Assembly: GCA_045594545.1 (NCBI GenBank)
Contig: JAZNYQ010000094.1
Coordinates: forward strand, 2,796-66,795
Source of the DNA: Eubacteriales bacterium
GTDB taxonomy: Bacteria; Bacillota; Clostridia; Oscillospirales; UMGS1783
Direction: 5' to 3'
DNA length: 64,000 nt
In this document: positions 1 through 64,000 of the stretch, piece after piece
Position numbering within the stretch: position 1 is the stretch's first letter
Layout of the letters: each line of letters begins with the position of its first letter
The notes under the pieces: model-generated
Database searches by the model: none
What the model saw: the letters and a program-made list of their open reading frames with translations, nothing else
Told to the model about the DNA's origin: nothing
Position numbers and translations under genes: made by a program

Positions 1-257
1 GGAATATCGGTTTTCAGTAATTTCTGTAGAGTCACAATCTCTTGATAACTGCGCTCCATGCCGGCCGCTGCCGATTCTACCCTTCGATTGAAAAAGGGGG
101 CGGCATAGACGGCTTTGGTACAGATACGGTCAGTACGCTTTAACATATAGCTCATGGCGAACTGGTCGTCCACCTCATTATAAGTATCGGTGTCGAGTAC
201 AGCATCAACAAGACCGGTCGGCGGCAACAGATTCCGTAAATACTGTTCGTTTGTCAC
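1..257 (-). CDS. nucleoside hydrolase-like protein, N-terminal fragment (gene continues past window start)
   Basis: Hand translation from GTG at 257 gives VTNEQYLRNLLPPTGLVDAVLDTDTYNEVDDQFAMSYML... The DTD....DD aspartate cluster resembles the N-terminal fingerprint of inosine-uridine nucleoside hydrolases. GGAGG lies at 268-272. The gene is absent from the ORF track because it runs off the edge. Confidence 0.4.
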   Translation of the reverse strand, partial: MTNEQYLRNLLPPTGLVDAVLDTDTYNEVDDQFAMSYMLKRTDRICTKAVYAAPFFNRRVESAAAGMERSYQEIVTLQKLLKTDI

Positions 258-423
258 AATTAGTAATCCTCCTGATTTTATCTATGATACAGTTACCTAC
301 CATGTTCACACCGTTATCGGCAAATGAATTATAGTATGTGATATATATATCATACTTTAAAAAACACAGAAAATATATCAAGATATTGCCGTTTTATTTA
401 CTGTGGTTGCTTATTTTGTGATT

Positions 424-453
424 TTGCCCCGATTTTTTACCAAATCGGGGCAA
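424..453 (-). terminator. stem-loop directly downstream of the secreted glycosidase gene
   Basis: TTGCCCCGATTT (424-435) pairs with AAATCGGGGCAA (442-453), 3 nt beyond the stop at 457-459. There is no clean U-tract. Confidence 0.4.
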
Positions 454-456
454 TGC

Positions 457-3400
457 TTATACCATATTATAGTAGAAAAGGGTGGTGTCTGCCTGACCGG
501 CATAGGTACAGAAAAGCCCACCTGTCATCAATTCCTGACCGGTCATGACAAAAATCTCACCGGTATCGGCATTGGTTACTTGATAGGAGGCATCCTTCTG
601 CAATCCTTTCAAATAATAGGTAGCCTGCAGCTGCGTTGCTGCTGTGGGACAGAAGGTCATAACATAGCCTCTTCCCTCTTCGGGCAGGTAGAACTGATAG
701 GCGGCATTTTGCGTAGCAACGGCAGAATCGGTACCGTAAGAAAGCATATAGTAGTCGCCATACATCATTTCACGGTTGACCTTGTTTTCCGCCATGGCGG
801 CGGCAATTTCGGCTTCTGTCAGGTTATCCAGTCCGCCAAAGCCGACACCGGCGCTTAACATGGCGCGCAGATCATACATATCGTTACCTGACGGGTTGTT
901 AATCGGGTAACGACCGCCGTGAACGGGCAACCACCAAGTCAGGTTGAAATTGATGGATCGTACATTGTCCGGCATGGCCGTCACATTCGTTGCGTCCTCC
1001 TTATAGTCGCTACGCCACAAGGGGACGGAGCGTTTCATCATTTCCAAGTCCAGGGGGCGCCCGCCGGCGGCGCAGTTGTCGATCATCAACCCGGGGTTGC
1101 GCTCAACCAATTCATCCAGATACCGATAGAGGTTGGTGATGTATTTGATCTCGGTCATGCCGACACGGTTGGATTCATCGTTATAGCTCCAATAGGATTC
1201 CGGCTCAATATTAAAGTCCTGACGGTACCAGGTGATCTTACTGCCCTGGATGATGCTGCTGATCTTATCGATCATTTGATCGCAGAGCTCATCGTCGGCA
1301 AAATTATACAGATACATGGTGGGGTCAGCAATTACCTTATCAAGCACTTTTATTTCACCATGATCCGCACTGGCCTTTTGATTGCGCAATATATATTGAT
1401 CCTGAGCCAGATCCGTTTCGTAAGCCACACGCTCCGGCTCAAACCAAAGCAGGAACTCCTTATCCTGCTCTTCCAGCCAGGTACCGAGCTTGAGCATATT
1501 GTTATCCGGATAACGATCCTCCGCAAAGTACCAGTTACCAACCTGCTTGTTCCATGTGCGGGTTCCGACCGTGTCCGCGGCGCTCTGTTCGCCGTACCAG
1601 GTGGAGTCGATCCATAAGCCCTCTGCGTTTCTGCTGCTTATTCGAGCTTGCATCCTGGATATTAAGCTGTCCTGATCACCTGCACCGTTAATCGAGAAAA
1701 ACTGCGGGACACGCACCGGTGCACCGTTTTCCTGGGGAGTATAGTTCTTCAGAATCAACCGACGCAGATCGTTATGTCCCTCGGCCTGATCGCCCTTAAA
1801 GAACTGGAGCATGATCATGGGCGTACGCATTTGTTCACCGGGAAGCAGTTCAATATTTGTATTTTGCATGCCTGCGGTAATGCTTACATCACCGTTGTTG
1901 TTGGTAAATCCGGCCTTCCAGTTGCCGGTCCAACCAATACCGCCCGTAACACCGTATTCGTCGTTGCTAATATCGAAATACGGGAAGGCACCCTGCGAAG
2001 AACGTCCGCCGGTCGTCTGCATCGTATAAGACCCTGATGTCAGATCCTTTACAATAGGAGCGAAATCCGTGGCCGATGCGGTAGATCCGTTGGCCGTGGT
2101 CAGCTTTGGATTGGTAACGAAAACTGAACTGTCAATGGCTAGGATGTTACTGATAGGGTAGGTATTATTAGTTTCATTTAGGCTCTTGAAATAATTCGTC
2201 CACTCCAGCGAGGCCATTTCGGGATCAAAAGTAATTTCCGACCAAGTTTCAACCGCACCGTTGTTATAGCGAACGATCCAACCGGTATCGGTCGTTTCCA
2301 CTGTTTTTTTCCAAGTAGGATTGGCTGAAGAAAGATCCTCCTGTAACGATACCCCATTATAATCAAAGGAAAACAGGGTATTCTCTTTAATCTGCTTGGT
2401 AATCCATGTTTTTGCCGCAGTATAAGGATCGTGCGTTCCTCGGAAGGCGATCGTTTCGGCAGTGCCGATCGTATCCCGTGACGAATAAATAACCGGACAA
2501 GCCTTAATATTCGGCTCCTCATTCAACGCATCTAAGCCTTTGATTTTCAACGTTATTGCATAATTGCCGCGTCGATCAAAATCCTTTTTTACCGTTTCAT
2601 ATAATTGCTCTGCCAGTTTATGAGAAAACCGATAGGAAAAAGATCGGCCGTTAATCTTAAGTTCTACATTAATCGCCGCATTATCCTCACGCGCCAACAA
2701 CTCATAGGCTTTCATAGAATGAAATACGAACTTAAAGCCGTATTTAACCCAGGACAGATCCGCCTCATCAAATTTCGTACCGGCATTGATGATGCGATAG
2801 GAAAAGAATCGATATCCTCCGCAATCGGTATCGTACAGAGGCAATGCACGGTTTTCCACTTGGAAAGAAACAAAAGCCTCGGCCGTATTTTGACTGGTAA
2901 TTAGGACGCCCTTACCATCAGAACTGTCAATGATCTGACCGAAAGCAACCAGATTGTCCGCTGTCACGGAGTGTCCGTTTAAATCCAGCGTGATATCCGC
3001 CTTGACCTCACCAAACCGTTCAGCAATACTCGTATCCTGAAGCAGCGTGACGATTTCTCCCGATTTGGCCGCAATCAGCGCTTCCGATAGCGTATCATAT
3101 TTCGCCGTTTCGATAGCAGCGGCCGACGACATCTCTCTATAGGTGGCATCCGTGGTGGTGCTGTCTGCAAATTTACCTTCTTCTGCCAACAGGGGCAGTC
3201 CGGTCGTGGTTGACCAAATGCCGTCAATCCACCCGTTGTTCACACACTCACCGCAACTGCCAAAAACAGGATTGGTGGCGTTTTTATTTTCACCAATATA
3301 AACGTGCAGTTTATAATTATTGCTCTGGGCATAAGCCTTGGCATCTGCCACAGCCGTTCCTTCAAACTTTACTCGGATGGAACGGTTGTCGCTTTGCACG

Positions 3401-4164
3401 GTCATGGATTTCGCAATCCATGTTTCATATACGTCGGTTGCCTGAAGGTTGCCATCGAGTGCGTTGGTGGCTCTCAACTCAATAGCGAGCGGGCCATTAT
3501 TTCCCGATAAACCGGCCGCTTGAATCGTATCCGAAAAACTGATTATGATTTCCGAATCGCTTACCTTAACTACCTGTTTTACCGTCAGGTACTCACTCGG
3601 CATAAGCAGGTCGACACAGGCGGCATCCACACCGTTATAGGTTGTGTTGGCCTTCAATGCCTTTGTTGTACCGTTTACCGGATTGGTCCAGCCATTGACC
3701 AAGTTATCACCCTTGGCATCGGTTGCCGAATCGTATATGTACAGATGGAAACCGACAGCCCCCTGCTCTTTCCAATAGGAAAAACCTTTACTGGCATCAG
3801 GTAGCTTCAACAACGGGATACGCTTGGATGCGCCGAAGTTTTGAAGAAATACCGGCGAAATCCACTCATTTCCCCCTATTGTCTGTGCCTCTAATGTCGT
3901 GTCGTCCGCCTTATACGGAACGACAGCGATGGAGGTCTTGGATCCATTCTGCCCTTTAACTCGCCAGCCGTTCTCATCCGACACATTGAAATACAGAGCG
4001 AACGCCTGATCCTGCGGCGAATCCCAACCGGCCGTCTTGTTATTGAGGGCATAGGCACCGAGCAATTGAAATTCATTGCCGGCTGTTGTGCCGACGGCCT
4101 GCACCGAAAAAGGTAAACCAATCAACATGGCCATGCACAATAAAATTGCCAAACATTTTTTCAT
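457..4164 (-). CDS. secreted multidomain glycoside hydrolase with a C-terminal GH36-like (alpha-galactosidase-type, clan D) domain
   Basis: The ORF track gives 457..4194. I prefer the ATG at 4164, preceded by AAGGAGGAG and followed by the signal peptide MKKCLAILLCMAMLIGLPFSVQA. The C-terminal ~650 aa carry YRQDFN, DNCAAGGRPLD and WRSDY. These parallel RVDYN, ENCAGGGGRTD and WVSDW in the neighbouring GH36 gene. The N-terminal ~600 aa are non-catalytic and include an adhesin-like segment (ITLDLNGHSVT). Confidence 0.8.
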   Translation of the reverse strand: MKKCLAILLCMAMLIGLPFSVQAVGTTAGNEFQLLGAYALNNKTAGWDSPQDQAFALYFNVSDENGWRVKGQNGSKTSIAVVPYKADDTTLEAQTIGGNEWISPVFLQNFGASKRIPLLKLPDASKGFSYWKEQGAVGFHLYIYDSATDAKGDNLVNGWTNPVNGTTKALKANTTYNGVDAACVDLLMPSEYLTVKQVVKVSDSEIIISFSDTIQAAGLSGNNGPLAIELRATNALDGNLQATDVYETWIAKSMTVQSDNRSIRVKFEGTAVADAKAYAQSNNYKLHVYIGENKNATNPVFGSCGECVNNGWIDGIWSTTTGLPLLAEEGKFADSTTTDATYREMSSAAAIETAKYDTLSEALIAAKSGEIVTLLQDTSIAERFGEVKADITLDLNGHSVTADNLVAFGQIIDSSDGKGVLITSQNTAEAFVSFQVENRALPLYDTDCGGYRFFSYRIINAGTKFDEADLSWVKYGFKFVFHSMKAYELLAREDNAAINVELKINGRSFSYRFSHKLAEQLYETVKKDFDRRGNYAITLKIKGLDALNEEPNIKACPVIYSSRDTIGTAETIAFRGTHDPYTAAKTWITKQIKENTLFSFDYNGVSLQEDLSSANPTWKKTVETTDTGWIVRYNNGAVETWSEITFDPEMASLEWTNYFKSLNETNNTYPISNILAIDSSVFVTNPKLTTANGSTASATDFAPIVKDLTSGSYTMQTTGGRSSQGAFPYFDISNDEYGVTGGIGWTGNWKAGFTNNNGDVSITAGMQNTNIELLPGEQMRTPMIMLQFFKGDQAEGHNDLRRLILKNYTPQENGAPVRVPQFFSINGAGDQDSLISRMQARISSRNAEGLWIDSTWYGEQSAADTVGTRTWNKQVGNWYFAEDRYPDNNMLKLGTWLEEQDKEFLLWFEPERVAYETDLAQDQYILRNQKASADHGEIKVLDKVIADPTMYLYNFADDELCDQMIDKISSIIQGSKITWYRQDFNIEPESYWSYNDESNRVGMTEIKYITNLYRYLDELVERNPGLMIDNCAAGGRPLDLEMMKRSVPLWRSDYKEDATNVTAMPDNVRSINFNLTWWLPVHGGRYPINNPSGNDMYDLRAMLSAGVGFGGLDNLTEAEIAAAMAENKVNREMMYGDYYMLSYGTDSAVATQNAAYQFYLPEEGRGYVMTFCPTAATQLQATYYLKGLQKDASYQVTNADTGEIFVMTGQELMTGGLFCTYAGQADTTLFYYNMV

Positions 4165-4303
4165 ATATGACTCCTCCTTAAGTTGCCACTGCAAGATCTC
4201 TATTTTTATGATAAAATAAAAAAATTAAAATTTATATCGATATCTTGCTTTTTTCTTTACTTTGGTTGCTCTTTTGTGTTATAATATAATAGAGGTGATC
4301 ACA

Positions 4304-5044
4304 ATGGTAAAAATTATCCGTCACGAAATCGGACGAGACCGCATGTATAAGATCTGGCACCGAGCGGAAGGCAACATGCTGTTGTATGTACATAAAGGTG
4401 TCGGAAGTATCGTCTCACCCGAACACGTATATCCCTTGCAATCGGGCGTATTGTGTTTTATCGGCTCACAGGTGCTTCACCATACCCTTCCCAACCTTTC
4501 CACCACCTATGACCGGAGTAAGATATTTATTAGTGACGCTATGCTGGAGCGACTTTCGCCTTTGTTGGGTATCCAGATTACCCCTCACTCCATTCTCTAC
4601 GGCAAAGTAAAGGAAGACGTGGAGAAAATATTTGAATGGATGGAAGAATATGGAGAAAGCGGCGGTTATCTGCAGCTGTTGCTGATGCTAAGCAAGCACA
4701 TTGACAACCACATTCACATCGGCACTTCCTCCGTCGATCGCGCCATTAGTTATATTCAGAAAAACATCAACGACCCCATCACGATTGATGATATCTGCAC
4801 TGCCGTTCATGCCTCAAAATTCCATTTCTGCCGCAAGTTTAAGGAGCGAACCGGATATACTGTCATGAAATATATTCTGAAAACACGAATCTCCGTAGCC
4901 TGCAATATGATTGAGCAGGGCCGACATAATATGGCACACATCAGCGAATCCTGCGGATTTTCCAGCCCTGCCTATTTTAGCCGTGTCTTCAAGGATGAAA
5001 TCGGCAAATCCCCTATGCAATACAAAAAATCCATACAGAAATAA
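4304..5044 (+). CDS. AraC-family transcriptional regulator
   Basis: The C-terminal double HTH is FHFCRKFKERTGYTVMKYILKTRISVACNMI...SPAYFSRVFKDEIGKSPMQY, and the N-terminus is cupin-like. The start is moved to the ATG at 4304 (MVKIIRHE), which follows AGAGGTG. The ORF-track TTG at 4262 lies upstream of TATAAT boxes. Confidence 0.9.
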   Translation: MVKIIRHEIGRDRMYKIWHRAEGNMLLYVHKGVGSIVSPEHVYPLQSGVLCFIGSQVLHHTLPNLSTTYDRSKIFISDAMLERLSPLLGIQITPHSILYGKVKEDVEKIFEWMEEYGESGGYLQLLLMLSKHIDNHIHIGTSSVDRAISYIQKNINDPITIDDICTAVHASKFHFCRKFKERTGYTVMKYILKTRISVACNMIEQGRHNMAHISESCGFSSPAYFSRVFKDEIGKSPMQYKKSIQK

Positions 5045-5076
5045 AAAGAGCACACCGAGTTTCGGTGTGCTCTTTC
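5043..5076. terminator. bidirectional rho-independent terminator between the convergent araC-like and GH36 genes
   Basis: AGAGCACACCGA (5047-5058) pairs with TCGGTGTGCTCT (5062-5073). An A-run lies on the left and a T-run on the right. Confidence 0.7.
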
Positions 5077-5085
5077 GCTATGTGC

Positions 5086-7263
5086 TTATTCTACAGCTTC
5101 AAAAGTAATCAATTCCGAGGATAATGAGGTCGGAATGGAAATCACCAATCCATGACGCCGCAACTCATGGCCACTGACAGTGAAGACCTCTCCGGTATTA
5201 TCCATCATCACACGGTAAGTACGGCCGGCATCCAATCCGCGAGGCATAACCGTAATCGTTTTATCCGCCGTTCCGGACAAGGTAAATACCGTCATGGCAC
5301 CCTTTACCCCGTCAGGCGATGCAATCTCCAGAACCATGTTCCCTTCCTCAGCCGCCTTGTAAACCTCCGGCGTATGGTGATACACCTTACAGGTCGGCAA
5401 CATGGGACGAATGAAGTCTTTGTAAAGTTGCACGCTGTGTTTGACAAATTCCATCTGCACCGGATTTGGCGTAGTAGCCATAGGGGCAATCACGTTGAGC
5501 GACATGTGCCCCAACATAACATTTCTCATGTGCGCATCAAAGGAACCAAAAGTGTGACAACCCATGCCGGCAAACAAACGATCCACCCGCTCAGGCGGTA
5601 ATGCCATGGTCATACCGTTGGTGATCATAACCGAGTGAGGCATCTTCTGCCAGTCAGACACCCAGGTATGGTGGAACGCCTTCATGATACCCAGATCGGT
5701 ACGTCCACCGCCACCGGCGCAATTCTCAAACAGAACATCGGGAAAACGCTTTTTCAAGTTCTGATACATGTTATAAACGGCTTGGAAATGACGAAGCGAC
5801 ACGCACTCCTTAATTCCCTCTCCGCTGATATCTCTCACATTGAAGTAGTCGTTGGGACCGATATTATAGTCTACTCGCAGAAGGTCCAGTTTGTATTCGG
5901 TGATAATACGCGCCAACTCATCCTCTGCCCACTGCGCCGCTTCGGGATTGGTGAAGTCAAGCAAATACTGAACATCCCGCCATGGCCCACCGTATACGTT
6001 CGGCACTCTCCACTCCGGCTTCTCAGTAAAGATATTACTCTTAGCACCAATGCGCTCGATCTCCACCCACATGGCAAATTTCATGCCCTTTTTATGGCAA
6101 TAATCACTCAATTCCACCATGCCGTTGGGATAACGATCGGGATTGGGACGGTTGATTCCGTTATAGTCATACCATTTCATCTCTTCATGAGGCGGATTCT
6201 GCCAACCGGCATCAATAATAAATACCTCTCCACCCATTTCGGCCATCTGATCAATAAACGCCTTGGAATCCTCCACCAACATATCATGCTCGGCACCCAT
6301 ACCGCAACCGATCAGACAAGCTGACGGATCCGCTTCAGGCAAATTCAGCACCGACTTGCGCACATGGGCATGCATCTCATTGACCGCATCATCCAGATCC
6401 CCCTTAATGGCACCCATGTATACTTCAGGGGTAGTAAATTTTTCTCCCGCCTTCAACACCAAGATGGGATTATGCCCCATGATCTCCGCTTTGAATGACA
6501 AGGCAGGCACCATAAATCCCTTGTCGTTAGCCTCACGCACCACTTTATGATCCACGGTATAACGGCATCCGCCGCTCCAGGCGATCTGCGAAAAATACAT
6601 AGTGCCATCGATGTTATTGCGGATAAAAATCAGCGGATGGCGATACCGATTGCGCATAAAACGAGTATCGATATCGGTTATTCCCGGCTCAAGCGCGTGC
6701 CAATTAAATTCGCCTTCTCTGCCCCAGTTATCATTATCAAAATATCCAACCGAATAATAGGTCTCCGGCTTGCCGTCGTAAGTGCGGATCGACATATCCA
6801 TCGATTCCATTCCGCCCGCCAAAACCGCCATGCGGCTGACCGTTAACGGCTCATCCGACAGATTTTCCATGGTAATATAACGGGTAAACATCTGCGTACC
6901 GTCAAGGATCGTGTGAATCTGCAGGCGCACCGGCACCAGTCGGCTATCCAGCGTCAAGACCGCATGAATATCCTGCTCGCTCTTTTCAGTTGTGAAATCC
7001 ACAAATTCCAGATCATAATCGATACAGCGGCCGTTAATCTCCAGATTAAAGGCAAACGGCTCACGAAACCGCAAATGATCCAACCGTGTCGGGCAGTTGG
7101 TCAGCACGTCGAGCGGATACCCCGCCGCATTATATCCCTGCGATAAAAGGGTACCTTTCCACAGTTTCTCCTCATACACCATCATGCCGCTGCGGTAGCA
7201 GAAAACCGGACTCTCGCCGGGCTGATAATAGACGTCAAAGTAATCGTAATTCTTCTGTTTCAT
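5086..7263 (-). CDS. GH36 alpha-galactosidase-like glycoside hydrolase (cytoplasmic, no signal peptide)
   Basis: 725 aa. Motifs are LLRVDYNIGP, FENCAGGGGRTDLG and HTWVSDWQ, typical of GH36 melibiase-type enzymes. The substrate cannot be read from the sequence. Confidence 0.85.
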   Translation of the reverse strand: MKQKNYDYFDVYYQPGESPVFCYRSGMMVYEEKLWKGTLLSQGYNAAGYPLDVLTNCPTRLDHLRFREPFAFNLEINGRCIDYDLEFVDFTTEKSEQDIHAVLTLDSRLVPVRLQIHTILDGTQMFTRYITMENLSDEPLTVSRMAVLAGGMESMDMSIRTYDGKPETYYSVGYFDNDNWGREGEFNWHALEPGITDIDTRFMRNRYRHPLIFIRNNIDGTMYFSQIAWSGGCRYTVDHKVVREANDKGFMVPALSFKAEIMGHNPILVLKAGEKFTTPEVYMGAIKGDLDDAVNEMHAHVRKSVLNLPEADPSACLIGCGMGAEHDMLVEDSKAFIDQMAEMGGEVFIIDAGWQNPPHEEMKWYDYNGINRPNPDRYPNGMVELSDYCHKKGMKFAMWVEIERIGAKSNIFTEKPEWRVPNVYGGPWRDVQYLLDFTNPEAAQWAEDELARIITEYKLDLLRVDYNIGPNDYFNVRDISGEGIKECVSLRHFQAVYNMYQNLKKRFPDVLFENCAGGGGRTDLGIMKAFHHTWVSDWQKMPHSVMITNGMTMALPPERVDRLFAGMGCHTFGSFDAHMRNVMLGHMSLNVIAPMATTPNPVQMEFVKHSVQLYKDFIRPMLPTCKVYHHTPEVYKAAEEGNMVLEIASPDGVKGAMTVFTLSGTADKTITVMPRGLDAGRTYRVMMDNTGEVFTVSGHELRRHGLVISIPTSLSSELITFEAVE

Positions 7264-7295
7264 AGAAATTACTTCCTTTATATTAATTTAAGTTC

Positions 7296-7323
7296 AGTAT
7301 AACAAAAAAATAAGTTCTGTCAA
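7296..7323 (-). promoter_or_regulatory. sigma-A type promoter for the GH36 gene
   Basis: On the minus strand: TTGACA (7323-7318), 16-nt spacer, TATACT (7301-7296). It lies about 30 nt upstream of the RBS AAGGAAG. Confidence 0.55.
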
Positions 7324-7350
7324 TGGAATTTCCCTTGGTTTTCTTGCTAC

Positions 7351-7384
7351 CAAAGAAAAACGGCAGATTTTTCAATCTGCCGTT
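7351..7384 (-). terminator. rho-independent terminator of rnpB
   Basis: AACGGCAGAT (7359-7368) pairs with ATCTGCCGTT (7375-7384). On the minus strand it is followed by TTTTTCTTTG. Confidence 0.7.
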
Positions 7385-7396
7385 ATCTTTCAAATA

Positions 7397-7732
7397 ATGC
7401 ATGTCTGTAAGCCGGGTTCTGTAATCGACAGTCATCTATCTGGGATACCCGTTACCGGATACCTCTAGCCACCTTCGGAGCGGCCGGGCAGGCCTATATG
7501 CCCCATATACGGTGTTGCTTCGGATAGGGTTTACAAAACTATCCCGTCTCCGGGATATTGGTGAGCTCTTACCTCGCCGTTTCATCCTTACCCTTACGGG
7601 CGGTTTGTTTTCTGTTGCACTTTCCCTAAGGTTACCCTCGGCGGACGTTATCCGTTATCCTCGCCCTGTGAAGCCCGGACTTTCCTCAGTCTATATCCTT
7701 TCGCATATAAACCGCGACTGTCCGACATGCAT
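7397..7732 (-). ncRNA. rnpB: RNase P RNA, bacterial type A
   Basis: The minus strand reads ...GAGGAAAGUCCGGGCUUCACAGGGC...AGUGCAACAGAAAACAAACCGCC...GGUAAGAGCUCACC...AGAUGACUGUCGAUUACAGAACCCGGCUUAC. These match the universally conserved P4, J3/4 and P15 regions of E. coli-type RNase P RNA. The P1 helix pairs AUGCAUGUC with GACAUGCAU at the two ends. Confidence 0.93.
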
Positions 7733-7739
7733 CTTTTTT

Positions 7740-7768
7740 ATTGTAATACAAAGTTTCTCATTTTTCAA
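7740..7768 (-). promoter_or_regulatory. promoter of rnpB
   Basis: On the minus strand: TTGAAA (7768-7763), 17 nt, TACAAT (7745-7740). The predicted start is about 7 nt downstream and coincides with the 5' end of P1. Confidence 0.55.
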
Positions 7769-7770
7769 GA

Positions 7771-7799
7771 TTGAAAATGTAAAAGATATGCAGTATAAT
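7771..7799 (+). promoter_or_regulatory. promoter of the murD operon
   Basis: TTGAAA (7771-7776), 17 nt, TATAAT (7794-7799). It sits back to back with the rnpB promoter, with 2 nt between the two -35 boxes. Confidence 0.6.
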
Positions 7800-7837
7800 G
7801 TAAGGATAGAAAGTATATGCGTAAAGGAGTTATTACC

Positions 7838-9223
7838 ATGTCGGTTGCGCAAGATCGCTTAAAAGAACGCATTTGCGGGAAAAAGGTATCCATTATCGGG
7901 ATCGGTGTTTCCAATACCCCTGTGATTAAACAATTCGCCTCTCTGGGCGCATTTGTCACAGCTCGGGACCGCAACCCCGCCCCGATAAGCGAAAGCGTGC
8001 AAGCCCAATTTGAAGCCCTTGGCGTGAAATTGGTGCTGGGTGAAGGGTATCTGGATAACATGGATGATGATATTGTGCTTCGTACCCCCGGTATGCGCTA
8101 TGACGCACCCGCCCTACAAGCCGCCCGCGCCCGCGGAGCTGAAGTCACCAGCGAAATGGAACTGTTCTTTGAACTGTGTCCCTGTCCTATCTTTGCCGTT
8201 ACCGGCTCGGACGGTAAGACCACAACCACTACTCTGATCTGCGAGATGCTTACCCGCCAAGGTTTTAAGTGTCATAAAGGCGGAAATATCGGCACACCCC
8301 TGTTGCCGATTATCCATCAGATCGCCTGTTCTGATCTGGCTGTGGTTGAATTGTCCAGTTTCCAGTTGCATGACATGACCTGCTCGCCCGACGTAGCCGT
8401 CATCACCAACCTTTCTCCCAATCATCTGGATTATCATACCGACTTTACCGAATATATCGAAGCCAAGGCGAATATTTTCCGCCACCAGACCCCCAATGAC
8501 CGTCTGGTCTATAATAACGGAAACGCCACCACCGTTGGGCTGGTCAACGATGCCCCCGGCAACCGTGTGGCATTTAACTGGGAAAAATCCGACGGTTGCT
8601 GTGTCTATTGCCGCGATAATACCGTCTGTTATGTAGACGGAAGCGGTGAGCGTGAGGTGCTGAAGACCACCGATATCCGCCTGCCCGGCAAACATAATAT
8701 CGAAAACTATATGGCTGCCATTGCCGCCGTTATGGACTATGTCGATCCCGAAAATATTGCCGCTGTCGCCCGTGAATTCGGCGGCGTCGAACACCGCATC
8801 GAATTTGTCCGTGAAATCTACGGTGTCTGCTATTATAACGATTCGATCGCCTCCTCTCCCACCCGTGCCGCCGCAGGCCTGATGAGCTTTGATAAGCAGC
8901 TGATCCTGATTGCCGGCGGGTACGATAAAAATCTGGACTATACCGAATTCGGTTCTCTGGTCTGCGAGCGTGTAAAGCACTTGATCTTGCTGGGCGCCAC
9001 CGCTCAAAAGATCTATGATGCCGTAACCACCAGCCCCCTCTATAACGAATCTTCTGTTTGCATTACCCGTTGTGAGGATATGGAGCAAGCCGTAAAAACG
9101 GCCGCTGCCGTTGCCAAAAAAGGTGACATTGTCATGCTCAGCCCCGCTTCTGCATCCTTTGACCAGTTCAAGAATTTCATGGAGCGCGGAAAGAAGTTTA
9201 AGGATCTGGTAAACGCCCTATGA
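7838..9223 (+). CDS. murD: UDP-N-acetylmuramoyl-L-alanine--D-glutamate ligase
   Basis: Rossmann N-terminus KKVSIIGIGVSNTPV, Mur ligase P-loop AVTGSDGKTTTTTLI, and C-terminus SPASASFDQFKNFMERGKKFKDLV. The start is the ATG at 7838, after AAAGGAG. Confidence 0.88.
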   Translation: MSVAQDRLKERICGKKVSIIGIGVSNTPVIKQFASLGAFVTARDRNPAPISESVQAQFEALGVKLVLGEGYLDNMDDDIVLRTPGMRYDAPALQAARARGAEVTSEMELFFELCPCPIFAVTGSDGKTTTTTLICEMLTRQGFKCHKGGNIGTPLLPIIHQIACSDLAVVELSSFQLHDMTCSPDVAVITNLSPNHLDYHTDFTEYIEAKANIFRHQTPNDRLVYNNGNATTVGLVNDAPGNRVAFNWEKSDGCCVYCRDNTVCYVDGSGEREVLKTTDIRLPGKHNIENYMAAIAAVMDYVDPENIAAVAREFGGVEHRIEFVREIYGVCYYNDSIASSPTRAAAGLMSFDKQLILIAGGYDKNLDYTEFGSLVCERVKHLILLGATAQKIYDAVTTSPLYNESSVCITRCEDMEQAVKTAAAVAKKGDIVMLSPASASFDQFKNFMERGKKFKDLVNAL

Positions 9224-9924
9224 TCCAGCAAAATCAGGATATAGAAAAACTATTGCAAAATCTTTCTGCCGACCCTATCGGTAATATCTATCCCGTTTCC
9301 TTTCTGCAGGGCTACCCGAAACAAGACGCCTTTTATCAATCCTTTTCCTGTAACGATAGCGTCCTTGTTCATACCGGCGGCACCGCATACCTGTCGGGAA
9401 CATTTGACCGAGAAGAATTAAATCCGTTCTTACAACTGCTCCATACACAGGAAATCATAACGCCGCACCCGCAAGGCAATAAGCATATTCTCGTCTATCG
9501 CGGCAATAAAAAAACAAGCACCGCCCGATACGCACAACCCGAGCAAATGCCCCATGTCTGGCAACTGCTGCGTGATCATTTTGATACTATACCAAGTTAT
9601 CATGATTTTCTGCAAGCCAAAACCAACCAACGCCTCTACTTGGGCGGGCACACAGGCGTAATCACCGTTGACGGAAATGTCGTTTCCACGGCCTCGATCC
9701 TTGTACAGAGCGATTGCTACGCCCTACTCGGCGCAGTAGCCACCCATCCCGATCACCGCAAATGCGGTCACGCCGCAAACGTTTTATATCTGCTGATCAA
9801 CCAACTGTTGGATAACAAGAAAACTCCCATAATTCTGTGCGACAACCCCGTCGCCATCCATTTATATCAAGGAATGGGATTTGAAGAATACGGAAAGATG
9901 ATGGTTCAACCCTATGTATTTTAA
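9220..9924 (+). CDS. GNAT-family acetyltransferase-like protein
   Basis: The C-terminal half is LLGAVATHPDHRKCGHAANVLYLLINQL...IHLYQGMGFEEYG, a GNAT acetyl-CoA binding pattern. The N-terminal ~140 aa are unassigned. The ATG overlaps the murD stop (ATGA at 9220-9223). Confidence 0.65.
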   Translation: MIQQNQDIEKLLQNLSADPIGNIYPVSFLQGYPKQDAFYQSFSCNDSVLVHTGGTAYLSGTFDREELNPFLQLLHTQEIITPHPQGNKHILVYRGNKKTSTARYAQPEQMPHVWQLLRDHFDTIPSYHDFLQAKTNQRLYLGGHTGVITVDGNVVSTASILVQSDCYALLGAVATHPDHRKCGHAANVLYLLINQLLDNKKTPIILCDNPVAIHLYQGMGFEEYGKMMVQPYVF

Positions 9925-11140
9925 TGAAACAATTACAAATCTGGCCAAACAAGCCGATGCGGCATTAACCGATGCCTATGCCGCCATCGATGCCGTTGCC
10001 GAACAAAACCAATTCCGCGTCATGAAAGCCTATCGCGACCATTACGTCAGCGAAAGTTGTTTTGCCGGCACCACGGGATATGGCTACAACGATAAAGGCC
10101 GTGATGTCTTCGAGGAGATCGTGGCCGATGTCTTCGGCACCGAAGCCGCACTTGCCCGCCACAATTTCGTGTCCGGCACTCACGCATTATCTACTGCCCT
10201 TTTTGCCGTTTTACGCCCCGGCGATACCTTTTACTATGTCACCGGCGCTCCCTACGATACTTTGGAACAGGTCATTGGCATCTCCGGTGAAGGAATGGGC
10301 TCCCTGAAAGAATTCGGCGTTACCTACGGCCAACTGGAACTGAATGCCGACGGCAAAATTGACTATCCTGCGCTGAAAAGCATTTTAACTTGTCAGCCAA
10401 AACTCATTTGTGCCCAGCGCTCTCGCGGTTACAGCACCCGTCTTCCTTTTTCGGTCGATGAATTGGACGAGCTCTACACCTTCGTCAAAGAACACAGCCC
10501 GAAAACGCTGGTCATGATCGACAATTGCTACGGTGAATTTGTAGAAGATCGGGAACCGAAAGCCGATATGCTGGTGGGTTCTTTCATTAAAAACCCGGGC
10601 GGCGGCATCGCCGATACCGGCGGCTATATTGCCGGCACACGCGCTTGCGTGGATCTGGCCGCCTATCGCATTACCACACCCGGCACCGGCGCCGAAGTTG
10701 GACCGTCCTTAGGGCAAACCCGCAAATTGATGCAAGGCTTCTTCCTAGCCCCCCATATCGTTGCTCAGGCTCTGAAAACAGTAACCTTTGCCGCTTGGCT
10801 CATGGAGCACTGCGGCTATGAGGTCTACCCCTCCCCCTACGCCAAACGCTTGGATATCGTGCAATCCATCGCTTTTCATGATAAAAATAAATTGATCAAA
10901 TTCTGCGAAGGCATTCAGGCAGGCAGTCCCGTAGATGCCTTTGCCCGTCCCGAGCCCTGCGATATGCCGGGTTACGAAGATCAAGTCATTATGGCGGCCG
11001 GCGCCTTCACGCAAGGCTCTTCTATCGAATTGTCTGCCGATGCTCCCCTGCGCGAGCCTTATATGTTGTATCTGCAGGGCGGTATTACCTTTGAAAGCGG
11101 TCGTTGGGGCATCCTGACTGCACTGGAAAAAATTATATAA
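9914..11140 (+). CDS. ynbB: PLP-dependent Met-gamma-lyase/cystathionine beta-lyase family protein (aluminium-resistance protein family, YnbB-like)
   Basis: 408 aa. GYGYNDKGRDVFEEIVADVFGTEAALARHNFVSGTHAL and IKNPGGGIADTGGY are typical of this family. It overlaps the upstream gene by 11 nt. Confidence 0.8.
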   Translation: MYFNETITNLAKQADAALTDAYAAIDAVAEQNQFRVMKAYRDHYVSESCFAGTTGYGYNDKGRDVFEEIVADVFGTEAALARHNFVSGTHALSTALFAVLRPGDTFYYVTGAPYDTLEQVIGISGEGMGSLKEFGVTYGQLELNADGKIDYPALKSILTCQPKLICAQRSRGYSTRLPFSVDELDELYTFVKEHSPKTLVMIDNCYGEFVEDREPKADMLVGSFIKNPGGGIADTGGYIAGTRACVDLAAYRITTPGTGAEVGPSLGQTRKLMQGFFLAPHIVAQALKTVTFAAWLMEHCGYEVYPSPYAKRLDIVQSIAFHDKNKLIKFCEGIQAGSPVDAFARPEPCDMPGYEDQVIMAAGAFTQGSSIELSADAPLREPYMLYLQGGITFESGRWGILTALEKII

Positions 11141-11167
11141 AAAGGAGAGGAAATTTCCTCTCCTTTT
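11140..11167. terminator. bidirectional terminator between the convergent ynbB-like and yabO genes
   Basis: AAAAGGAGAGGA (11140-11151) pairs with TCCTCTCCTTTT (11156-11167). Confidence 0.7.
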
Positions 11168-11411
11168 ATCCTTCTATGATGGTATACATATCCGCCGCAT
11201 CGGCTTTACCGGCATACTCATTGATGGCATCAACCTGTGCTTTCACGGTACGGTTCCCAAATGTAATCTCGATTATATCTCCAATCTTAACATCATAGGA
11301 AGCCTTTACCGGCCGCCCGTTTACCGCAATGCGCCCACCGTCACATGCCTCATTGGCAACCGTACGCCGCTTAATGATGCGGGACACCTTAAGAAATTTA
11401 TCTATTCTCAT
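11166..11411 (-). CDS. yabO: S4-domain RNA-binding protein (YabO/RqcP, Hsp15-like)
   Basis: MRIDKFLKVSRIIKRRTVANEACDGGRIAVNGRPVKASYDVKIGDIIEI is an S4 fold. It is in synteny with mazG, as in Bacillus. Confidence 0.85.
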   Translation of the reverse strand: MRIDKFLKVSRIIKRRTVANEACDGGRIAVNGRPVKASYDVKIGDIIEITFGNRTVKAQVDAINEYAGKADAADMYTIIEG

Positions 11412-11423
11412 ACATTCTCCATG

Positions 11424-11452
11424 AAAAAAGAAGCGGTCAGATAGACCGCTTC
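11424..11452 (-). terminator. rho-independent terminator after hup
   Basis: The minus strand reads GAAGCGGTC-TATCT-GACCGCTTC followed by TTTTTTC. Confidence 0.7.
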
Positions 11453-11468
11453 CTTCTTACCTGTGCAC

Positions 11469-11738
11469 TTAGATGGACTCTTTGAACTGCTTGCCGGCCT
11501 TGAAAGCGGGAGCCTTGGAAGCCGGAATGTTGATGGTCTCTTTGGTCTTAGGATTGCGACCAACGCGAGCATTTCTGTGCTTAACTTCGAAAGAACCAAA
11601 GCCAACGATGGAAACCTTGTCGCCCTTCTTGAGAGCCTCGGTAACCTGGTTAACAAAAGCGTTAACGGCCAGTTCGGAATCTTTCTTGGTCAGACCAGTT
11701 TCGGCAGCAACGGCTGCAATGAGTTCGGTTTTGTTCAT
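11469..11738 (-). CDS. hup: DNA-binding protein HU
   Basis: MNKTELIAAVAAETGLTKKD...GFGSFEVKHRNARVGRNPKTKETINIPASKAPAFKAGK. The start is the ATG at 11738, after GGAGGA. Confidence 0.95.
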   Translation of the reverse strand: MNKTELIAAVAAETGLTKKDSELAVNAFVNQVTEALKKGDKVSIVGFGSFEVKHRNARVGRNPKTKETINIPASKAPAFKAGKQFKESI

Positions 11739-11801
11739 GGTAATATCCTCCATTAAAATAATTATTTAGCTTATCGAAAGGAATCCCTTTCGTTATGCGC
11801 A

Positions 11802-12617
11802 TTATTGTTCCTTTACGGCATCCCAGTACTTGTCCAATTCCGCCAAAGGAAGATCAGCCATATTCTTTCCGTCAGCCTCAACACGCTGTTCAACCTGCGT
11901 GAATCGACCAATAAATTTATCCGTAGCAAAACTGAGCGCCTCTTCGGCATCAATACCGCATTTGCGAATGACATTGACTGCCGCAAACAACAGATCCCCC
12001 GCCTCTTCCAAAGAAGACTGCTTGTCCTGCTGAGCGACCGCGGCAAATAATTCGTCGCGCTCTTCGGTAAGTTTTTCAGCGGCTTCCTGTGCCGTATCCC
12101 AGTCAAATCCGACTTTCGCGGCTCGCCCCTGTACTTTTTGCGCTCTCATCAAAGCAGGCATACCACGAAACACATGATTCATAATACCCGACGCCGTGGC
12201 CTTTTGGCCTTTTTTTGCCTTCTCTGCCTGTTTGATCTGATCCCAGTTCTCCAATACCTGATCACTGGTATCTGCCTTGACATCAGCAAAAATATGCGGA
12301 TGCCGACGAATCAGTTTCTTACATATACCGTCCGATACATCATCCAGATCAAACCGACCGTCTTCCTGCGCAATCTGAGCATGAAATACCACCTGCAACA
12401 ACAGATCGCCCAGTTCCTCGCATAAGATCTCATCATCGTTCTGATCGATGCCCTCACAGACCTCATACGCTTCCTCAATCAGGTTCTTACGGATCGATTG
12501 ATGGGTCTGTTCCCGATCCCACGGACAACCGCCCGGCGCCCGCAAGATCGACATAATGGTCAATAAATCATCGAATCGATATTTTTCCTTTATTTCCAAG
12601 ACTTTCTTCTCTTCCAT
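11802..12617 (-). CDS. mazG: nucleoside triphosphate pyrophosphohydrolase MazG (YabN-like, tandem MazG domains)
   Basis: GCPWDREQTHQSIRKNLIEEAYEV...EELGDLLLQVVFH plus a second EEAGDLLFAAVN repeat. Confidence 0.9.
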   Translation of the reverse strand: MEEKKVLEIKEKYRFDDLLTIMSILRAPGGCPWDREQTHQSIRKNLIEEAYEVCEGIDQNDDEILCEELGDLLLQVVFHAQIAQEDGRFDLDDVSDGICKKLIRRHPHIFADVKADTSDQVLENWDQIKQAEKAKKGQKATASGIMNHVFRGMPALMRAQKVQGRAAKVGFDWDTAQEAAEKLTEERDELFAAVAQQDKQSSLEEAGDLLFAAVNVIRKCGIDAEEALSFATDKFIGRFTQVEQRVEADGKNMADLPLAELDKYWDAVKEQ

Positions 12618-12618
12618 T

Positions 12619-14262
12619 TTACCCTATCCAGTTCCTTTTTTCAAGTATTTTCTCAATTTTTTTTGCTTTCGGAAGAAATTCTATATCTTCTCTCTTGATC
12701 GTCTTGCTAAACAGAATAAATCCAACGTATACAACGGCCGCCAAACCGATCGCCGCAATCGTCGCAATACTATCACTGATCACCATCGCCAGCAAGGTGT
12801 AACTCCCCCACGCCACGGCACCGCACAGAATGCCGCCGAACAAAGGCTTGAGATACACCGATTTAATATCCGCCTTGGTCTTTGTAATCCGCCGTAAGGC
12901 AATGAAATCCAAAACAAACAATACGACATATAAGACAATGTTGCTGATAGCCGCACCGTCAATCCCAACATCAGGAATGGCCACCAAAATATAATTGCAG
13001 ATAATTTTAATAACACTGGCAATCAAAATATTCACTACAGGAACCATTGCCTTGCCAACCGCCTGCAACAACGGAGTACATACAGCTGCACAACACATAA
13101 AGAAGAATGCAATACCAAGATAAGCCAAAGGCTTGGTGGCAATAGCAATATCGGTAGGCGAACTGTAAAGCAAATCCAAAATCGGACCGGCCAATACCGT
13201 CATGCCAAACGAACAGGGTATGGCAATCAAGGTGCAAAGTTTAATCGCCGTATTGATGGTATTATTTAACCGATCTCTCTGTCTAAGCGCAAAGGCGGCA
13301 GAAATGGCAGGCAGAACCGAAACACCGATCGAGATAATGATAGTGGCAGGCATGTTAAACACCGTCTGCGACATGGAAGAATAGGCGCCATATAAGGTAT
13401 TAGCCACCTCCGTCGTCACCCCGGGAATCTCCGTTAAACGCCGCATAACAATCGCCAAATCAATGGTACTGGCCAAATTACTGGTTAAAGAGCCCACCGT
13501 AACGGGAACGGCAATCCAAATAAATTTTTTAAGTACAGACTGAAACCGTGTCGGCGGCGGCGTAAGATCTGTTATAGGATAGATCTTTTCCATCTTCTGC
13601 TTGTAAAAATGCTTAGAGATCATTAAGTAAATCATGGAAAGCAGAGCACCCAGTGACACACCGCCTACAGCTCCGGCCATAACCAGCGGCATATCGTAAC
13701 CCATTTCCATCATAACATAGGCTCCGCCCAATCCGAAAATCAACTTGGAAAGCACCTCAATGATATTGGATATAGCCGAAGGCACCATGTTGGAGTATCC
13801 TTGCGCATACCCCTTATAAACGGACAACACCGTCACAAACAAGATGGCCGGCGACATGACCCGACATGCCGGTGCCGCCATCGGATTGTTGAGCCATACA
13901 GCAATGTCTTCAGCAAAAATCAGGAATAAGAACGAGCATACCAGACCAACCATAACCAAAGTCACATTGGCCGCCTTGATTACACTCTTTACATCCCGAT
14001 GCTGTCCCAACGCCACATATTCCGAAATACATTTGGCAACCGCAACCGACAATCCTACACTGGAAATATTGATTAACAGACTGTAAACCGTATATGCCGT
14101 ATTGAAATAGGACATCGCCTGCGCACCAACCAGATTGGTGATCGGTATTTTAAAGCAGGCACTGATGACCTTCACCAAAACACCGGCCACTGCAAGAATG
14201 GCCGCGCCGGTGATGAAATTTTGTCCGCTTCGATTATTGACGGTTTTCTCTTGAGTTGACAA
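12619..14262 (-). CDS. MOP-superfamily polysaccharide/lipid II flippase (SpoVB/YabM/MurJ-like)
   Basis: 547 aa with about 14 hydrophobic segments. The N-terminus is NFITGAAILAVAGVLVKVISACFKIPITNLVG. The start is TTG. It lies directly upstream of mazG, as yabM does in Bacillus. Confidence 0.8.
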   Translation of the reverse strand: MSTQEKTVNNRSGQNFITGAAILAVAGVLVKVISACFKIPITNLVGAQAMSYFNTAYTVYSLLINISSVGLSVAVAKCISEYVALGQHRDVKSVIKAANVTLVMVGLVCSFLFLIFAEDIAVWLNNPMAAPACRVMSPAILFVTVLSVYKGYAQGYSNMVPSAISNIIEVLSKLIFGLGGAYVMMEMGYDMPLVMAGAVGGVSLGALLSMIYLMISKHFYKQKMEKIYPITDLTPPPTRFQSVLKKFIWIAVPVTVGSLTSNLASTIDLAIVMRRLTEIPGVTTEVANTLYGAYSSMSQTVFNMPATIIISIGVSVLPAISAAFALRQRDRLNNTINTAIKLCTLIAIPCSFGMTVLAGPILDLLYSSPTDIAIATKPLAYLGIAFFFMCCAAVCTPLLQAVGKAMVPVVNILIASVIKIICNYILVAIPDVGIDGAAISNIVLYVVLFVLDFIALRRITKTKADIKSVYLKPLFGGILCGAVAWGSYTLLAMVISDSIATIAAIGLAAVVYVGFILFSKTIKREDIEFLPKAKKIEKILEKRNWIG

Positions 14263-14287
14263 TCATCACACAACCTTTCATCATTCT

Positions 14288-14316
14288 ATTATACTCTTTT
14301 ATGAGAACATTTACAA
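14288..14316 (-). promoter_or_regulatory. promoter of the flippase-mazG operon
   Basis: On the minus strand: TTGTAA (14316-14311), 17 nt, TATAAT (14293-14288). Confidence 0.5.
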
Positions 14317-14387
14317 GATTGTATTTACTTTTTCCCGCATTTGCGGTAAACTTTATATATCATTCTACGCCATAAAGGAGTATAATC

Positions 14388-15020
14388 ATGACAACAAATC
14401 GTATCGGCATCGTTTTTGCCATGCAGGAAGAGGCCGCTCCCCTGCTCGAGAAATTCCAATTAACCGAATATACCGAAAATTATCTGGGCGCACGCTTCTA
14501 TCAAAACGAACGTGTTGTGATCGGTGTCGGCGATGTCGGCTCACTGGCAGCCGCTTTATGTACCGCCACTTTGATTCGCGAATTCGGATGCACAACCATA
14601 TACAATACCGGCTCTTGCGGCTCTACCGGCCCTAAACTCCCCGTCGGCACCATTGTTTCCATCACTAAGGTTTATAAAGGAGATGTGGATTTAACCGTTG
14701 CCGGCTACCAACCTTATGAACTGCCCCGCACCCCGATTTATTTGGATCTGCCGCATGATCCCGACTTCCCCGCCGCCACCGCTCGTAGCACCGACCGTTT
14801 TATCGGCGCCGGAGATGCGGTCGAACCAAATATGGCCGTCGAGATGGAAGCCTTTGCTGTCGCCTATACCTGCCGCCGCCTTGGCGCCAAATGTCACATT
14901 TACAAGGTGATTAGTGACATGACTGATAAAAACACCGATTCATCTCAATTTGACGGAAATTTGGCCGATGTGTCGGCAAGTTTGGCCGAATATGTGTATA
15001 AAATCATTCAAAACCAGTAA
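14388..15020 (+). CDS. MTA/SAH nucleosidase family (PNP_UDP_1) protein
   Basis: IGIVFAMQEEAAPLL, NTGSCGS and AVEMEAFAVAYTC follow the Pfs/MtnN pattern. The exact substrate is not determinable. Confidence 0.7.
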   Translation: MTTNRIGIVFAMQEEAAPLLEKFQLTEYTENYLGARFYQNERVVIGVGDVGSLAAALCTATLIREFGCTTIYNTGSCGSTGPKLPVGTIVSITKVYKGDVDLTVAGYQPYELPRTPIYLDLPHDPDFPAATARSTDRFIGAGDAVEPNMAVEMEAFAVAYTCRRLGAKCHIYKVISDMTDKNTDSSQFDGNLADVSASLAEYVYKIIQNQ

Positions 15021-15021
15021 G

Positions 15022-15048
15022 AAAAAGAGGGCTTTCCCCTCTTTTTTT
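15022..15048 (+). terminator. rho-independent terminator
   Basis: AAGAGGG-CTTTC-CCCTCTT followed by TTTTTT. Confidence 0.7.
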
Positions 15049-15089
15049 GTGTAAAAATTGGCAAAAAGGTTTATAATACTGCGGGTGAT

Positions 15090-15764
15090 ATGATGTTTTC
15101 CATACTGTTTCGTACCGTTATTATGTATCTTTTTGTTATGCTGATGATGCGCCTGACCGGAAAAAGGCAGATCGGTCAACTGCAGATCGGCGAACTGGTG
15201 GTAACCTTTTTGATTTCCGAATTGGCTTCATGGCCCATTCAGGAACCCGACACACCAATATGGTATGCCCTCATGAGCATTGCCGCGCTTGTTCTGCTGG
15301 AGATCGGATTTTCTCTGCTCTCTCTCAAATCTTTGCGCCTGCGCAAAATCATTGAGGGGCGCCCCAGCGTTTTGATCGAAGACGGGAAGATCATTCAAAA
15401 AGAAATGAAGAAAAACCGATTCTCGATAGACGACTTAATTGAAAATCTAAGACAGGGCGGCGCTTTATCTGTCGATGAAGTGGAAACAGCCATACTGGAA
15501 ACCAACGGCCGCCTGTCCATCTTTCTGAAAAAAGAAGAATGCGCTCCTATCGCCAAAGATCTGAAAATGAAAGTTCCCAAACAACCTCTGCCCTATACCG
15601 TCATTTCCGATGGGCGCCTACTGGGCATGAACATGGACCGCATTGGTGTGTCCGAAAAACAACTGCTTAGAATCTTGCGCAAGCACGGGTACAAAGACCG
15701 TCATAAAATCTTTTACATGTCGCTGACACGGGATCAAACCCCCATCATCATAGAAAAGGAATGA
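15090..15764 (+). CDS. DUF421 (YetF-like) membrane protein
   Basis: MRLTGKRQIGQLQIGELVVTFLISELAS plus a C-terminal soluble domain, the family pattern of YetF/YdfS. Confidence 0.75.
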   Translation: MMFSILFRTVIMYLFVMLMMRLTGKRQIGQLQIGELVVTFLISELASWPIQEPDTPIWYALMSIAALVLLEIGFSLLSLKSLRLRKIIEGRPSVLIEDGKIIQKEMKKNRFSIDDLIENLRQGGALSVDEVETAILETNGRLSIFLKKEECAPIAKDLKMKVPKQPLPYTVISDGRLLGMNMDRIGVSEKQLLRILRKHGYKDRHKIFYMSLTRDQTPIIIEKE

Positions 15765-15788
15765 GGAAAACTCCTCATTCCTTTTTTT
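15756..15788. terminator. bidirectional terminator between convergent genes
   Basis: AAGGAATGAGG (15756-15766) pairs with CCTCATTCCTT (15773-15783). A T-run follows on the plus strand and TTTTC on the minus strand. Confidence 0.7.
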
Positions 15789-17154
15789 AGAACATGGTAA
15801 TGATACCCCAAACCCAGAAAAACAGCAAAATAACAGGCATTACATATTTGCAATAGATTCCAATTCGGTATGGCAATTTCAAACCCTTTCCTTGATTGGC
15901 TTCTTCGATAAAGTTTTTCCATCCCCAACCGCTCTTGCTGTTGGTACAGAACAACACATACACCAGCGAGCCGAGAGGTAGGATATTATTGGAAATGATG
16001 AAATCTTCAAAGTCAAGAATGGTACTGCCTGCTCCCAACGGCTGAATGCCCGACAGCAAATTAAAACCCAGTGCACAAGGCAAAGCCAGCACAATTAAAG
16101 CAACTGCATTGATCCAGCAGGATTTCTTACGACTCCAACCCCGTAGTTCCATACCAAAAGAGAGAATATTTTCAAACACGGCAACCACGGTAGACAAGGC
16201 CGCCGCGATCATAAACAAGAAAAATAAACTACCCCAAATACGCCCACCGGGCATATGGTTAAAGACCACAGGCAAGGTTTGAAAAATCAAACCGGGTCCC
16301 TGTCCCGCCGGAATATCATAGGCATAGCAAGCAGGAATAATGATCAGTCCTGCACAAAAGGCCACAAAGGTATCCAACAGCGAAATGGAAAGGGACTCCC
16401 CAAACAAGCGGCGGTCTTTCTTAATATAACTGCCGAATATCGTCATAGCGCCCATGCCGATAGAAAGGGTGAAAAAGGCCTGTCCCATGGCGGCAAAGAT
16501 GGCTTCGCCCAACCCTTGCTCGGCCATGCGCTTAAAATCGGGCACCAAATAATAACGCAAGCCCTCACTTGCACCGGGTAACAGAATCGAGTTCACAGCC
16601 AGCACACCGATAATAGCAAACAACGCCACCATCATCACCTTGGTAATCTTCTCTACTCCCTTTTGCAAGCCTAAAGAGCAAATTAAAATACCAATCAGCA
16701 CAACAACAACCATAAACCCAACCATTGCCCATGGATTGCCGACAACCGTTCCAAACGAGTTTTGCACCATTTCCGATGATTGTCCGACGAAATCGCCACG
16801 CAACATCTTAATAAAATAGATGAACATCCAGCCGGTTACGGTGGTATAGAACATCATAAGCAGATAATTACCTGCCATACCTAACCAACGAAACCAATGC
16901 CATTTAGAACCTGCTTTTTCTAATTTAACAAAGGCATTAGCGATCCCCGAACCACTGGCCCGACCGACGGCAAATTCCATGGTCATGATCGGCAAACCAA
17001 AGATCACCAAAAACGCTAAATAAATTAAAATAAAGGCGGCACCGCCATACTGCCCGACAATATACGGAAACCGCCATACATTACCAAGCCCGATGGCGCA
17101 ACCGGCCGATATTAAAATAAACCCCAAACGACTACCGAATTTTTCTCTTTCCAT
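15787..17154 (-). CDS. sodium-dependent neurotransmitter:sodium symporter (SNF/NSS) family transporter
   Basis: SAGCAIGLGNVWRFPY is the NSS signature, and the protein is polytopic. The start is the ATG at 17154 (MEREKFGSRLGF), after TAGGAGAA. Confidence 0.9.
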   Translation of the reverse strand: MEREKFGSRLGFILISAGCAIGLGNVWRFPYIVGQYGGAAFILIYLAFLVIFGLPIMTMEFAVGRASGSGIANAFVKLEKAGSKWHWFRWLGMAGNYLLMMFYTTVTGWMFIYFIKMLRGDFVGQSSEMVQNSFGTVVGNPWAMVGFMVVVVLIGILICSLGLQKGVEKITKVMMVALFAIIGVLAVNSILLPGASEGLRYYLVPDFKRMAEQGLGEAIFAAMGQAFFTLSIGMGAMTIFGSYIKKDRRLFGESLSISLLDTFVAFCAGLIIIPACYAYDIPAGQGPGLIFQTLPVVFNHMPGGRIWGSLFFLFMIAAALSTVVAVFENILSFGMELRGWSRKKSCWINAVALIVLALPCALGFNLLSGIQPLGAGSTILDFEDFIISNNILPLGSLVYVLFCTNSKSGWGWKNFIEEANQGKGLKLPYRIGIYCKYVMPVILLFFWVWGIITMF

Positions 17155-17189
17155 TTCTGTTCTCCTACCGGTAAAATACAAACAACAAT

Positions 17190-17218
17190 ACTGTAACAAA
17201 TTTTTCCCCGTTCGTCAA
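17190..17218 (-). promoter_or_regulatory. promoter of the NSS transporter gene
   Basis: On the minus strand: TTGACG (17218-17213), 17 nt, TACAGT (17195-17190). Confidence 0.5.
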
Positions 17219-17219
17219 G

Positions 17220-17247
17220 AAAAATGCCCCTCCGAAATCGGAGGGGC
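17220..17247 (-). terminator. rho-independent terminator ending the hydrogenase operon
   Basis: GCCCCTCCG (17226-17234) pairs with CGGAGGGGC (17239-17247). On the minus strand it is followed by ATTTTTC. Confidence 0.75.
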
Positions 17248-17254
17248 GATTCTC

Positions 17255-19000
17255 TTAGTATTTTTCGCGTTTTACGTAGGTTGTATGCAAAATCTCATGT
17301 GCCTTATGGCTACCCGGCTTCTCCAGATACTCATCATAGATACGCTTCACATCGGGGTTCTCATGGGACTTTCTGACCGGCAGATTGCGGTCATCTTCAT
17401 ACAAGCCGGCGGCACGAGCGGCACGAATGTCGATCTCATTACGAACCGATGCAGGCTGTATCGGCTGACCGCCACCGTTGACGCAACCACCGGGGCAGGC
17501 CATGATCTCAATGAAATCATATTCCTTTTCACCCGACTGTACGCTATTGAGCAACGCACGGGCATTGGCCAGACCGGAGGCAACCGCTACACGGATCTTG
17601 TTACCGGCCAGCTCATAGGTGGCTTCCTTGATGCCTTCCACACCGCGAACATCCTCAAAGTCAAGTTTCTTGAGGGGCTCTTTGGTGACAACCTCAGCGG
17701 CGGTACGCAGAGCGGCTTCCATAACACCGCCGGTAGCGCCAAAGATGGTGCCGGCACCGGAACCAAGACCGAACGGAGCATCGAACTCACCGTCAGGCAG
17801 ATCATTGAAACGGATGCCGCACTTCTTGATCATACGGGCCAACTCACGAACGGTGAGAGCCACGTCGATATCATACAGACCTTCAACGGCCGTATTCTCG
17901 GTACGCTGAGCCTCAAACTTCTTAGCCGTACAAGGCATGATCGAAACGACAAAGATGTTCTTAGGATCAATACCCATCTTCTCAGCATAATAGGTCTTAG
18001 CCACCGAACCGAACATGCCCTGCGGCGACTTGCAAGAGGACAGGTTCTGAATCATGTCAGGGAAATAATACTCACAGAACTTGACCCAGCCGGGCGAGCA
18101 GGAAGTGATCAGCGGCAGATTCTCCTTCTTGGTGTAACGATCCAAGAACTCGGTAGCCTCTTCCATGATGGTCAGGTCAGCCGTAAAGTTGGTATCGAAC
18201 ACGCCGTCAAAGCCGAGCATCTTCAGAGCGGATACCATTTTACCGGTCACGATCGTGCCGATAGGCAGACCGAATTCTTCACCCAGACCCACGCGAACGG
18301 CGGGAGCGGTCTGAACAATGACATGCTTCTCGGGATCATTCAGAGCGGCAAATACCTTTTCGGTATCGTCACGCTCGGTCAGCGCGCCGGTCGGGCAGAC
18401 CGTGATACACTGGCCGCAAGCAATACAAGAGGTATCGCCCAGACCGCAATCAAACGGAGAGCCGATAACGGTAGCAAAACCACGCTCATTCGCACCGATA
18501 ACGGATACCGACTGCAACTTCTGGCAGGCGGCCACACAACGGCGGCAGAGGATGCACTTAGCGTTGTTGCGGATCATATGGATGGCGCTATCGTCGATTT
18601 CGGTAGCGGTCATCTCACCCTCAAAGCGGTTCTCCACATCCACACCGTACTCTTTGCACAGAGCCTGCAGTTCGCAGTTCTGCGAACGAACGCAGGACAG
18701 ACACTTCTTGTCGTGGTTGGACAGGATCAGTTCCAGCGTAGTGCGGCGAGCCTTGATAACCTTGGGGCTGTTGGTGATGACCTCCATACCCTCGTTTACG
18801 GGATATACGCAAGCAGCCACCAGGCTGCGAGCACCCTTGACCTCAACCATACACATACGGCAAGCGCCGATCTCATTGATGTCCTTTAAGTAGCACAGGG
18901 TCGGGATACTGACCCCGGCAATGCGAGCAGCCTCCAGAATGGTACTGCCCTTCGGCACGGAACATTCCACGCCGTTAATTTTAATTGTAACGTTTTCCAT
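17255..19000 (-). CDS. hydA: [FeFe]-hydrogenase catalytic subunit HydA (multimeric NAD/ferredoxin-linked type)
   Basis: N-terminal 2Fe-2S plus several 4Fe-4S Cys motifs. The H-cluster signatures are LITSCSPGW, MPCTAKKFE and EIMACPGGCVNGGGQP. Confidence 0.93.
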   Translation of the reverse strand: MENVTIKINGVECSVPKGSTILEAARIAGVSIPTLCYLKDINEIGACRMCMVEVKGARSLVAACVYPVNEGMEVITNSPKVIKARRTTLELILSNHDKKCLSCVRSQNCELQALCKEYGVDVENRFEGEMTATEIDDSAIHMIRNNAKCILCRRCVAACQKLQSVSVIGANERGFATVIGSPFDCGLGDTSCIACGQCITVCPTGALTERDDTEKVFAALNDPEKHVIVQTAPAVRVGLGEEFGLPIGTIVTGKMVSALKMLGFDGVFDTNFTADLTIMEEATEFLDRYTKKENLPLITSCSPGWVKFCEYYFPDMIQNLSSCKSPQGMFGSVAKTYYAEKMGIDPKNIFVVSIMPCTAKKFEAQRTENTAVEGLYDIDVALTVRELARMIKKCGIRFNDLPDGEFDAPFGLGSGAGTIFGATGGVMEAALRTAAEVVTKEPLKKLDFEDVRGVEGIKEATYELAGNKIRVAVASGLANARALLNSVQSGEKEYDFIEIMACPGGCVNGGGQPIQPASVRNEIDIRAARAAGLYEDDRNLPVRKSHENPDVKRIYDEYLEKPGSHKAHEILHTTYVKREKY

Positions 19001-19014
19001 GAATCTGTTCCTCC

Positions 19015-20832
19015 TTACTGCTTGCTGATAGCCTTGAACTTACAATGATCCATGCAGGCGCTGCACTTCACGCACTTGTCGGCAACGATCTCATAAGACG
19101 GAAGCTTATGGCCGGGAGCCACATAGTCAGTCTTAATGATGGTGTTAGCCGGGCAATTTCTGGCGCACATGCCGCAACCGATACATTTATCCTTGTCAAT
19201 CACAAAGGTCAACAGATCTTTACAAACACCGGCAGGACACTTCTTGTCCACCACGTGAGCTACATACTCATCGCGGAAGAACTTGAGGGTCGACAACACG
19301 GGGTTAGGAGCCGTCTGACCAAGGCCGCACAAGGAGTTTTCTTTAATGTAATAGCAGAGTTCTTCCAACTCGTCGATATCTTCCAGGGTACCGTTGCCCT
19401 TGGTGATCTTATCCAGCTTCTCATACAGACGCTTGGTACCGACACGGCAGGGCGTGCACTTACCGCAGGACTCGTCCACGGTAAACTCGAGGAAGAACTT
19501 GGCCATATCTACCATACAGGTATCTTCGTCCATAACGATCAAGCCGCCCGAACCCATCATACAGCCGATAGCCGTGAGGTTATCGTAGTCAACGGGGGTG
19601 TCGATCAGGCTGGCCGGGATACAACCGCCGGAAGGACCGCCGGTCTGGGCCGCCTTGAACTTCTTGCCGTTGGGGATACCGCCGCCGATGTCCTCGATGA
19701 TCTCACGAAGCGGAGTGCCCATCGGGATCTCAACCAGACCGGTATGCTCGATCTTACCACCCAAAGCAAATACCTTAGTGCCCTTGGACTTCTCGGTACC
19801 CATCGAAGCAAACCAATCGGCGCCACGCAGAATAATCTGAGGCACGTTAGCAAAGGTTTCCACGTTGTTTTCAACAGTCGGCTTGCCCCACAGCCCCTTA
19901 ACGGCCGGATAAGGCGGACGGGGACGAGGCTCGCCACGCTTACCTTCGATCGAAGTCATCAGCGCCGTTTCTTCGCCGCAGACGAAAGCACCGGCACCCA
20001 GACGGATGAACAGATCGAAATCAAAGCCGGAACCGAAAATATTCTTGCCCAGCAGTCCATATTCACGAGCCTGCTCGATCGCCATCTGCAAACGGGCAAC
20101 GGCAATCGGATACTCGGCACGAACATAGACATAACCCTCGGTAGCACCGATGGCGTAACCGGCAATGGTCATGGCTTCGATCAGACAATGGGGGTCACCC
20201 TCCAATACCGAACGGTCCATAAATGCACCGGGGTCGCCCTCGTCAGCGTTACAAACAACATACTTCTGATCGGCCTGATTGGGAGCAGTCAGCGCCCACT
20301 TGCGACCGGTCGGGAAACCGCCGCCGCCACGGCCACGAAGACCGGACTTGGTAATCTCATCAATAACATCCTGAGGCTTCATCTCAGTAAGTACTTTGCC
20401 CAGAGCGGCATAGCCATCCATGACAATATACTCGTCAATACTCTCAGGGTTGATCACACCGCAGTTACGAAGAACCACACGGTTCTGGCTCTTATAGAAA
20501 GCGGTATCGTTAAGAGATACATTGCCTTCCACAGGCGCATCCGAGCCGGTATCGTTGTACACCAAACGATCGACCACACGGCCCTTAAGAAGATGCTCGG
20601 AAACAATTTCTTCTACGTCTTCGGGGGTTACGCGGCTGTAGAAGGTGCCATCGGGATGAACGATAACTACAGGACCCAAAGCGCACAGACCGAAACAACC
20701 GGTCTGAACAACCTTGACTTCATCCTGCAAACCGTTGGCTTCGATGGACTTAGCAAATACATCCTGAATTTTTACGCTGCCCGAGGAGGTACAACCGGTA
20801 CCGCCGCAGATCAGTACATGAGCACGAATCAT
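19015..20832 (-). CDS. hydB: NuoF-like flavoprotein subunit HydB (NADH-binding, FMN, Fe-S)
   Basis: Thioredoxin-like 2Fe-2S N-terminus (CGGTGC...CFGLC), GRGGGGFPTGRKW, SCGKCTPCR, and a C-terminal double CxxCxxCxxxCP. Confidence 0.93.
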   Translation of the reverse strand: MIRAHVLICGGTGCTSSGSVKIQDVFAKSIEANGLQDEVKVVQTGCFGLCALGPVVIVHPDGTFYSRVTPEDVEEIVSEHLLKGRVVDRLVYNDTGSDAPVEGNVSLNDTAFYKSQNRVVLRNCGVINPESIDEYIVMDGYAALGKVLTEMKPQDVIDEITKSGLRGRGGGGFPTGRKWALTAPNQADQKYVVCNADEGDPGAFMDRSVLEGDPHCLIEAMTIAGYAIGATEGYVYVRAEYPIAVARLQMAIEQAREYGLLGKNIFGSGFDFDLFIRLGAGAFVCGEETALMTSIEGKRGEPRPRPPYPAVKGLWGKPTVENNVETFANVPQIILRGADWFASMGTEKSKGTKVFALGGKIEHTGLVEIPMGTPLREIIEDIGGGIPNGKKFKAAQTGGPSGGCIPASLIDTPVDYDNLTAIGCMMGSGGLIVMDEDTCMVDMAKFFLEFTVDESCGKCTPCRVGTKRLYEKLDKITKGNGTLEDIDELEELCYYIKENSLCGLGQTAPNPVLSTLKFFRDEYVAHVVDKKCPAGVCKDLLTFVIDKDKCIGCGMCARNCPANTIIKTDYVAPGHKLPSYEIVADKCVKCSACMDHCKFKAISKQ

Positions 20833-20856
20833 AATTGTTTAACTCCTCCTCATTGG

Positions 20857-21228
20857 TTATGCTTTGTAATTGCCGATGGTAAATTCCGCAACCGGCTTGC
20901 CACCCTTGAGATGCTCCTCAACCACACGGGCGACCTTGTCGGCTGTCATTTTCACATAAGTAACCTTTTCCTGACCGGCCTCGAACACTTCAACAACCGG
21001 CTCAAACTGGCAGATACCGATGCAACCGGTCTGGGTCACAGTGATCTGACCGGCCAAGCCCTGATTGTTCACCTGCTCAACAAAAGCAGACAGGACGGGG
21101 CGGGCGCCGGCGGCAATACCGCAGGTAGCCATGCCGACAACGACACGCTTCTCACCGCTGCCTTCACGCAGGGCGACTTTGTTCTGCATTTTTTCCTTGA
21201 TTGCCTGGAGTTCTTCTAATGATTTCAT
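20857..21228 (-). CDS. thioredoxin-like [2Fe-2S] ferredoxin domain protein
   Basis: VVGMATCGIAAGA...QTGCIGICQFEP. The start is the ATG at 21228 (MKSLEEL), after AAAGGA. Confidence 0.8.
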   Translation of the reverse strand: MKSLEELQAIKEKMQNKVALREGSGEKRVVVGMATCGIAAGARPVLSAFVEQVNNQGLAGQITVTQTGCIGICQFEPVVEVFEAGQEKVTYVKMTADKVARVVEEHLKGGKPVAEFTIGNYKA

Positions 21229-21266
21229 AAGATTTATCCTTTCTTTGGAAAAATTATACTTTATTT

Positions 21267-21827
21267 TCAGGCCGTTTCCCAAGACTCATAAGCCTCAAGA
21301 AGCGAACCTTGAATCCATTGTAATACCTCAAAACTATTAAGAGGTACCTCACCCAACACGTCGCGCAACACGCGTGTGTCAAGTTCAACCGCTTCCCTTC
21401 CCGCACATTCATGTCGGAAAAGAAAATCGGTATCGGGATGTCCTTGAATCAGCGTCACCATCGTTCCGACCACATCCCCCAGCGGCGGGCAGTCAATGTG
21501 CGTATGATAAAATACCGCTTTTACCGTTGTACCGTGTTCTTGAGGATATTGTGCTTGATCCTTAGATGCCACCGTTACCGTACCACCGGTCATTTCCGCT
21601 TCCAGTTTCAACAATGGCAATCCCAAACCAACGGGACGGGTCGTTCGTGTTGTATAAAAGGGATCAGTTACCCGACTTACCGTCTGGGCATCCATACCGC
21701 AACCGTCATCCCGAATGGTAATGGTCAGCCTTTCCTCGGTCTGATCCAGCAGGATCTCGGTTAATGACGCGCCCGCTTTCACGGAATTTTCTGCAATATC
21801 CAAGATGTTGAGTGATAATTCTTTCAT
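21267..21827 (-). CDS. histidine-kinase-like ATPase (HATPase_c) domain protein without a DHp or receiver domain
   Basis: N-box NILDIAENSVKAG, G1 RDDGCGM and G2 GLGLPLL. The C-terminal ~90 aa are unassigned. Its ATGA overlaps the PHP gene. Confidence 0.7.
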   Translation of the reverse strand: MKELSLNILDIAENSVKAGASLTEILLDQTEERLTITIRDDGCGMDAQTVSRVTDPFYTTRTTRPVGLGLPLLKLEAEMTGGTVTVASKDQAQYPQEHGTTVKAVFYHTHIDCPPLGDVVGTMVTLIQGHPDTDFLFRHECAGREAVELDTRVLRDVLGEVPLNSFEVLQWIQGSLLEAYESWETA

Positions 21828-22558
21828 CGTCCCCTCCTCAGATATTCAATCAGATTTTTCCGAACCAGCGCGCTGCTGTACGGTTCATCGTCCAGCTCCA
21901 CGTAACCGTCCTTCTCCTTGATGTCCCACAAATAGTGCGCATCACTGCACGAGACCGCCACGCACCTGTCAAGCACATGGGCTTGTCGGTATTCCTCCTC
22001 CTTGGTTCCATCGTGGAATTCCACGCAGGTAAACTCAGGAAAGGTCGGGACCGTACCCAGGATGGATATGATGCCATTGGCTTCCCGATCAATATGCGCC
22101 GGATAGCACACACCGCCGAAATGCTCAACCAAGCCGGGGGCCTCTTCGAGCGAAACGGTAGTGGCGTTACTGAGCAGATCCGGATCTTCACCGATGATCT
22201 CGTCGTTTTCATCCATGATCCATTGCTCACCGAAAATATCCGTTCGGTTGGCGATCCGAATCCGACGTTTGTTGATCTCCTCATCGAACGCCATCGCCGC
22301 TTCCAATGTCGGAAACAGGCAGACCATGTGAATATCTTCCGCCGTCGTCAGTTCCATGCCGGGAATCGGGATAATCCCGTGCTTGCGTGCCGCTTTGAAA
22401 AAGGCAGGACAGTTTCGGCAGGTATTATGATCGGTCAATGCCATGATCTGCAATCCGTTAAGCACTCCCATACCCACCAAATTGTTCGGTGTGTTTTCAT
22501 TATCTCCGCAAGGAGACAGACAGGAATGAACGTGCAGATCGTAATAGTAGCGGTTCAT
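21824..22558 (-). CDS. PHP-domain metal-dependent phosphoesterase
   Basis: YYDLHVHSCLSPCGD...ALTDHNT is the PHP His/Asp motif pattern. Confidence 0.8.
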   Translation of the reverse strand: MNRYYYDLHVHSCLSPCGDNENTPNNLVGMGVLNGLQIMALTDHNTCRNCPAFFKAARKHGIIPIPGMELTTAEDIHMVCLFPTLEAAMAFDEEINKRRIRIANRTDIFGEQWIMDENDEIIGEDPDLLSNATTVSLEEAPGLVEHFGGVCYPAHIDREANGIISILGTVPTFPEFTCVEFHDGTKEEEYRQAHVLDRCVAVSCSDAHYLWDIKEKDGYVELDDEPYSSALVRKNLIEYLRRGR

Positions 22559-22881
22559 AGGTTCTGCGCCAGCATCAGCGCCGTCTCATAGGCACTGCGC
22601 TCGCTTACCAGAATATTGATTCCCTTAGCACTCGCTAACGCCTCAACCCCATCATCCGGCATAACGTTTTCTGCCAGAATAATACAGGCCGTATCCGCCA
22701 GCGTAGCCACCGCCACGATGTTGTTGTTGGACATGATGGTGATCCAAGCTTGATCGGCTTGCGCACGCCCCATGACCCAACTGAGAAGATCGCCGATGTA
22801 GACACCGGTTATCTCACGCTCACCGTCGGGAAGTGCGACTGCCTTCAAATTGGTCTTTTGTATCAATTCGTTAACGGTCAC
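22555..22881 (-). CDS. DRTGG-domain protein
   Basis: About 108 aa, ...DLLSWVMGRAQADQAWITIMSNNNIVAVATLADTACIILAENV..., resembling the other DRTGG-like protein at 24613-24975. I prefer the GTG at 22881, after GGAGGAG. The ORF-track start at 22923 would overlap the upstream gene by 53 nt. Confidence 0.65.
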   Translation of the reverse strand: MTVNELIQKTNLKAVALPDGEREITGVYIGDLLSWVMGRAQADQAWITIMSNNNIVAVATLADTACIILAENVMPDDGVEALASAKGINILVSERSAYETALMLAQNL

Positions 22882-24160
22882 CTTGCTCCTCCTTCTGTGT
22901 GAGATATTGCTGTAACTTCTCACGCATGGTCAGTACACAATCGCTCATCTTGGCGGTTCCCCTCACCACATCCTCGGCAAACGCACGACAAGTCGGTGCA
23001 CCGCAAGAGCCGCAATCCAACCCCGGCAACTGATTGCGCAAAGACTGGATATCGGCCAGCATACGCATGGACTTGGCCATGTTGTCGCTGAGCTGACTGA
23101 TCGGCTGATACTCCGGTAATTCATCACAGAAATATTCTTCCGGAATATACTGCTGTTCAGGGGGAAGGAAGTTGCAGGATACCGGCATAAATCGCCGAAG
23201 TGCCTGCAAACGAGCTTTGGCAATGAATGGGTTTTGCACCGTCATGACTCCGCCCACGCAACCGCCGGTGCAGGCGTTGAGTTCCACAAACTCTACCTGC
23301 GGAATGTTTCCGTTCTCGATCTGATCCAGAACACGGATGACATTCTCGATCCCGTCCGCCGCCAGATAATTGTCATTAAACAGCGCTGTTGACTCACCGC
23401 CGGAAGATGCCCAGCCGATTCCCATCATCCCCGACGAGGACAGGTCATCGATCTGGTCGGTGTATTTCATTTCATTGATCAACTGAAAATAGATATCGCT
23501 GATCGAAACCACCGCATCCACCTGACTCTTGTATTCTCCAAATCCGTTTTTTACATAACTGGCTTTGGCCGGACAGGGAGAAATAAAACAAACTCCGATT
23601 TCCTCGGGCTTAAACTCCGGATGCTCCTTCAAAGCCTTTTCCCGTGCCAGCTTCGCCGCCATTTCCATGGGGGGAAGCATATGTAACACGTTATCCTGCA
23701 AGGAAGGAAACCGAAGCGAGATCAGTCGGACAACCACCGGACACGCTGAACTGATGACCGGCTTTTTTACCCCTTCTGTATTGAGATACAGCCGAGTATA
23801 GGCCGAGACCATTTCTGCCGCCTTGGATACCTCGTACACATCGTCAAACCCGATGCGTAACAGTCCGTTAAGCACATAGTCTACATCATCCAAATTGTCA
23901 AACTGACCGTAAAGACTGGGCGCCGGTAAGGCAATCTTCCATTTGAAAGCATCCATAGCGTCCAGTTTGCTGCATACCGCCTTTTTTGCTTTTTGTGGGC
24001 AGGTGCGGATACACTCGCCGCAATCAATGCAGCGCCCCTCGTTAATCACGGCCCGACCCTCTCGGATTCGGATCGCTTCGGTGGGGCAATGCCGCAGGCA
24101 GGTGGTGCAGCCGGTACACTTATGTGTGTCCAGAAACACGGAATGCTCATATGTATGCAT
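22871..24160 (-). CDS. HydA-like Fe-S protein: 2x[4Fe-4S] ferredoxin domain, hydrogenase large-subunit-like domain and C-terminal Cys-rich domain (putative sensor, probably non-catalytic)
   Basis: The N-terminus has CTGCTTCLRHCP and CIDCGECIRTCP. H-cluster-aligned segments read SSACPVV, SPCPAKASY and ELNACTGGCVGG. The C-terminus has LDCGSCGAPTCRAF. The ATG at 24160 follows AGGTAGG. Confidence 0.8.
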   Translation of the reverse strand: MHTYEHSVFLDTHKCTGCTTCLRHCPTEAIRIREGRAVINEGRCIDCGECIRTCPQKAKKAVCSKLDAMDAFKWKIALPAPSLYGQFDNLDDVDYVLNGLLRIGFDDVYEVSKAAEMVSAYTRLYLNTEGVKKPVISSACPVVVRLISLRFPSLQDNVLHMLPPMEMAAKLAREKALKEHPEFKPEEIGVCFISPCPAKASYVKNGFGEYKSQVDAVVSISDIYFQLINEMKYTDQIDDLSSSGMMGIGWASSGGESTALFNDNYLAADGIENVIRVLDQIENGNIPQVEFVELNACTGGCVGGVMTVQNPFIAKARLQALRRFMPVSCNFLPPEQQYIPEEYFCDELPEYQPISQLSDNMAKSMRMLADIQSLRNQLPGLDCGSCGAPTCRAFAEDVVRGTAKMSDCVLTMREKLQQYLTQKEEQGDR

Positions 24161-24190
24161 ATACAACTACCTACCTGTTTATCATCGAGG

Positions 24191-24616
24191 TTATTCCAGA
24201 TTGACACGCATGGTAATGCGTGTTCCCTTTCCAACCTCCGATTCGATCTCCATATGATCGGTATATCGCTTCATGTTCGGCAGACCCATGCCGGCGCCAA
24301 AACCAAGCGATCGAATGTTATCAGGTGCCGTGGAGAATCCGGCCTGCATGGCTTGATCGATATCGGCAATACCGGGACCTTTATCTTCCAGTATGATCTC
24401 AATGGCCTCTTCATTGACCCGAACCTCGGCATGACCGCCACCGGCATGAATGACCATATTGATCTCACCCTCATACATCGCAATAGACACCCGACGGATC
24501 ATCTCCGGCGGAAGCCCTAATTGCCGCAGATTCTTTTTGATCTGCACCGATGCCTGACCGGCCGAAGTGAAATTCTCACCATCGACATCAAAGTGAAAGA
24601 CCAGCCCTTCACTCAT
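24191..24616 (-). CDS. small HATPase-type protein (SpoIIAB/RsbW-like anti-sigma/serine-kinase fold)
   Basis: 141 aa. The sequence AMYEGEINMVIHAGGG...LEDKGPGIADIDQAMQAGFST...GFGAGMGLPNMKR fits the GHKL ATPase N, G1 and G2 boxes. Confidence 0.7.
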   Translation of the reverse strand: MSEGLVFHFDVDGENFTSAGQASVQIKKNLRQLGLPPEMIRRVSIAMYEGEINMVIHAGGGHAEVRVNEEAIEIILEDKGPGIADIDQAMQAGFSTAPDNIRSLGFGAGMGLPNMKRYTDHMEIESEVGKGTRITMRVNLE

Positions 24617-24975
24617 GACTGCACCCTCTTGACCTTGTTACCGACAAGGCCGTTGCTGTAAAGAATACCGCAGGCTTCATACATGCGTTTCTTTGTGGCC
24701 AACACCACAATGCCGCACTCCTGAGCCAAGCGCACCATTTCCGGCGTCGGCTCCTTGGCACGGACAAATACGATACAACGCATGTCCATCATTTCAGCCG
24801 TGCGAATCACCTGTGCATTGACAAGCCCCGTCAGCAATACCGCCTGATCCTTGACATACGCCAAAACATCACTCATCATATCGCTGCCGCAAGCCGAATA
24901 CACATGATCGCCCAACCGATCCTCGCCCGAGATCACACGGGCTTCCAGAAGTTCCTGTATTGTACAGATCTTCAT
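24613..24975 (-). CDS. DRTGG-domain protein
   Basis: 120 aa, ...MMSDVLAYVKDQAVLLTGLVNAQVIRTAEMMDMRCIVFVRAKEP... Its ATGA overlaps the downstream ATPase gene. Confidence 0.65.
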   Translation of the reverse strand: MKICTIQELLEARVISGEDRLGDHVYSACGSDMMSDVLAYVKDQAVLLTGLVNAQVIRTAEMMDMRCIVFVRAKEPTPEMVRLAQECGIVVLATKKRMYEACGILYSNGLVGNKVKRVQS

Positions 24976-24990
24976 ACAGTCGTCATCCTC

Positions 24991-25488
24991 TTAGTCGGCG
25001 TATTTAGCCAGAATGTCATCCACATCATCAACCGTCAAACGGCCGTAAACTTCACCGTTGATGGTCAGAACCGGAGCCAGACCGCAGGCACCGATGCAAC
25101 GGCAGGCAACCAGAGAGAATTTTCCGTCCGGCGTGCATTCCCCGTTGGCAATGCCCAGTCTTTCGCTCAGGCGATTAAAGATATCGCCGGATCCCTTAAC
25201 ATAACAGGCCGTACCCAAGCAAACCGAGATCTCGTATTTGCCCTTGGGCTGAGTCGAGAAGAAAGAGTAGAAGGTAACTACCCCATATACCTCTTCCAGC
25301 GACACATCCAGTCCCTCTGCAACAGCAATCTGTACTTCCAAAGGCAGATATCCGTAAATATCCTGCGCCTTCTTCAGCACCTGAACCAGAGCACCGGGAA
25401 CTTCCTTGTAGTCCGCCAGTATCTGGTTGAGCTGATTGCGCTTTTCAGGACTGTCCTGAAAAGGGATCGATTCGTACTTGTTTTTCAT
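24991..25488 (-). CDS. hydC: NuoE-like [2Fe-2S] subunit HydC
   Basis: LQKAQDIYGYLP...SVCLGTACYVKG...LVACRCIGACGLAPV is the NuoE/HoxE family pattern. It is the first gene of the operon. Confidence 0.9.
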   Translation of the reverse strand: MKNKYESIPFQDSPEKRNQLNQILADYKEVPGALVQVLKKAQDIYGYLPLEVQIAVAEGLDVSLEEVYGVVTFYSFFSTQPKGKYEISVCLGTACYVKGSGDIFNRLSERLGIANGECTPDGKFSLVACRCIGACGLAPVLTINGEVYGRLTVDDVDDILAKYAD

Positions 25489-25508
25489 TGTGTAAACTCC
25501 TCCTTGTA

Positions 25509-25529
25509 TTAATCGATCATATTGATTAA
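25509..25529. promoter_or_regulatory. 21-bp near-perfect palindrome between the leader hairpin and the hydC RBS (candidate operator)
   Basis: TTAATCGAT-CAT-ATTGATTAA has 9-nt arms with one mismatch. It lies 3 nt upstream of the AAGGAGGAG RBS. Confidence 0.35.
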
Positions 25530-25539
25530 AAAACTGTAA

Positions 25540-25570
25540 GAGGTGATGTGCAAATGGCGCACCTCACCTC
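25540..25570 (-). promoter_or_regulatory. 5' leader stem-loop of the hydrogenase operon
   Basis: A 12-bp stem with one mismatch, GAGGTGATGTGC (25540-25551) against GCACCTCACCTC (25559-25570), and a 7-nt loop. It starts at about +1 of the predicted transcript. On the minus strand a U6 run begins 6 nt after the stem. Confidence 0.45.
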
Positions 25571-25574
25571 CATT

Positions 25575-25603
25575 AGTATATATTATTTTTATTTATTTGT
25601 AAA
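25575..25603 (-). promoter_or_regulatory. promoter of the hydrogenase operon
   Basis: On the minus strand: TTTACA (25603-25598), 17 nt, TATACT (25580-25575), in an AT-rich UP-like context. Confidence 0.5.
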
Positions 25604-25620
25604 TAGATAAAACGCATTAA

Positions 25621-25661
25621 AATGCGGGATATTTGCATATTTTCGACAAATATCCCGCATT
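25621..25661 (-). terminator. terminator hairpin after the ABC exporter pair
   Basis: A 15-bp stem, AATGCGGGATATTTG against CAAATATCCCGCATT, starts 3 nt after the stop at 25664-25666. On the minus strand it is followed by a U-rich UUUUAAUG. Confidence 0.6.
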
Positions 25662-25663
25662 TC

Positions 25664-27574
25664 TTATTCCAATTCAAATGCGCCGGTATACAATTGATGA
25701 TATGTGCCCTTAGCCGCAATCAGATCGGCATGACTTCCCCGCTCTATAATTCGTCCATGATCCAACACCATGATCACATCCGAATCCATAACGGTAGACA
25801 AACGGTGCGCAATAACAAACACCGTACGCCCTTCCATCAGTTTATCCATACCCCTTGCCACGATTGACTCAGTACGGGTATCGATCGACGAGGTTGCCTC
25901 ATCCATGATCAATACCGGCGGATCGGCAACCGCCGCCCGCGCAATGGCAATCATCTGCCTTTGCCCCTGCGAAAGGTTGGCACCGTTGTTGGTCAGTTCG
26001 GTATCATAACCGTTGGGTAATCGGCTGATAAAATCATCCGCACCCACAAGAGCGGCCGCCTGCCGACACTCATCATCCGTCGCATCCAGACGCCCGTAAC
26101 GGATATTCTCCATCACCGATCCGGTAAACAGATTGGTCTCCTGCAACACGATACCCAAACTGCGCCGCAGATCATTCTTCTTGATCTTATTGATATTGAT
26201 GCCGTCATAGCGAATCTTACCGTCCTCAATATCATAGAAACGGTTGATCAAATTGGTAATTGTAGTCTTACCTGCACCCGTCGCCCCAACAAAGGCCACC
26301 TTCTGCCCCGGCTTGGCATACACCGAAACATCATGCAATACAGGTTTACCTTCTTCGTAGGAGAAATCCACCTTTTCCAACACCACATCACCCGCTAACG
26401 GGGTGTATGTCACACTTCCGTCATGATGCGGATGACGCCACGCCCAAGCACCGGTGCGTTCATGGCTTTCGGTAATATTCCCCCTGTCATCCACAGCGGC
26501 ATTAACCAGCGTAACATAACCCTCATCGGTTTCCGCCTGCTGATCCATTAGGGCAAAGACACGGGAAGCCCCTGCCATACCCATCGCAATATGATTGATC
26601 TGTTGCGAAACCTGATTGATATTACCCGTAAACTGCTTGGTCATGTTCAAAAACGGAACAATAATGCTGATCTGGAAAGGCAACCCCGAAATGCTGAGAT
26701 TGGATGCGCCGGTCAGCAAGAACAAACCGCCCGCAATCGCAATGATCACATACATAATGTTGCCCAGATTCATAATGATGGGACCCAGCATATTGGCATA
26801 AGAATGAGCACGGGAACTGTCCTCATAAAGGGTATGATTCAGTCGATCAAAATCGGCACTGCTCTGCTTTTCCCGACAGAAGACTTTAACTACCTTCTGC
26901 CCGTTCATCATCTCCTGAATATACCCTTCCATCGCACCCGTGGAGCGCTGTTGCCGTATAAAATACTTGGCCGAACCGCCGCCCACTTTACGGGCAACCA
27001 TGCTCATAACCACTACACCCACGAGCATCAACAGCGTCAGCCATACGCTGTAGTAGATCATGATGGAAAAGACGCTGATCACCACAACACTCGCCTGCAA
27101 CAGCGAAGGAATGGACTGGGAAACCAACTGGCGAAGCGTATCAATATCATTGGTGTAATAACTCATGATATCGCCGTGTTTATGGGTATCAAAAAACTTA
27201 ATGGGCAGATTTTGCATCCCTTCAAACATGGCGCAACGCATTTTGCTTAAAAATCCTTGCGTCATATACGCCATCAACTGCGACTGCAAAGTCACACAAA
27301 CAATGGAAACGCTGTACAAAGCAATCAGAATACCGATCAGCGGTAAAATTTCCTTGGATGCTGTCGCCCAATCCCGACTGATATACCACTGCTCAATGAT
27401 AGCAATGACACGCTGGGTAAAGGTGGCCGGCACAGCCGCCGTAACAGCCGAAAAGATAATACAAACAATGGCTAACGGGAACAAAACCGGATAGGACTTC
27501 ATTAACATCTTTAACGTCCGCCCCATGGTACCCTTTGTCGGAGCGGGACGCCTCATGCCTTTATTCTTCATCAT
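25664..27574 (-). CDS. ABC exporter, fused permease/ATPase (type I, multidrug/lipid-type), subunit 2
   Basis: Six TM segments, then Walker A GATGAGKTT, signature LSQGQRQ and Walker B VLIMDEATSSID. The start is the ATG at 27574 (MMKNKG), overlapping the upstream stop. Confidence 0.9.
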   Translation of the reverse strand: MMKNKGMRRPAPTKGTMGRTLKMLMKSYPVLFPLAIVCIIFSAVTAAVPATFTQRVIAIIEQWYISRDWATASKEILPLIGILIALYSVSIVCVTLQSQLMAYMTQGFLSKMRCAMFEGMQNLPIKFFDTHKHGDIMSYYTNDIDTLRQLVSQSIPSLLQASVVVISVFSIMIYYSVWLTLLMLVGVVVMSMVARKVGGGSAKYFIRQQRSTGAMEGYIQEMMNGQKVVKVFCREKQSSADFDRLNHTLYEDSSRAHSYANMLGPIIMNLGNIMYVIIAIAGGLFLLTGASNLSISGLPFQISIIVPFLNMTKQFTGNINQVSQQINHIAMGMAGASRVFALMDQQAETDEGYVTLVNAAVDDRGNITESHERTGAWAWRHPHHDGSVTYTPLAGDVVLEKVDFSYEEGKPVLHDVSVYAKPGQKVAFVGATGAGKTTITNLINRFYDIEDGKIRYDGININKIKKNDLRRSLGIVLQETNLFTGSVMENIRYGRLDATDDECRQAAALVGADDFISRLPNGYDTELTNNGANLSQGQRQMIAIARAAVADPPVLIMDEATSSIDTRTESIVARGMDKLMEGRTVFVIAHRLSTVMDSDVIMVLDHGRIIERGSHADLIAAKGTYHQLYTGAFELE

Positions 27575-29309
27575 GGCCGTCACCTCCGTTGGTCTGCTGC
27601 TCATACACTTCCCGATAAATCTCACTGCTTGCCAGCAATTCTTCATGCTTGCCCGACGCTACGATCGATCCGTTGTCCATCACCAAAATCAGATCAGCAT
27701 CCTGCACCGAAGCCACGCGCTGCGCAATAATAATCTTTGTTGTATCCGGAATATACTCCTTAAATCCCGCACGAATCAAAGCATCCGTCTTGGTATCCAC
27801 CGCACTGGTCGAGTCGTCCAAAATGAGAATTTTCGGCTTTTTCAGCAAGGCACGGGCAATGCACAGGCGCTGTTTCTGTCCGCCCGATACATTGGTGCCG
27901 CCCTGCTCAATATGGGTGTCGTATCCATCAGGGAAAGAACGGATAAAGTCATCCGCCTGCGCCAAGCGGCAAGCCTCCACCATTTCCTCGTCGGTCGCAT
28001 TCTCATTGCCCCAACGCAGATTCTCCTTGATCGTACCCGAAAACAGCAAATTCTTTTGCAACACCATCGAAACGGCATCCCGCAGCACCTTAATGTCATA
28101 TTGGCGCACGTCCACACCGCCAACCCTGACCACACCCTCGGTCACATCATACAGTCGCGGAATCAACTGCACTAAGGTCGATTTGCTCGAACCCGTACCG
28201 CCCAAAATACCGACGGTCATGCCCGAACGAATATGCAAGTCCACATCTTCCAAAGCAAACCGCTTGGCCTTGGCTGAATACTTAAACCGTACATTTTCAA
28301 AATCGATCGAGCCGTCAGCCACCGCCATGACCGGATTTTCGGGGTTATCCAATGTCGATTCTTCCGACAGGATCTCACCGATACGCTTGATCGACTCGGC
28401 CGACATGGTCAGCATCACATAGATCATCGACAGCATCATCAAACTCATCAAAATCTGCACGCCATAGGTAAGCATGGCTGAAATCTGCCCGACATCAATA
28501 TTTTGTCCTCCGCCCTGAATAACCAAACGCGAACCCACCAGCAGCACAAACACCATGTTAAAATACATGCAAATCTGCATCAGCGGCGTATTAAGTGCTA
28601 CAATACGCTCCGCCTTGGTAAAATCCTTGCGAATATTATCCGAAGCCTTAGCAAATTTCTGCTTCTCGTAGTCTTCACGGGAAAAACCCTTGACCACGCG
28701 CATACCCCGCACATTTTCTTCAATGGATTCGTTGAGACGGTCATACTTCTTGAACACGGCACGAAATGCCGGCATGGCAAACTTGGCAATGAGCAGTAAT
28801 CCCATCACCAAAACCGGCACCACCACAATAAAGGTAGCCGCCAGCCAACCGCCCATAATAAAGGCCATCACTACCGCAAATATCAGCATCAGAGGCGAAC
28901 GAATGGCCGTACGAATCACCATCATGTAGGACATCTGCACGTGCTGAATATCGGTGGTCAGACGCGTCACCAAGGATGCCGAAGAAAACTTATCAATGTT
29001 TTCAAAACTGTAGGTCTGAATCTTGTGGAACATATCGCCACGCACGTTCTTGGCAAACCCCGCCGCCGCCTTGGAACAGGTATATCCGCCAACACCGCCG
29101 CAAGTCAAAGAAATCAGCGCCATTCCTACCAAGATCAGCCCCGTCACAATCACCTCTTCAATCGGTGCATTGGCCTTGATACTGTTGACAAGATTGGCCG
29201 TAATAAACGGAATCGCAACCTCGATCCCCACCTCTAACACCATCAACGCAAAGGTGATAAAGGTCGGCTTTTTATACTCTCTTACACAGGCAAGCAATCG
29301 CTTATACAT
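27561..29309 (-). CDS. ABC exporter, fused permease/ATPase, subunit 1 (probable heterodimer partner)
   Basis: Walker A GGTGSSKST, signature VSGGQKQR and Walker B ILILDDSTSAVD. Confidence 0.9.
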   Translation of the reverse strand: MYKRLLACVREYKKPTFITFALMVLEVGIEVAIPFITANLVNSIKANAPIEEVIVTGLILVGMALISLTCGGVGGYTCSKAAAGFAKNVRGDMFHKIQTYSFENIDKFSSASLVTRLTTDIQHVQMSYMMVIRTAIRSPLMLIFAVVMAFIMGGWLAATFIVVVPVLVMGLLLIAKFAMPAFRAVFKKYDRLNESIEENVRGMRVVKGFSREDYEKQKFAKASDNIRKDFTKAERIVALNTPLMQICMYFNMVFVLLVGSRLVIQGGGQNIDVGQISAMLTYGVQILMSLMMLSMIYVMLTMSAESIKRIGEILSEESTLDNPENPVMAVADGSIDFENVRFKYSAKAKRFALEDVDLHIRSGMTVGILGGTGSSKSTLVQLIPRLYDVTEGVVRVGGVDVRQYDIKVLRDAVSMVLQKNLLFSGTIKENLRWGNENATDEEMVEACRLAQADDFIRSFPDGYDTHIEQGGTNVSGGQKQRLCIARALLKKPKILILDDSTSAVDTKTDALIRAGFKEYIPDTTKIIIAQRVASVQDADLILVMDNGSIVASGKHEELLASSEIYREVYEQQTNGGDGHDEE

Positions 29310-29349
29310 TATGCCACCCTTTCTATCCGGAAATCACTTTAATATATCC

Positions 29350-29378
29350 ATTATAATACTTATATCTTTTAATATCAA
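29350..29378 (-). promoter_or_regulatory. promoter of the ABC exporter operon
   Basis: On the minus strand: TTGATA (29378-29373), 17 nt, TATAAT (29355-29350). Confidence 0.55.
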
Positions 29379-29395
29379 ATGATTTTTTTGTGAAC

Positions 29396-29429
29396 AAAAA
29401 AGAGGGCTTAGTTTTACACTAAGTCCTCT
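29396..29429 (-). terminator. terminator overlapping the end of the ybaK-like gene
   Basis: AGAGGGCTTAGT (29401-29412) pairs with ACTAAGTCCTCT (29418-29429), including one G-U pair. On the minus strand it is followed by TTTTTTG. Confidence 0.6.
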
Positions 29430-29893
29430 CTCTTTTTACAAACATCCACCCACCCTAACGGCTTAGCCAACAGCTCCAACTCCATAAGAGATAACTCAAT
29501 GGCACTGTTGCCGCTTCCGCAAGCGGGAAACACCGTTTCAAACCGACGAAGCGATTCATCCAAATACACCGCCACGCCCTCATTGACCGCAAACGGACAC
29601 ACTCCGCCTACCGCATGACCGATCAGCGTTTCGGCCTGTTCGTACGACAGCATCTTCGCTTTGCAATGAAATGTAGCCTTATACTTGGGATTGTCGATCT
29701 TGACATCACCCGCCGTCACGATCAAAATCGGTCCGGACTCCGTCATAAAAGAAAGCGTTTTGGCGATCCTACATTCCTCGCATCCCAGCGCCTGTGCCGC
29801 CAAGGCGACCGTCGCGCTGGATACATCAAACTCTATGATACGATCTGAAAATCCTTGCGTTGCAAAATATCCCCGTACCTTTTCAATGGACAT
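29414..29893 (-). CDS. YbaK/ProX-type aminoacyl-tRNA editing domain protein
   Basis: KTLSFMTESGPILIVTAGDVKID and GHAVGGVCPFAV. The start is the ATG at 29893, after GGAGG. Confidence 0.8.
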   Translation of the reverse strand: MSIEKVRGYFATQGFSDRIIEFDVSSATVALAAQALGCEECRIAKTLSFMTESGPILIVTAGDVKIDNPKYKATFHCKAKMLSYEQAETLIGHAVGGVCPFAVNEGVAVYLDESLRRFETVFPACGSGNSAIELSLMELELLAKPLGWVDVCKKREDLV

Positions 29894-30554
29894 GATTGCC
29901 TCCAAAATTCACTTTGAATGTACTGCGATCAAAATCGATCAACCCGTCTTTTTTCATGCGCGACAACTCCGCCGACATGGCCGACCGATCCACCGACAGA
30001 TAATCTGCCAACTCCTGCCGATCAAACGGAATGGTAAAAATACGAGTCCCCGCCAAATTTGCCTGCTCACTGAGGTAGGATAAGAGTTTCTCCCTTGTCG
30101 TACGGCAGGACAAATGCTCAATTTTTCTGGTCAACCCCATGTTCTTATTAGCCAAAACCGTCAATAAATTTTCAATCAAATGCCGATGACAGGAGCATAC
30201 TTTTGCACAAGGACTGGATATGCGCCATCCGGCTAAAAAAACCACTACCGTTTTCTCGCCGGCCACATACCCGATCTCGGACGGCATATTGCCATGGAAC
30301 ACGGCACTCTCACCAAAGACCATTCCCGATCGATACACTTCTAATATATTACGGACCCCGCGATAGTCGTCCCGCACCATCCATACCGTTCCCGACACCA
30401 CCACACCAAGAGCTGAAGGCATCGCTCCCGGTTTCATAATATACTCATCCGCATCATATTCCCGACTCGTCGCCTGCAGACATCCCAACATATGCTCGAT
30501 GTTATCCGTACCGGCAAACAAGTCAAAATCCTGTAATTGATGTGCTAAATTCAT
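29883..30554 (-). CDS. Crp/Fnr-family transcriptional regulator
   Basis: N-terminal cNMP-binding-like beta-barrel (VWMVRDDYRGVRNILEVYRSGMVFGE) and C-terminal HTH (FDRQELADYLSVDRSAMSAELSRMKKDGLI). Confidence 0.85.
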   Translation of the reverse strand: MNLAHQLQDFDLFAGTDNIEHMLGCLQATSREYDADEYIMKPGAMPSALGVVVSGTVWMVRDDYRGVRNILEVYRSGMVFGESAVFHGNMPSEIGYVAGEKTVVVFLAGWRISSPCAKVCSCHRHLIENLLTVLANKNMGLTRKIEHLSCRTTREKLLSYLSEQANLAGTRIFTIPFDRQELADYLSVDRSAMSAELSRMKKDGLIDFDRSTFKVNFGGNHVH

Positions 30555-30568
30555 AATTCTTCCTCATT

Positions 30569-30584
30569 TGTTGTATTTCCAACA
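30569..30584. promoter_or_regulatory. candidate Crp/Fnr-type binding site, TGTTG-N6-CAACA
   Basis: Perfect 5-6-5 inverted repeat in the crp/dfx divergent region. Its centre is 41.5 nt upstream of the transcription start expected 7 nt after the TATAAT at 30606-30611. No -35 box is recognisable. Confidence 0.35.
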
Positions 30585-30648
30585 TATTTTACCTCATTTC
30601 TCGGTTATAATCAAGATGTAATTAAAAATAATTTTCGGAGGTATTCTC

Positions 30649-31020
30649 ATGGAATTCTACATTTGTAAACATTGCGGCAATATCACTACTTTTATTGAAA
30701 ACAAGGGCGTTCCCGTCGTTTGCTGCGGAGAGAAAATGCATAAGATCGAGTCGGGCACTGTAGATGCCGCCATTGAAAAACACGTACCCGTTTTTCAGGT
30801 GCAGGACAATACCGTCACGGTCAATGTCGGTAGCGTGACCCATCCTATGACAACCGAGCATCTGATCAACTGGGTGGCACTGGAGACCGAACAGGGTACG
30901 CAGATCAAGCACCTCAAGGCCGATAGCGAACCTACCGTTACCTTCGCTTTAGCCAAGGATGATACGGTTAAAAAGGTTTACGCCTATTGCAATCTCCACG
31001 GCCTGTGGTCGGCAAAATAA
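30649..31020 (+). CDS. dfx: desulfoferrodoxin (2Fe superoxide reductase)
   Basis: Desulforedoxin-like N-terminus CKHCGN...VCCGEKM and a neelaredoxin-type C-terminus with HPMTTEHLINW and YCNLHGLW. Confidence 0.9.
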   Translation: MEFYICKHCGNITTFIENKGVPVVCCGEKMHKIESGTVDAAIEKHVPVFQVQDNTVTVNVGSVTHPMTTEHLINWVALETEQGTQIKHLKADSEPTVTFALAKDDTVKKVYAYCNLHGLWSAK

Positions 31021-31025
31021 CGAAC

Positions 31026-31053
31026 AAGACGGAGGATCATTCCTCCGTCTTTT
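31026..31053. terminator. terminator after dfx, overlapping the 3' end of the convergent gene
   Basis: AAGACGGAGGA (31026-31036) pairs with TCCTCCGTCTT (31041-31051), followed by TTTTCTTTT. Confidence 0.65.
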
Positions 31054-31522
31054 CTTTTACGATTTGCCAAGCCTCACATAGCCGCTCCAACCCCCACGCC
31101 GCATTGGCCAGCGATGTAGAAGGAAGCACCACACATTCGGGATAACCCGTCATGTGTTTTCGGTATAATTTAGCGGCCGTTGCCCCATTGACAAATACCG
31201 CCCGAATATCAGCAGTTGCAAAAATTTCCGATAGATCATTAGGCCGGGCATCCCGTATGCTGGCATCGCTCGATCCAGTAATCTCACAATCGGCAATTAC
31301 ATCCCATGCCGCAATATGGTGATTCAGCAAAAAGGCCCGCTTCTCCTCCACCGTCTGTGGCACCGGCTCTCCCCATAACGAAGCCAACACCCGCCAGTAC
31401 CGATTTTGCGGATGCCCGTAAAAGAAACCCGTTTCTCTCGATTTCACCGACGGAAAAGATCCTAAGATCAATACCCGAGACCGCTCATCATACAACGGCG
31501 GTATTGTGTGTTGCAAGCGCAT
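31037..31522 (-). CDS. uracil-DNA glycosylase superfamily protein (DNA-deoxyinosine glycosylase-like)
   Basis: VLILGSFPSVKSRETGFFYGHPQNRYW and LPSTSLANA are UDG-fold motifs. Confidence 0.75.
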   Translation of the reverse strand: MRLQHTIPPLYDERSRVLILGSFPSVKSRETGFFYGHPQNRYWRVLASLWGEPVPQTVEEKRAFLLNHHIAAWDVIADCEITGSSDASIRDARPNDLSEIFATADIRAVFVNGATAAKLYRKHMTGYPECVVLPSTSLANAAWGLERLCEAWQIVKEKTEE

Positions 31523-31569
31523 ACTCTCACCTCACCCATAAGTATACTGCAAAAAATTTAATTTTTCTA

Positions 31570-31597
31570 TTCACAGACGAAAAAAATGTGGTATAAT
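31570..31597 (+). promoter_or_regulatory. extended -10 promoter of the cupin gene
   Basis: TTCACA (31570-31575), 16 nt, TGgTATAAT (31589-31597). Confidence 0.55.
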
Positions 31598-31625
31598 GAA
31601 GAAAAAACGAAAGGAATCTTCCATT

Positions 31626-31976
31626 ATGCTTCTGACATCCAAAGAAAAAGCTTTTGAACTGCGCCAGAACCTGAAAGGCGGCGAAGGCAATACCGTCCTC
31701 GAAGGCTTCAAACCCGTCCAAGGCCTGCCCACCCATTACCGTATGTATGCCGAAATGGTGCTCAATCCCGGTTGCTCGGTCGGCAAACACACCCATAACG
31801 GTGAAAGCGAGATCTATTACGTTCTTGAGGGTAGCGGCGAACTCAACGATAACGGCGTTATCCGCACCATCACCAAAGGCGACTGCGCCATGTGCTATGA
31901 CGGCGAATTCCATGCCGTTAAAAACAATACCGGCCAGGTGCTTCGCATCTTAGCCACCATCGTCACCAACAAATAA
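31626..31976 (+). CDS. cupin-domain protein
   Basis: GKHTHNGESEIYYVLEGSG...GEFHAVKN is the cupin two-motif pattern. The start is moved to the ATG at 31626, after AAAGGAA. The ORF-track ATG at 31596 overlaps the -10 box. Confidence 0.75.
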   Translation: MLLTSKEKAFELRQNLKGGEGNTVLEGFKPVQGLPTHYRMYAEMVLNPGCSVGKHTHNGESEIYYVLEGSGELNDNGVIRTITKGDCAMCYDGEFHAVKNNTGQVLRILATIVTNK

Positions 31977-31982
31977 GCAAAG

Positions 31983-32008
31983 AGGGACTCAATCGAGTCC
32001 CTTTTTTA
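31983..32008. terminator. terminator after the cupin gene
   Basis: AGGGACTC (31983-31990) pairs with GAGTCCCT (31995-32002), followed by TTTTTT. Confidence 0.6.
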
Positions 32009-32471
32009 ATTTGGCTCTGCGCTCCTTCCAATCCGGCAAACAAGAAGCTACCAAGGCATAAAATCTCCTGTTGTGTCCTCGCTCCAGCAGGTGGCACAAT
32101 TCATGCACGATCACATATTCCAAACATTCCTCGGGGTAAGCACCCAGATAGGAACTCAGCCATATCCGCTTATCTTTGACATTACAACTCCCCCAACGGG
32201 TCTTCATCTTGCGGATTCGCCGCTCCTTGGTCTGCACGCCGAGAAAAGACTCCCATCGGTCAAAATAGGCATCCATCAACGCCCGAACCCGCGCAGCGTC
32301 CGGCCGGATCACCGATTGACACTTCTGTTGTTCAATCCAATTCGCCTTGGAATTGACAAAGGCATCTATGATCGTACGACTGACTCCATACGGTGCCGTC
32401 ACAAGGATCTGTCCGTCACGCACCCGAATGTAGATATGTTTAATTGCCTTTCGTATCAGCTGATATTCCAT
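31989..32471 (-). CDS. M48/DUF45 (YgjP-like) zinc metallopeptidase-fold protein
   Basis: YVIVHELCHLLERGHNRRF is an HExxH motif in the DUF45 context, together with RWGSC. Confidence 0.75.
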   Translation of the reverse strand: MEYQLIRKAIKHIYIRVRDGQILVTAPYGVSRTIIDAFVNSKANWIEQQKCQSVIRPDAARVRALMDAYFDRWESFLGVQTKERRIRKMKTRWGSCNVKDKRIWLSSYLGAYPEECLEYVIVHELCHLLERGHNRRFYALVASCLPDWKERRAKLKKGLD

Positions 32472-32480
32472 ATGTCCTCA

Positions 32481-32512
32481 TAAAAAGTCCTGTGCCGTTT
32501 TGGCACAGGACT
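32481..32512 (-). terminator. rho-independent terminator of groESL
   Basis: AGTCCTGTGCC (32486-32496) pairs with GGCACAGGACT (32502-32512). On the minus strand it is followed by TTTTA. Confidence 0.75.
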
Positions 32513-32521
32513 CCGTGTTTA

Positions 32522-34446
<1,925 letters not shown>

Positions 34447-34489
34447 AATTTTTCCTCCTATTATGAAAAATAATAACAAAATCGGTAGG

Positions 34490-34516
34490 TTAGCACTCAA
34501 GTAAACTTAGTGCTAA
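34490..34516. promoter_or_regulatory. CIRCE operator (HrcA binding site)
   Basis: TTAGCACTC-AAGTAAACT-TAGTGCTAA against the consensus TTAGCACTC-N9-GAGTGCTAA, one mismatch. It lies just downstream of the groES promoter. Confidence 0.85.
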
Positions 34517-34527
34517 AACCTACCAAT

Positions 34528-34556
34528 GTTATAGCAAATATTTGGTATTTTGTCAA
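34528..34556 (-). promoter_or_regulatory. groESL promoter
   Basis: On the minus strand: TTGACA (34556-34551), 17 nt, TATAAC (34533-34528). Confidence 0.65.
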
Positions 34557-34591
34557 GGATATTCAACCAATTTTCACAAAGAATTTTTCAG

Positions 34592-35491
34592 TCAATCCTT
34601 GCGAGTGCTAAGCGGCAAAACCACCTTCAAGGCATGAGGCAACAACTCGATCTCAGCCTTGCTCGTCATCTCTACTTCCCCATCATAAGAAATAGCGAAG
34701 GGGCGGTCGGAACAAATGGTCATTCTTTTACCCCGTACTTTGGAAATCAGATGAGAAAGCGGCTCATGATTGCCGGCCTTATATTTTCCCACAAAACCGG
34801 TAATCTTTAATCTGGACATGTTTTTCACCGCCAAACAATCCATCAACCCATCATCGATTACGGCTTGCGGTGCGGCTAAAAATCCGCCGCCGTATACCCG
34901 GCCGTTTGCGGCTACTGCTAAGAGAGATTTTCCCTCATATAACAGCGCATCGTCCACGGTAACGGTCATATTGTTGCCCAATTTCTGAATAAAGGTATAA
35001 AACAAGGCTATGTAATAGGCCGGATTGCCGGTAAACCATTTCTTGAATTTGGCAACATTTCCGGCAACCATCGCATCAAATCCGCAATTGATGATATTCA
35101 TGGAGATCCGTTCGCCGCATTTGAGCAGATCGATCGCCTGCGCCCGCCCGTTTACCATCGCCTCAATATCGGTAAAGTCATAGTTGGGAAAGGACTTCAC
35201 AAAATCGTTACCCGTTCCGTTGGGGATAGGCGCAATCTCCACATTTGATGCCTGATAGCAACCCGTCACCGCCTCATGCAACGTTCCGTCCCCGCCGATG
35301 CAATAAACACGGGTCGGTTCACCTGTGCCCGCCGCCTGCGCCGCCAGTTCGGTGGCATGGTCGGGATATTCAGTTAGATGAATCTCATACGCATCCTGCC
35401 GATCGGAAAAAACACGATGAATGGTCTGAATGATCTCATCCGCATTCCGTCTCTTACCGGCTACCGGATTAATAATAAAATAATGTCTCAT
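34592..35491 (-). CDS. diacylglycerol/lipid kinase family protein (YegS/DagK-like)
   Basis: FIINPVAGKRR and CIGGDGTLHEAV match the DAGK catalytic domain pattern. Confidence 0.85.
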   Translation of the reverse strand: MRHYFIINPVAGKRRNADEIIQTIHRVFSDRQDAYEIHLTEYPDHATELAAQAAGTGEPTRVYCIGGDGTLHEAVTGCYQASNVEIAPIPNGTGNDFVKSFPNYDFTDIEAMVNGRAQAIDLLKCGERISMNIINCGFDAMVAGNVAKFKKWFTGNPAYYIALFYTFIQKLGNNMTVTVDDALLYEGKSLLAVAANGRVYGGGFLAAPQAVIDDGLMDCLAVKNMSRLKITGFVGKYKAGNHEPLSHLISKVRGKRMTICSDRPFAISYDGEVEMTSKAEIELLPHALKVVLPLSTRKD

Positions 35492-35539
35492 TTTACGTCC
35501 TTATAAATAGACGGGCCGGAAAGGGCTCCGGCCCGAAAT

Positions 35540-36817
35540 TTATTTCAGAATGATCGTATCGCCGATCTGACTCGCCTGCCGTTTGTCCCGATCTCGCAAC
35601 ACCTCAGGTTCTCCTTCACCCTTGGCCGCTTCCTCGGTAATCACAACGCGGTAGATCTCGTCATCCCCCGGAATTTCGTACATGAGTTTCCCCATAATAC
35701 GCTCCATAATGCCACGCAATCCACGGGCACCGGTATTACGCTCAGCCGCCTTGGCGGCAATGGCGCGCAACGCCCCGTCGGTGAATTCTAATTCTACACC
35801 ATCTAAGGCCAACAATTCCTTGTATTGCTTAGTCAACGCATTCTTCGGCTCAGACAAGATCCGTACAAAAGCATCCTCGTCTAACGCATCCAACGCCACA
35901 ATAACCGGCATACGTCCAACCAATTCGGGAATCAGTCCAAACTTGACCAGATCATGAGGCTCCGCCAGTTTCAAATACCCTTCCTTGATCTTCTCCTTGC
36001 GGGAACGCACATCCGCGCCAAATCCCAAAGATACCTTCTCCGTACGCTTCTCAATAACCTTATCCAACCCATCAAACGCACCGCCGCAAATAAAAAGAAT
36101 ATTGCGCGTGTCAATCTGGATCAGATCCTGATGCGGATGCTTGCGCCCACCCTGTGGCGGCACACTGGCAACCGTACCCTCTAAGATCTTGAGTAACGCC
36201 TGTTGCACACCCTCACCCGATACATCGCGGGTAATGGAGGGGTTTTCACTCTTTCGGGCAATCTTGTCGATCTCGTCGATATAAATGATGCCGTTTTGCG
36301 CCAAACTGATGTCAAAATCTGCCGCCTGAATCAGGCGAAGCAGGATGTTTTCCACATCCTCACCCACATAACCGGCCTCGGTCAACGTCGTCGCATCGGC
36401 AATGGCAAACGGAACACCCAGCGCCTTGGCCAAGGTTTCCGCAAGCAGCGTCTTGCCGCAACCGGTTGGTCCAAGGAACAGTACATTGCTCTTTTGCAAC
36501 TGTACGTCGGGGTCATTCTGAATACCAATGATTCTTTTGTAATGATTATAAACGGCTACCGCCAGCGCGATCTTGGCATCGTCCTGCCCGATCACGTGCT
36601 CATCCAATAACGCCTTGAGCGCCTTGGGCTTGAGCAATTTGATCTCCTGCGATGAGCCCGTTGTCGGTAACGGCTTATCCAGAATCTGCATGCACAATTC
36701 TACGCACTCATCGCAAATATAGGCATCATTCATGCCGGCGATCAGCTTATCCGCCTGCTCCCTCGGCTTGCCGCAAAAGGAACAGAAGGCCCCGTCCCCG
36801 TAGTTGTTGTTTGCCAT
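35540..36817 (-). CDS. clpX: ATP-dependent Clp protease ATP-binding subunit ClpX
   Basis: Zinc finger CSFCGK...CDEC, Walker A GPTGCGKT and IYIDEIDK. Confidence 0.97.
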
Positions 36818-36829
36818 GAACTACCCTCT

Positions 36830-37423
36830 TTATCTCTTTTCAATAACCTTGTCGATCAGGCCATACTCCAAGGCTTCCTTGGCCGACATGAAATTGTCAC
36901 GCTCAGTATCCCGCTCGATCTCCGAGAGCGGACGTCCGGTATTGGCCGCCAAGATCGTGTTCAACTTCTCACGGGTCTTGCGAATATGGTCGGCATGAAT
37001 AATGATATCCGATGCCTGCCCTTGCGCCCCACCTAACGGCTGATGAATCATGATCTCACTGTTGGGCAACGCCAAGCGCTTACCCTTCGCACCCGCAGAC
37101 AGCAGGAACGCACCCATGGAAGCCGCCATACCCACACAAATGGTGGATACGTCACACTTAATGTAATTCATCGTATCATAAATGGCCATGCCGGCAGAAA
37201 CCGAGCCGCCCGGACTGTTAATGTAGAAGCAAATATCCTTTTCGTTATCCTGCGCTTCCAGATACAAAAGCTGGGCTACCACCAACGATGCCGTTGTGTC
37301 ATTGACCTGATCCGACAGGAAAATGATGCGATCATTGAGCAATCGCGAATAGATGTCGTACGAACGCTCCCCACGATTGGTCTGCTCAACCACCATCGGC
37401 ACCAAACTCATAAATTCATTCAT
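36830..37423 (-). CDS. clpP: ATP-dependent Clp protease proteolytic subunit ClpP
   Basis: [30 protein letters not shown] and MIHQPLGG. Confidence 0.97.
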
Positions 37424-37479
37424 TCTGCCTGCACTCCTTTACTCAACGTTAACTATTATACTCGCATTTGCCGAGATTA

Positions 37480-38838
37480 TTATTCCTCGGTCTTCTCTTC
37501 GGCCTTCTTTGTTGTCTTTTTCGCCGTAGTCTTCTTGGGTGCCGCTTTCTTTTCCTTCTTCACGGTAACCTTGGCATTGGCAACCACAAATTTCAAAGCC
37601 TTGTCAACCGCAATATCCTGCGTCATCTGCTCAGCAGGCAGGAAAGCCTTCACCTGATCCAGTTCAATGCCGTACTGCTCGGATACACGCTTGTACTCAG
37701 CTTCCAGCTCCTCTTCCGAAACCACAACGCTCTCAGCCTTAACGATCTCTTCCAGAGCCAAACGGGCACGAACCGTCTTGTCGGCACGATCCTTGAAGGA
37801 AGCACGGAAGTCTTCCATCTTCATGCCGGTATATTTCAGATAGGTCTGAATATCCAAGCCCTGCTGACGCATGTTCTGATCATACTCGTTGATCATGGTA
37901 TCGATCTGCTGCTCTACCATGGCATCGGGCACTTCCGCCGTCATACCTTCGACGATCTTTTCCATAATGGCCTGCTCAACCGCACGGTCAGCCTGCGCAT
38001 CCATGTACTCGGTCATCTTCTTCTTCATGTCAGCCTTGTAATCGGCCAGCGTGTCAAACTCGCTGACATCCTTGGCAAATTCATCATCCAGCTCAGGCAA
38101 CTCTTCAAACTTGATCTCATGGATCACGCACTTAAACTCGGCAGCCTTGCCGGCCAAAGACTTCTCATGATACTCCTCGGGGAATGTCACGCTGACAACA
38201 ACATCTTCATCGATATTCTTGCCAACCAACTGCTCCTCAAAACCGGGGATAAAGGAACCGGAACCCAGTACCAGGCTATGATTCTCCGCCTTGCCGCCGT
38301 CAAAAGCAACGCCGTCAACCGAACCGTCAAAGTCCAGCACCACGGTATCGCCCATCTGAGCCGCACGGTCGGTCACGTCAACGGTGCGGGCATGCGCCTT
38401 GCGTACATGCTCGAGTTCCTGCTCGATCTGAGCATCCTCAACCTTAACTTCCATCTTCTCAGCCTCAATGCCCTTGTACTCGCCCAGAGTCACTTCCGGA
38501 CGAACGGGAACCTTGGCCACCAGAACATAGCCCTTGTCGTCAACGCTCTTGATGTCGATCTCACCGGGAGCCACAACATCCAATCCGGCCTCTTCGACAG
38601 CCTTGTCGTAGGCTTCACCATAGGTCTTATTGATAGCCTTCTCATAGAACATGCCCTTGCCGTACATCTTCTCTACGATGTTGCGGGGAGCTTTGCCCTT
38701 ACGGAAGCCCTTAATGGCAATATTGGGAGCCGCCTCGGCATAGGCCTCGTCTACCGCCTTGGTAAACGCTTTGCCGGTAACGGCAATTTCCAGCTCGACT
38801 ACACTCTTTTCCAGTTTCTTTACGCTGTTGATCTTCAT
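37480..38838 (-). CDS. tig: trigger factor
   Basis: GFRKGKAPRNIVEKMYG, an FKBP-type middle domain, and an unusual Lys/Thr/Glu-rich C-terminal tail (KKEKKAAPKKTTAKKTTKKAEEKTEE). Confidence 0.95.
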   Translation of the reverse strand: MKINSVKKLEKSVVELEIAVTGKAFTKAVDEAYAEAAPNIAIKGFRKGKAPRNIVEKMYGKGMFYEKAINKTYGEAYDKAVEEAGLDVVAPGEIDIKSVDDKGYVLVAKVPVRPEVTLGEYKGIEAEKMEVKVEDAQIEQELEHVRKAHARTVDVTDRAAQMGDTVVLDFDGSVDGVAFDGGKAENHSLVLGSGSFIPGFEEQLVGKNIDEDVVVSVTFPEEYHEKSLAGKAAEFKCVIHEIKFEELPELDDEFAKDVSEFDTLADYKADMKKKMTEYMDAQADRAVEQAIMEKIVEGMTAEVPDAMVEQQIDTMINEYDQNMRQQGLDIQTYLKYTGMKMEDFRASFKDRADKTVRARLALEEIVKAESVVVSEEELEAEYKRVSEQYGIELDQVKAFLPAEQMTQDIAVDKALKFVVANAKVTVKKEKKAAPKKTTAKKTTKKAEEKTEE

Positions 38839-38876
38839 GAGTTATTTCCTCCGAAATTTTCTTTAATCAATTGTAC

Positions 38877-38905
38877 ATTTTAACATAGTTGGAAAATAAA
38901 TTCAA
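38877..38905 (-). promoter_or_regulatory. promoter of tig
   Basis: On the minus strand: TTGAAT (38905-38900), 17 nt, TAAAAT (38882-38877). Confidence 0.55.
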
Positions 38906-38919
38906 TATAAAATTATGAA

Positions 38920-40068
38920 TTATTCTTCCAAAAAGTCCTTTAATCGCTTACTGCGCGACGGATGTCTGAGTTTACGCAACGCTTTCGCCTCGATCTGACG
39001 GATACGCTCACGGGTAACGTTGAAATCCCGTCCCACTTCCTCCAGTGTGCGCATACGCCCGTCTTCCAAACCAAAACGCATCTTGAGTACCTTCGCCTCA
39101 CGCTCAGTCAAGGTCTTGAGCACGTCTTCCAGCTCCTCCTTGAGCATCACTTGAGAAGCCGCATCCGACGGCGCCGTAATATCTTCATCGGGGATAAAGT
39201 CACCCAAATGACTGTCTACCACCTCACCGATCGGCGTTTCCAGAGGAATCGGTTCCTGGGCAATTTTGAGCACTTCCCGAATCTTTTCAACACTCATGCC
39301 CATCTCCTGTGCCACCTCTTCGGGCTTGGGCTGACGGCCCAACTCCTGCAGCAACTGGCGCTCCACACGCATGACTTTGTTAATGGTTTCTACCATGTGT
39401 ACGGGAATACGAATGGTGCGGGCCTGATCGGCAATGGCACGGGTGATCGCCTGACGGATCCACCATGTCGCATAGGTCGAGAACTTGTAGCCCTTGGAAT
39501 AGTCAAACTTCTCAACCGCCTTGCTCAGCCCCATATTACCCTCTTGAATCAAGTCCAAGAACATCATGCCGCGTCCCGCATACCGCTTGGCAATGCTGAC
39601 AACAAGGCGCAGGTTGGCCTCGGACAACTTGGCGCGAGCCTCCTCATCCCCTTCTGCCATGCGCTTAGCCAACGCCTGTTCTTCCTCATTGGAAAGAAGC
39701 GGCACACGCCCGATCTCTTTGAGATAAATCTTGACCGGATCATCTACCGAGATCCCTTCATTGGAAAGTACTTCTTCAAGATTGTTGCTCTTGAGGATCT
39801 CACTGTTATCCTCTTCCTCTTCCAACAACTCTTCATCGGGAATCTCATCAAAGGTCTTGTCCACGATCTCAATCTGCATACTCTCTAAGGATTCCACGAT
39901 CTTCTCAAATTGATCCTGCGTCAACTGAATCTCGCCAAAAGCTTCGTGAATTTCCTTCTGAGAAAGCATGCCCTTGGCACGACCTTCTTCAATCAGATTT
40001 TTTAAGATTTGTTTTTTGTCCGGCTTTTCACCGTTTACACCGCTGTTGATTACTTCTTCATTCGGCAT
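38920..40068 (-). CDS. sigA: RNA polymerase primary sigma factor
   Basis: Regions 2 to 4 are [27 protein letters not shown]...[33 protein letters not shown]. Confidence 0.96.
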
Positions 40069-40073
40069 AACGA

Positions 40074-41834
40074 TTACTCCTTTCTTTTTTGACCCTTTTT
40101 ATTTAACTCTAAAAATCGGCGTATCGTCTCCGGATCTTCTCCGGTCATATCGCCGCCCGTTGTCTGTAATACCCGCGCGTAATCACACGCCTGCCTAAGC
40201 TCATTATCGGCAGCTACTGCCATTACCGTGTACTGCGTCAGCCTTGCCACCTCCTCGGTGGTTAAATGCCCCGCCAACGTCGTAATCGAAACCGTTCCCT
40301 CTTCCTCAATCTGTTGCCGCATCAAGCGGAAAATATTGCGGTTAAAGGCCGTAACAAAATGCTCCTCGGTAATGGGCGGATCTAACTTCTTATAATAATC
40401 GGGATGTTTAAGCAGTACCGCAATCAACCCTTCCTCGGCTCTTGCCGCCTTAAGATTGACGCTCTTTTCAGGGTTAATGCGATCCCGCACCCCCGCCATC
40501 TTGTCCATTTCTTCCCGCATCTGTTTCTTCTTGGCCGCCGCTTCCCGATTCTCGGAAATATGCTTGATCTCAGCACGAATGAATTCGGCTGAAATCTCGG
40601 TCTCCTGCGCCACACGGGAAATATACACCTCCCGCTCCACAGGACTGCGTACGCCCGCCAGAATCGACGATGCCTTTTTTAAATACTCACTCTTATCTTC
40701 CGGAATGGAAAAATCAAAATTCCTCCGCTCCTTGGCCAATAGGTAGGAAATCTGACTGCCCGATCCATCCAGCAACCGCGCAAACTTCTGCGCACCGTAT
40801 TTCTGAATGTATTCATCCGGATCCTTGGCGCCCGTTACCGTTAGGATACGCACCTTAATGCCCGTCTCCTCAAAATAACGGATGGCCTTATTCATGGCCG
40901 TCTGTCCGGCTTCATCCGAGTCTAAGCAAAGAATGATCTCCTTGGCATACCGTGCCGCCAACCGTGCGTGCTCAGCAGTTACCGCCGTACCTAAGGGAGC
41001 CACGGCAAAGGGAAATCCCGCCTGATGCAGGCTGATAACGTCCATATACCCCTCACACAACAGCAAGCGCTCACCGGGGGCATTTTTCGCATAATTTAAG
41101 GCAAACAATACCTGACTCTTCTTAAATACCGGCGTATCGGGCGAGTTTAAGTATTTCGCTCCGCCGCCGCTTTCTAAAATACGCCCGCCAAAGGCAATGA
41201 CGTTTCCCGTCGTGTCAATAATGGGAAAGATCACACGGTTACGGAATCGGACGTAATATCCGCCCGTTTTCCCGCGTAAAGCCAACCCCGCCGTTTCCAT
41301 CTGCTCCTTGGTAAATCCCTTGGCTGTCAGATGACGAATCATATCATCCCAACTGTCGGGCGCATAGCCCAGCCCGAATCGGGTAATGGTCGATGGCGTC
41401 AGTTTTCGCGCGGCAAAGTATTCCATACCTTTTTTGCCGATCTCGCTTTTCAGATTCCGGTGGAAGTGCCGAGCCGCCTCTTTGTTGATGGCCAGCGTCA
41501 CCGCCCGACGTTGACGGTACTCGCCCGCCCCTTCCCGTTCGGGCACCTGCATCCCGTAGCGGTCAGCCAAAAAATGAACCGCATCCATGTAATCCAACTT
41601 CTCAATGTTGCGGATAAAAGTGATCACATCTCCGCCGTTCCCGCAACCAAAACAGTAATAGGATTGCGAATCCACATACACCGTAAAGGAACCCGTCTTT
41701 TCACTATGGAACGGGCAAAGCCCCACAAAACGGTTACCGGCACGGCGCAACGTCACATATTGCGACACGACATCTTCAATCGTGGCGCGGCTTTTCAGTT
41801 GTTCAATAAACAGATCAAAATCCGCTCGTGCCAT
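40074..41834 (-). CDS. dnaG: DNA primase
   Basis: Zinc finger [13 protein letters not shown]...CFGCG and [17 protein letters not shown]. It lies directly upstream of sigA. Confidence 0.95.
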
Positions 41835-41849
41835 ATTCGTTCCTTTCTT

Positions 41850-42848
41850 TTATTTCATCCAGAAGGTAGGCAAATACAGTTCGCTGTACTTACTCACCGC
41901 ATAGTTGTCCGTCATTCCCGAAATATAATCACAGGCGGCACGGGGTACCCCCTCCCGCTCAATGATCAATTGATATTCTTCCGGCATCTGTTCGGGATGC
42001 TCGGCAAAATGCCGATATAAACTCTTGACAATCTCTTCCGCTTTACACTCCTCGGTCTTCGCCGCCGACGAGATATAGACATTATCAAACATAAACCGCA
42101 ATAATGCGGCATGAGCATTTTTGACCGTTTTCTCCATTTCTATACGGTCACGCCCTCGGCTCTCCTCAACCACCGCCCGAATCATGGTATTCAGGCGCTG
42201 TCGGGAATTGCCGCCTAAGATCTCCGCAATCTCAAAGGGCACGTCGCCGTTTTCCAGCACACCGCCGCGAATGGCATCGTCAATATCGTGATTGGCATAG
42301 GCGATCTTGTCGGCATATCGCACGATCTGCCCCTCTAAGGTCTGCGCCCACACATCACCCGAATGATGCCCGATCGCATCAATCGTCTGCTTTGTAAGAT
42401 TGAGCCCTCGCCCCATCTTCTCCAAGCGGGTCACCACCCGCACACTCTGCTCATAATGATAAAAGCCAAACGGACAAACATCCGCCAACGCTCGCTCTCC
42501 CGCATGGCCAAAGGGAGTGTGCCCCAAGTCATGCCCCAAAGCCGCCGCCTCCGCCAGATCTTCATTCAGGCTGAGTGCGCGCGCCATCGAACGGGCGATC
42601 TGCGCCACCTCTAAGGTGTGCGTCAAGCGTGTACGGTAATGATCCCCCTCGGGCGATAAAAAGACCTGAGTTTTGCGTTTTAACCGTCGAAAGGAGTTAC
42701 AGTGCAGGATGCGGTCACGGTCACGCTGAAAGGCCGTACGCATATCACATTCGTCGTCCGCATGCTCTCTTGTCGCATCACCGGAAAAAGCGGCAAAGGG
42801 TGCCAAATATTCCTTTTCTCTTTGTTCCAGCATCTCACGAACCGTCAT
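41850..42848 (-). CDS. dGTPase-like HD-domain triphosphohydrolase
   Basis: FQRDRDRILHCNSFRRLKRKTQVF...RTRLTHTLEVAQIAR...GHDLGHTPFGH. Confidence 0.85.
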   Translation of the reverse strand: MTVREMLEQREKEYLAPFAAFSGDATREHADDECDMRTAFQRDRDRILHCNSFRRLKRKTQVFLSPEGDHYRTRLTHTLEVAQIARSMARALSLNEDLAEAAALGHDLGHTPFGHAGERALADVCPFGFYHYEQSVRVVTRLEKMGRGLNLTKQTIDAIGHHSGDVWAQTLEGQIVRYADKIAYANHDIDDAIRGGVLENGDVPFEIAEILGGNSRQRLNTMIRAVVEESRGRDRIEMEKTVKNAHAALLRFMFDNVYISSAAKTEECKAEEIVKSLYRHFAEHPEQMPEEYQLIIEREGVPRAACDYISGMTDNYAVSKYSELYLPTFWMK

Positions 42849-42902
42849 TGCCTCACTCCCTTTCTATATAGTAATACGCACAAAAACCCAAAAACCCTTT
42901 TT

Positions 42903-43526
42903 TTATTTCAAAAAACCGATAAATTTTTCTCCACTCTCTATGCAGGTCGCCACTCCGGCGCTTATCTCCTGCACACAAGCCGTCAATGCCGGAACCATAT
43001 CAGGTGCACAGGATACGGTAAAGGACACGTCCGCCCCAAACTGCGCATCGGAAATCGTGCCCCCTCTTGCCGTCAGGGCCGCACAGAGCCGATCATAGGT
43101 CGCATACGGACATTCAACGGTTAACAATTTACACATCCGCATCTCTAAAATACCGGCCGCATCCACCGCAATCTTAGCCGCCTTGGCATAGGCGCGGGTG
43201 AGCCCCCCTGCCCCCAGCAGAATCCCGCCGAAATAACGGGTGGCTACTACGCAAATGTCAGTCAATTCCTCACGGCGTAACACGCCAAGCATGGGCTGAC
43301 CGCCCGTACCCGAAGGCTCGCCCGCATCCGAATAGCGCATGGTGTTGTCTTTGCGCAGAATATAGGCGTATACGTGATGCCGCGCCTGCGGATGTTGCGC
43401 CTTGATCTCATTGATAAAGGCAATCGCTTCCTCTTCGGTCGTCACCGGCCGCAAGGATCCGATAAATTTTGATTTTTTCTCAATAAAGAAATCTTCCGCC
43501 GCCTTGGCCGCCGTCAAATAATTCAT
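42903..43526 (-). CDS. yigZ: YigZ/IMPACT-family protein
   Basis: IEKKSKFIGS...ARHHVYAY...YSDAGEPSGTGGQPML. Its ATGA overlaps the pepT stop. Confidence 0.85.
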   Translation of the reverse strand: MNYLTAAKAAEDFFIEKKSKFIGSLRPVTTEEEAIAFINEIKAQHPQARHHVYAYILRKDNTMRYSDAGEPSGTGGQPMLGVLRREELTDICVVATRYFGGILLGAGGLTRAYAKAAKIAVDAAGILEMRMCKLLTVECPYATYDRLCAALTARGGTISDAQFGADVSFTVSCAPDMVPALTACVQEISAGVATCIESGEKFIGFLK

Positions 43527-44725
43527 GCCTTAAGCAACTCCAAGAGAACTTCCACCATCTTCTCCAATGAGCGCACCGGAATAAATTCATGGATGCTGTG
43601 GAAGTTGGCACCGCCCGTACTCAGATTCGGACAAGGCAAACCCTCATAGGACAGCCGAGCCCCGTCGGTACCACCGCGAATGGCAATGATTTGCGGATCA
43701 ACCCCAACCGCCAGCATGGCCGCCTTGGCGTTGTCGATCAATTCCATGTGAGGCAGGATCATTTCTTTCATATTGTAATAACTGTCTTTCATGTCCAGTG
43801 CAAAAGAGCATTCGCCCCACACACCGTTTAAGTAGTCTACCAGATTGGTCACAAACTGCTTGCGGGCTTCAAAATTCTCACGGTCATGATCCCGAATGAT
43901 CATGTGCACCACCGCCTGCGATTCGTCGCCCTCAATCCCATTCACATGGTAGAAGCCTTCATACCCCTCGGTGTGAGATGGGGTTTCATGAGCCGGCAAC
44001 ATCGAGATAAATTGGTTAGCCATCAATACTGCATTTTTCATTTTGTTCTTGGCCGAACCGGGGTGAATATTCACGCCGTGCACCGTCAGCTTTACACCGG
44101 CGCCGTTGAAGTTCTCATACTCGATTTCGCCCAGTTCTCCGCCGTCCACCGTATAGGCTACCTTGGCGGGAAAAAGCGAAAAATCAAAGTGATCGGCGCC
44201 CCGTCCGATCTCCTCATCAAAAATAATGCAAACGGCTACCCCGCGGTGCTTGACCTCGGGATGCGCCACCAAATATTCAATCGCCGCAAAGATCTCAGCC
44301 ACGCCCGCTTTATCATCAGCCCCCAGCAAGGTACTGCCGTCGGTCACGATCAGATCCTGTCCGACATAGCGAGCCAGATTGGGGAATTCCTTTTCCCGAA
44401 TGGTCGCCCCGTGCCCCAATTCGATATCGCCGCCGTTATAGGTAACGATGCGGGGACGAACATCCTTACCCGACACATCGGGCGAGGTATCCATGTGTGC
44501 AATTAGCCCTAAATCGGGCAAATTGCCCCCGTTTGAGGGCGGTAAATAGCCATAAACGTAGCCAAAATCGTCCATTTTTGCGTTTTTTAGCCCCATTTTT
44601 TGCAGGTTTTGAGCCAAAAAAGCGCCCAAAATCTTCTGTTTTTCGGTAGAAGGAACGCTTTCTGAGTTCTCATCCGACCGGGTATCGTATGCCACAAAGG
44701 ACAAAAAATGATCCAATACGCTCAT
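43523..44725 (-). CDS. pepT: peptidase T (M20 tripeptidase)
   Basis: FVAYDTRSDENS..., GLIAHMDTSPD, GADDKAGVAEI and RGGTDGARLS. The start is the ATG at 44725, after AAGGAGAA. Confidence 0.9.
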   Translation of the reverse strand: MSVLDHFLSFVAYDTRSDENSESVPSTEKQKILGAFLAQNLQKMGLKNAKMDDFGYVYGYLPPSNGGNLPDLGLIAHMDTSPDVSGKDVRPRIVTYNGGDIELGHGATIREKEFPNLARYVGQDLIVTDGSTLLGADDKAGVAEIFAAIEYLVAHPEVKHRGVAVCIIFDEEIGRGADHFDFSLFPAKVAYTVDGGELGEIEYENFNGAGVKLTVHGVNIHPGSAKNKMKNAVLMANQFISMLPAHETPSHTEGYEGFYHVNGIEGDESQAVVHMIIRDHDRENFEARKQFVTNLVDYLNGVWGECSFALDMKDSYYNMKEMILPHMELIDNAKAAMLAVGVDPQIIAIRGGTDGARLSYEGLPCPNLSTGGANFHSIHEFIPVRSLEKMVEVLLELLKA

Positions 44726-44735
44726 ACCGTTCTCC

Positions 44736-45806
44736 TTATAAAACAATCAGATCTTTTCGGCTTTGGGTGAGGTTGAGGCAACCGTCCTCGGTGACATACA
44801 CCATATCCTCAATGCGCACACCGAACTTGTTTTCCAGATAGATGCCGGGCTCAACCGTCATGATCGTGCCCGCTTTGAGCACCGTTTCGCAACGGGTATT
44901 AAAGGCCGGATTCTCATGAATTTCAATACCTACGCTGTGCCCAAGTCCGTGACCGAAGCACCCCTCATAACCGGCATGATAAATGATATCGCGGGCTACC
45001 TTGTCCACGTCCTTGCAGACCATGCCCGAACGAATGACATCCAGCGCCGCCTGCTGAGCCTTAAGCACCGTTTCATACACCTGCTTTTGCTCCTCGCTCA
45101 CCTGTCCGACAGCCACGGTACGGGTCATGTCCGAACGGTATCCCTCAACCACGGCGCCAAAGTCCATGGTTAGAAAATCGCCGGAATCAATCAATTTATA
45201 GGTGGGCACGCCGTGAGGCAGGGACGAATTTTTGCCCGAAACCACGATAAAATCAAAGGAAACGCCCTCACTGCCGAGTTTGCGCATGAAAAATTCCATA
45301 TCCAGCATGATGTCTTTTTCGCTGCGCCCGACCTGAATACGGTCAAGAATATAGGTAAAGGTATCGTCGGTCAATTTCTGCGCCTTTTGAATGAGCGCTA
45401 ACTCCTCATGGGTCTTGACCGCGCGCATCTCTTCAATGAGTTTATCCATTTTGTCATCCTGCAACACTTCAACATCGGCAAAGGCATCCATATAGCCTTT
45501 CATGGCCGAAACCGAGGCAGAGTAGGTTTCGATATACAACGCCTTTACACCGTGTTTGGTCAAAAGATCGCGAATCTCGTCATTGGTGCGGTTGGAAAGC
45601 AAGACCTCACAAGAGGTAACCACACTTTTTGCCTTCTCCACATAGCGGAAGTCGATCAAAAAGTAGGCTTGATCTTTGGTTACCAGCACCGAACCGGCGC
45701 TTGACTCAAAACAGGTGAGATAAAAACGGTTAGCCCCCGAAGTAACCAGTAAAGCCTCACTACTTTGCAGGTTATTTTGTATGGTTTCAATTCTTTTCTC
45801 AATCAT
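44736..45806 (-). CDS. M24B Xaa-Pro aminopeptidase/dipeptidase
   Basis: DFGAVVEGYRSDMTRT, GHGLGHSVGIEIHE and VEPGIY. The start is the ATG at 45806 (8 nt after AAAGGAG). An alternative ATG at 45812 overlaps the pepD stop. Confidence 0.88.
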   Translation of the reverse strand: MIEKRIETIQNNLQSSEALLVTSGANRFYLTCFESSAGSVLVTKDQAYFLIDFRYVEKAKSVVTSCEVLLSNRTNDEIRDLLTKHGVKALYIETYSASVSAMKGYMDAFADVEVLQDDKMDKLIEEMRAVKTHEELALIQKAQKLTDDTFTYILDRIQVGRSEKDIMLDMEFFMRKLGSEGVSFDFIVVSGKNSSLPHGVPTYKLIDSGDFLTMDFGAVVEGYRSDMTRTVAVGQVSEEQKQVYETVLKAQQAALDVIRSGMVCKDVDKVARDIIYHAGYEGCFGHGLGHSVGIEIHENPAFNTRCETVLKAGTIMTVEPGIYLENKFGVRIEDMVYVTEDGCLNLTQSRKDLIVL

Positions 45807-45808
45807 GA

Positions 45809-47203
45809 TCATAACTCCTTTAAGATTTGACACAGATAGTTGAAGGTACGAGAGGTAGAAGAAATGCTCAGGCGTTCGCGGGAGGTATGAATTTCTTCGA
45901 TAGTCGGCCCAAAAGACACGGCATCCAGCCCCTCCATCTTCTCACAAAACAGACCGCATTCCAATCCGGCATGGATGGTTAGTACCTGCGGATCCTCTCC
46001 ATACATATCACGGTAGACCTTCACCATGGTATCTTGAAGCGGAGACTGCTTGCGATATTCCCAAGCCGGGTATTCACTCCCCTTTTGAGCATTTCCGCCG
46101 CAATCTTCAGCCAAGGCCATGACCGTATCACACAGCGCATCGCGCTTGGCATTGATGCCGCTTCGTACCGAAAAGCGCCCTTGCACCTTCCCATCATTCA
46201 TAGATAGGATTCCGAGATTCAATGAAGTTTCAACCAGCCCCTCCATGTCGGCACTCATGGCCGCTACGCCGCAAGGGACGGTAGATAAGAAACGAATGAC
46301 TTCCTCAGCCCGATATCCGTTTTGACAGGTAACCTCTTTAACGGTGATATCAAAATCGGGGTCGTTTACATTGCAATTTTCTTTAACAAATTGCCGAGCG
46401 GCAGATACGACATCAGCCTCGGTGACGATCACGGCACGGCAGGATCGGGTGATGGCGTTATCTTTGGTACCACCCTCGATCTCGCAAAGGGTAAGGTTTC
46501 CTAACACTTGCAGGAATTTGCCCATCATATTATTGGCGTTATACCGACCCGTACCGATCTCAACACCCGAATGACCGCCTCGCAGACCGCACACATCAAC
46601 GGCATAGCCTTTGCCCTTTCCGCTTTGTTCCTCAAGCGGGAAAGACACATCGACGCGGGCGCCGCCGGCGCAGCCGACGGTGAGGACACCCTCTTCTTCC
46701 GAGTCGATATTGAGTAATAGACGGCCGCGGATCTCAGAACAATCCAATCCGACAGCGCCATCCATACCCGTTTCTTCATCGGTGGTAAACAGGGCTTCGA
46801 TGGCGGGGGCGGGCAATTCCTTATCCTCTAACACGGATAAGGCCATGGCAACGGCAATACCGTCGTCGCCGCCTAAGGTCGTTTGTTTGGCAGTAATCCA
46901 ATCGCCCTCGACCTGCAGGCGCAGACCGTCTTTCATAAAGTCCAGATCACAGTCGGCATCCTTTTCGCAGACCATATCCAGATGCCCTTGAATGATAACC
47001 GTAGGGTGATCCTCATACCCCTTTGCGGCGGGTTTGCGGATGAGGACATTGTTCCATTCATCCTGTGTTACTTCCAGACCCAACTGCGTGGCAATTCCCA
47101 CACAATAGTCGCTGATGGCTTTGGTGTTACCCGAACCGTGCGGAATGGCACAGAGCTGTTCAAAATAATAAAAAACGCGATTAGGCTTGAGATGTTCTAA
47201 CAT
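45809..47203 (-). CDS. pepD: aminoacyl-histidine dipeptidase (PepD, M20C)
   Basis: VFYYFEQLCAIPHGSGN, IIQGHLDMV, GGDDGIAVA and TTDEETGMDGA. The start is the ATG at 47203, after AAAGGAGAA. Confidence 0.88.
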   Translation of the reverse strand: MLEHLKPNRVFYYFEQLCAIPHGSGNTKAISDYCVGIATQLGLEVTQDEWNNVLIRKPAAKGYEDHPTVIIQGHLDMVCEKDADCDLDFMKDGLRLQVEGDWITAKQTTLGGDDGIAVAMALSVLEDKELPAPAIEALFTTDEETGMDGAVGLDCSEIRGRLLLNIDSEEEGVLTVGCAGGARVDVSFPLEEQSGKGKGYAVDVCGLRGGHSGVEIGTGRYNANNMMGKFLQVLGNLTLCEIEGGTKDNAITRSCRAVIVTEADVVSAARQFVKENCNVNDPDFDITVKEVTCQNGYRAEEVIRFLSTVPCGVAAMSADMEGLVETSLNLGILSMNDGKVQGRFSVRSGINAKRDALCDTVMALAEDCGGNAQKGSEYPAWEYRKQSPLQDTMVKVYRDMYGEDPQVLTIHAGLECGLFCEKMEGLDAVSFGPTIEEIHTSRERLSISSTSRTFNYLCQILKEL

Positions 47204-47214
47204 ACAATTCTCCT

Positions 47215-48315
47215 TTATTGCAACCACAACAGGTCATTGGTTGCGGCAACCGATTCCATCCCGTAGACCATCAGAACATCGGTATACCCTTCCTGTGCGG
47301 CAAAATCGGAAACGGCGATGCGGCGGAAATGCCGCAGGTCGATCATATCGATTTGCGCATAATGTTCGGCCAAAAACGGAACCAGGGTTTGGGCAAAGGA
47401 ATCTTTCACCACAAGCAGTTTTCCCTCACCTTGCGGATTGGTCAGCCGTACACGCCCGTGATTGCCATCCAAAAAGACGGTATACATATCCATGGTATGG
47501 AGTGCCTCACGGAAAAATACGCTTGTATATTCCTGCGGCGGGACAGCATCGTCGGCAATCGTAACGGTAATGGGAGTTTTACTATGCCACAGTTCCATGG
47601 TATCGGGCTGAATATGCCACAACCCCGCTTTGGCGTAGGACGTACCGTAAAACCCGTTTACCGTTTCTTTTTCAAAACGCGATGCGGGAAACGGGGTAAA
47701 TCCGAGAACATCCGCGCAATCGAGGTAGGCCTGATAGGCGCCTGCCGTTGTCCAATGGTGGTCGGTTCGATAAAAGTGCTCGACCGAGAGATTGGGCTGA
47801 ATCACTTGTAATTTTTGACTCATATAAGACAAGATCTCCCCATCCCGATAGGGGCTATGGAGCGTGGGCAACCCATTCGGCTCCAGCGAACCGGCCGAGG
47901 GAATAATAAGAACATTCACATTTGTTTTGCTCTTCTTGGCAAATTCGGTAATAGCGGCACAATTGCGATCGATCTGCGCATAGTCAAAAGCAATAGGAGC
48001 GGTATACAGCCTTTGATTCTTACCGACATAGATACCGCTTTGTCCGTTACGACCCGTCAACCACTCGACACCGGCATGAAGACCGACCCATGAGCTTCGA
48101 GCGGGAAAGTGATCGGATAGATAGGTTTCGGCGTTCTTGCCGAAATCACCCGAAAAGAGGGTATCGGATGTAAGGGCGGGCGTTCCCGATAAGGGACGGC
48201 GCTCCAGTTCCGAGATCTCCGCCTTGGGCAGCACGACAAACAGAACGGCAAACACGCCGATAAAGGCAACAAACAGAAGGATAAATGCCCAATTGGTAAA
48301 TCGTTCATTCTTCAT
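47215..48315 (-). CDS. DHHW-family protein (AlgX/AlgJ/DltD-like extracytoplasmic acyltransferase partner), N-terminal membrane anchor
   Basis: N-terminal TM FTNWAFILLFVAFIGVFAVLFVV and the eponymous motif YRTDHHWTTAGAY. Confidence 0.75.
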   Translation of the reverse strand: MKNERFTNWAFILLFVAFIGVFAVLFVVLPKAEISELERRPLSGTPALTSDTLFSGDFGKNAETYLSDHFPARSSWVGLHAGVEWLTGRNGQSGIYVGKNQRLYTAPIAFDYAQIDRNCAAITEFAKKSKTNVNVLIIPSAGSLEPNGLPTLHSPYRDGEILSYMSQKLQVIQPNLSVEHFYRTDHHWTTAGAYQAYLDCADVLGFTPFPASRFEKETVNGFYGTSYAKAGLWHIQPDTMELWHSKTPITVTIADDAVPPQEYTSVFFREALHTMDMYTVFLDGNHGRVRLTNPQGEGKLLVVKDSFAQTLVPFLAEHYAQIDMIDLRHFRRIAVSDFAAQEGYTDVLMVYGMESVAATNDLLWLQ

Positions 48316-48324
48316 GGTGTCACC

Positions 48325-49719
48325 TCAGAATTGATAATACAAAAAAGGATTATAACTTTGACTGACCAAGGCAGCGGTGCACAAGATCAGCCCCAACAGT
48401 ACGCCGATGATCTCAACGGCGAAGCCGAACGGTTTTCCTGACAGTTTGGCATGGATCCGCTTCCCGATAGGAGTAGCCGCCACAATCGCCATGAGCATTA
48501 AGGGCAGGTAGGAAAGTACGGTATATAGGCTCTCCCCTGTTAGCGCATGACTGCCGAAAGCAAACAGGCGGCCGAAGAAGGCGCCCATCTGGGGCATATC
48601 GGTAAAGGAGAAGACGACCCAGCCGAACAACACCAAGACGAAGGTAATGGGCATGGTGACGGCATAAGGCATCTTACTCAATATCTTTCGAAGCACAAAG
48701 CGTTCCAATACCAACAGGACAAAGTAATACAGACCCCACAAAATAAAATTGGTACTGGCGCCATGCCAAAGCCCCGTAACAAACCAGACGATCAGCAAAT
48801 TGCGAATCTGTTTGGCCACGCCTTTGCGGTTACCGCCAAGAGGGATATACAGATAGTCCCGAAACCACGTAGACAATGAAATGTGCCATCTGCGCCAGAA
48901 GTCGGTAATATTGCGGGCAATGTAAGGATAATTGAAGTTTTCCAAAAACTCGAAGCCAAGCATGCGACCAAGACCGATGGCCATATCACTGTAACCCGAA
49001 AAGTCGAAATAGATCTGCATGGCATAGGCCATAATTCCAAACCACGAAGCCAGCCAACCGCTTGTCGCATCAACACGGAGCATATCCCAAAGCAGGCCCA
49101 TCTGATTGGCGATCAATACTTTTTTCGCCAGGCCGACAACAAAGGTTTTGACACCGGCGGCGAACTGTGCCGCGGTTTCTCTGCGCTCGTCCAGCTGATC
49201 CTGCACGTCGCAATACCGCACAATGGGGCCGGCGATCAGTTGCGGGAACAGGGACACATAGGTAGCAAAAGAAACAAAATTCTTTTGTACTTTAGCCTCT
49301 TTACGATAGACATCGATCGTATACGACATACTTTGGAACGTAAAAAAGGAGATGCCTACGGGAAGCGGGATAATGGGGACCATGATACTGCCCAGACCGG
49401 GGATTTGTTTGAGTAAAGATGCAATAAAACCCGTATACTTAAAGACTGCTAAGAGACCTAAGCTGGCCACGACGGACAGTACCAGAAACAACTTGGCTTT
49501 GCGGGTATCTTGACGGTATTTATCGATCAGATAGCCGCACAGGAAGTTAATAGCGGTACAAACGCCCATCAGCAGAATGTATACGGGTTCTCCCCATCCG
49601 TAGAATATGATATTGGCAACCAATAAAAAGGCGTTACGAAAACGACGGGGCACCAGATAATAGATTCCCAGCACGAGAGGAAGATATGCAAATAAGAAAA
49701 TTAAGCTGGAGAATACCAA
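48325..49719 (-). CDS. MBOAT-family membrane-bound O-acyltransferase (AlgI/DltB/PatA-like)
   Basis: Polytopic, with the conserved block DFWRRWHISLSTWFRDYLYIPLGGN...WHG. The start is TTG at 49719, 8 nt after AAAGGAGG. Confidence 0.88.
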   Translation of the reverse strand: MVFSSLIFLFAYLPLVLGIYYLVPRRFRNAFLLVANIIFYGWGEPVYILLMGVCTAINFLCGYLIDKYRQDTRKAKLFLVLSVVASLGLLAVFKYTGFIASLLKQIPGLGSIMVPIIPLPVGISFFTFQSMSYTIDVYRKEAKVQKNFVSFATYVSLFPQLIAGPIVRYCDVQDQLDERRETAAQFAAGVKTFVVGLAKKVLIANQMGLLWDMLRVDATSGWLASWFGIMAYAMQIYFDFSGYSDMAIGLGRMLGFEFLENFNYPYIARNITDFWRRWHISLSTWFRDYLYIPLGGNRKGVAKQIRNLLIVWFVTGLWHGASTNFILWGLYYFVLLVLERFVLRKILSKMPYAVTMPITFVLVLFGWVVFSFTDMPQMGAFFGRLFAFGSHALTGESLYTVLSYLPLMLMAIVAATPIGKRIHAKLSGKPFGFAVEIIGVLLGLILCTAALVSQSYNPFLYYQF

Positions 49720-49737
49720 TCATCCGGCCTCCTTTTA

Positions 49738-50193
49738 TTATTTTCCGACGATCTGTGCGATGAGGGTTTTGGCCTGTGCCGGATCGTTGCAGACGCAGAG
49801 GAAGATATAGTTTCCGTGCACTTCACGCACGGCGTTTTTCAGTTTAGGAACCTCCTGCGGGCCGTAATCGGAATAACCGTCGATCATATAGTCCATATGG
49901 GCATCGATGGCTTGCCGGACCGCATCGGTCTTCCCCTCCTGAACTTCAATTACAAAAAGTTCTTCGGCGGTAGCGCCGGTCGATACATACCCGGCCGCCT
50001 GCACCACATCTTCCTGCGCAAGGGCCAAGAAGCGGCAGCATCCGGCGGTATCGATATCGCTCATAATATCCACAAAAGTCACGCCGCCGCGAAGCAGGGC
50101 AGCCGAAGCGGTTACATCCACCTCGATCACGGTGGGGGCGCAGGATGCCAACAGTAACACCGAAAGCAAAATTACCGAAATGATACGTTTCAT
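49738..50193 (-). CDS. DUF4358-like lipoprotein
   Basis: Lipobox LLLASCAP after MKRIISVILLSV. The C-terminal pattern ATAEELFVIEV...YGPQEVPKLKNAV...GNYIFLCV resembles DUF4358. Its ATGA overlaps the upstream gene. Confidence 0.6.
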   Translation of the reverse strand: MKRIISVILLSVLLLASCAPTVIEVDVTASAALLRGGVTFVDIMSDIDTAGCCRFLALAQEDVVQAAGYVSTGATAEELFVIEVQEGKTDAVRQAIDAHMDYMIDGYSDYGPQEVPKLKNAVREVHGNYIFLCVCNDPAQAKTLIAQIVGK

Positions 50194-50960
50194 TTTACAT
50201 GCTCCTTCAAATAATTGATCCATACTTGATTATAGGCTTTAGACAGGTGGATCCCGTCGCTCGAAGCGTCGTCAGGTAAAAACCCTTCGGCATCGGCCAG
50301 CGCTTCATAGGTATTGATAAAGTGGACCTGTTTTTGAGCGGTCAGATCCAAGATCAACTGATTAAACATACGGATATTATCATTATTGACCAGATATACA
50401 TTGCGCTCATGTGCTGCGCGGGAGACAGGCAAAATGGCCTGCACGTAGATCTGTGCCGATGGCTGAGATGCTTGAATGTGATCGATCAACTGCCCGTATT
50501 TTTCAATAAACAGAGCCGGATCGGTGCCCACCTCATTGATCCCGAACAGGATAAAAATACGGGTGTACTGCCGACCGTCGGCCAGAAGATCGGTCACGGT
50601 GCGATCCAACCGTGCCGGAGGCTCGGTAAAGGCCGAGTGGACGGTGAGCCCGACGCCCGACAGAAAATCTGCCTGCATACCATAGCCTTGGACGAACAGA
50701 CGCTCCACGCAACTGTTGCCGATAAAGGCGCTGCCGGTGAACAGTTCTTCATCGGTAAGCGGAGGGTCGATCGGAGAATGGACCGCGGGCGGTTCCGTAC
50801 TTTCCGATGAAGAGGATATCTGAGATGAGGGCTGGCTTACGGGGGGCGGTGTGGGCCTGAGCGTTAGCGAAAGGATGATCGCGGCGGCAAACAAGAGCAG
50901 GCCGAGTGCACCGATCAGCGGGAGAATTTTATTTAATTTTTTTGCGGTTTCTCCCGACAC
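50190..50960 (-). CDS. membrane-anchored SGNH/GDSL-like hydrolase or acyltransferase
   Basis: N-terminal TM LPLIGALGLLLFAAAIILSL, a Pro/Ser linker, block I-like FIGNSCVE, FGINE, and block V DGIHLS. The start is GTG at 50960, after GAGAGGGAAG. Confidence 0.7.
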   Translation of the reverse strand: MSGETAKKLNKILPLIGALGLLLFAAAIILSLTLRPTPPPVSQPSSQISSSSESTEPPAVHSPIDPPLTDEELFTGSAFIGNSCVERLFVQGYGMQADFLSGVGLTVHSAFTEPPARLDRTVTDLLADGRQYTRIFILFGINEVGTDPALFIEKYGQLIDHIQASQPSAQIYVQAILPVSRAAHERNVYLVNNDNIRMFNQLILDLTAQKQVHFINTYEALADAEGFLPDDASSDGIHLSKAYNQVWINYLKEHVK

Positions 50961-50997
50961 GTGTCTTCCCTCTCAATCGTAATGTCATACATTAAAT

Positions 50998-51026
50998 ATA
51001 ATAACATATTTTTTCATGTTTCACAA
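50998..51026 (-). promoter_or_regulatory. promoter of the SGNH-DUF4358-MBOAT-DHHW cluster
   Basis: On the minus strand: TTGTGA (51026-51021), 17 nt, TATTAT (51003-50998). Confidence 0.45.
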
Positions 51027-51139
51027 TGACTAATTTCTGTATTTTTTACCTTTTTTTCATAAAGAAATATCTTTTTGTACTTTATTCACGGTAATTTTTA
51101 TGTTACAATGGGGAACATGCGTAAAGGAGGTGGAGATAC

Positions 51140-51847
51140 GTGCCGTTATTGGGTGCGCTCGTGAATGCGGGGGCCGTCATTTTAGGCGGATTGATTGGCT
51201 TATTGATTCGACGGATAGGGCGAAACAACCGCATATCCGGATCGGGGCGGTTTCAGGATATCGTCATGAAAGGTGTCGGGTTATGTGTAGCCTATATTGG
51301 AATCAGCGGGCTTACGAAAGGACAAAACGTACTGATTGTCATTATATCGGTCGTGATTGGCGGGTTATTGGGTGAATTATGTCGGTTAGAAGACGGCATA
51401 AACAAGATCGGTCAATGTATTGAGCGGCGTTTTGGCGCCAAGGATACTACCGTATCGGTGACACAGGGGTTTGTGACGGCCAGCTTATTATTTTGTGTCG
51501 GGGCGATGACCATTGTAGGGGCGCTTAACAGCGGGATTCAAGGGGATCACACCATGCAATACACCAAGGCTTTACTGGACGGGATCAGTGCCATTATTTT
51601 CGCCAGTTCCTTAGGATACGGTGTTTTGTTTTCCGCAGGGGCTGTTTTTATCATTCAAGGCGGAATTACTCTCTTAGCCGGAGTAATTGCTCCTTATCTG
51701 AGTGAAGCGGTCATTGCGGAGATGACCTGTGTTGGGTCATTGCTAATTTTGGGGTTGTCCCTGAATCTTCTTGGTATTACCAAACTGAAAGTGATGAATT
51801 ATGTACCGGCCATATTTTTACCCATAGTATTGTGTCGGTTTATGTAA
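51140..51847 (+). CDS. DUF554 (YdfK/YqgA-like) membrane protein
   Basis: LGALVNAGAVILGGLIG...GFVTASLLFCVGAMTIVGALNSGIQGDH...LDGISAIIFASSLGYGV. The start is GTG, after AAAGGAGGTGGAG. Confidence 0.8.
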   Translation: MPLLGALVNAGAVILGGLIGLLIRRIGRNNRISGSGRFQDIVMKGVGLCVAYIGISGLTKGQNVLIVIISVVIGGLLGELCRLEDGINKIGQCIERRFGAKDTTVSVTQGFVTASLLFCVGAMTIVGALNSGIQGDHTMQYTKALLDGISAIIFASSLGYGVLFSAGAVFIIQGGITLLAGVIAPYLSEAVIAEMTCVGSLLILGLSLNLLGITKLKVMNYVPAIFLPIVLCRFM

Positions 51848-51862
51848 GGGAGCATACAAGTC

Positions 51863-53017
51863 ATGTTAGAACGGTACCGCTCGAGCGGTTTTGCATTATT
51901 CGTTTATTATTTCTTCATGTATGTGGCGATGGCGCCCTTTACCGCCTTTTTATCCACCTACTACAATGAGATCGGACTTTCGGCTTCGCAGATCGGTGTT
52001 CTATCGGGAATCGGGCCGATCGTCGTCATATTCGGACAATTTGTCTGGGGGCGTATGGCCGATCGGGCCAAACAAAAAAATACGGTTTTACTGGTAGCCA
52101 CTCTATTGACGGGGATTACGGTGTATGCGTTTTCCTTAAATCCGAGTTTTTTGTATCTCTTAATGATCAATATTTTCTACAATTTTACCAACTGTTCCAT
52201 TATTCAGTTGAGTGATTCGATTGCACTGGAATACGCATCGGGGCACAATTTGCGATTCTCCATCATTCGGATGGGTGGATCGATCGGGTTTTCCTGTTGC
52301 ACGCTGGCGGTTGGTTTTTTGCTGACGGGAGATGCGGGGAAAATGTTTGCCATCAATGCCGTATTTCTTCTTATCAGCGCCATTGCCCTGTTATTCATGC
52401 CCAAAGTGAGCGGAGCACGCAGAGATCGGCAGAAAGCCAATTATCGGGACTTGTTTGCTGACAAGAAGTTAGTTGTTTTGCTCTGTTTTAATTTTGTTAT
52501 CTATCTCGGGTATTTCTACAACATGGCATTCTTCCCGGTTTTGATGGCACAACACGGCGCAACGAGTATGCACATCGGGATTGCGCAGATGGTATCGGCC
52601 ATGTGTGAACTTCCTTTTTTACTACTGAGCCAGAAGATCATCAATCGGATCGGGTTACGGATGACCCTGATTTTATCCTCCTGTGCCTTTGCCATGCGCT
52701 GGTTATTCTGCGGAACCCTTACCGAGGTCTGGCCGCTGGTGCTGATCTGCTCCCTGCATGGACTGGGGCATATCACCGTAAGTTTTTGCACCAGTTCTTA
52801 TATCAACAAAACGGTGGCACAATCGCTTCGGGCGTCGGGACAGACGTTATTGGGGATGGTGGATTACGGATTTTCCAAATGCGTGGCCTCGCTGGTTGGC
52901 GGGTTCTTAGCCGATATTTGGGGGGTAAGTACCGTTTACCTGTGTCTTGGTGGGTCTTCCCTGTTGGCCTTATTGATTTTAGTTTTATTTCTGCCGAAAT
53001 TAAAGATTCGCATATAA
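51863..53017 (+). CDS. MFS transporter
   Basis: 12 predicted hydrophobic segments and a GRMADRAKQKN loop 2-3 motif. Confidence 0.8.
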   Translation: MLERYRSSGFALFVYYFFMYVAMAPFTAFLSTYYNEIGLSASQIGVLSGIGPIVVIFGQFVWGRMADRAKQKNTVLLVATLLTGITVYAFSLNPSFLYLLMINIFYNFTNCSIIQLSDSIALEYASGHNLRFSIIRMGGSIGFSCCTLAVGFLLTGDAGKMFAINAVFLLISAIALLFMPKVSGARRDRQKANYRDLFADKKLVVLLCFNFVIYLGYFYNMAFFPVLMAQHGATSMHIGIAQMVSAMCELPFLLLSQKIINRIGLRMTLILSSCAFAMRWLFCGTLTEVWPLVLICSLHGLGHITVSFCTSSYINKTVAQSLRASGQTLLGMVDYGFSKCVASLVGGFLADIWGVSTVYLCLGGSSLLALLILVLFLPKLKIRI

Positions 53018-53046
53018 AAATAGAGAGCCGAGGCTCTCTATTTTTT
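53016..53046. terminator. bidirectional terminator between the convergent MFS and mazF genes
   Basis: TAGAGAGCC (53021-53029) pairs with GGCTCTCTA (53032-53040), flanked by AAAAA and TTTTTT. Confidence 0.7.
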
Positions 53047-53404
53047 ATGCCAGTTCCGATAAACCGAAACTGATATTGATTGCGGTATTGATGCGTTGCA
53101 TGGTCACTTCGTCCACATGACCGATCCGATCTTTTAATCGGCGCTTATCCAAGGTGCGGATCTGCTCAAGCAGTACGACCGAATCCCGTGACAGACCGTA
53201 GCGTTCGCACGCCAGTTCGATATGAGTCGGCATTTTGCTTTTTCCGGTCTGGCTGGTGATGGCTGCGGCAATGACGGTGGGGGAAAATTTATTTCCCACA
53301 TCGTTTTGCACAATCAGCACCGGTCGCACCCCGCCCTGCTCCGATCCGATGACCGGCGAAAGGTCCGCATAATAAATATCTCCACGTTTTACTGTCAATG
53401 TCAT
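53045..53404 (-). CDS. mazF: MazF/PemK-family endoribonuclease toxin (EndoA-like)
   Basis: VKRGDIYYADLSPVIGSEQGGVRPVLIVQNDVGNKFSPTVIAAAITSQ closely follows the B. subtilis EndoA (NdoA) pattern. The RBS is GGAGAG. Confidence 0.9.
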   Translation of the reverse strand: MTLTVKRGDIYYADLSPVIGSEQGGVRPVLIVQNDVGNKFSPTVIAAAITSQTGKSKMPTHIELACERYGLSRDSVVLLEQIRTLDKRRLKDRIGHVDEVTMQRINTAINISFGLSELA

Positions 53405-53526
53405 TCACTCTCCGATATCGCTTATGAGTATATATTGCCCGCTTTGAGCGAAAAACTTACACCAAAGAAAAATTTTTTACTCACTATTACGATATTACGG
53501 AAAGTCATTCTTTGTTTTTTCAGTTA

Positions 53527-54678
53527 TTATTCAGTCATTCTCGAGTGCACTTCCCATATTTTTCCGTCACGGATATATACACGGGGCACCCGAACGCTGA
53601 TGGCGCACATCAGTTCATAGTTAATGGTATCGCACATCTCGGCCAGTTGTGTCATGCTCGGCCCATCGCCACCCATAACGGTAACCTCTTGCCCTTGTAC
53701 TACTTGAGGACAGTTTGAGATATCGACCATCATCTGATCCATACACACCCGACCGACGATCGGGCAACAGCAACCATTGATACTGACCCAGCCTTTTCCC
53801 GATAGTGCGCGGCGATACCCGTCGGCATACCCAACCGAGATCACAGCAATGGGAATATCACGGTCGGCCGTATAGGTTCTGCCGTAACTGACCGTTTCAT
53901 CCGCACGAAGTACCGAGCAAAAAGCTACGACACTTTTCAGTGTCATGACCGAACGCAAACCGATATCGGGACAGGAACCGTCCGGCTTCTCGCCATAAAG
54001 CATGATTCCCTGCCGAACCATATCAAACCCATAATCGGGATGGTTGAGAATAGCACCCGAATTGGCGCAATGTTTAACCGGAATAGACAGGCCGCCTTTC
54101 TCTACCCTCTCCACAACGGAAGAAAACAAAGTTTGTTGTTGTTTGGTAAAAGCCTGATCGGGCAGATCGGACACGGCAAAATGGGTAAAAATCCCCTCTA
54201 CCTGCAGACCGTCCATCCGGCAGATACGAGCCACATCCGCCGCCGCCTGTTCCACTTCTTCCGTCTTACGCACACACAACCCCAACCGAGCCATACCGGT
54301 ATCCAGTTTGATATGGACTTTAACCGTGGCGTGTTGTTTTTGCGCGGCATGACTTAGACTTTCGGCATAGGCTACGCTCATGACGGTTTGGGTAATGCCA
54401 TGCTCGATCAGTCGGTCAAAGTTTTCGGGCGCGGTATAGCCGAGAATCAGAATATCCGCCTCAATTCCCGCTTGGCGCAATTCCAGCGCTTCGTCCATAC
54501 AAGACACGGCAAACCGATCGGCGCCCGCTTCCACCAAGGTTTTGGCACAGATGCAAGCCCCATGCCCATAGGCATCGGCTTTAATGACCGGCATGACATG
54601 CGGATGAACGGCGTTGGCCAGTTTATAATTGTGGACAAGGGCATCCAGATCAATTTCGGCCCAAGTTCTTTTGTTCAT
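53527..54678 (-). CDS. alr: alanine racemase
   Basis: VIKADAYGHG is the PLP-lysine motif, with VSYGRTY and CMDQMMVD. Confidence 0.93.
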   Translation of the reverse strand: MNKRTWAEIDLDALVHNYKLANAVHPHVMPVIKADAYGHGACICAKTLVEAGADRFAVSCMDEALELRQAGIEADILILGYTAPENFDRLIEHGITQTVMSVAYAESLSHAAQKQHATVKVHIKLDTGMARLGLCVRKTEEVEQAAADVARICRMDGLQVEGIFTHFAVSDLPDQAFTKQQQTLFSSVVERVEKGGLSIPVKHCANSGAILNHPDYGFDMVRQGIMLYGEKPDGSCPDIGLRSVMTLKSVVAFCSVLRADETVSYGRTYTADRDIPIAVISVGYADGYRRALSGKGWVSINGCCCPIVGRVCMDQMMVDISNCPQVVQGQEVTVMGGDGPSMTQLAEMCDTINYELMCAISVRVPRVYIRDGKIWEVHSRMTE

Positions 54679-54689
54679 ATTTTTACCTC

Positions 54690-55187
54690 TTATGTGTATT
54701 TGAAATCGGTAAATTCCAACAGAAAATCGTCCCCGACGGAGATTTGCAAAGGAACCCCCTCTTTGGGATCAAAGCGGCAGGTAGCACTCCACTCTCCCGA
54801 TTGATAGGTAAACGTACTGTCGGGCAGATGCTCTCCCTCTTGCTTAGCAATGGCATCGCACAGAGAGAAGACGGGACCGATTACCCGTTCCATCGTATCG
54901 GGCAACTGTTTGGTACTGAAAGATACGTCATGATACCCGATCGTATAGTCATTCTCGGTGAGTGATACGGTAAACCCACTTAGGGCTTGCGGGGTATCCA
55001 GTACCACACGGATCGTTTCCGGATCCTTCTCTACTGTAAAGCCATATTCCTTGTCAAGATAGTGTACCGTGGCATAAGCCGAGAACCCGCCCGACTCACG
55101 CATCTCTTTGGTGACATCGGCCGTTTTGCCCTTTGCGCAACCGCAAAGCAGCAACAAAATTAAGGCCAGTGATGCCAGTTTTTTCAA
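54690..55187 (-). CDS. lipoprotein of unknown function
   Basis: MKKLASLALILLLLCGCAKG is a signal peptide plus lipobox. It occupies the position of the ydcC-like lipoprotein upstream of alr in Bacillus. I do not recognise a family. Confidence 0.7.
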   Translation of the reverse strand: MKKLASLALILLLLCGCAKGKTADVTKEMRESGGFSAYATVHYLDKEYGFTVEKDPETIRVVLDTPQALSGFTVSLTENDYTIGYHDVSFSTKQLPDTMERVIGPVFSLCDAIAKQEGEHLPDSTFTYQSGEWSATCRFDPKEGVPLQISVGDDFLLEFTDFKYT

Positions 55188-55190
55188 ATG

Positions 55191-56705
55191 TTATCCCTCT
55201 TTGATCTGACGGAAGACGGCGGGGAAAAATTTCGGCAACTGCGACGGGAGCAGACAATAGTCGGTCATCTTCTCCGCACCCATAAGCCCGGCTTGCGCAT
55301 GAATATACACGCCGATCACCGCCGCCCAAGGCGCTTCCACGCCCTGCGCCAACAATGCACCGATTATGCCGCTGAGCACATCGCCCGAACCGCCTTTGGC
55401 CAGAGCGGAGCAAGCCGCCGCGTTGAGCCACACCCGACCGTCGGGTGCCGCCACAACGGTATTGGCCCCTTTCAGTACGACGGTGACTTGATGCTCTTGC
55501 GCAAAAGCGGAAGCGATACCGATACGATCGGCCTGTATCTCCTCCACCGTCTTTCCGGTTAGTCTTGCCATTTCCAGAGGATGCGGTGTTACCACCAACT
55601 CCTTATCATGGCCCGCTAATACATCTATATTCCGCGAAAGTGCCGTTATGCCATCAGCATCGACCACCAAGGGACACGCGGCATGGCGAATCAGAGAAAT
55701 GACCCGCCGCTCCTGCCCGACGGCCAGCGACAAACCACAACCGCAAACAATGGCTTTGGCGCGATTGGCGGCCACCAGCAAGGCATGATCGCCATCCGTG
55801 GATGCGGGTAATCGAGTGTAGATCGGTTCGGGATAATAGGACGACACGGCATCAATCACTTCATTCCCTCCTGCCACCTCGACCAAGCCGACACCGGCAC
55901 GCAACGCAGCACCGACACTCAAGACGGCGGCACCTGTCATATCCTCGCTTCCGCAATAGGTAAGCAGACGACCGAAGGTTCCCTTGTGGCTATTGGCCGA
56001 GCGGGCAGGCAAAACCGAGCCAACCAATGCAGGCGTAATTTCCCACATTCTCCCATCGTCCAGCACCCGTTCGGGAATACCGATATCGCAAACCTCGACC
56101 TTGCCGCAATACTCGGCGGCCGGATACAGAAAATGACAGGGCTTCTTGGCCGTAAAGGTCACCGTTAAATCAGCACGAAAGGCCTCGCCCTCCACCGCAC
56201 CGGTATCGCAACTGACACCGCTGGGCAGGTCCGCCGATACACGCATGGCTCCGCTTTGATTGGCCAATTTTGCACAGGTCGCGCCAGCCCCCGAAAGGGA
56301 ACCGCGAAAACCGGTACCGTACATGGCATCGACGATCACGTCGGCTTCCGTAAGCCACCGTTTGCACTCTTCCTCATTTTGATCAAAGAAGCAAATGGGA
56401 ACATCCTGTAATTGTGCTGCATAATAGGCGGCATCTTCGCTCAGTTCCCGATCGTTGATACGGATTATACTGACAAGCATATCCGCTTCACAGGCAAGAG
56501 TCGCCAAGGCAAAGCCATCGCCGGCGTTATTGCCGTTTCCTGCCAAGATGACCATCTTTTTTTGGCATAGATCATCGAAATGAGCCGAGATTTTCTCAAA
56601 GATACCCGAGGCGGCGTGGAACATCAGTTCGGTACCGGGAATACCGAGCACATCAATCGCAAACCGATCGGCCTCATTCATTTGTTTGGCTGTGCAGACA
56701 CGCAT
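55191..56705 (-). CDS. nnr: bifunctional NAD(P)H-hydrate repair enzyme Nnr (epimerase/ADP-dependent dehydratase)
   Basis: YjeF_N part GNGNNAGDG and a C-terminal carbohydrate-kinase part KGGSGDVLSGIIGALLAQG. The start is the ATG at 56705 (MRVCTAKQM), 2 nt after the upstream stop. Confidence 0.88.
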   Translation of the reverse strand: MRVCTAKQMNEADRFAIDVLGIPGTELMFHAASGIFEKISAHFDDLCQKKMVILAGNGNNAGDGFALATLACEADMLVSIIRINDRELSEDAAYYAAQLQDVPICFFDQNEEECKRWLTEADVIVDAMYGTGFRGSLSGAGATCAKLANQSGAMRVSADLPSGVSCDTGAVEGEAFRADLTVTFTAKKPCHFLYPAAEYCGKVEVCDIGIPERVLDDGRMWEITPALVGSVLPARSANSHKGTFGRLLTYCGSEDMTGAAVLSVGAALRAGVGLVEVAGGNEVIDAVSSYYPEPIYTRLPASTDGDHALLVAANRAKAIVCGCGLSLAVGQERRVISLIRHAACPLVVDADGITALSRNIDVLAGHDKELVVTPHPLEMARLTGKTVEEIQADRIGIASAFAQEHQVTVVLKGANTVVAAPDGRVWLNAAACSALAKGGSGDVLSGIIGALLAQGVEAPWAAVIGVYIHAQAGLMGAEKMTDYCLLPSQLPKFFPAVFRQIKEG

Positions 56706-56707
56706 TC

Positions 56708-57652
56708 TTACACCACCTTTATCGCCCATTGATCGCAGACACGACTGCAATACCCGCAGAGCACGCATTTGTCATTCGGAACGGCTTTACCGTTTACGAT
56801 GTCGATACCGTGATTGACGCAACGAGCCGCGCAGGCGCCGCAACCGACACACCAATCGTCGATATGTAGCTGCCGTTTTTTCTGCTGTAGGGCATTTAAA
56901 TTTTTCTCAGAGAAGGCGCCCTGTTCCATAAATTCGATATTGGCATCGATCTCATCGATCGACTGCATCCCGATACATACGCTATGTTTATAGGGAAAAG
57001 AAAAGGCGTATTGCAGACTTTCCTGCGCTGAGGCAAACAAATTACCGCCACCGAGCGGCTTCATGGTATAGATGCCTTTTCCTGCTTCATAGGCCATTTT
57101 CAGCGCCTGCTCCATATCTTCGCGCCTTCCGTCTACAATGCCGAGTCCTGCCCTATTGATCAGGGGATGGATGACATCGATATAATCGGCGTGAGCCGCG
57201 GCACGCACCCCCGCCACATGGTGAGTCGAGATACCAAAAGCACGAATAACGCCCTGTGCTTTCAGCCGCAACAGCTCTTCGATGGCGGGCATATGGCCGC
57301 GCAAGGTGTGTTCACTCTCCTGTTCATGGAGCATGAAGATATCGATCACATCCCGATCGAGCCGTTGTCTGGCCTCTTCCACCGCATCAAAGGCCATCTG
57401 TTTTTCATAGGCATAGGATTTACTGGCGATGATAAGGGGGCTTTTCATCTTCTTTTCGGCGATTTTTATATATTCATAGTTGTCATAGAGTTGGGCGGTA
57501 TCGAGCAGATTGACCCCACGCTCGGCGGCATAGCACAGCACCTCGGCCGCCGCCTCGGGAGGCAGATTAGCCTGCATGGGTGCCATGGTAAGCGATCCAA
57601 ACGCAAGGGTTGACACCTGCATTCCGGTATTACCCAAGGACACATATTTCAT
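56708..57652 (-). CDS. aldo/keto reductase fused to a C-terminal 2x[4Fe-4S] ferredoxin domain
   Basis: MKYVSLGNTGMQVSTLAFG...DTAQLYDNYE is AKR-like. The C-terminus has CVGCGACAARC...CVLCGYCSRVC. Confidence 0.85.
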   Translation of the reverse strand: MKYVSLGNTGMQVSTLAFGSLTMAPMQANLPPEAAAEVLCYAAERGVNLLDTAQLYDNYEYIKIAEKKMKSPLIIASKSYAYEKQMAFDAVEEARQRLDRDVIDIFMLHEQESEHTLRGHMPAIEELLRLKAQGVIRAFGISTHHVAGVRAAAHADYIDVIHPLINRAGLGIVDGRREDMEQALKMAYEAGKGIYTMKPLGGGNLFASAQESLQYAFSFPYKHSVCIGMQSIDEIDANIEFMEQGAFSEKNLNALQQKKRQLHIDDWCVGCGACAARCVNHGIDIVNGKAVPNDKCVLCGYCSRVCDQWAIKVV

Positions 57653-57663
57653 AAAACACCTAT

Positions 57664-57699
57664 ACTAAAAACCTCAAAACCGCATGGTTTTGAGGTTTT
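57664..57699 (-). terminator. rho-independent terminator after ireB
   Basis: A 14-bp stem, AAAACCTCAAAACC (57668-57681) against GGTTTTGAGGTTTT (57686-57699). Confidence 0.75.
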
Positions 57700-57703
57700 A
57701 TGG

Positions 57704-57961
57704 TTATTCGGAAAGATAAGAACGGACTAAGGTATGCAACAATTCGTCCCGATCGATCTTACAGATCAGAGCGCGGGCATTTTTATAGTTGGTGATATAG
57801 GTCGGATCCTCCGAAAGGATGTACCCCACCAGCTGATTGATCGGATTGTATCCTTTTTCTTTTAAGGCATCGTACACCTCGGTAACAATGCGTTTCATTT
57901 CCTTTTCCTGTTCATCGCGAACCGAGAAGGTTATGGTTCCATCATGCAGCACTTGGCTCAT
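57704..57961 (-). CDS. ireB: IreB-family (UPF0297/YrzL) regulatory phosphoprotein
   Basis: [47 protein letters not shown]. Confidence 0.85.
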
Positions 57962-57990
57962 CCCCTTTTCATATTTTTTCTATACACTAT

Positions 57991-58019
57991 ATCATATACC
58001 AATTTTGTCCGTTTTTCAA
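57991..58019 (-). promoter_or_regulatory. promoter of ireB
   Basis: On the minus strand: TTGAAA (58019-58014), 17 nt, TATGAT (57996-57991). Confidence 0.55.
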
Positions 58020-58036
58020 TACGCAATGCAAATTTT

Positions 58037-60409
58037 TTATATTTTTAATGCAATTCCGGCCGCAGTAAACCGTGCAGTCAGCCCATCGATCTGCTCCTGC
58101 ACCTCTTGACCGGACAAGGTGCGGTCAAAGGCGCCGAAGGTAAAGCGCACCGTCATACTTCTCTTGTCACCCAAGGAGGCATCACGATACTCGTCAACCG
58201 GACGGTAACCAAGCAATAGCGGGCACTTTTCGGCATCGACAATGGCCATAATCTCAGCATAAGGCTGATCCTTGCCGACAAGCAGCGACAAGTCATACTC
58301 GACACCGGGGAATTTCGAGGGTTCGTTATAAGACACAGCGGCGCCCGCATAGTCCGAGAAAAGATCCATATCGATCTCGGCGCAGATGATGGCAGCCTTC
58401 TTATCGATCTTATCCACAACGCTCGGGTGAACCACGCTGACGAAGCCAATCTTTTTACCGTCCAGATACACCCCTGCCGTATTAACCGGATGTTGCCACG
58501 GCTTCTCGGCCGTTTCATTCACGACTGTGAGAGCTTCATTCTTAAGAACGGTACCGATGGTGCGAAGCAGATCCACTACTCCAAGGTAGGCATCTTTTTC
58601 GCTATTAACCTTATCAAAGACAACAATACCTAATTTCTTACGCTCGTTGCATTGACCATCCTCTTTCAGTCCCTCTACGACACGAGCAATCTCGAAGATG
58701 CCGAACCGATCGGCGAAACGGCGATTGTCCTGAATCATGGAAAGCAGAGTCGGAGTCATATTGCGGCGCAAAATCGTCCAGTCGGTCGACATGGAGTTGA
58801 TGATCTTGACATTATCCTCTACTTCAATGCCGATCTGAGCCAATTTACGGCTATCGCTCCACAGATAGGAATGCACTTCATGGAAACCATAGCGATCGGC
58901 CAGCAATGTTTTTACGCCGAAATCGTCACGACGGTTAGTCGTTTCGGGAATGGGATAGAGAACATTCTCCGAGGGGCGGACATCAAAGTTATCATAGCCG
59001 TAGATACGAGTAATTTCCTCAATAATGTCGGCCTTAATGGTAACGTCCTTGGTGCGGCGCCAAGACGGGACATCGACATGGAAGGCATCCCCGTTTCTTT
59101 CCAACCCAAAACCGAGCGCTGTCAAGGTTTTCTCGATGCGCTCAACCGAAATATCAATACCGGTATAGCGATCGACAAATGCCTTATCGAAATCAATGGC
59201 GATCTCAGGGAAAGCATAGGTGCGCACGTCGCTGATGCACGACTCAAACGTAACATTCGGGTCAAATTCCTGCAACAGATTCAGATAGCGCAGAGCGGCC
59301 GTCATGGTCAGTTCCGGATCGAGCATCTTCTCATAGCGCATACTGGCATCGGTACGAAGACCGATACGGACGGTGGATTTACGGGTGGTGATGCCGTCGA
59401 AGTTAGCCGATTCCAGAAGCAAACTCGTGGTGGTATCTTCAATTTCGGAATTCAGACCGCCCATAATGCCGGCAATGGCCATGGGTTTATCATCCGAGCA
59501 GATCATCAACGTTTCGCTGTCGATCTTACGCTCCACGCCATCCAATGTAGTAAAGGTAAACTCGTCAGCAAAGCGGCGCACATTGACCTTTTGCACGATC
59601 GAGTAATCAAAAGCATGCATGGGCTGGCCCAGTTCGAGCATGATATAGTTCGTCAAATCGGCCAAGAAATTGATCGCACGCAGACCGCAATAGAACAGAC
59701 GGATCCGCATATTCATCGGCGAGACCTTACGGGTAATGCCGGTTACGATGGCAGAAGTATAGCGATAGCAACGCTCGTCCTCGATCTTAACGTCCACTTC
59801 GGGCAGATCTTCAATGCTCTTGGCATCAAAAACGGGCACGGGGCGCAAGGAGCGGTCGGCAATTGCGGCAAATTCACGGGCAATGCCGTAATGTCCCCAC
59901 AGGTCGGGGCGGTTGGTGAGCGACTTATTATCAACCTCAAAGACGATATCGTCAATCGCGAACAATTCCTTGACATCGACACCCAGCGGGGTATCGGCGT
60001 CCAGTTCCATAATGCCGTCATGATTGGCCGAGATGCCCAATTCTTTTTCCGAGCAGCACATACCGCAGGATTCAAAGCCTGCAATCTTAGTTTTTACAAT
60101 ATCCATACCGCCGGCCTTGCCGCCCTCGGTAGCAAAAGCGACGATCATGCCCTCACGGACATTGGGCGCTCCGCACACGCAATCGACGATCGACTTACCG
60201 GTATTGACCTTAAGCAGGTGCAACTTCTTGGAGTTGGGATGATTTTCAATGCTCTCGATGCGGGCGGAAACCACACCCTGCACATCGGCACCCATGACAA
60301 AGATATCCTCCACCTCAGCGGTGGCAAGGGTAAAGCGTTTGATCAGCACCGTTTTATCCAAGCCCGACAGATCAACAAAGTCTTCGATCCAATTCATAGA
60401 AATTAACAT
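58037..60409 (-). CDS. pheT: phenylalanine--tRNA ligase beta subunit
   Basis: MLISMNWIEDFVDL..., tRNA-binding, B3/4, B5 and FDX-ACB domain order, 790 aa. Confidence 0.96.
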   Translation of the reverse strand: MLISMNWIEDFVDLSGLDKTVLIKRFTLATAEVEDIFVMGADVQGVVSARIESIENHPNSKKLHLLKVNTGKSIVDCVCGAPNVREGMIVAFATEGGKAGGMDIVKTKIAGFESCGMCCSEKELGISANHDGIMELDADTPLGVDVKELFAIDDIVFEVDNKSLTNRPDLWGHYGIAREFAAIADRSLRPVPVFDAKSIEDLPEVDVKIEDERCYRYTSAIVTGITRKVSPMNMRIRLFYCGLRAINFLADLTNYIMLELGQPMHAFDYSIVQKVNVRRFADEFTFTTLDGVERKIDSETLMICSDDKPMAIAGIMGGLNSEIEDTTTSLLLESANFDGITTRKSTVRIGLRTDASMRYEKMLDPELTMTAALRYLNLLQEFDPNVTFESCISDVRTYAFPEIAIDFDKAFVDRYTGIDISVERIEKTLTALGFGLERNGDAFHVDVPSWRRTKDVTIKADIIEEITRIYGYDNFDVRPSENVLYPIPETTNRRDDFGVKTLLADRYGFHEVHSYLWSDSRKLAQIGIEVEDNVKIINSMSTDWTILRRNMTPTLLSMIQDNRRFADRFGIFEIARVVEGLKEDGQCNERKKLGIVVFDKVNSEKDAYLGVVDLLRTIGTVLKNEALTVVNETAEKPWQHPVNTAGVYLDGKKIGFVSVVHPSVVDKIDKKAAIICAEIDMDLFSDYAGAAVSYNEPSKFPGVEYDLSLLVGKDQPYAEIMAIVDAEKCPLLLGYRPVDEYRDASLGDKRSMTVRFTFGAFDRTLSGQEVQEQIDGLTARFTAAGIALKI

Positions 60410-60424
60410 ATTTTTACCCCTCCC

Positions 60425-61453
60425 TTACCGAGATGTGAACTGCGACAACGACTTAAGATTGCCGGAGTTGAGCATACGAATATCTTTAATGCCGTATTTC
60501 ATCATAGCCAATCGGGTCAATCCCAGACCGAAAGCAAAGCCCGAATATTCATCGGGGTCGATACCGCCGGCCTTTAGCACATTAGGATGGATCATGCCGC
60601 AGGGGCACAGCTCCAGCCAGCCAGAATGTTTGCAAGTCGGACAGCCTTCGCCGCCACAGATCAAACAGTTGACATCCAATTCAAAACCGGGTTCTACAAA
60701 GGGGAAGAAACCGGGGCGCAGCCGCACCTTAACATCTCTCTTGAATACCTCGGAGAGCATGGTTTTCATGAAATAGATCAGATTAGAAATGGAGATGTTC
60801 TTATCGATCATAATACCTTCCAACTGGAAAAAGGTATTTTCGTGGCAGGCATCGGTAGCCTCGTTACGAAAACAACGGCTGGGGAATACCGAGCGCAGGG
60901 GTGCGCCGTATTTCTTCATAATGGCGTTCTGGGCGGCCGAGGTATGGGTCTTCAATAACTGACCGTTGGAGAGGAAATAGGTATCCTGCATATCGCGGGC
61001 AGGATGGTGTTTGGGAATGTTGAGAGCCTCGAAATTCTGATAATCATCGACGATCTCAAAATAATCCTCCACCGTAAAGCCCATACTGCGGAAGACCTCT
61101 TCCACCTCACGGGCGACGGTAGTAATGGGATGGAGCGAGCCGAAAATTTCTTTGCCGGGCATAGAAACGTCATATCGCTCGGCACTCTGAATACGGGCAT
61201 TCATGGCCGCTTCTTCCAGTTCTTTCTTCTTGGCTGTCAGTGCCAGATCGATCTCCTGCTTAAGCTCATTGATCTGCCGACCGACTTCCTTGCGCTGAGA
61301 CTCCTCGACCGAGCGCAGGTTTTTCATCTGCTCGGTGATCATTCCTTTTTTGCCGAGCATGGCAACACGCAATTCTTCCAGCGCAACCGCATTGTCTGCT
61401 TGCTGTAATTTCTCCTCAAACAAGGCACGGATGCTGTTTGTATCTACACTCAT
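60425..61453 (-). CDS. pheS: phenylalanine--tRNA ligase alpha subunit
   Basis: HPARDMQDTYF, FRNEATDACHENTFFQLEG and GFAFGLGLTRLAM are class II motifs 1 to 3. Confidence 0.96.
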   Translation of the reverse strand: MSVDTNSIRALFEEKLQQADNAVALEELRVAMLGKKGMITEQMKNLRSVEESQRKEVGRQINELKQEIDLALTAKKKELEEAAMNARIQSAERYDVSMPGKEIFGSLHPITTVAREVEEVFRSMGFTVEDYFEIVDDYQNFEALNIPKHHPARDMQDTYFLSNGQLLKTHTSAAQNAIMKKYGAPLRSVFPSRCFRNEATDACHENTFFQLEGIMIDKNISISNLIYFMKTMLSEVFKRDVKVRLRPGFFPFVEPGFELDVNCLICGGEGCPTCKHSGWLELCPCGMIHPNVLKAGGIDPDEYSGFAFGLGLTRLAMMKYGIKDIRMLNSGNLKSLSQFTSR

Positions 61454-61465
61454 AATATCCTCCTA

Positions 61466-61711
61466 AAATAAAAAAACGCCCCGAAAAACGGGACGACAAA
61501 TATCGCGGTACCACCCGAGTTCCCGCCCTTACGGACAGGCTCTTGACACATCTTTAACGCAGACGATACGGATACGACTACCAAGCCCTCGGCTCTTCCC
61601 CGCTCCCCTCCAAAATGAACTTCTCGGCACCCTCGGACAAGCAACGCTTTCAGCCCATGACGTTGCATCTCTGCCGCCGAACGGCGCCAATACTCTTTTT
61701 TTCACAGGGTT
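61466..61711 (-). promoter_or_regulatory. T-box riboswitch leader, Phe (UUC) specifier, controlling pheST
   Basis: On the minus strand the specifier loop is GAGAAGUUCAUUU, with UUC at 61619-61617 followed by a purine. The T-box motif is AACUCGGGUGGUACCGCG (61521-61504). The terminator CGUCCCG-UUUUU-CGGGGCG plus a U7 run (61495-61470) lies immediately before the RBS. Confidence 0.9.
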
Positions 61712-61717
61712 TATCCT

Positions 61718-61746
61718 ATCATACCAAACTTTTGGGTAAAATGCAA
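61718..61746 (-). promoter_or_regulatory. promoter of the pheST T-box leader
   Basis: On the minus strand: TTGCAT (61746-61741), 17 nt, TATGAT (61723-61718). Confidence 0.6.
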
Positions 61747-61768
61747 GGGAAAATCGAAATTTATATCC

Positions 61769-61797
61769 TTTACAAGCGCAAGAAATTATGGTAAAAT
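61769..61797 (+). promoter_or_regulatory. promoter of the two small unknown genes
   Basis: TTTACA (61769-61774), 17 nt, TAAAAT (61792-61797). Confidence 0.55.
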
Positions 61798-61823
61798 ATA
61801 TGGAAGATTGGAGGTCATGAAAA

Positions 61824-62114
61824 ATGGCAAACGAAAAACCCGCTTATCTTACCTATAAAGGCAAGCCTTTGGTACGTGAGGGCAATATGCTCTATTACGG
61901 CCAGCCCGATGACAAATATATCCTCATGCTTCAGATCAAGAACACCGAGGCGTTGGATGACCTGAAGATTCCGACCAAGGTTACCTTAATGCTGATGTCT
62001 ACCGATCCGAGCGTTCCGCTTCAGGAAAAGATCATCAAGCGTGCCGATAAAGACGGCATTTATGCTGCTTTGGATGTCGGCATGATCTGGCTGGATCGTG
62101 CGCTGAAAAAATAA
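61824..62114 (+). CDS. hypothetical small soluble protein (96 aa)
   Basis: GGAGG lies 9 nt upstream. It has its own promoter and shares a terminator with the next gene. I recognise no family. Confidence 0.6.
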   Translation: MANEKPAYLTYKGKPLVREGNMLYYGQPDDKYILMLQIKNTEALDDLKIPTKVTLMLMSTDPSVPLQEKIIKRADKDGIYAALDVGMIWLDRALKK

Positions 62115-62117
62115 GGC

Positions 62118-62510
62118 ATGGAAAAGCAGTCATTCTTCAAAACGACGGCAGGAAAATGGATGGCCGTACTTCTTATCCTGCTCGTACTGGCCGGTGCCGT
62201 TTTCGGCATTGTCAAATTGCTGGACAAGGGTGAAAACGTTCTCAAAGGCAGTTGGCAATACTACGCCAAGATCACCTCATCGGGGGATATTGACAGCGTG
62301 TTCCATTTTGCCGAGGACGGGGCTTTTTACCTGCAAAGCATCCATGCTACCAACTACGGCACATACAAAATACTCGATGGCGGTAATGAGGGCTCCTTCA
62401 TCACCAATATCATGGGCGATGAGATCATGTATGACTATGTTCTGCAAGACGACCTGCTCATTATCAGCACATTAGAAGGATATCGCATGGAATTGCATCG
62501 GATCAACTAA
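62118..62510 (+). CDS. hypothetical N-terminally membrane-anchored protein (130 aa)
   Basis: TM segment WMAVLLILLVLAGAVFGIV. It starts 3 nt after the previous stop. I recognise no family. Confidence 0.6.
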   Translation: MEKQSFFKTTAGKWMAVLLILLVLAGAVFGIVKLLDKGENVLKGSWQYYAKITSSGDIDSVFHFAEDGAFYLQSIHATNYGTYKILDGGNEGSFITNIMGDEIMYDYVLQDDLLIISTLEGYRMELHRIN

Positions 62511-62537
62511 AAAAAGGCTGCACAAGCAGCCTTTTTT
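62509..62537. terminator. bidirectional terminator
   Basis: AAAAAAGGCTGC-ACAA-GCAGCCTTTTTT. Confidence 0.75.
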
Positions 62538-62538
62538 C

Positions 62539-63714
62539 TTATCCTTTTATTCGCCGCACCGTTTTGATGGCCTTCACAGGGCACATCTCCTGACAACAGA
62601 AACAGGAAATACAAGCATGCAGATCGATCGATGCCTTTTTATCAGTAATGACGATGGTATGCTGAGGACAGCTCTCGGCACACTTACCGCAACCGATACA
62701 GGTTCTTTTCTTAATCTTCGGCTGAGCGACCAGTGCCCGATCCAAAAAAGAGCGTATAGGGGCACGAAGGGATTTAGGAAAAATACTGACAAAATCTACA
62801 CTGACCGATTTCGGCAATACAAAGCCGTGTTCGGGGCGCGTCCACGCCCCCACAATCTCGCTTTCTTCCATCAGCCCACAGGCAGCTACCAGCATCGGTA
62901 CATGAGAAGCACCCACCTGCAGGATCTCATCGGCACAGAAGCGATCTAAACTATAGATATTGCGAGAAGCTATGGTCAACCCCGGATGGCAGATCTCGCC
63001 GCCGGCCGGACCGTCTCCCTCCATGGCATCCACCGCATCGATGATGGTGTAGGTAGGCGCCACGACCTGCGACAGTTCCACCAACATGGCGGCAAAGGAT
63101 TCGGGGTCGGGGTTTAGGCAATGCAGTTCGGGCTTTTGCAGTCCCGGAACAACACCAAACAAATTCTTGACCGCGCCGGACATGACCGTCATGCTATGAG
63201 TCTTTAATTTAGGAAGATTGATAATAATATCCGCCTCAAGAACGGGCGTTATTATGTTAAAGGCACGAAAACCCTCTTTATGTACTCTCTCATAAGAGCA
63301 GTTCTCATTAAGGGTATATCCTTTCCCCGTCATGCCGCAAGCGGCATAGATGGCACGCATCATGGCGGGCGTATACAGCCCACCCGAACTGTCGGCCAGG
63401 GTAATATCGGTAATGCCTTTGTTATGCAGATAGCGCACCACGGCATCTACTACATGCGGATGAGTGGTAATCCCCTTGGCGGGAGAAGCCCCCCGTAGGA
63501 GATTAGGCTTAATAAGCACCTTTTTATTCGGCGTCAGTTCCTCGTCACCCATGGCGTGAAAATGGGCCCAAACTGCACGGTCAAGCGAATCGGCATCGTA
63601 GGATGTATGAATACAGGATATACGGTTCAGAAGAATCACCTCGCCGCTCAGTATATCATATTCCCTTTCAGAAATCAAACCCCTCCCGCATTTTTTCGAT
63701 AGCACGCTTTTCAA
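62539..63714 (-). CDS. DUF362-domain protein with a C-terminal 2x[4Fe-4S] ferredoxin domain
   Basis: KKVLIKPNLL...TDITLADSSG is the DUF362 pattern. The C-terminus has CIGCGKCAESCP...CISCFCCQEMCP. The start is uncertain. The ORF-track start is TTG at 63714, which overlaps sigK by 47 nt. GTG at 63639 is an alternative. Confidence 0.8.
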   Translation of the reverse strand: MKSVLSKKCGRGLISEREYDILSGEVILLNRISCIHTSYDADSLDRAVWAHFHAMGDEELTPNKKVLIKPNLLRGASPAKGITTHPHVVDAVVRYLHNKGITDITLADSSGGLYTPAMMRAIYAACGMTGKGYTLNENCSYERVHKEGFRAFNIITPVLEADIIINLPKLKTHSMTVMSGAVKNLFGVVPGLQKPELHCLNPDPESFAAMLVELSQVVAPTYTIIDAVDAMEGDGPAGGEICHPGLTIASRNIYSLDRFCADEILQVGASHVPMLVAACGLMEESEIVGAWTRPEHGFVLPKSVSVDFVSIFPKSLRAPIRSFLDRALVAQPKIKKRTCIGCGKCAESCPQHTIVITDKKASIDLHACISCFCCQEMCPVKAIKTVRRIKG

Positions 63715-64000
63715 TGCGGGAGATATAGGAACGGGAGATGCCTAGAATTTTGGCAGTTTCTTGCTGAGAGCGAGGCGGTTTATTATCCAAGCCGTAACGC
63801 AACAGCAATACCTTTTGTTCCCGTTCATCCAAACCTCGCAAAAGGGTCATCATTCTCTCAATATTGATCTTTTTTTCCAGATTTTCCGCAATATTATCTT
63901 CCCCCACAATGATATCGACCAAGGTCAGTTCATTCCCTTCTTTGTCGGTGTCAATCACATCATTGATCGATTTGTCGCCGGCACTTTTCTTTTGGGAGCG
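63668..64000 (-). CDS. sigK: sporulation sigma factor, SigK-like (C-terminal part; gene continues past window end)
   Basis: The frame is open to the window edge. The sequence ...DKSINDVIDTDKEGNELTLVDII...LDEREQKVLLLRYGL...QQETAKILGISRSYISRIEKRAIEKM matches the SigK DKEGNE(I/L)(S/T)L(I/V)D segment and region 4.2. Confidence 0.75.
   Translation of the reverse strand, partial: RSQKKSAGDKSINDVIDTDKEGNELTLVDIIVGEDNIAENLEKKINIERMMTLLRGLDEREQKVLLLRYGLDNKPPRSQQETAKILGISRSYISRIEKRAIEKMREGFDF

Follow-up and report, generated by a model that had tools for sequence, protein, structure and literature searches.

A second hydrogenase-like gene lies within the operon for the principal NADH-linked enzyme of H2 production in a mesophilic gut or rumen Oscillospirales bacterium, and raises the question of what a relative of HydA that has lost several active-site residues does beside the catalytic enzyme. 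An earlier note on the window (the whole analysed stretch of 64,000 nucleotides) had left this protein unplaced. Here we find that the product, HydS, is by its sequence a member of the published M2e or group D [FeFe] hydrogenases, and the flagged gene is thus an ordinary member of an already described class. We consider it probable that HydS provides the H2-sensing input to a signalling cassette that is self-contained, and does not serve as a bulk H2 producer. What is new in this analysis is the neighbours, a conserved cassette and a series of gene fusions that name candidate HydS partners.

Domain architecture and active site of HydS

The HydS gene (22871..24160, minus strand) runs from an ATG at 24160 to a TAA at 22871–22873 and encodes 429 aa, an assignment drawn from the ORF and its translation, Pfam matches, identity to a characterised relative, a tree and an AlphaFold2 model. 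The earlier note had given the same ORF and length, to which the minus strand is now added, and all of the motifs it quoted were located in the translation. The N-terminal F-domain (residues 8–58, 23987..24139, minus strand; Fer4/Fer4_10 matches in Pfam) contains two Cx2Cx2Cx3CP [4Fe-4S] motifs, CTGCTTCLRHCP at residues 15–26 and CIDCGECIRTCP at residues 44–55, with ligands C15/18/21/25 and C44/47/50/54; across 45 diverse members all of these are invariant except C18, which is nearly so. A divergent H-domain follows (residues 76–304, 23249..23935, minus strand; PF02906 Fe_hyd_lg_C, E 1.9e-30), scoring 107 bits against the Pfam model versus 341 bits for the adjacent HydA. The C-terminal Cx2Cx4Cx16C [4Fe-4S] domain (residues 378–409, 22934..23029, minus strand; PF04060 FeS, E 7e-15) is of the type found at the RnfB N-terminus; it includes the segment LDCGSCGAPTCRAF at residues 381–394, and its ligands C383, C386, C391 and C408 are invariant across the members aligned. 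The chain stops 21 residues past the last cysteine, and Pfam searches found no PAS, kinase or phosphatase domain in it (no PAS match at E<0.01), in agreement with the earlier description of a protein without an output domain. The AlphaFold2 model has a mean pLDDT of 93.9 and superimposes on solved [FeFe] hydrogenases with a TM of about 0.65, with Foldseek matches to DdH, CbA5H, CpI and HydABC. Since more than 8000 close homologues share this architecture, the observation is far beyond chance, and these homologues together with the invariant ligands rule out a pseudogene or decaying paralogue.

Three segments of HydS align with L1–L3 of the adjacent HydA: SSACPVV (residues 137–143), SPCPAKASY (residues 194–202) and the L3-type segment ELNACTGGCVGGVMT (residues 293–307). 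A multiple alignment puts C140, C196, C297 and C301 at CpI C300/C355/C499/C503, columns that are Cys in 37/37 of the family members examined; the alignment that the earlier note proposed as a check therefore shows conservation of the [4Fe-4S]H cysteines, all four of which the note saw as kept, and the non-conservation that could have refuted it was not seen. Its account of the losses also holds, in that the proton-relay cysteine (CpI C299) is Ala139 and both pocket methionines are replaced, CpI M353 by Ser194 and CpI M497 by Asn295. At CpI M353, group A has M and groups B and C have G, and S/T occupies the column in 34/37 group D members. However, to say that HydS lacks catalytic hallmarks goes too far, as it retains K199 (CpI K358), P81–S82 (CpI P231–S232) and a full alternative proton path. 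In CpI, the K358 and P231–S232 counterparts contact the [2Fe] ligands. The alternative path comprises E256/E293/S253/D269, equivalent to E252/E289/S249/D265 of TamHydS from Thermoanaerobacter mathranii, a group-D-specific set of residues (PMC10407848), and it is complete in HydS. At the TamHydS E252 column, the references of groups A, B and C have I/V/L, and E/Q occurs in 27/37 members, or 100/116 of a wider set. Since neither E256 nor the residue at the C299 position is universal across the family, its members may differ in chemistry. Because a Glu-based path replaces the fast group A relay, HydS should react slowly with H2 and with high affinity. Judged from these residues, HydS most likely assembles a genuine H-cluster and three accessory [4Fe-4S] clusters.

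Placement in group D

The clade was listed as ‘D M2e’ by 2012 (PMC3561251) and has been studied biochemically since 2019. Its published architecture is 2xFer4 + H-domain + Cx2Cx4Cx16C, without PAS (PMC8163306), and HydS has both ferredoxin-type motifs, an H-domain with the four H-cluster cysteines and the Cx2Cx4Cx16C motif, with PAS absent. It also shows the group D substitutions, a residue other than Cys at CpI C299 (A139) and Ser/Thr at M353 (S194), as well as the further published signature residues R31 and R33. Genes of group D lie together with, or upstream of, kinase-like genes and those for a trimeric bifurcating hydrogenase (PMC3561251, PMC8163306), and HydS is encoded with both. At least 599 species-level genomes match one group D peptide pattern, and these hydrogenases occur widely among anaerobes of the gut, the rumen and fermenters.

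Of the comparisons that the earlier note proposed, alignment and phylogeny were run against groups A, B, C and D, and place HydS in group D, a clade that the literature had already named. In a neighbour-joining tree of 45 taxa (301 columns, 1000 bootstraps), HydS and TamHydS share a clade with 100% bootstrap, apart from the group A, B and C references. The note had also asked whether the protein would cluster with a characterised catalytic clade; it groups with the characterised, slowly active TamHydS and not with group A. As a group A enzyme HydS scores 84 bits against TIGR02512 (cutoff 406), and its A139, S194 and N295 depart from TSCCP/MPC/ExMxC. As a group B enzyme it scores 156 bits against TIGR04105 (cutoff 450), where true group B references reach 542–577 bits.

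Group C (M2f) sensory proteins (T. maritima HydS, R. albus HydS, Thermoanaerobacterium HfsB) likewise have 2x[4Fe-4S], an H-domain and Cx2Cx4Cx16C, and resemble group D in their low activity, their proposed H2-sensing role and the genes encoded with them, which specify a target hydrogenase as well as a kinase and a phosphatase. Unlike the HydS studied here, they carry a C-terminal PAS region of ∼165 aa, have Gly at CpI M353, where group D has Ser/Thr, and Ile at the E256 position, and have as partners a SpoIIE/PP2C phosphatase and an APH-type kinase instead of DRTGG, a SpoIIAB-like ATPase and PHP. The group C references in the tree (R. albus, Monoglobus and Acetoanaerobium HydS) form a separate clade with 99.6% bootstrap, at 27–30% core identity to HydS. 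The missing PAS, the missing Gly and the separate clade rule out a group C assignment.

TamHydS is the characterised group D (M2e) member (PMC6984386, PMC8163306, PMC10407848, PMC13104023), and HydS is 48.7% identical to it over the full length. For this comparison the 435-aa TamHydS protein was rebuilt from an OCR-damaged published coding sequence by frameshift-tolerant dynamic-programming alignment; the rebuilt numbering agrees with all published residues, while a few residues near OCR errors are uncertain. The two proteins have the same domain order (435 versus 429 aa), near-identical L1 (KKPVISSACPxVVRL), L2 (FISPCxAK) and C-terminal (LPGLDCGSCGxPTCRAxAED) segments, as well as matching charged residues near the C-terminal cluster, HydS D382, E396, D397 and D407 corresponding to TamHydS D378, E392, D393 and D403 (described for TamHydS in PMC13104023). 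[quoted passage not shown] They differ at the CpI M497 position (Asn here, Leu in TamHydS) and in the group A proton-path remnants E122 and K126 of TamHydS, which are Leu124 and Thr128 here. TamHydS comes from a thermophile, and the gene studied here lies inside the hydCBA operon, unlike that of TamHydS. TamHydS takes up [2Fe]adt, and its H2 turnover is reversible and slow (PMC8163306), with a reported specific activity of ∼0.1 umol H2 per mg per min that falls short of catalytic enzymes by orders of magnitude (PMC10407848). It shows raised H2 affinity, secondary-structure changes on H2 (PMC8163306; PMC13104023) and unusual reactivity with CO and O2 (PMC8163306). For HydS, group D membership predicts [2Fe] binding, slow reversible H2 turnover, a stabilised Hred state and CO tolerance. 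By analogy with this homologue (PMC8163306), the suggestion that HydS is probably non-H2-evolving is disfavoured. Since H2 does not reduce the C-terminal cluster in TamHydS and mutating this cluster hardly alters activity (PMC13104023), a simple redox relay through this domain is unlikely.

The operon and its conserved cassette

The DRTGG, ATPase, PHP and HydA neighbours that the earlier note had named are all present, on the minus strand, in a ten-gene operon: DRTGG and HATPase_c proteins occur twice each and PHP once, HydA is of group A, and subunits of the NuoE/NuoF type are also encoded. A promoter-like site at 25575–25603 lies by the first gene, hydC, which encodes a HydC/NuoE-type [2Fe-2S] subunit (24991..25488; PF01257, E 1.7e-51). 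Next come DRTGG1, a 120-aa DRTGG-domain protein (24613..24975; PF07085) with S35, T49 and T59 invariant, for which a PDB sequence search returned the structural-genomics protein 2ioj only, and HATP1, a 141-aa SpoIIAB-like GHKL ATPase and putative Ser kinase (24191..24616; HATPase_c, HATPase_c_2). The N, G1 and G2 ATP-binding boxes of HATP1 are conserved. Downstream of HydS, DRTGG2 (22555..22881; about 108 aa, PF07085 and sequence reading) has a GTG start behind AAGGAGGAG and shares 11 nt with the 3′-end of HydS, and the two genes appear to be translationally coupled. A 244-aa PHP-domain phosphoesterase follows (21824..22558; PF02811); its metal-ligand motifs DLHxHS, ALTDHN, GMELTT..DIH, PAHIDR and SDAH are conserved in 82 orthologues, and a PDB sequence search gave a marginal nuclease match. 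HATP2, a 186-aa GHKL ATPase with a conserved C-terminal extension (21267..21827; HATPase_c/HATPase_c_3 in Pfam), has histidine-kinase CA domains as its nearest PDB entries. It is followed by a small thioredoxin-like [2Fe-2S] ferredoxin of 123 aa (20857..21228; PF01257, NF041612), the HydB/NuoF-type NADH-FMN subunit (19015..20832; Complex1_51K, NADH_4Fe-4S, TIGR01959) and the catalytic HydA of the group A NADH-dependent/bifurcating type (17255..19000; NF040763), which scores 907 bits against NF040763 (cutoff 765) and 735 bits against A. woodii HydA1, 7q4v. Directly 3′ of the hydA stop, a terminator-like hairpin (17226..17247; 9-bp stem, 8 GC pairs, T-run) ends the operon.

The order HydC>DRTGG1>HATP1>HydS>DRTGG2>PHP>HATP2>Fdx>HydB>HydA recurs in essentially all of 80 species-level gut and rumen genomes compared (HydS identity 54–93%), and in seven loci the five-gene block DRTGG1-HATP1-HydS-DRTGG2-PHP stands in front of hydC. 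Even at 31–35% HydS identity most or all of the seven cassette components are kept, with strong HMM scores. Some of these distant cassettes adjoin NuoEF, either by itself or together with an Fdh-like subunit or with FlpD and a NiFe small subunit; others lie next to RnfCDGEAB or to V-ATPase and glycogen genes, or have nothing beside them, the cassette of Parabacteroides standing alone. The cassette is also carried by C. thermocellum (Cthe_0335 region), Caldicellulosiruptor and Thermoanaerobacter. A DRTGG1 orthologue occurs in every locus long enough to show one, HATP2 accompanies the cassette even beside Rnf or V-ATPase genes, and the small ferredoxin orthologue follows HATP2 in distant loci without HydA. 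The HATP1 of some members carries CBS domains.

In several genomes the neighbours are fused to HydS itself: DRTGG1 at its N-terminus (P0143/P0277), HATP1 (P0152/P0284), and DRTGG2 at its C-terminus (P0135, P0148, P0226, P0216 and P0234). Cluster representatives could be the longest members of their clusters, but assembly artefacts were rejected because each fusion type recurs full-length in several independent assemblies; one entry is named as a bacterial strain and not a MAG. Such recurrent natural fusions point to DRTGG and ATPase proteins as direct partners of HydS, and make the DRTGG, kinase-like and phosphatase-like neighbours the best candidates for reading its signal. Co-localisation and fusion speak for partnership, leaving the direction and nature of signalling aside. 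Profile searches found no DNA-binding, sigma factor, STAS, receiver or DHp/His-phosphotransfer domain in the cassette.

A proposed sensing role and its alternatives

A sensor function for group D is the field's current hypothesis, unproven in vivo; a 2024 survey lists the group as functionally undefined (PMC11216029), and a 2026 paper gives the interaction partners as unknown (PMC13104023). Our literature search turned up no account of the partner proteins, neither of DRTGG with a hydrogenase nor of an anti-sigma factor or serine kinase with a sensory hydrogenase. The earlier note had proposed that HydS is a cluster-binding sensor or scaffold whose signal is read in trans by its neighbours. 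The sensor half of this proposal is now the leading hypothesis, the scaffold half is disfavoured by TamHydS, and reading in trans gains support because synteny with the DRTGG and ATPase neighbours is conserved and natural fusions with them occur. We infer the H2 sensing, the phosphorylation chemistry and the output target as follows. An H2-dependent state of HydS would be passed on through direct protein contact with HATP1 and the two DRTGG-domain proteins, the PHP phosphoesterase would reset this state, and HATP2 and the small 2Fe-2S ferredoxin would form the output side. In this bacterium the cassette lies inside the electron-bifurcating HydABC operon, which it presumably tunes.

HydS could instead have catalysis, if slow, as its physiological role. 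It might, for instance, serve as a safety valve or take up H2 with high affinity, exchanging electrons with the small 2Fe-2S ferredoxin and NuoE/NuoF, with the ATPase, DRTGG and PHP proteins regulating or maturing it instead of reading it. We think this unlikely. TamHydS does interconvert H+/H2 reversibly (PMC8163306), the ferredoxin is a constant cassette member, and one operon (locus L087) has NuoE and NuoF with no other H-cluster protein nearby; yet the reported TamHydS activity lies far below that of catalytic enzymes (PMC10407848), cassettes beside Rnf or V-ATPase/glycogen genes, or alone in Parabacteroides, lack an adjacent electron-accepting flavoprotein, and fusions with a GHKL ATPase and DRTGG are typical of signalling proteins rather than redox enzymes. 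Less probable still is that HydS uses the same output partners to sense a different input, for example CO, O2 or the redox poise of the ferredoxin/NADH pool. Such a sensor would fit the several NADH- or ferredoxin-linked complexes, beyond hydrogenases, that the cassette adjoins, the CBS domains on some HATP1 proteins, which suggest metabolite input, and the CO and O2 reactivity of TamHydS (PMC8163306). A complete set of H-cluster ligands and a conserved dedicated proton path, which are costly and need HydEFG, would be odd for a generic redox sensor, however, and the H2 affinity and H2-induced structural changes of TamHydS (PMC8163306; PMC13104023) also argue against it.

The idea of a non-catalytic Fe-S scaffold of the Nar1/NARF kind, holding [4Fe-4S] only and no [2Fe] subsite, draws on the Ala-Cys in L1 (SSACP) and the loss of both pocket methionines, and strikes us as highly improbable. 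K199 and P81–S82 are retained, HydS groups with TamHydS at 100% bootstrap, and TamHydS, with the same SSACP motif, takes up [2Fe]adt and is active (PMC8163306); because this relative binds a real H-cluster and slowly turns over H2, a Nar1-like scaffold is hard to sustain.

H2 sensing through the cassette thus remains our preferred reading. A possible, though doubtful, extension is that the seven components form a previously undescribed portable H2-responsive signalling machine, in which HydS would be complexed with the ATPase and DRTGG proteins, DRTGG would act in a STAS-like and PHP in a PP2C-like manner, and output would be post-translational on energy complexes linked to NADH or ferredoxin (HydABC, Rnf, NuoEF-Fdh), with no transcription factor. 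Whether the anaerobes of gut, rumen and fermenters put out H2, ethanol, formate or reduced acids, products that in turn feed methanogens and acetogens, depends on how they sense H2 partial pressure. Naming a SpoIIAB-like ATPase and two DRTGG proteins makes the question of group D signalling directly testable.

Among known systems, the Nar1/NARF analogy drawn in the earlier note was the wrong comparison. These proteins share with HydS a hydrogenase-like fold, retained cluster cysteines and a lost proton-relay cysteine, but they are eukaryotic CIA factors without [2Fe], whereas the HydS clade is bacterial and its tested member binds [2Fe] and activates H2; a Nar1/NARF identity is rejected indirectly, through the placement with TamHydS. 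The [NiFe] regulatory hydrogenase HoxBC of Cupriavidus necator, which acts with HoxJ/HoxA, is slow, inhibitor-tolerant and kinase-bound, and reports H2 to control metabolic hydrogenases. Its likeness to the HydS cassette is a functional analogy only: the metal centre and fold are unrelated, and HoxJ, a PAS histidine kinase, is paired with a response regulator, in contrast to a cassette without PAS, DHp or receiver. The TamHydS authors make the same parallel (PMC8163306). On the partner side, SpoIIAB is the nearest solved relative of HATP1 (1til/1l0o/1th8, E about 2e-8), yet HATP1 scores 68 bits against the SpoIIAB model TIGR01925, below its cutoff of 135. SpoIIAB/SpoIIAA/SpoIIE and RsbW/RsbV/RsbU are partner-switching modules with a STAS antagonist, a PP2C phosphatase and a sigma factor. 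In the cassette, as in these modules, a small GHKL ATPase of a single domain is encoded beside a phosphatase and small alpha/beta-domain proteins, but none of their STAS antagonist, PP2C phosphatase or sigma factor occurs in this operon or the related loci, where DRTGG stands in place of the STAS antagonist and PHP in place of PP2C.

Class assignment of the divergent hydrogenase

The HydS open reading frame (22871–24160, minus strand) runs from an ATG at 24160 to a TAA at 22871–22873 and encodes 429 aa, in which all motifs quoted in the earlier note were found where it had placed them. Pfam matches comprise two Fer4 motifs (residues 8–58), Fe_hyd_lg_C (76–304, E 1.9e-30) and PF04060 'FeS' (378–409, E 7e-15), and the same scan gave no match to PAS, kinase or phosphatase domains. 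The H-domain is divergent, since it scores 107 bits versus 341 bits for the neighbouring HydA, and the protein scores below the cutoffs of the group A and group B NCBIfam models. With an alignment of 45 diverse family sequences as input, AlphaFold2 gave a confident model (pLDDT 93.9, pTM 0.91) that matched solved [FeFe] hydrogenases at TM ∼0.6–0.68 and ∼20% identity, with no group C or D structures among its structural matches.

This architecture exactly matches the published definition of M2e, now group D: a pair of [4Fe-4S] motifs at the N-terminus, then an H-domain and a Cx2Cx4Cx16C motif at the C-terminus, without a PAS domain; the proton-relay Cys is lost, and the gene often shares an operon with a hydrogenase of group A (PMC8163306). 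In a genome survey of 2012, Cthe_0335, TTE0887, Athe_1292, Csac_1857 and others already appear under the label 'D M2e' as sensory hydrogenases, encoded near protein kinases and 5′ of bifurcating enzymes (PMC3561251). The characterised group D enzyme of Thermoanaerobacter mathranii (TamHydS) was reconstructed from the codon-optimised gene in the supplement of PMC13104023, in agreement with the published numbering (C20, R30, R32, A137, E252, E289, C379, D403/C404), and is 48.7% identical to the window HydS over 421 aligned positions. In the alignment, A139 shares a column with TamHydS A137 and C299 of the [FeFe] hydrogenase CpI, and S194 occupies the CpI M353 column, where Ser or Thr is a group D hallmark. 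E256, E293, S253 and D269 correspond to the alternative proton path of TamHydS (E252/E289/S249/D265; PMC10407848), and D382, E396, D397, D407, R31 and R33 to the charged residues described for group D, which surround the C-terminal cluster or lie where the N- and C-domains meet (PMC13104023). K199 and P81–S82 are also retained, aligning with CpI K358 and P231–S232. In CpI, these residues touch the cyanides bound to the [2Fe] subsite.

References for a tree were drawn from annotated records. Group C comprised R. albus 7 HydS, found in the gene neighbourhood already published for it (Rex, adhE, kinase, two 2Fe-2S ferredoxins, HydS, SpoIIE phosphatase, HydA2), and Monoglobus and Acetoanaerobium homologues, all three with a C-terminal extension of ∼165 aa that in Monoglobus gives weak PAS matches. 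Group B comprised the B. finegoldii hydrogenase beside hydEGF and R. albus HydA2, both exceeding the TIGR04105 cutoff, and group A the window HydA and a Cetobacterium enzyme. In the neighbour-joining tree (301 core columns, 1000 bootstraps), a single clade with 100% support unites the window HydS with TamHydS, a Parabacteroides homologue and 33 diverse representatives of the family, with groups C, B and A each apart (99.6%, 97% and 100%, respectively). By sequence, the window protein is thus an ordinary member of a known, partly characterised class, the group D [FeFe] hydrogenases. Separately, the R. albus and Monoglobus group C proteins keep a Cys at the CpI C299 column, and therefore, judged from the alignment, not every group C protein has lost the relay Cys; for the group C enzyme of T. 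maritima, by contrast, Ala is reported at this position (PMC10407848).

The operon and the conserved cassette

HydS is the fourth of ten genes in a tightly packed, co-directional row on the minus strand: a hydC/nuoE-like gene (24991–25488), DRTGG1 (24613–24975), the SpoIIAB-like HATPase HATP1 (24191–24616), HydS, DRTGG2 (22555–22881), PHP (21824–22558), a second HATPase, HATP2 (21267–21827), a thioredoxin-like 2Fe-2S ferredoxin (20857–21228), a hydB/nuoF-like gene (19015–20832) and the group A HydA (17255–19000), which scores above the cutoff of the NCBIfam model for NADH-dependent [FeFe] hydrogenases. The row is preceded by a promoter-like site 5′ of hydC and followed by a strong hairpin of terminator type 3′ of hydA. 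The most likely start codon of DRTGG2 is a GTG preceded by AAGGAGGAG, and its position within the final 11 nt of the HydS gene suggests that the two are translationally coupled.

The L1 motif of the window HydA (residues ∼296–302) reads ITSCSPGW, with Cys-Ser instead of Cys-Cys, the Ser falling in the CpI C300 ligand column of an ungapped alignment. The same motif occurs in an active bifurcating HydABC, in the HydA1 subunit from A. woodii (7q4v), whereas T. kivui HydA1 and CpI have TSCCP. A Crp/FNR-family regulator (cNMP_binding and HTH_Crp_2; 29883–30554, minus) 4.4 kb upstream of the hyd operon, beyond two ABC exporter genes, belongs to a separate transcription unit. Two minus-strand ORFs (56711–57664 and 62542–63741) weakly match ferredoxin-like parts of HydS/HydB.

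Scanning species-representative genomes with one peptide pattern returned at least 599 relatives. The best 80 of these (54–93% identity) all come from gut or rumen Oscillospirales MAGs (Acutalibacteraceae, Ruminococcaceae), and every sufficiently long locus among them has the gene order of the window. Because DRTGG1–HATP1–HydS–DRTGG2–PHP sits before hydC rather than after it in seven of these loci, the block behaves as a unit. Distant members were sampled at 31–46% identity and screened with profile HMMs made from these 80 loci. Of the seven components from DRTGG1 to the ferredoxin, most or all recur there with strong scores, beside differing machinery: NuoE/NuoF with a molybdopterin Fdh-like subunit (L083), NuoE/NuoF without HydA nearby (L087), rnfCDGEAB (L088/L089), NuoEF with a polyferredoxin, FlpD and a [NiFe] small subunit (L091), or a NuoF–GltD fusion with HydA (L099). 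One locus lies between a V-ATPase operon and glycogen genes (L100), one in Parabacteroides distasonis has no adjoining machinery (L093), and one is reduced to CheW–DRTGG–ATPase–HydS (L081). The adjacent partner complex, if there is one, usually includes a Complex1_51K NADH/FMN protein (HydB, NuoF or RnfC).

In L088/L089 (GCA_900167185.1 and a Logan contig), all seven components of the cassette, the ATPase CBS-fused, stand directly 5′ of rnfCDGEAB with no adjacent hydrogenase, which suggests that group D proteins are tied to Rnf in some lineages. The P. distasonis locus (NZ_OY725779.1, 77–80 kb) is a stand-alone six-gene set in Bacteroidota (DRTGG, ATPase, HydS-like, DRTGG, PHP, ATPase). Although entered as a plasmid, the record carries gyrA and clpB-like genes and is therefore probably a chromosome fragment. 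In L081/L082, a DRTGG–ATPase–HydS trio lies directly 3′ of cheW, near GGDEF proteins and away from any hydrogenase, making a link to chemotaxis or c-di-GMP signalling possible.

Fusions, catalysis and a proposed sensing role

Rosetta-stone fusions of HydS emerged from Pfam scans of long family members grouped into clusters at 50% identity. In five clusters a DRTGG2-type domain follows HydS at its C-terminus, in two a DRTGG1-type domain precedes it, and in one the N-terminal partner is a HATP1-type ATPase. Assembly artefacts were rejected as their source, since full-length copies of every fused form occur in several independent assemblies and sources, with carriers that include 'bacterium 210820-DFI.6.37' (MCB6993385.1) and contigs of up to 347 kb. 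Across ∼80 orthologues, the N, G1 and G2 ATP-binding boxes of HATP1 and HATP2 and the metal-binding motifs of PHP are conserved. The HATP1 orthologues of L083 and L088 carry an N-terminal CBS pair on the SpoIIAB-like ATPase. CBS together with DRTGG forms the regulatory insert of CBS-pyrophosphatases, and by this analogy the CBS pair hints at an adenine-nucleotide input to the cassette.

The earlier note had read HydS as keeping its cluster cysteines while missing the fast group A proton relay, which our alignments bear out. A non-catalytic, Nar1-type scaffold, towards which the note's comparison with Nar1/NARF leans, is an unlikely model, because the group D family has a conserved proton path of its own and TamHydS takes up the synthetic [2Fe] subsite and converts H+/H2 reversibly at a low rate (PMC8163306, PMC10407848). 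TamHydS also tolerates CO, has a raised affinity for H2 and shows a stabilised reduced state, and on the strength of these properties and its catalysis the authors suggested that it acts as a sensor (PMC8163306, PMC10407848). A 2024 survey still enters group D as functionally undefined (PMC11216029). By analogy with TamHydS, 'sensor' is a reasonable but unproven label for the window protein. Less probable readings are that HydS is a slow catalytic enzyme working with the co-encoded ferredoxin, which the turnover of TamHydS would accommodate, or that it senses redox poise rather than H2.

HydS most likely joins the DRTGG proteins and the SpoIIAB-like ATPase in one complex, in which its H2-dependent state would control an ATP-dependent phosphorylation or binding step. 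PHP would reverse that step, and HATP2 and the small ferredoxin would hand the outcome on to the energy metabolism linked to NADH and ferredoxin, which in this operon means HydABC. Class membership, retention of the cofactor ligands, the recurring gene set and the fusions are shown; we infer the H2 sensing, the phosphorylation and the output target alike. What this analysis adds to a correct observation on a protein of known class is the partner cassette. Its partner set departs from the defining features of classical partner switching, which counts against a simple picture of the mechanism. A domain scan of the cassette found no DNA-binding, sigma factor, STAS, receiver or DHp domains. The nearest solved relatives of HATP1 are the SpoIIAB anti-sigma-F Ser kinases.
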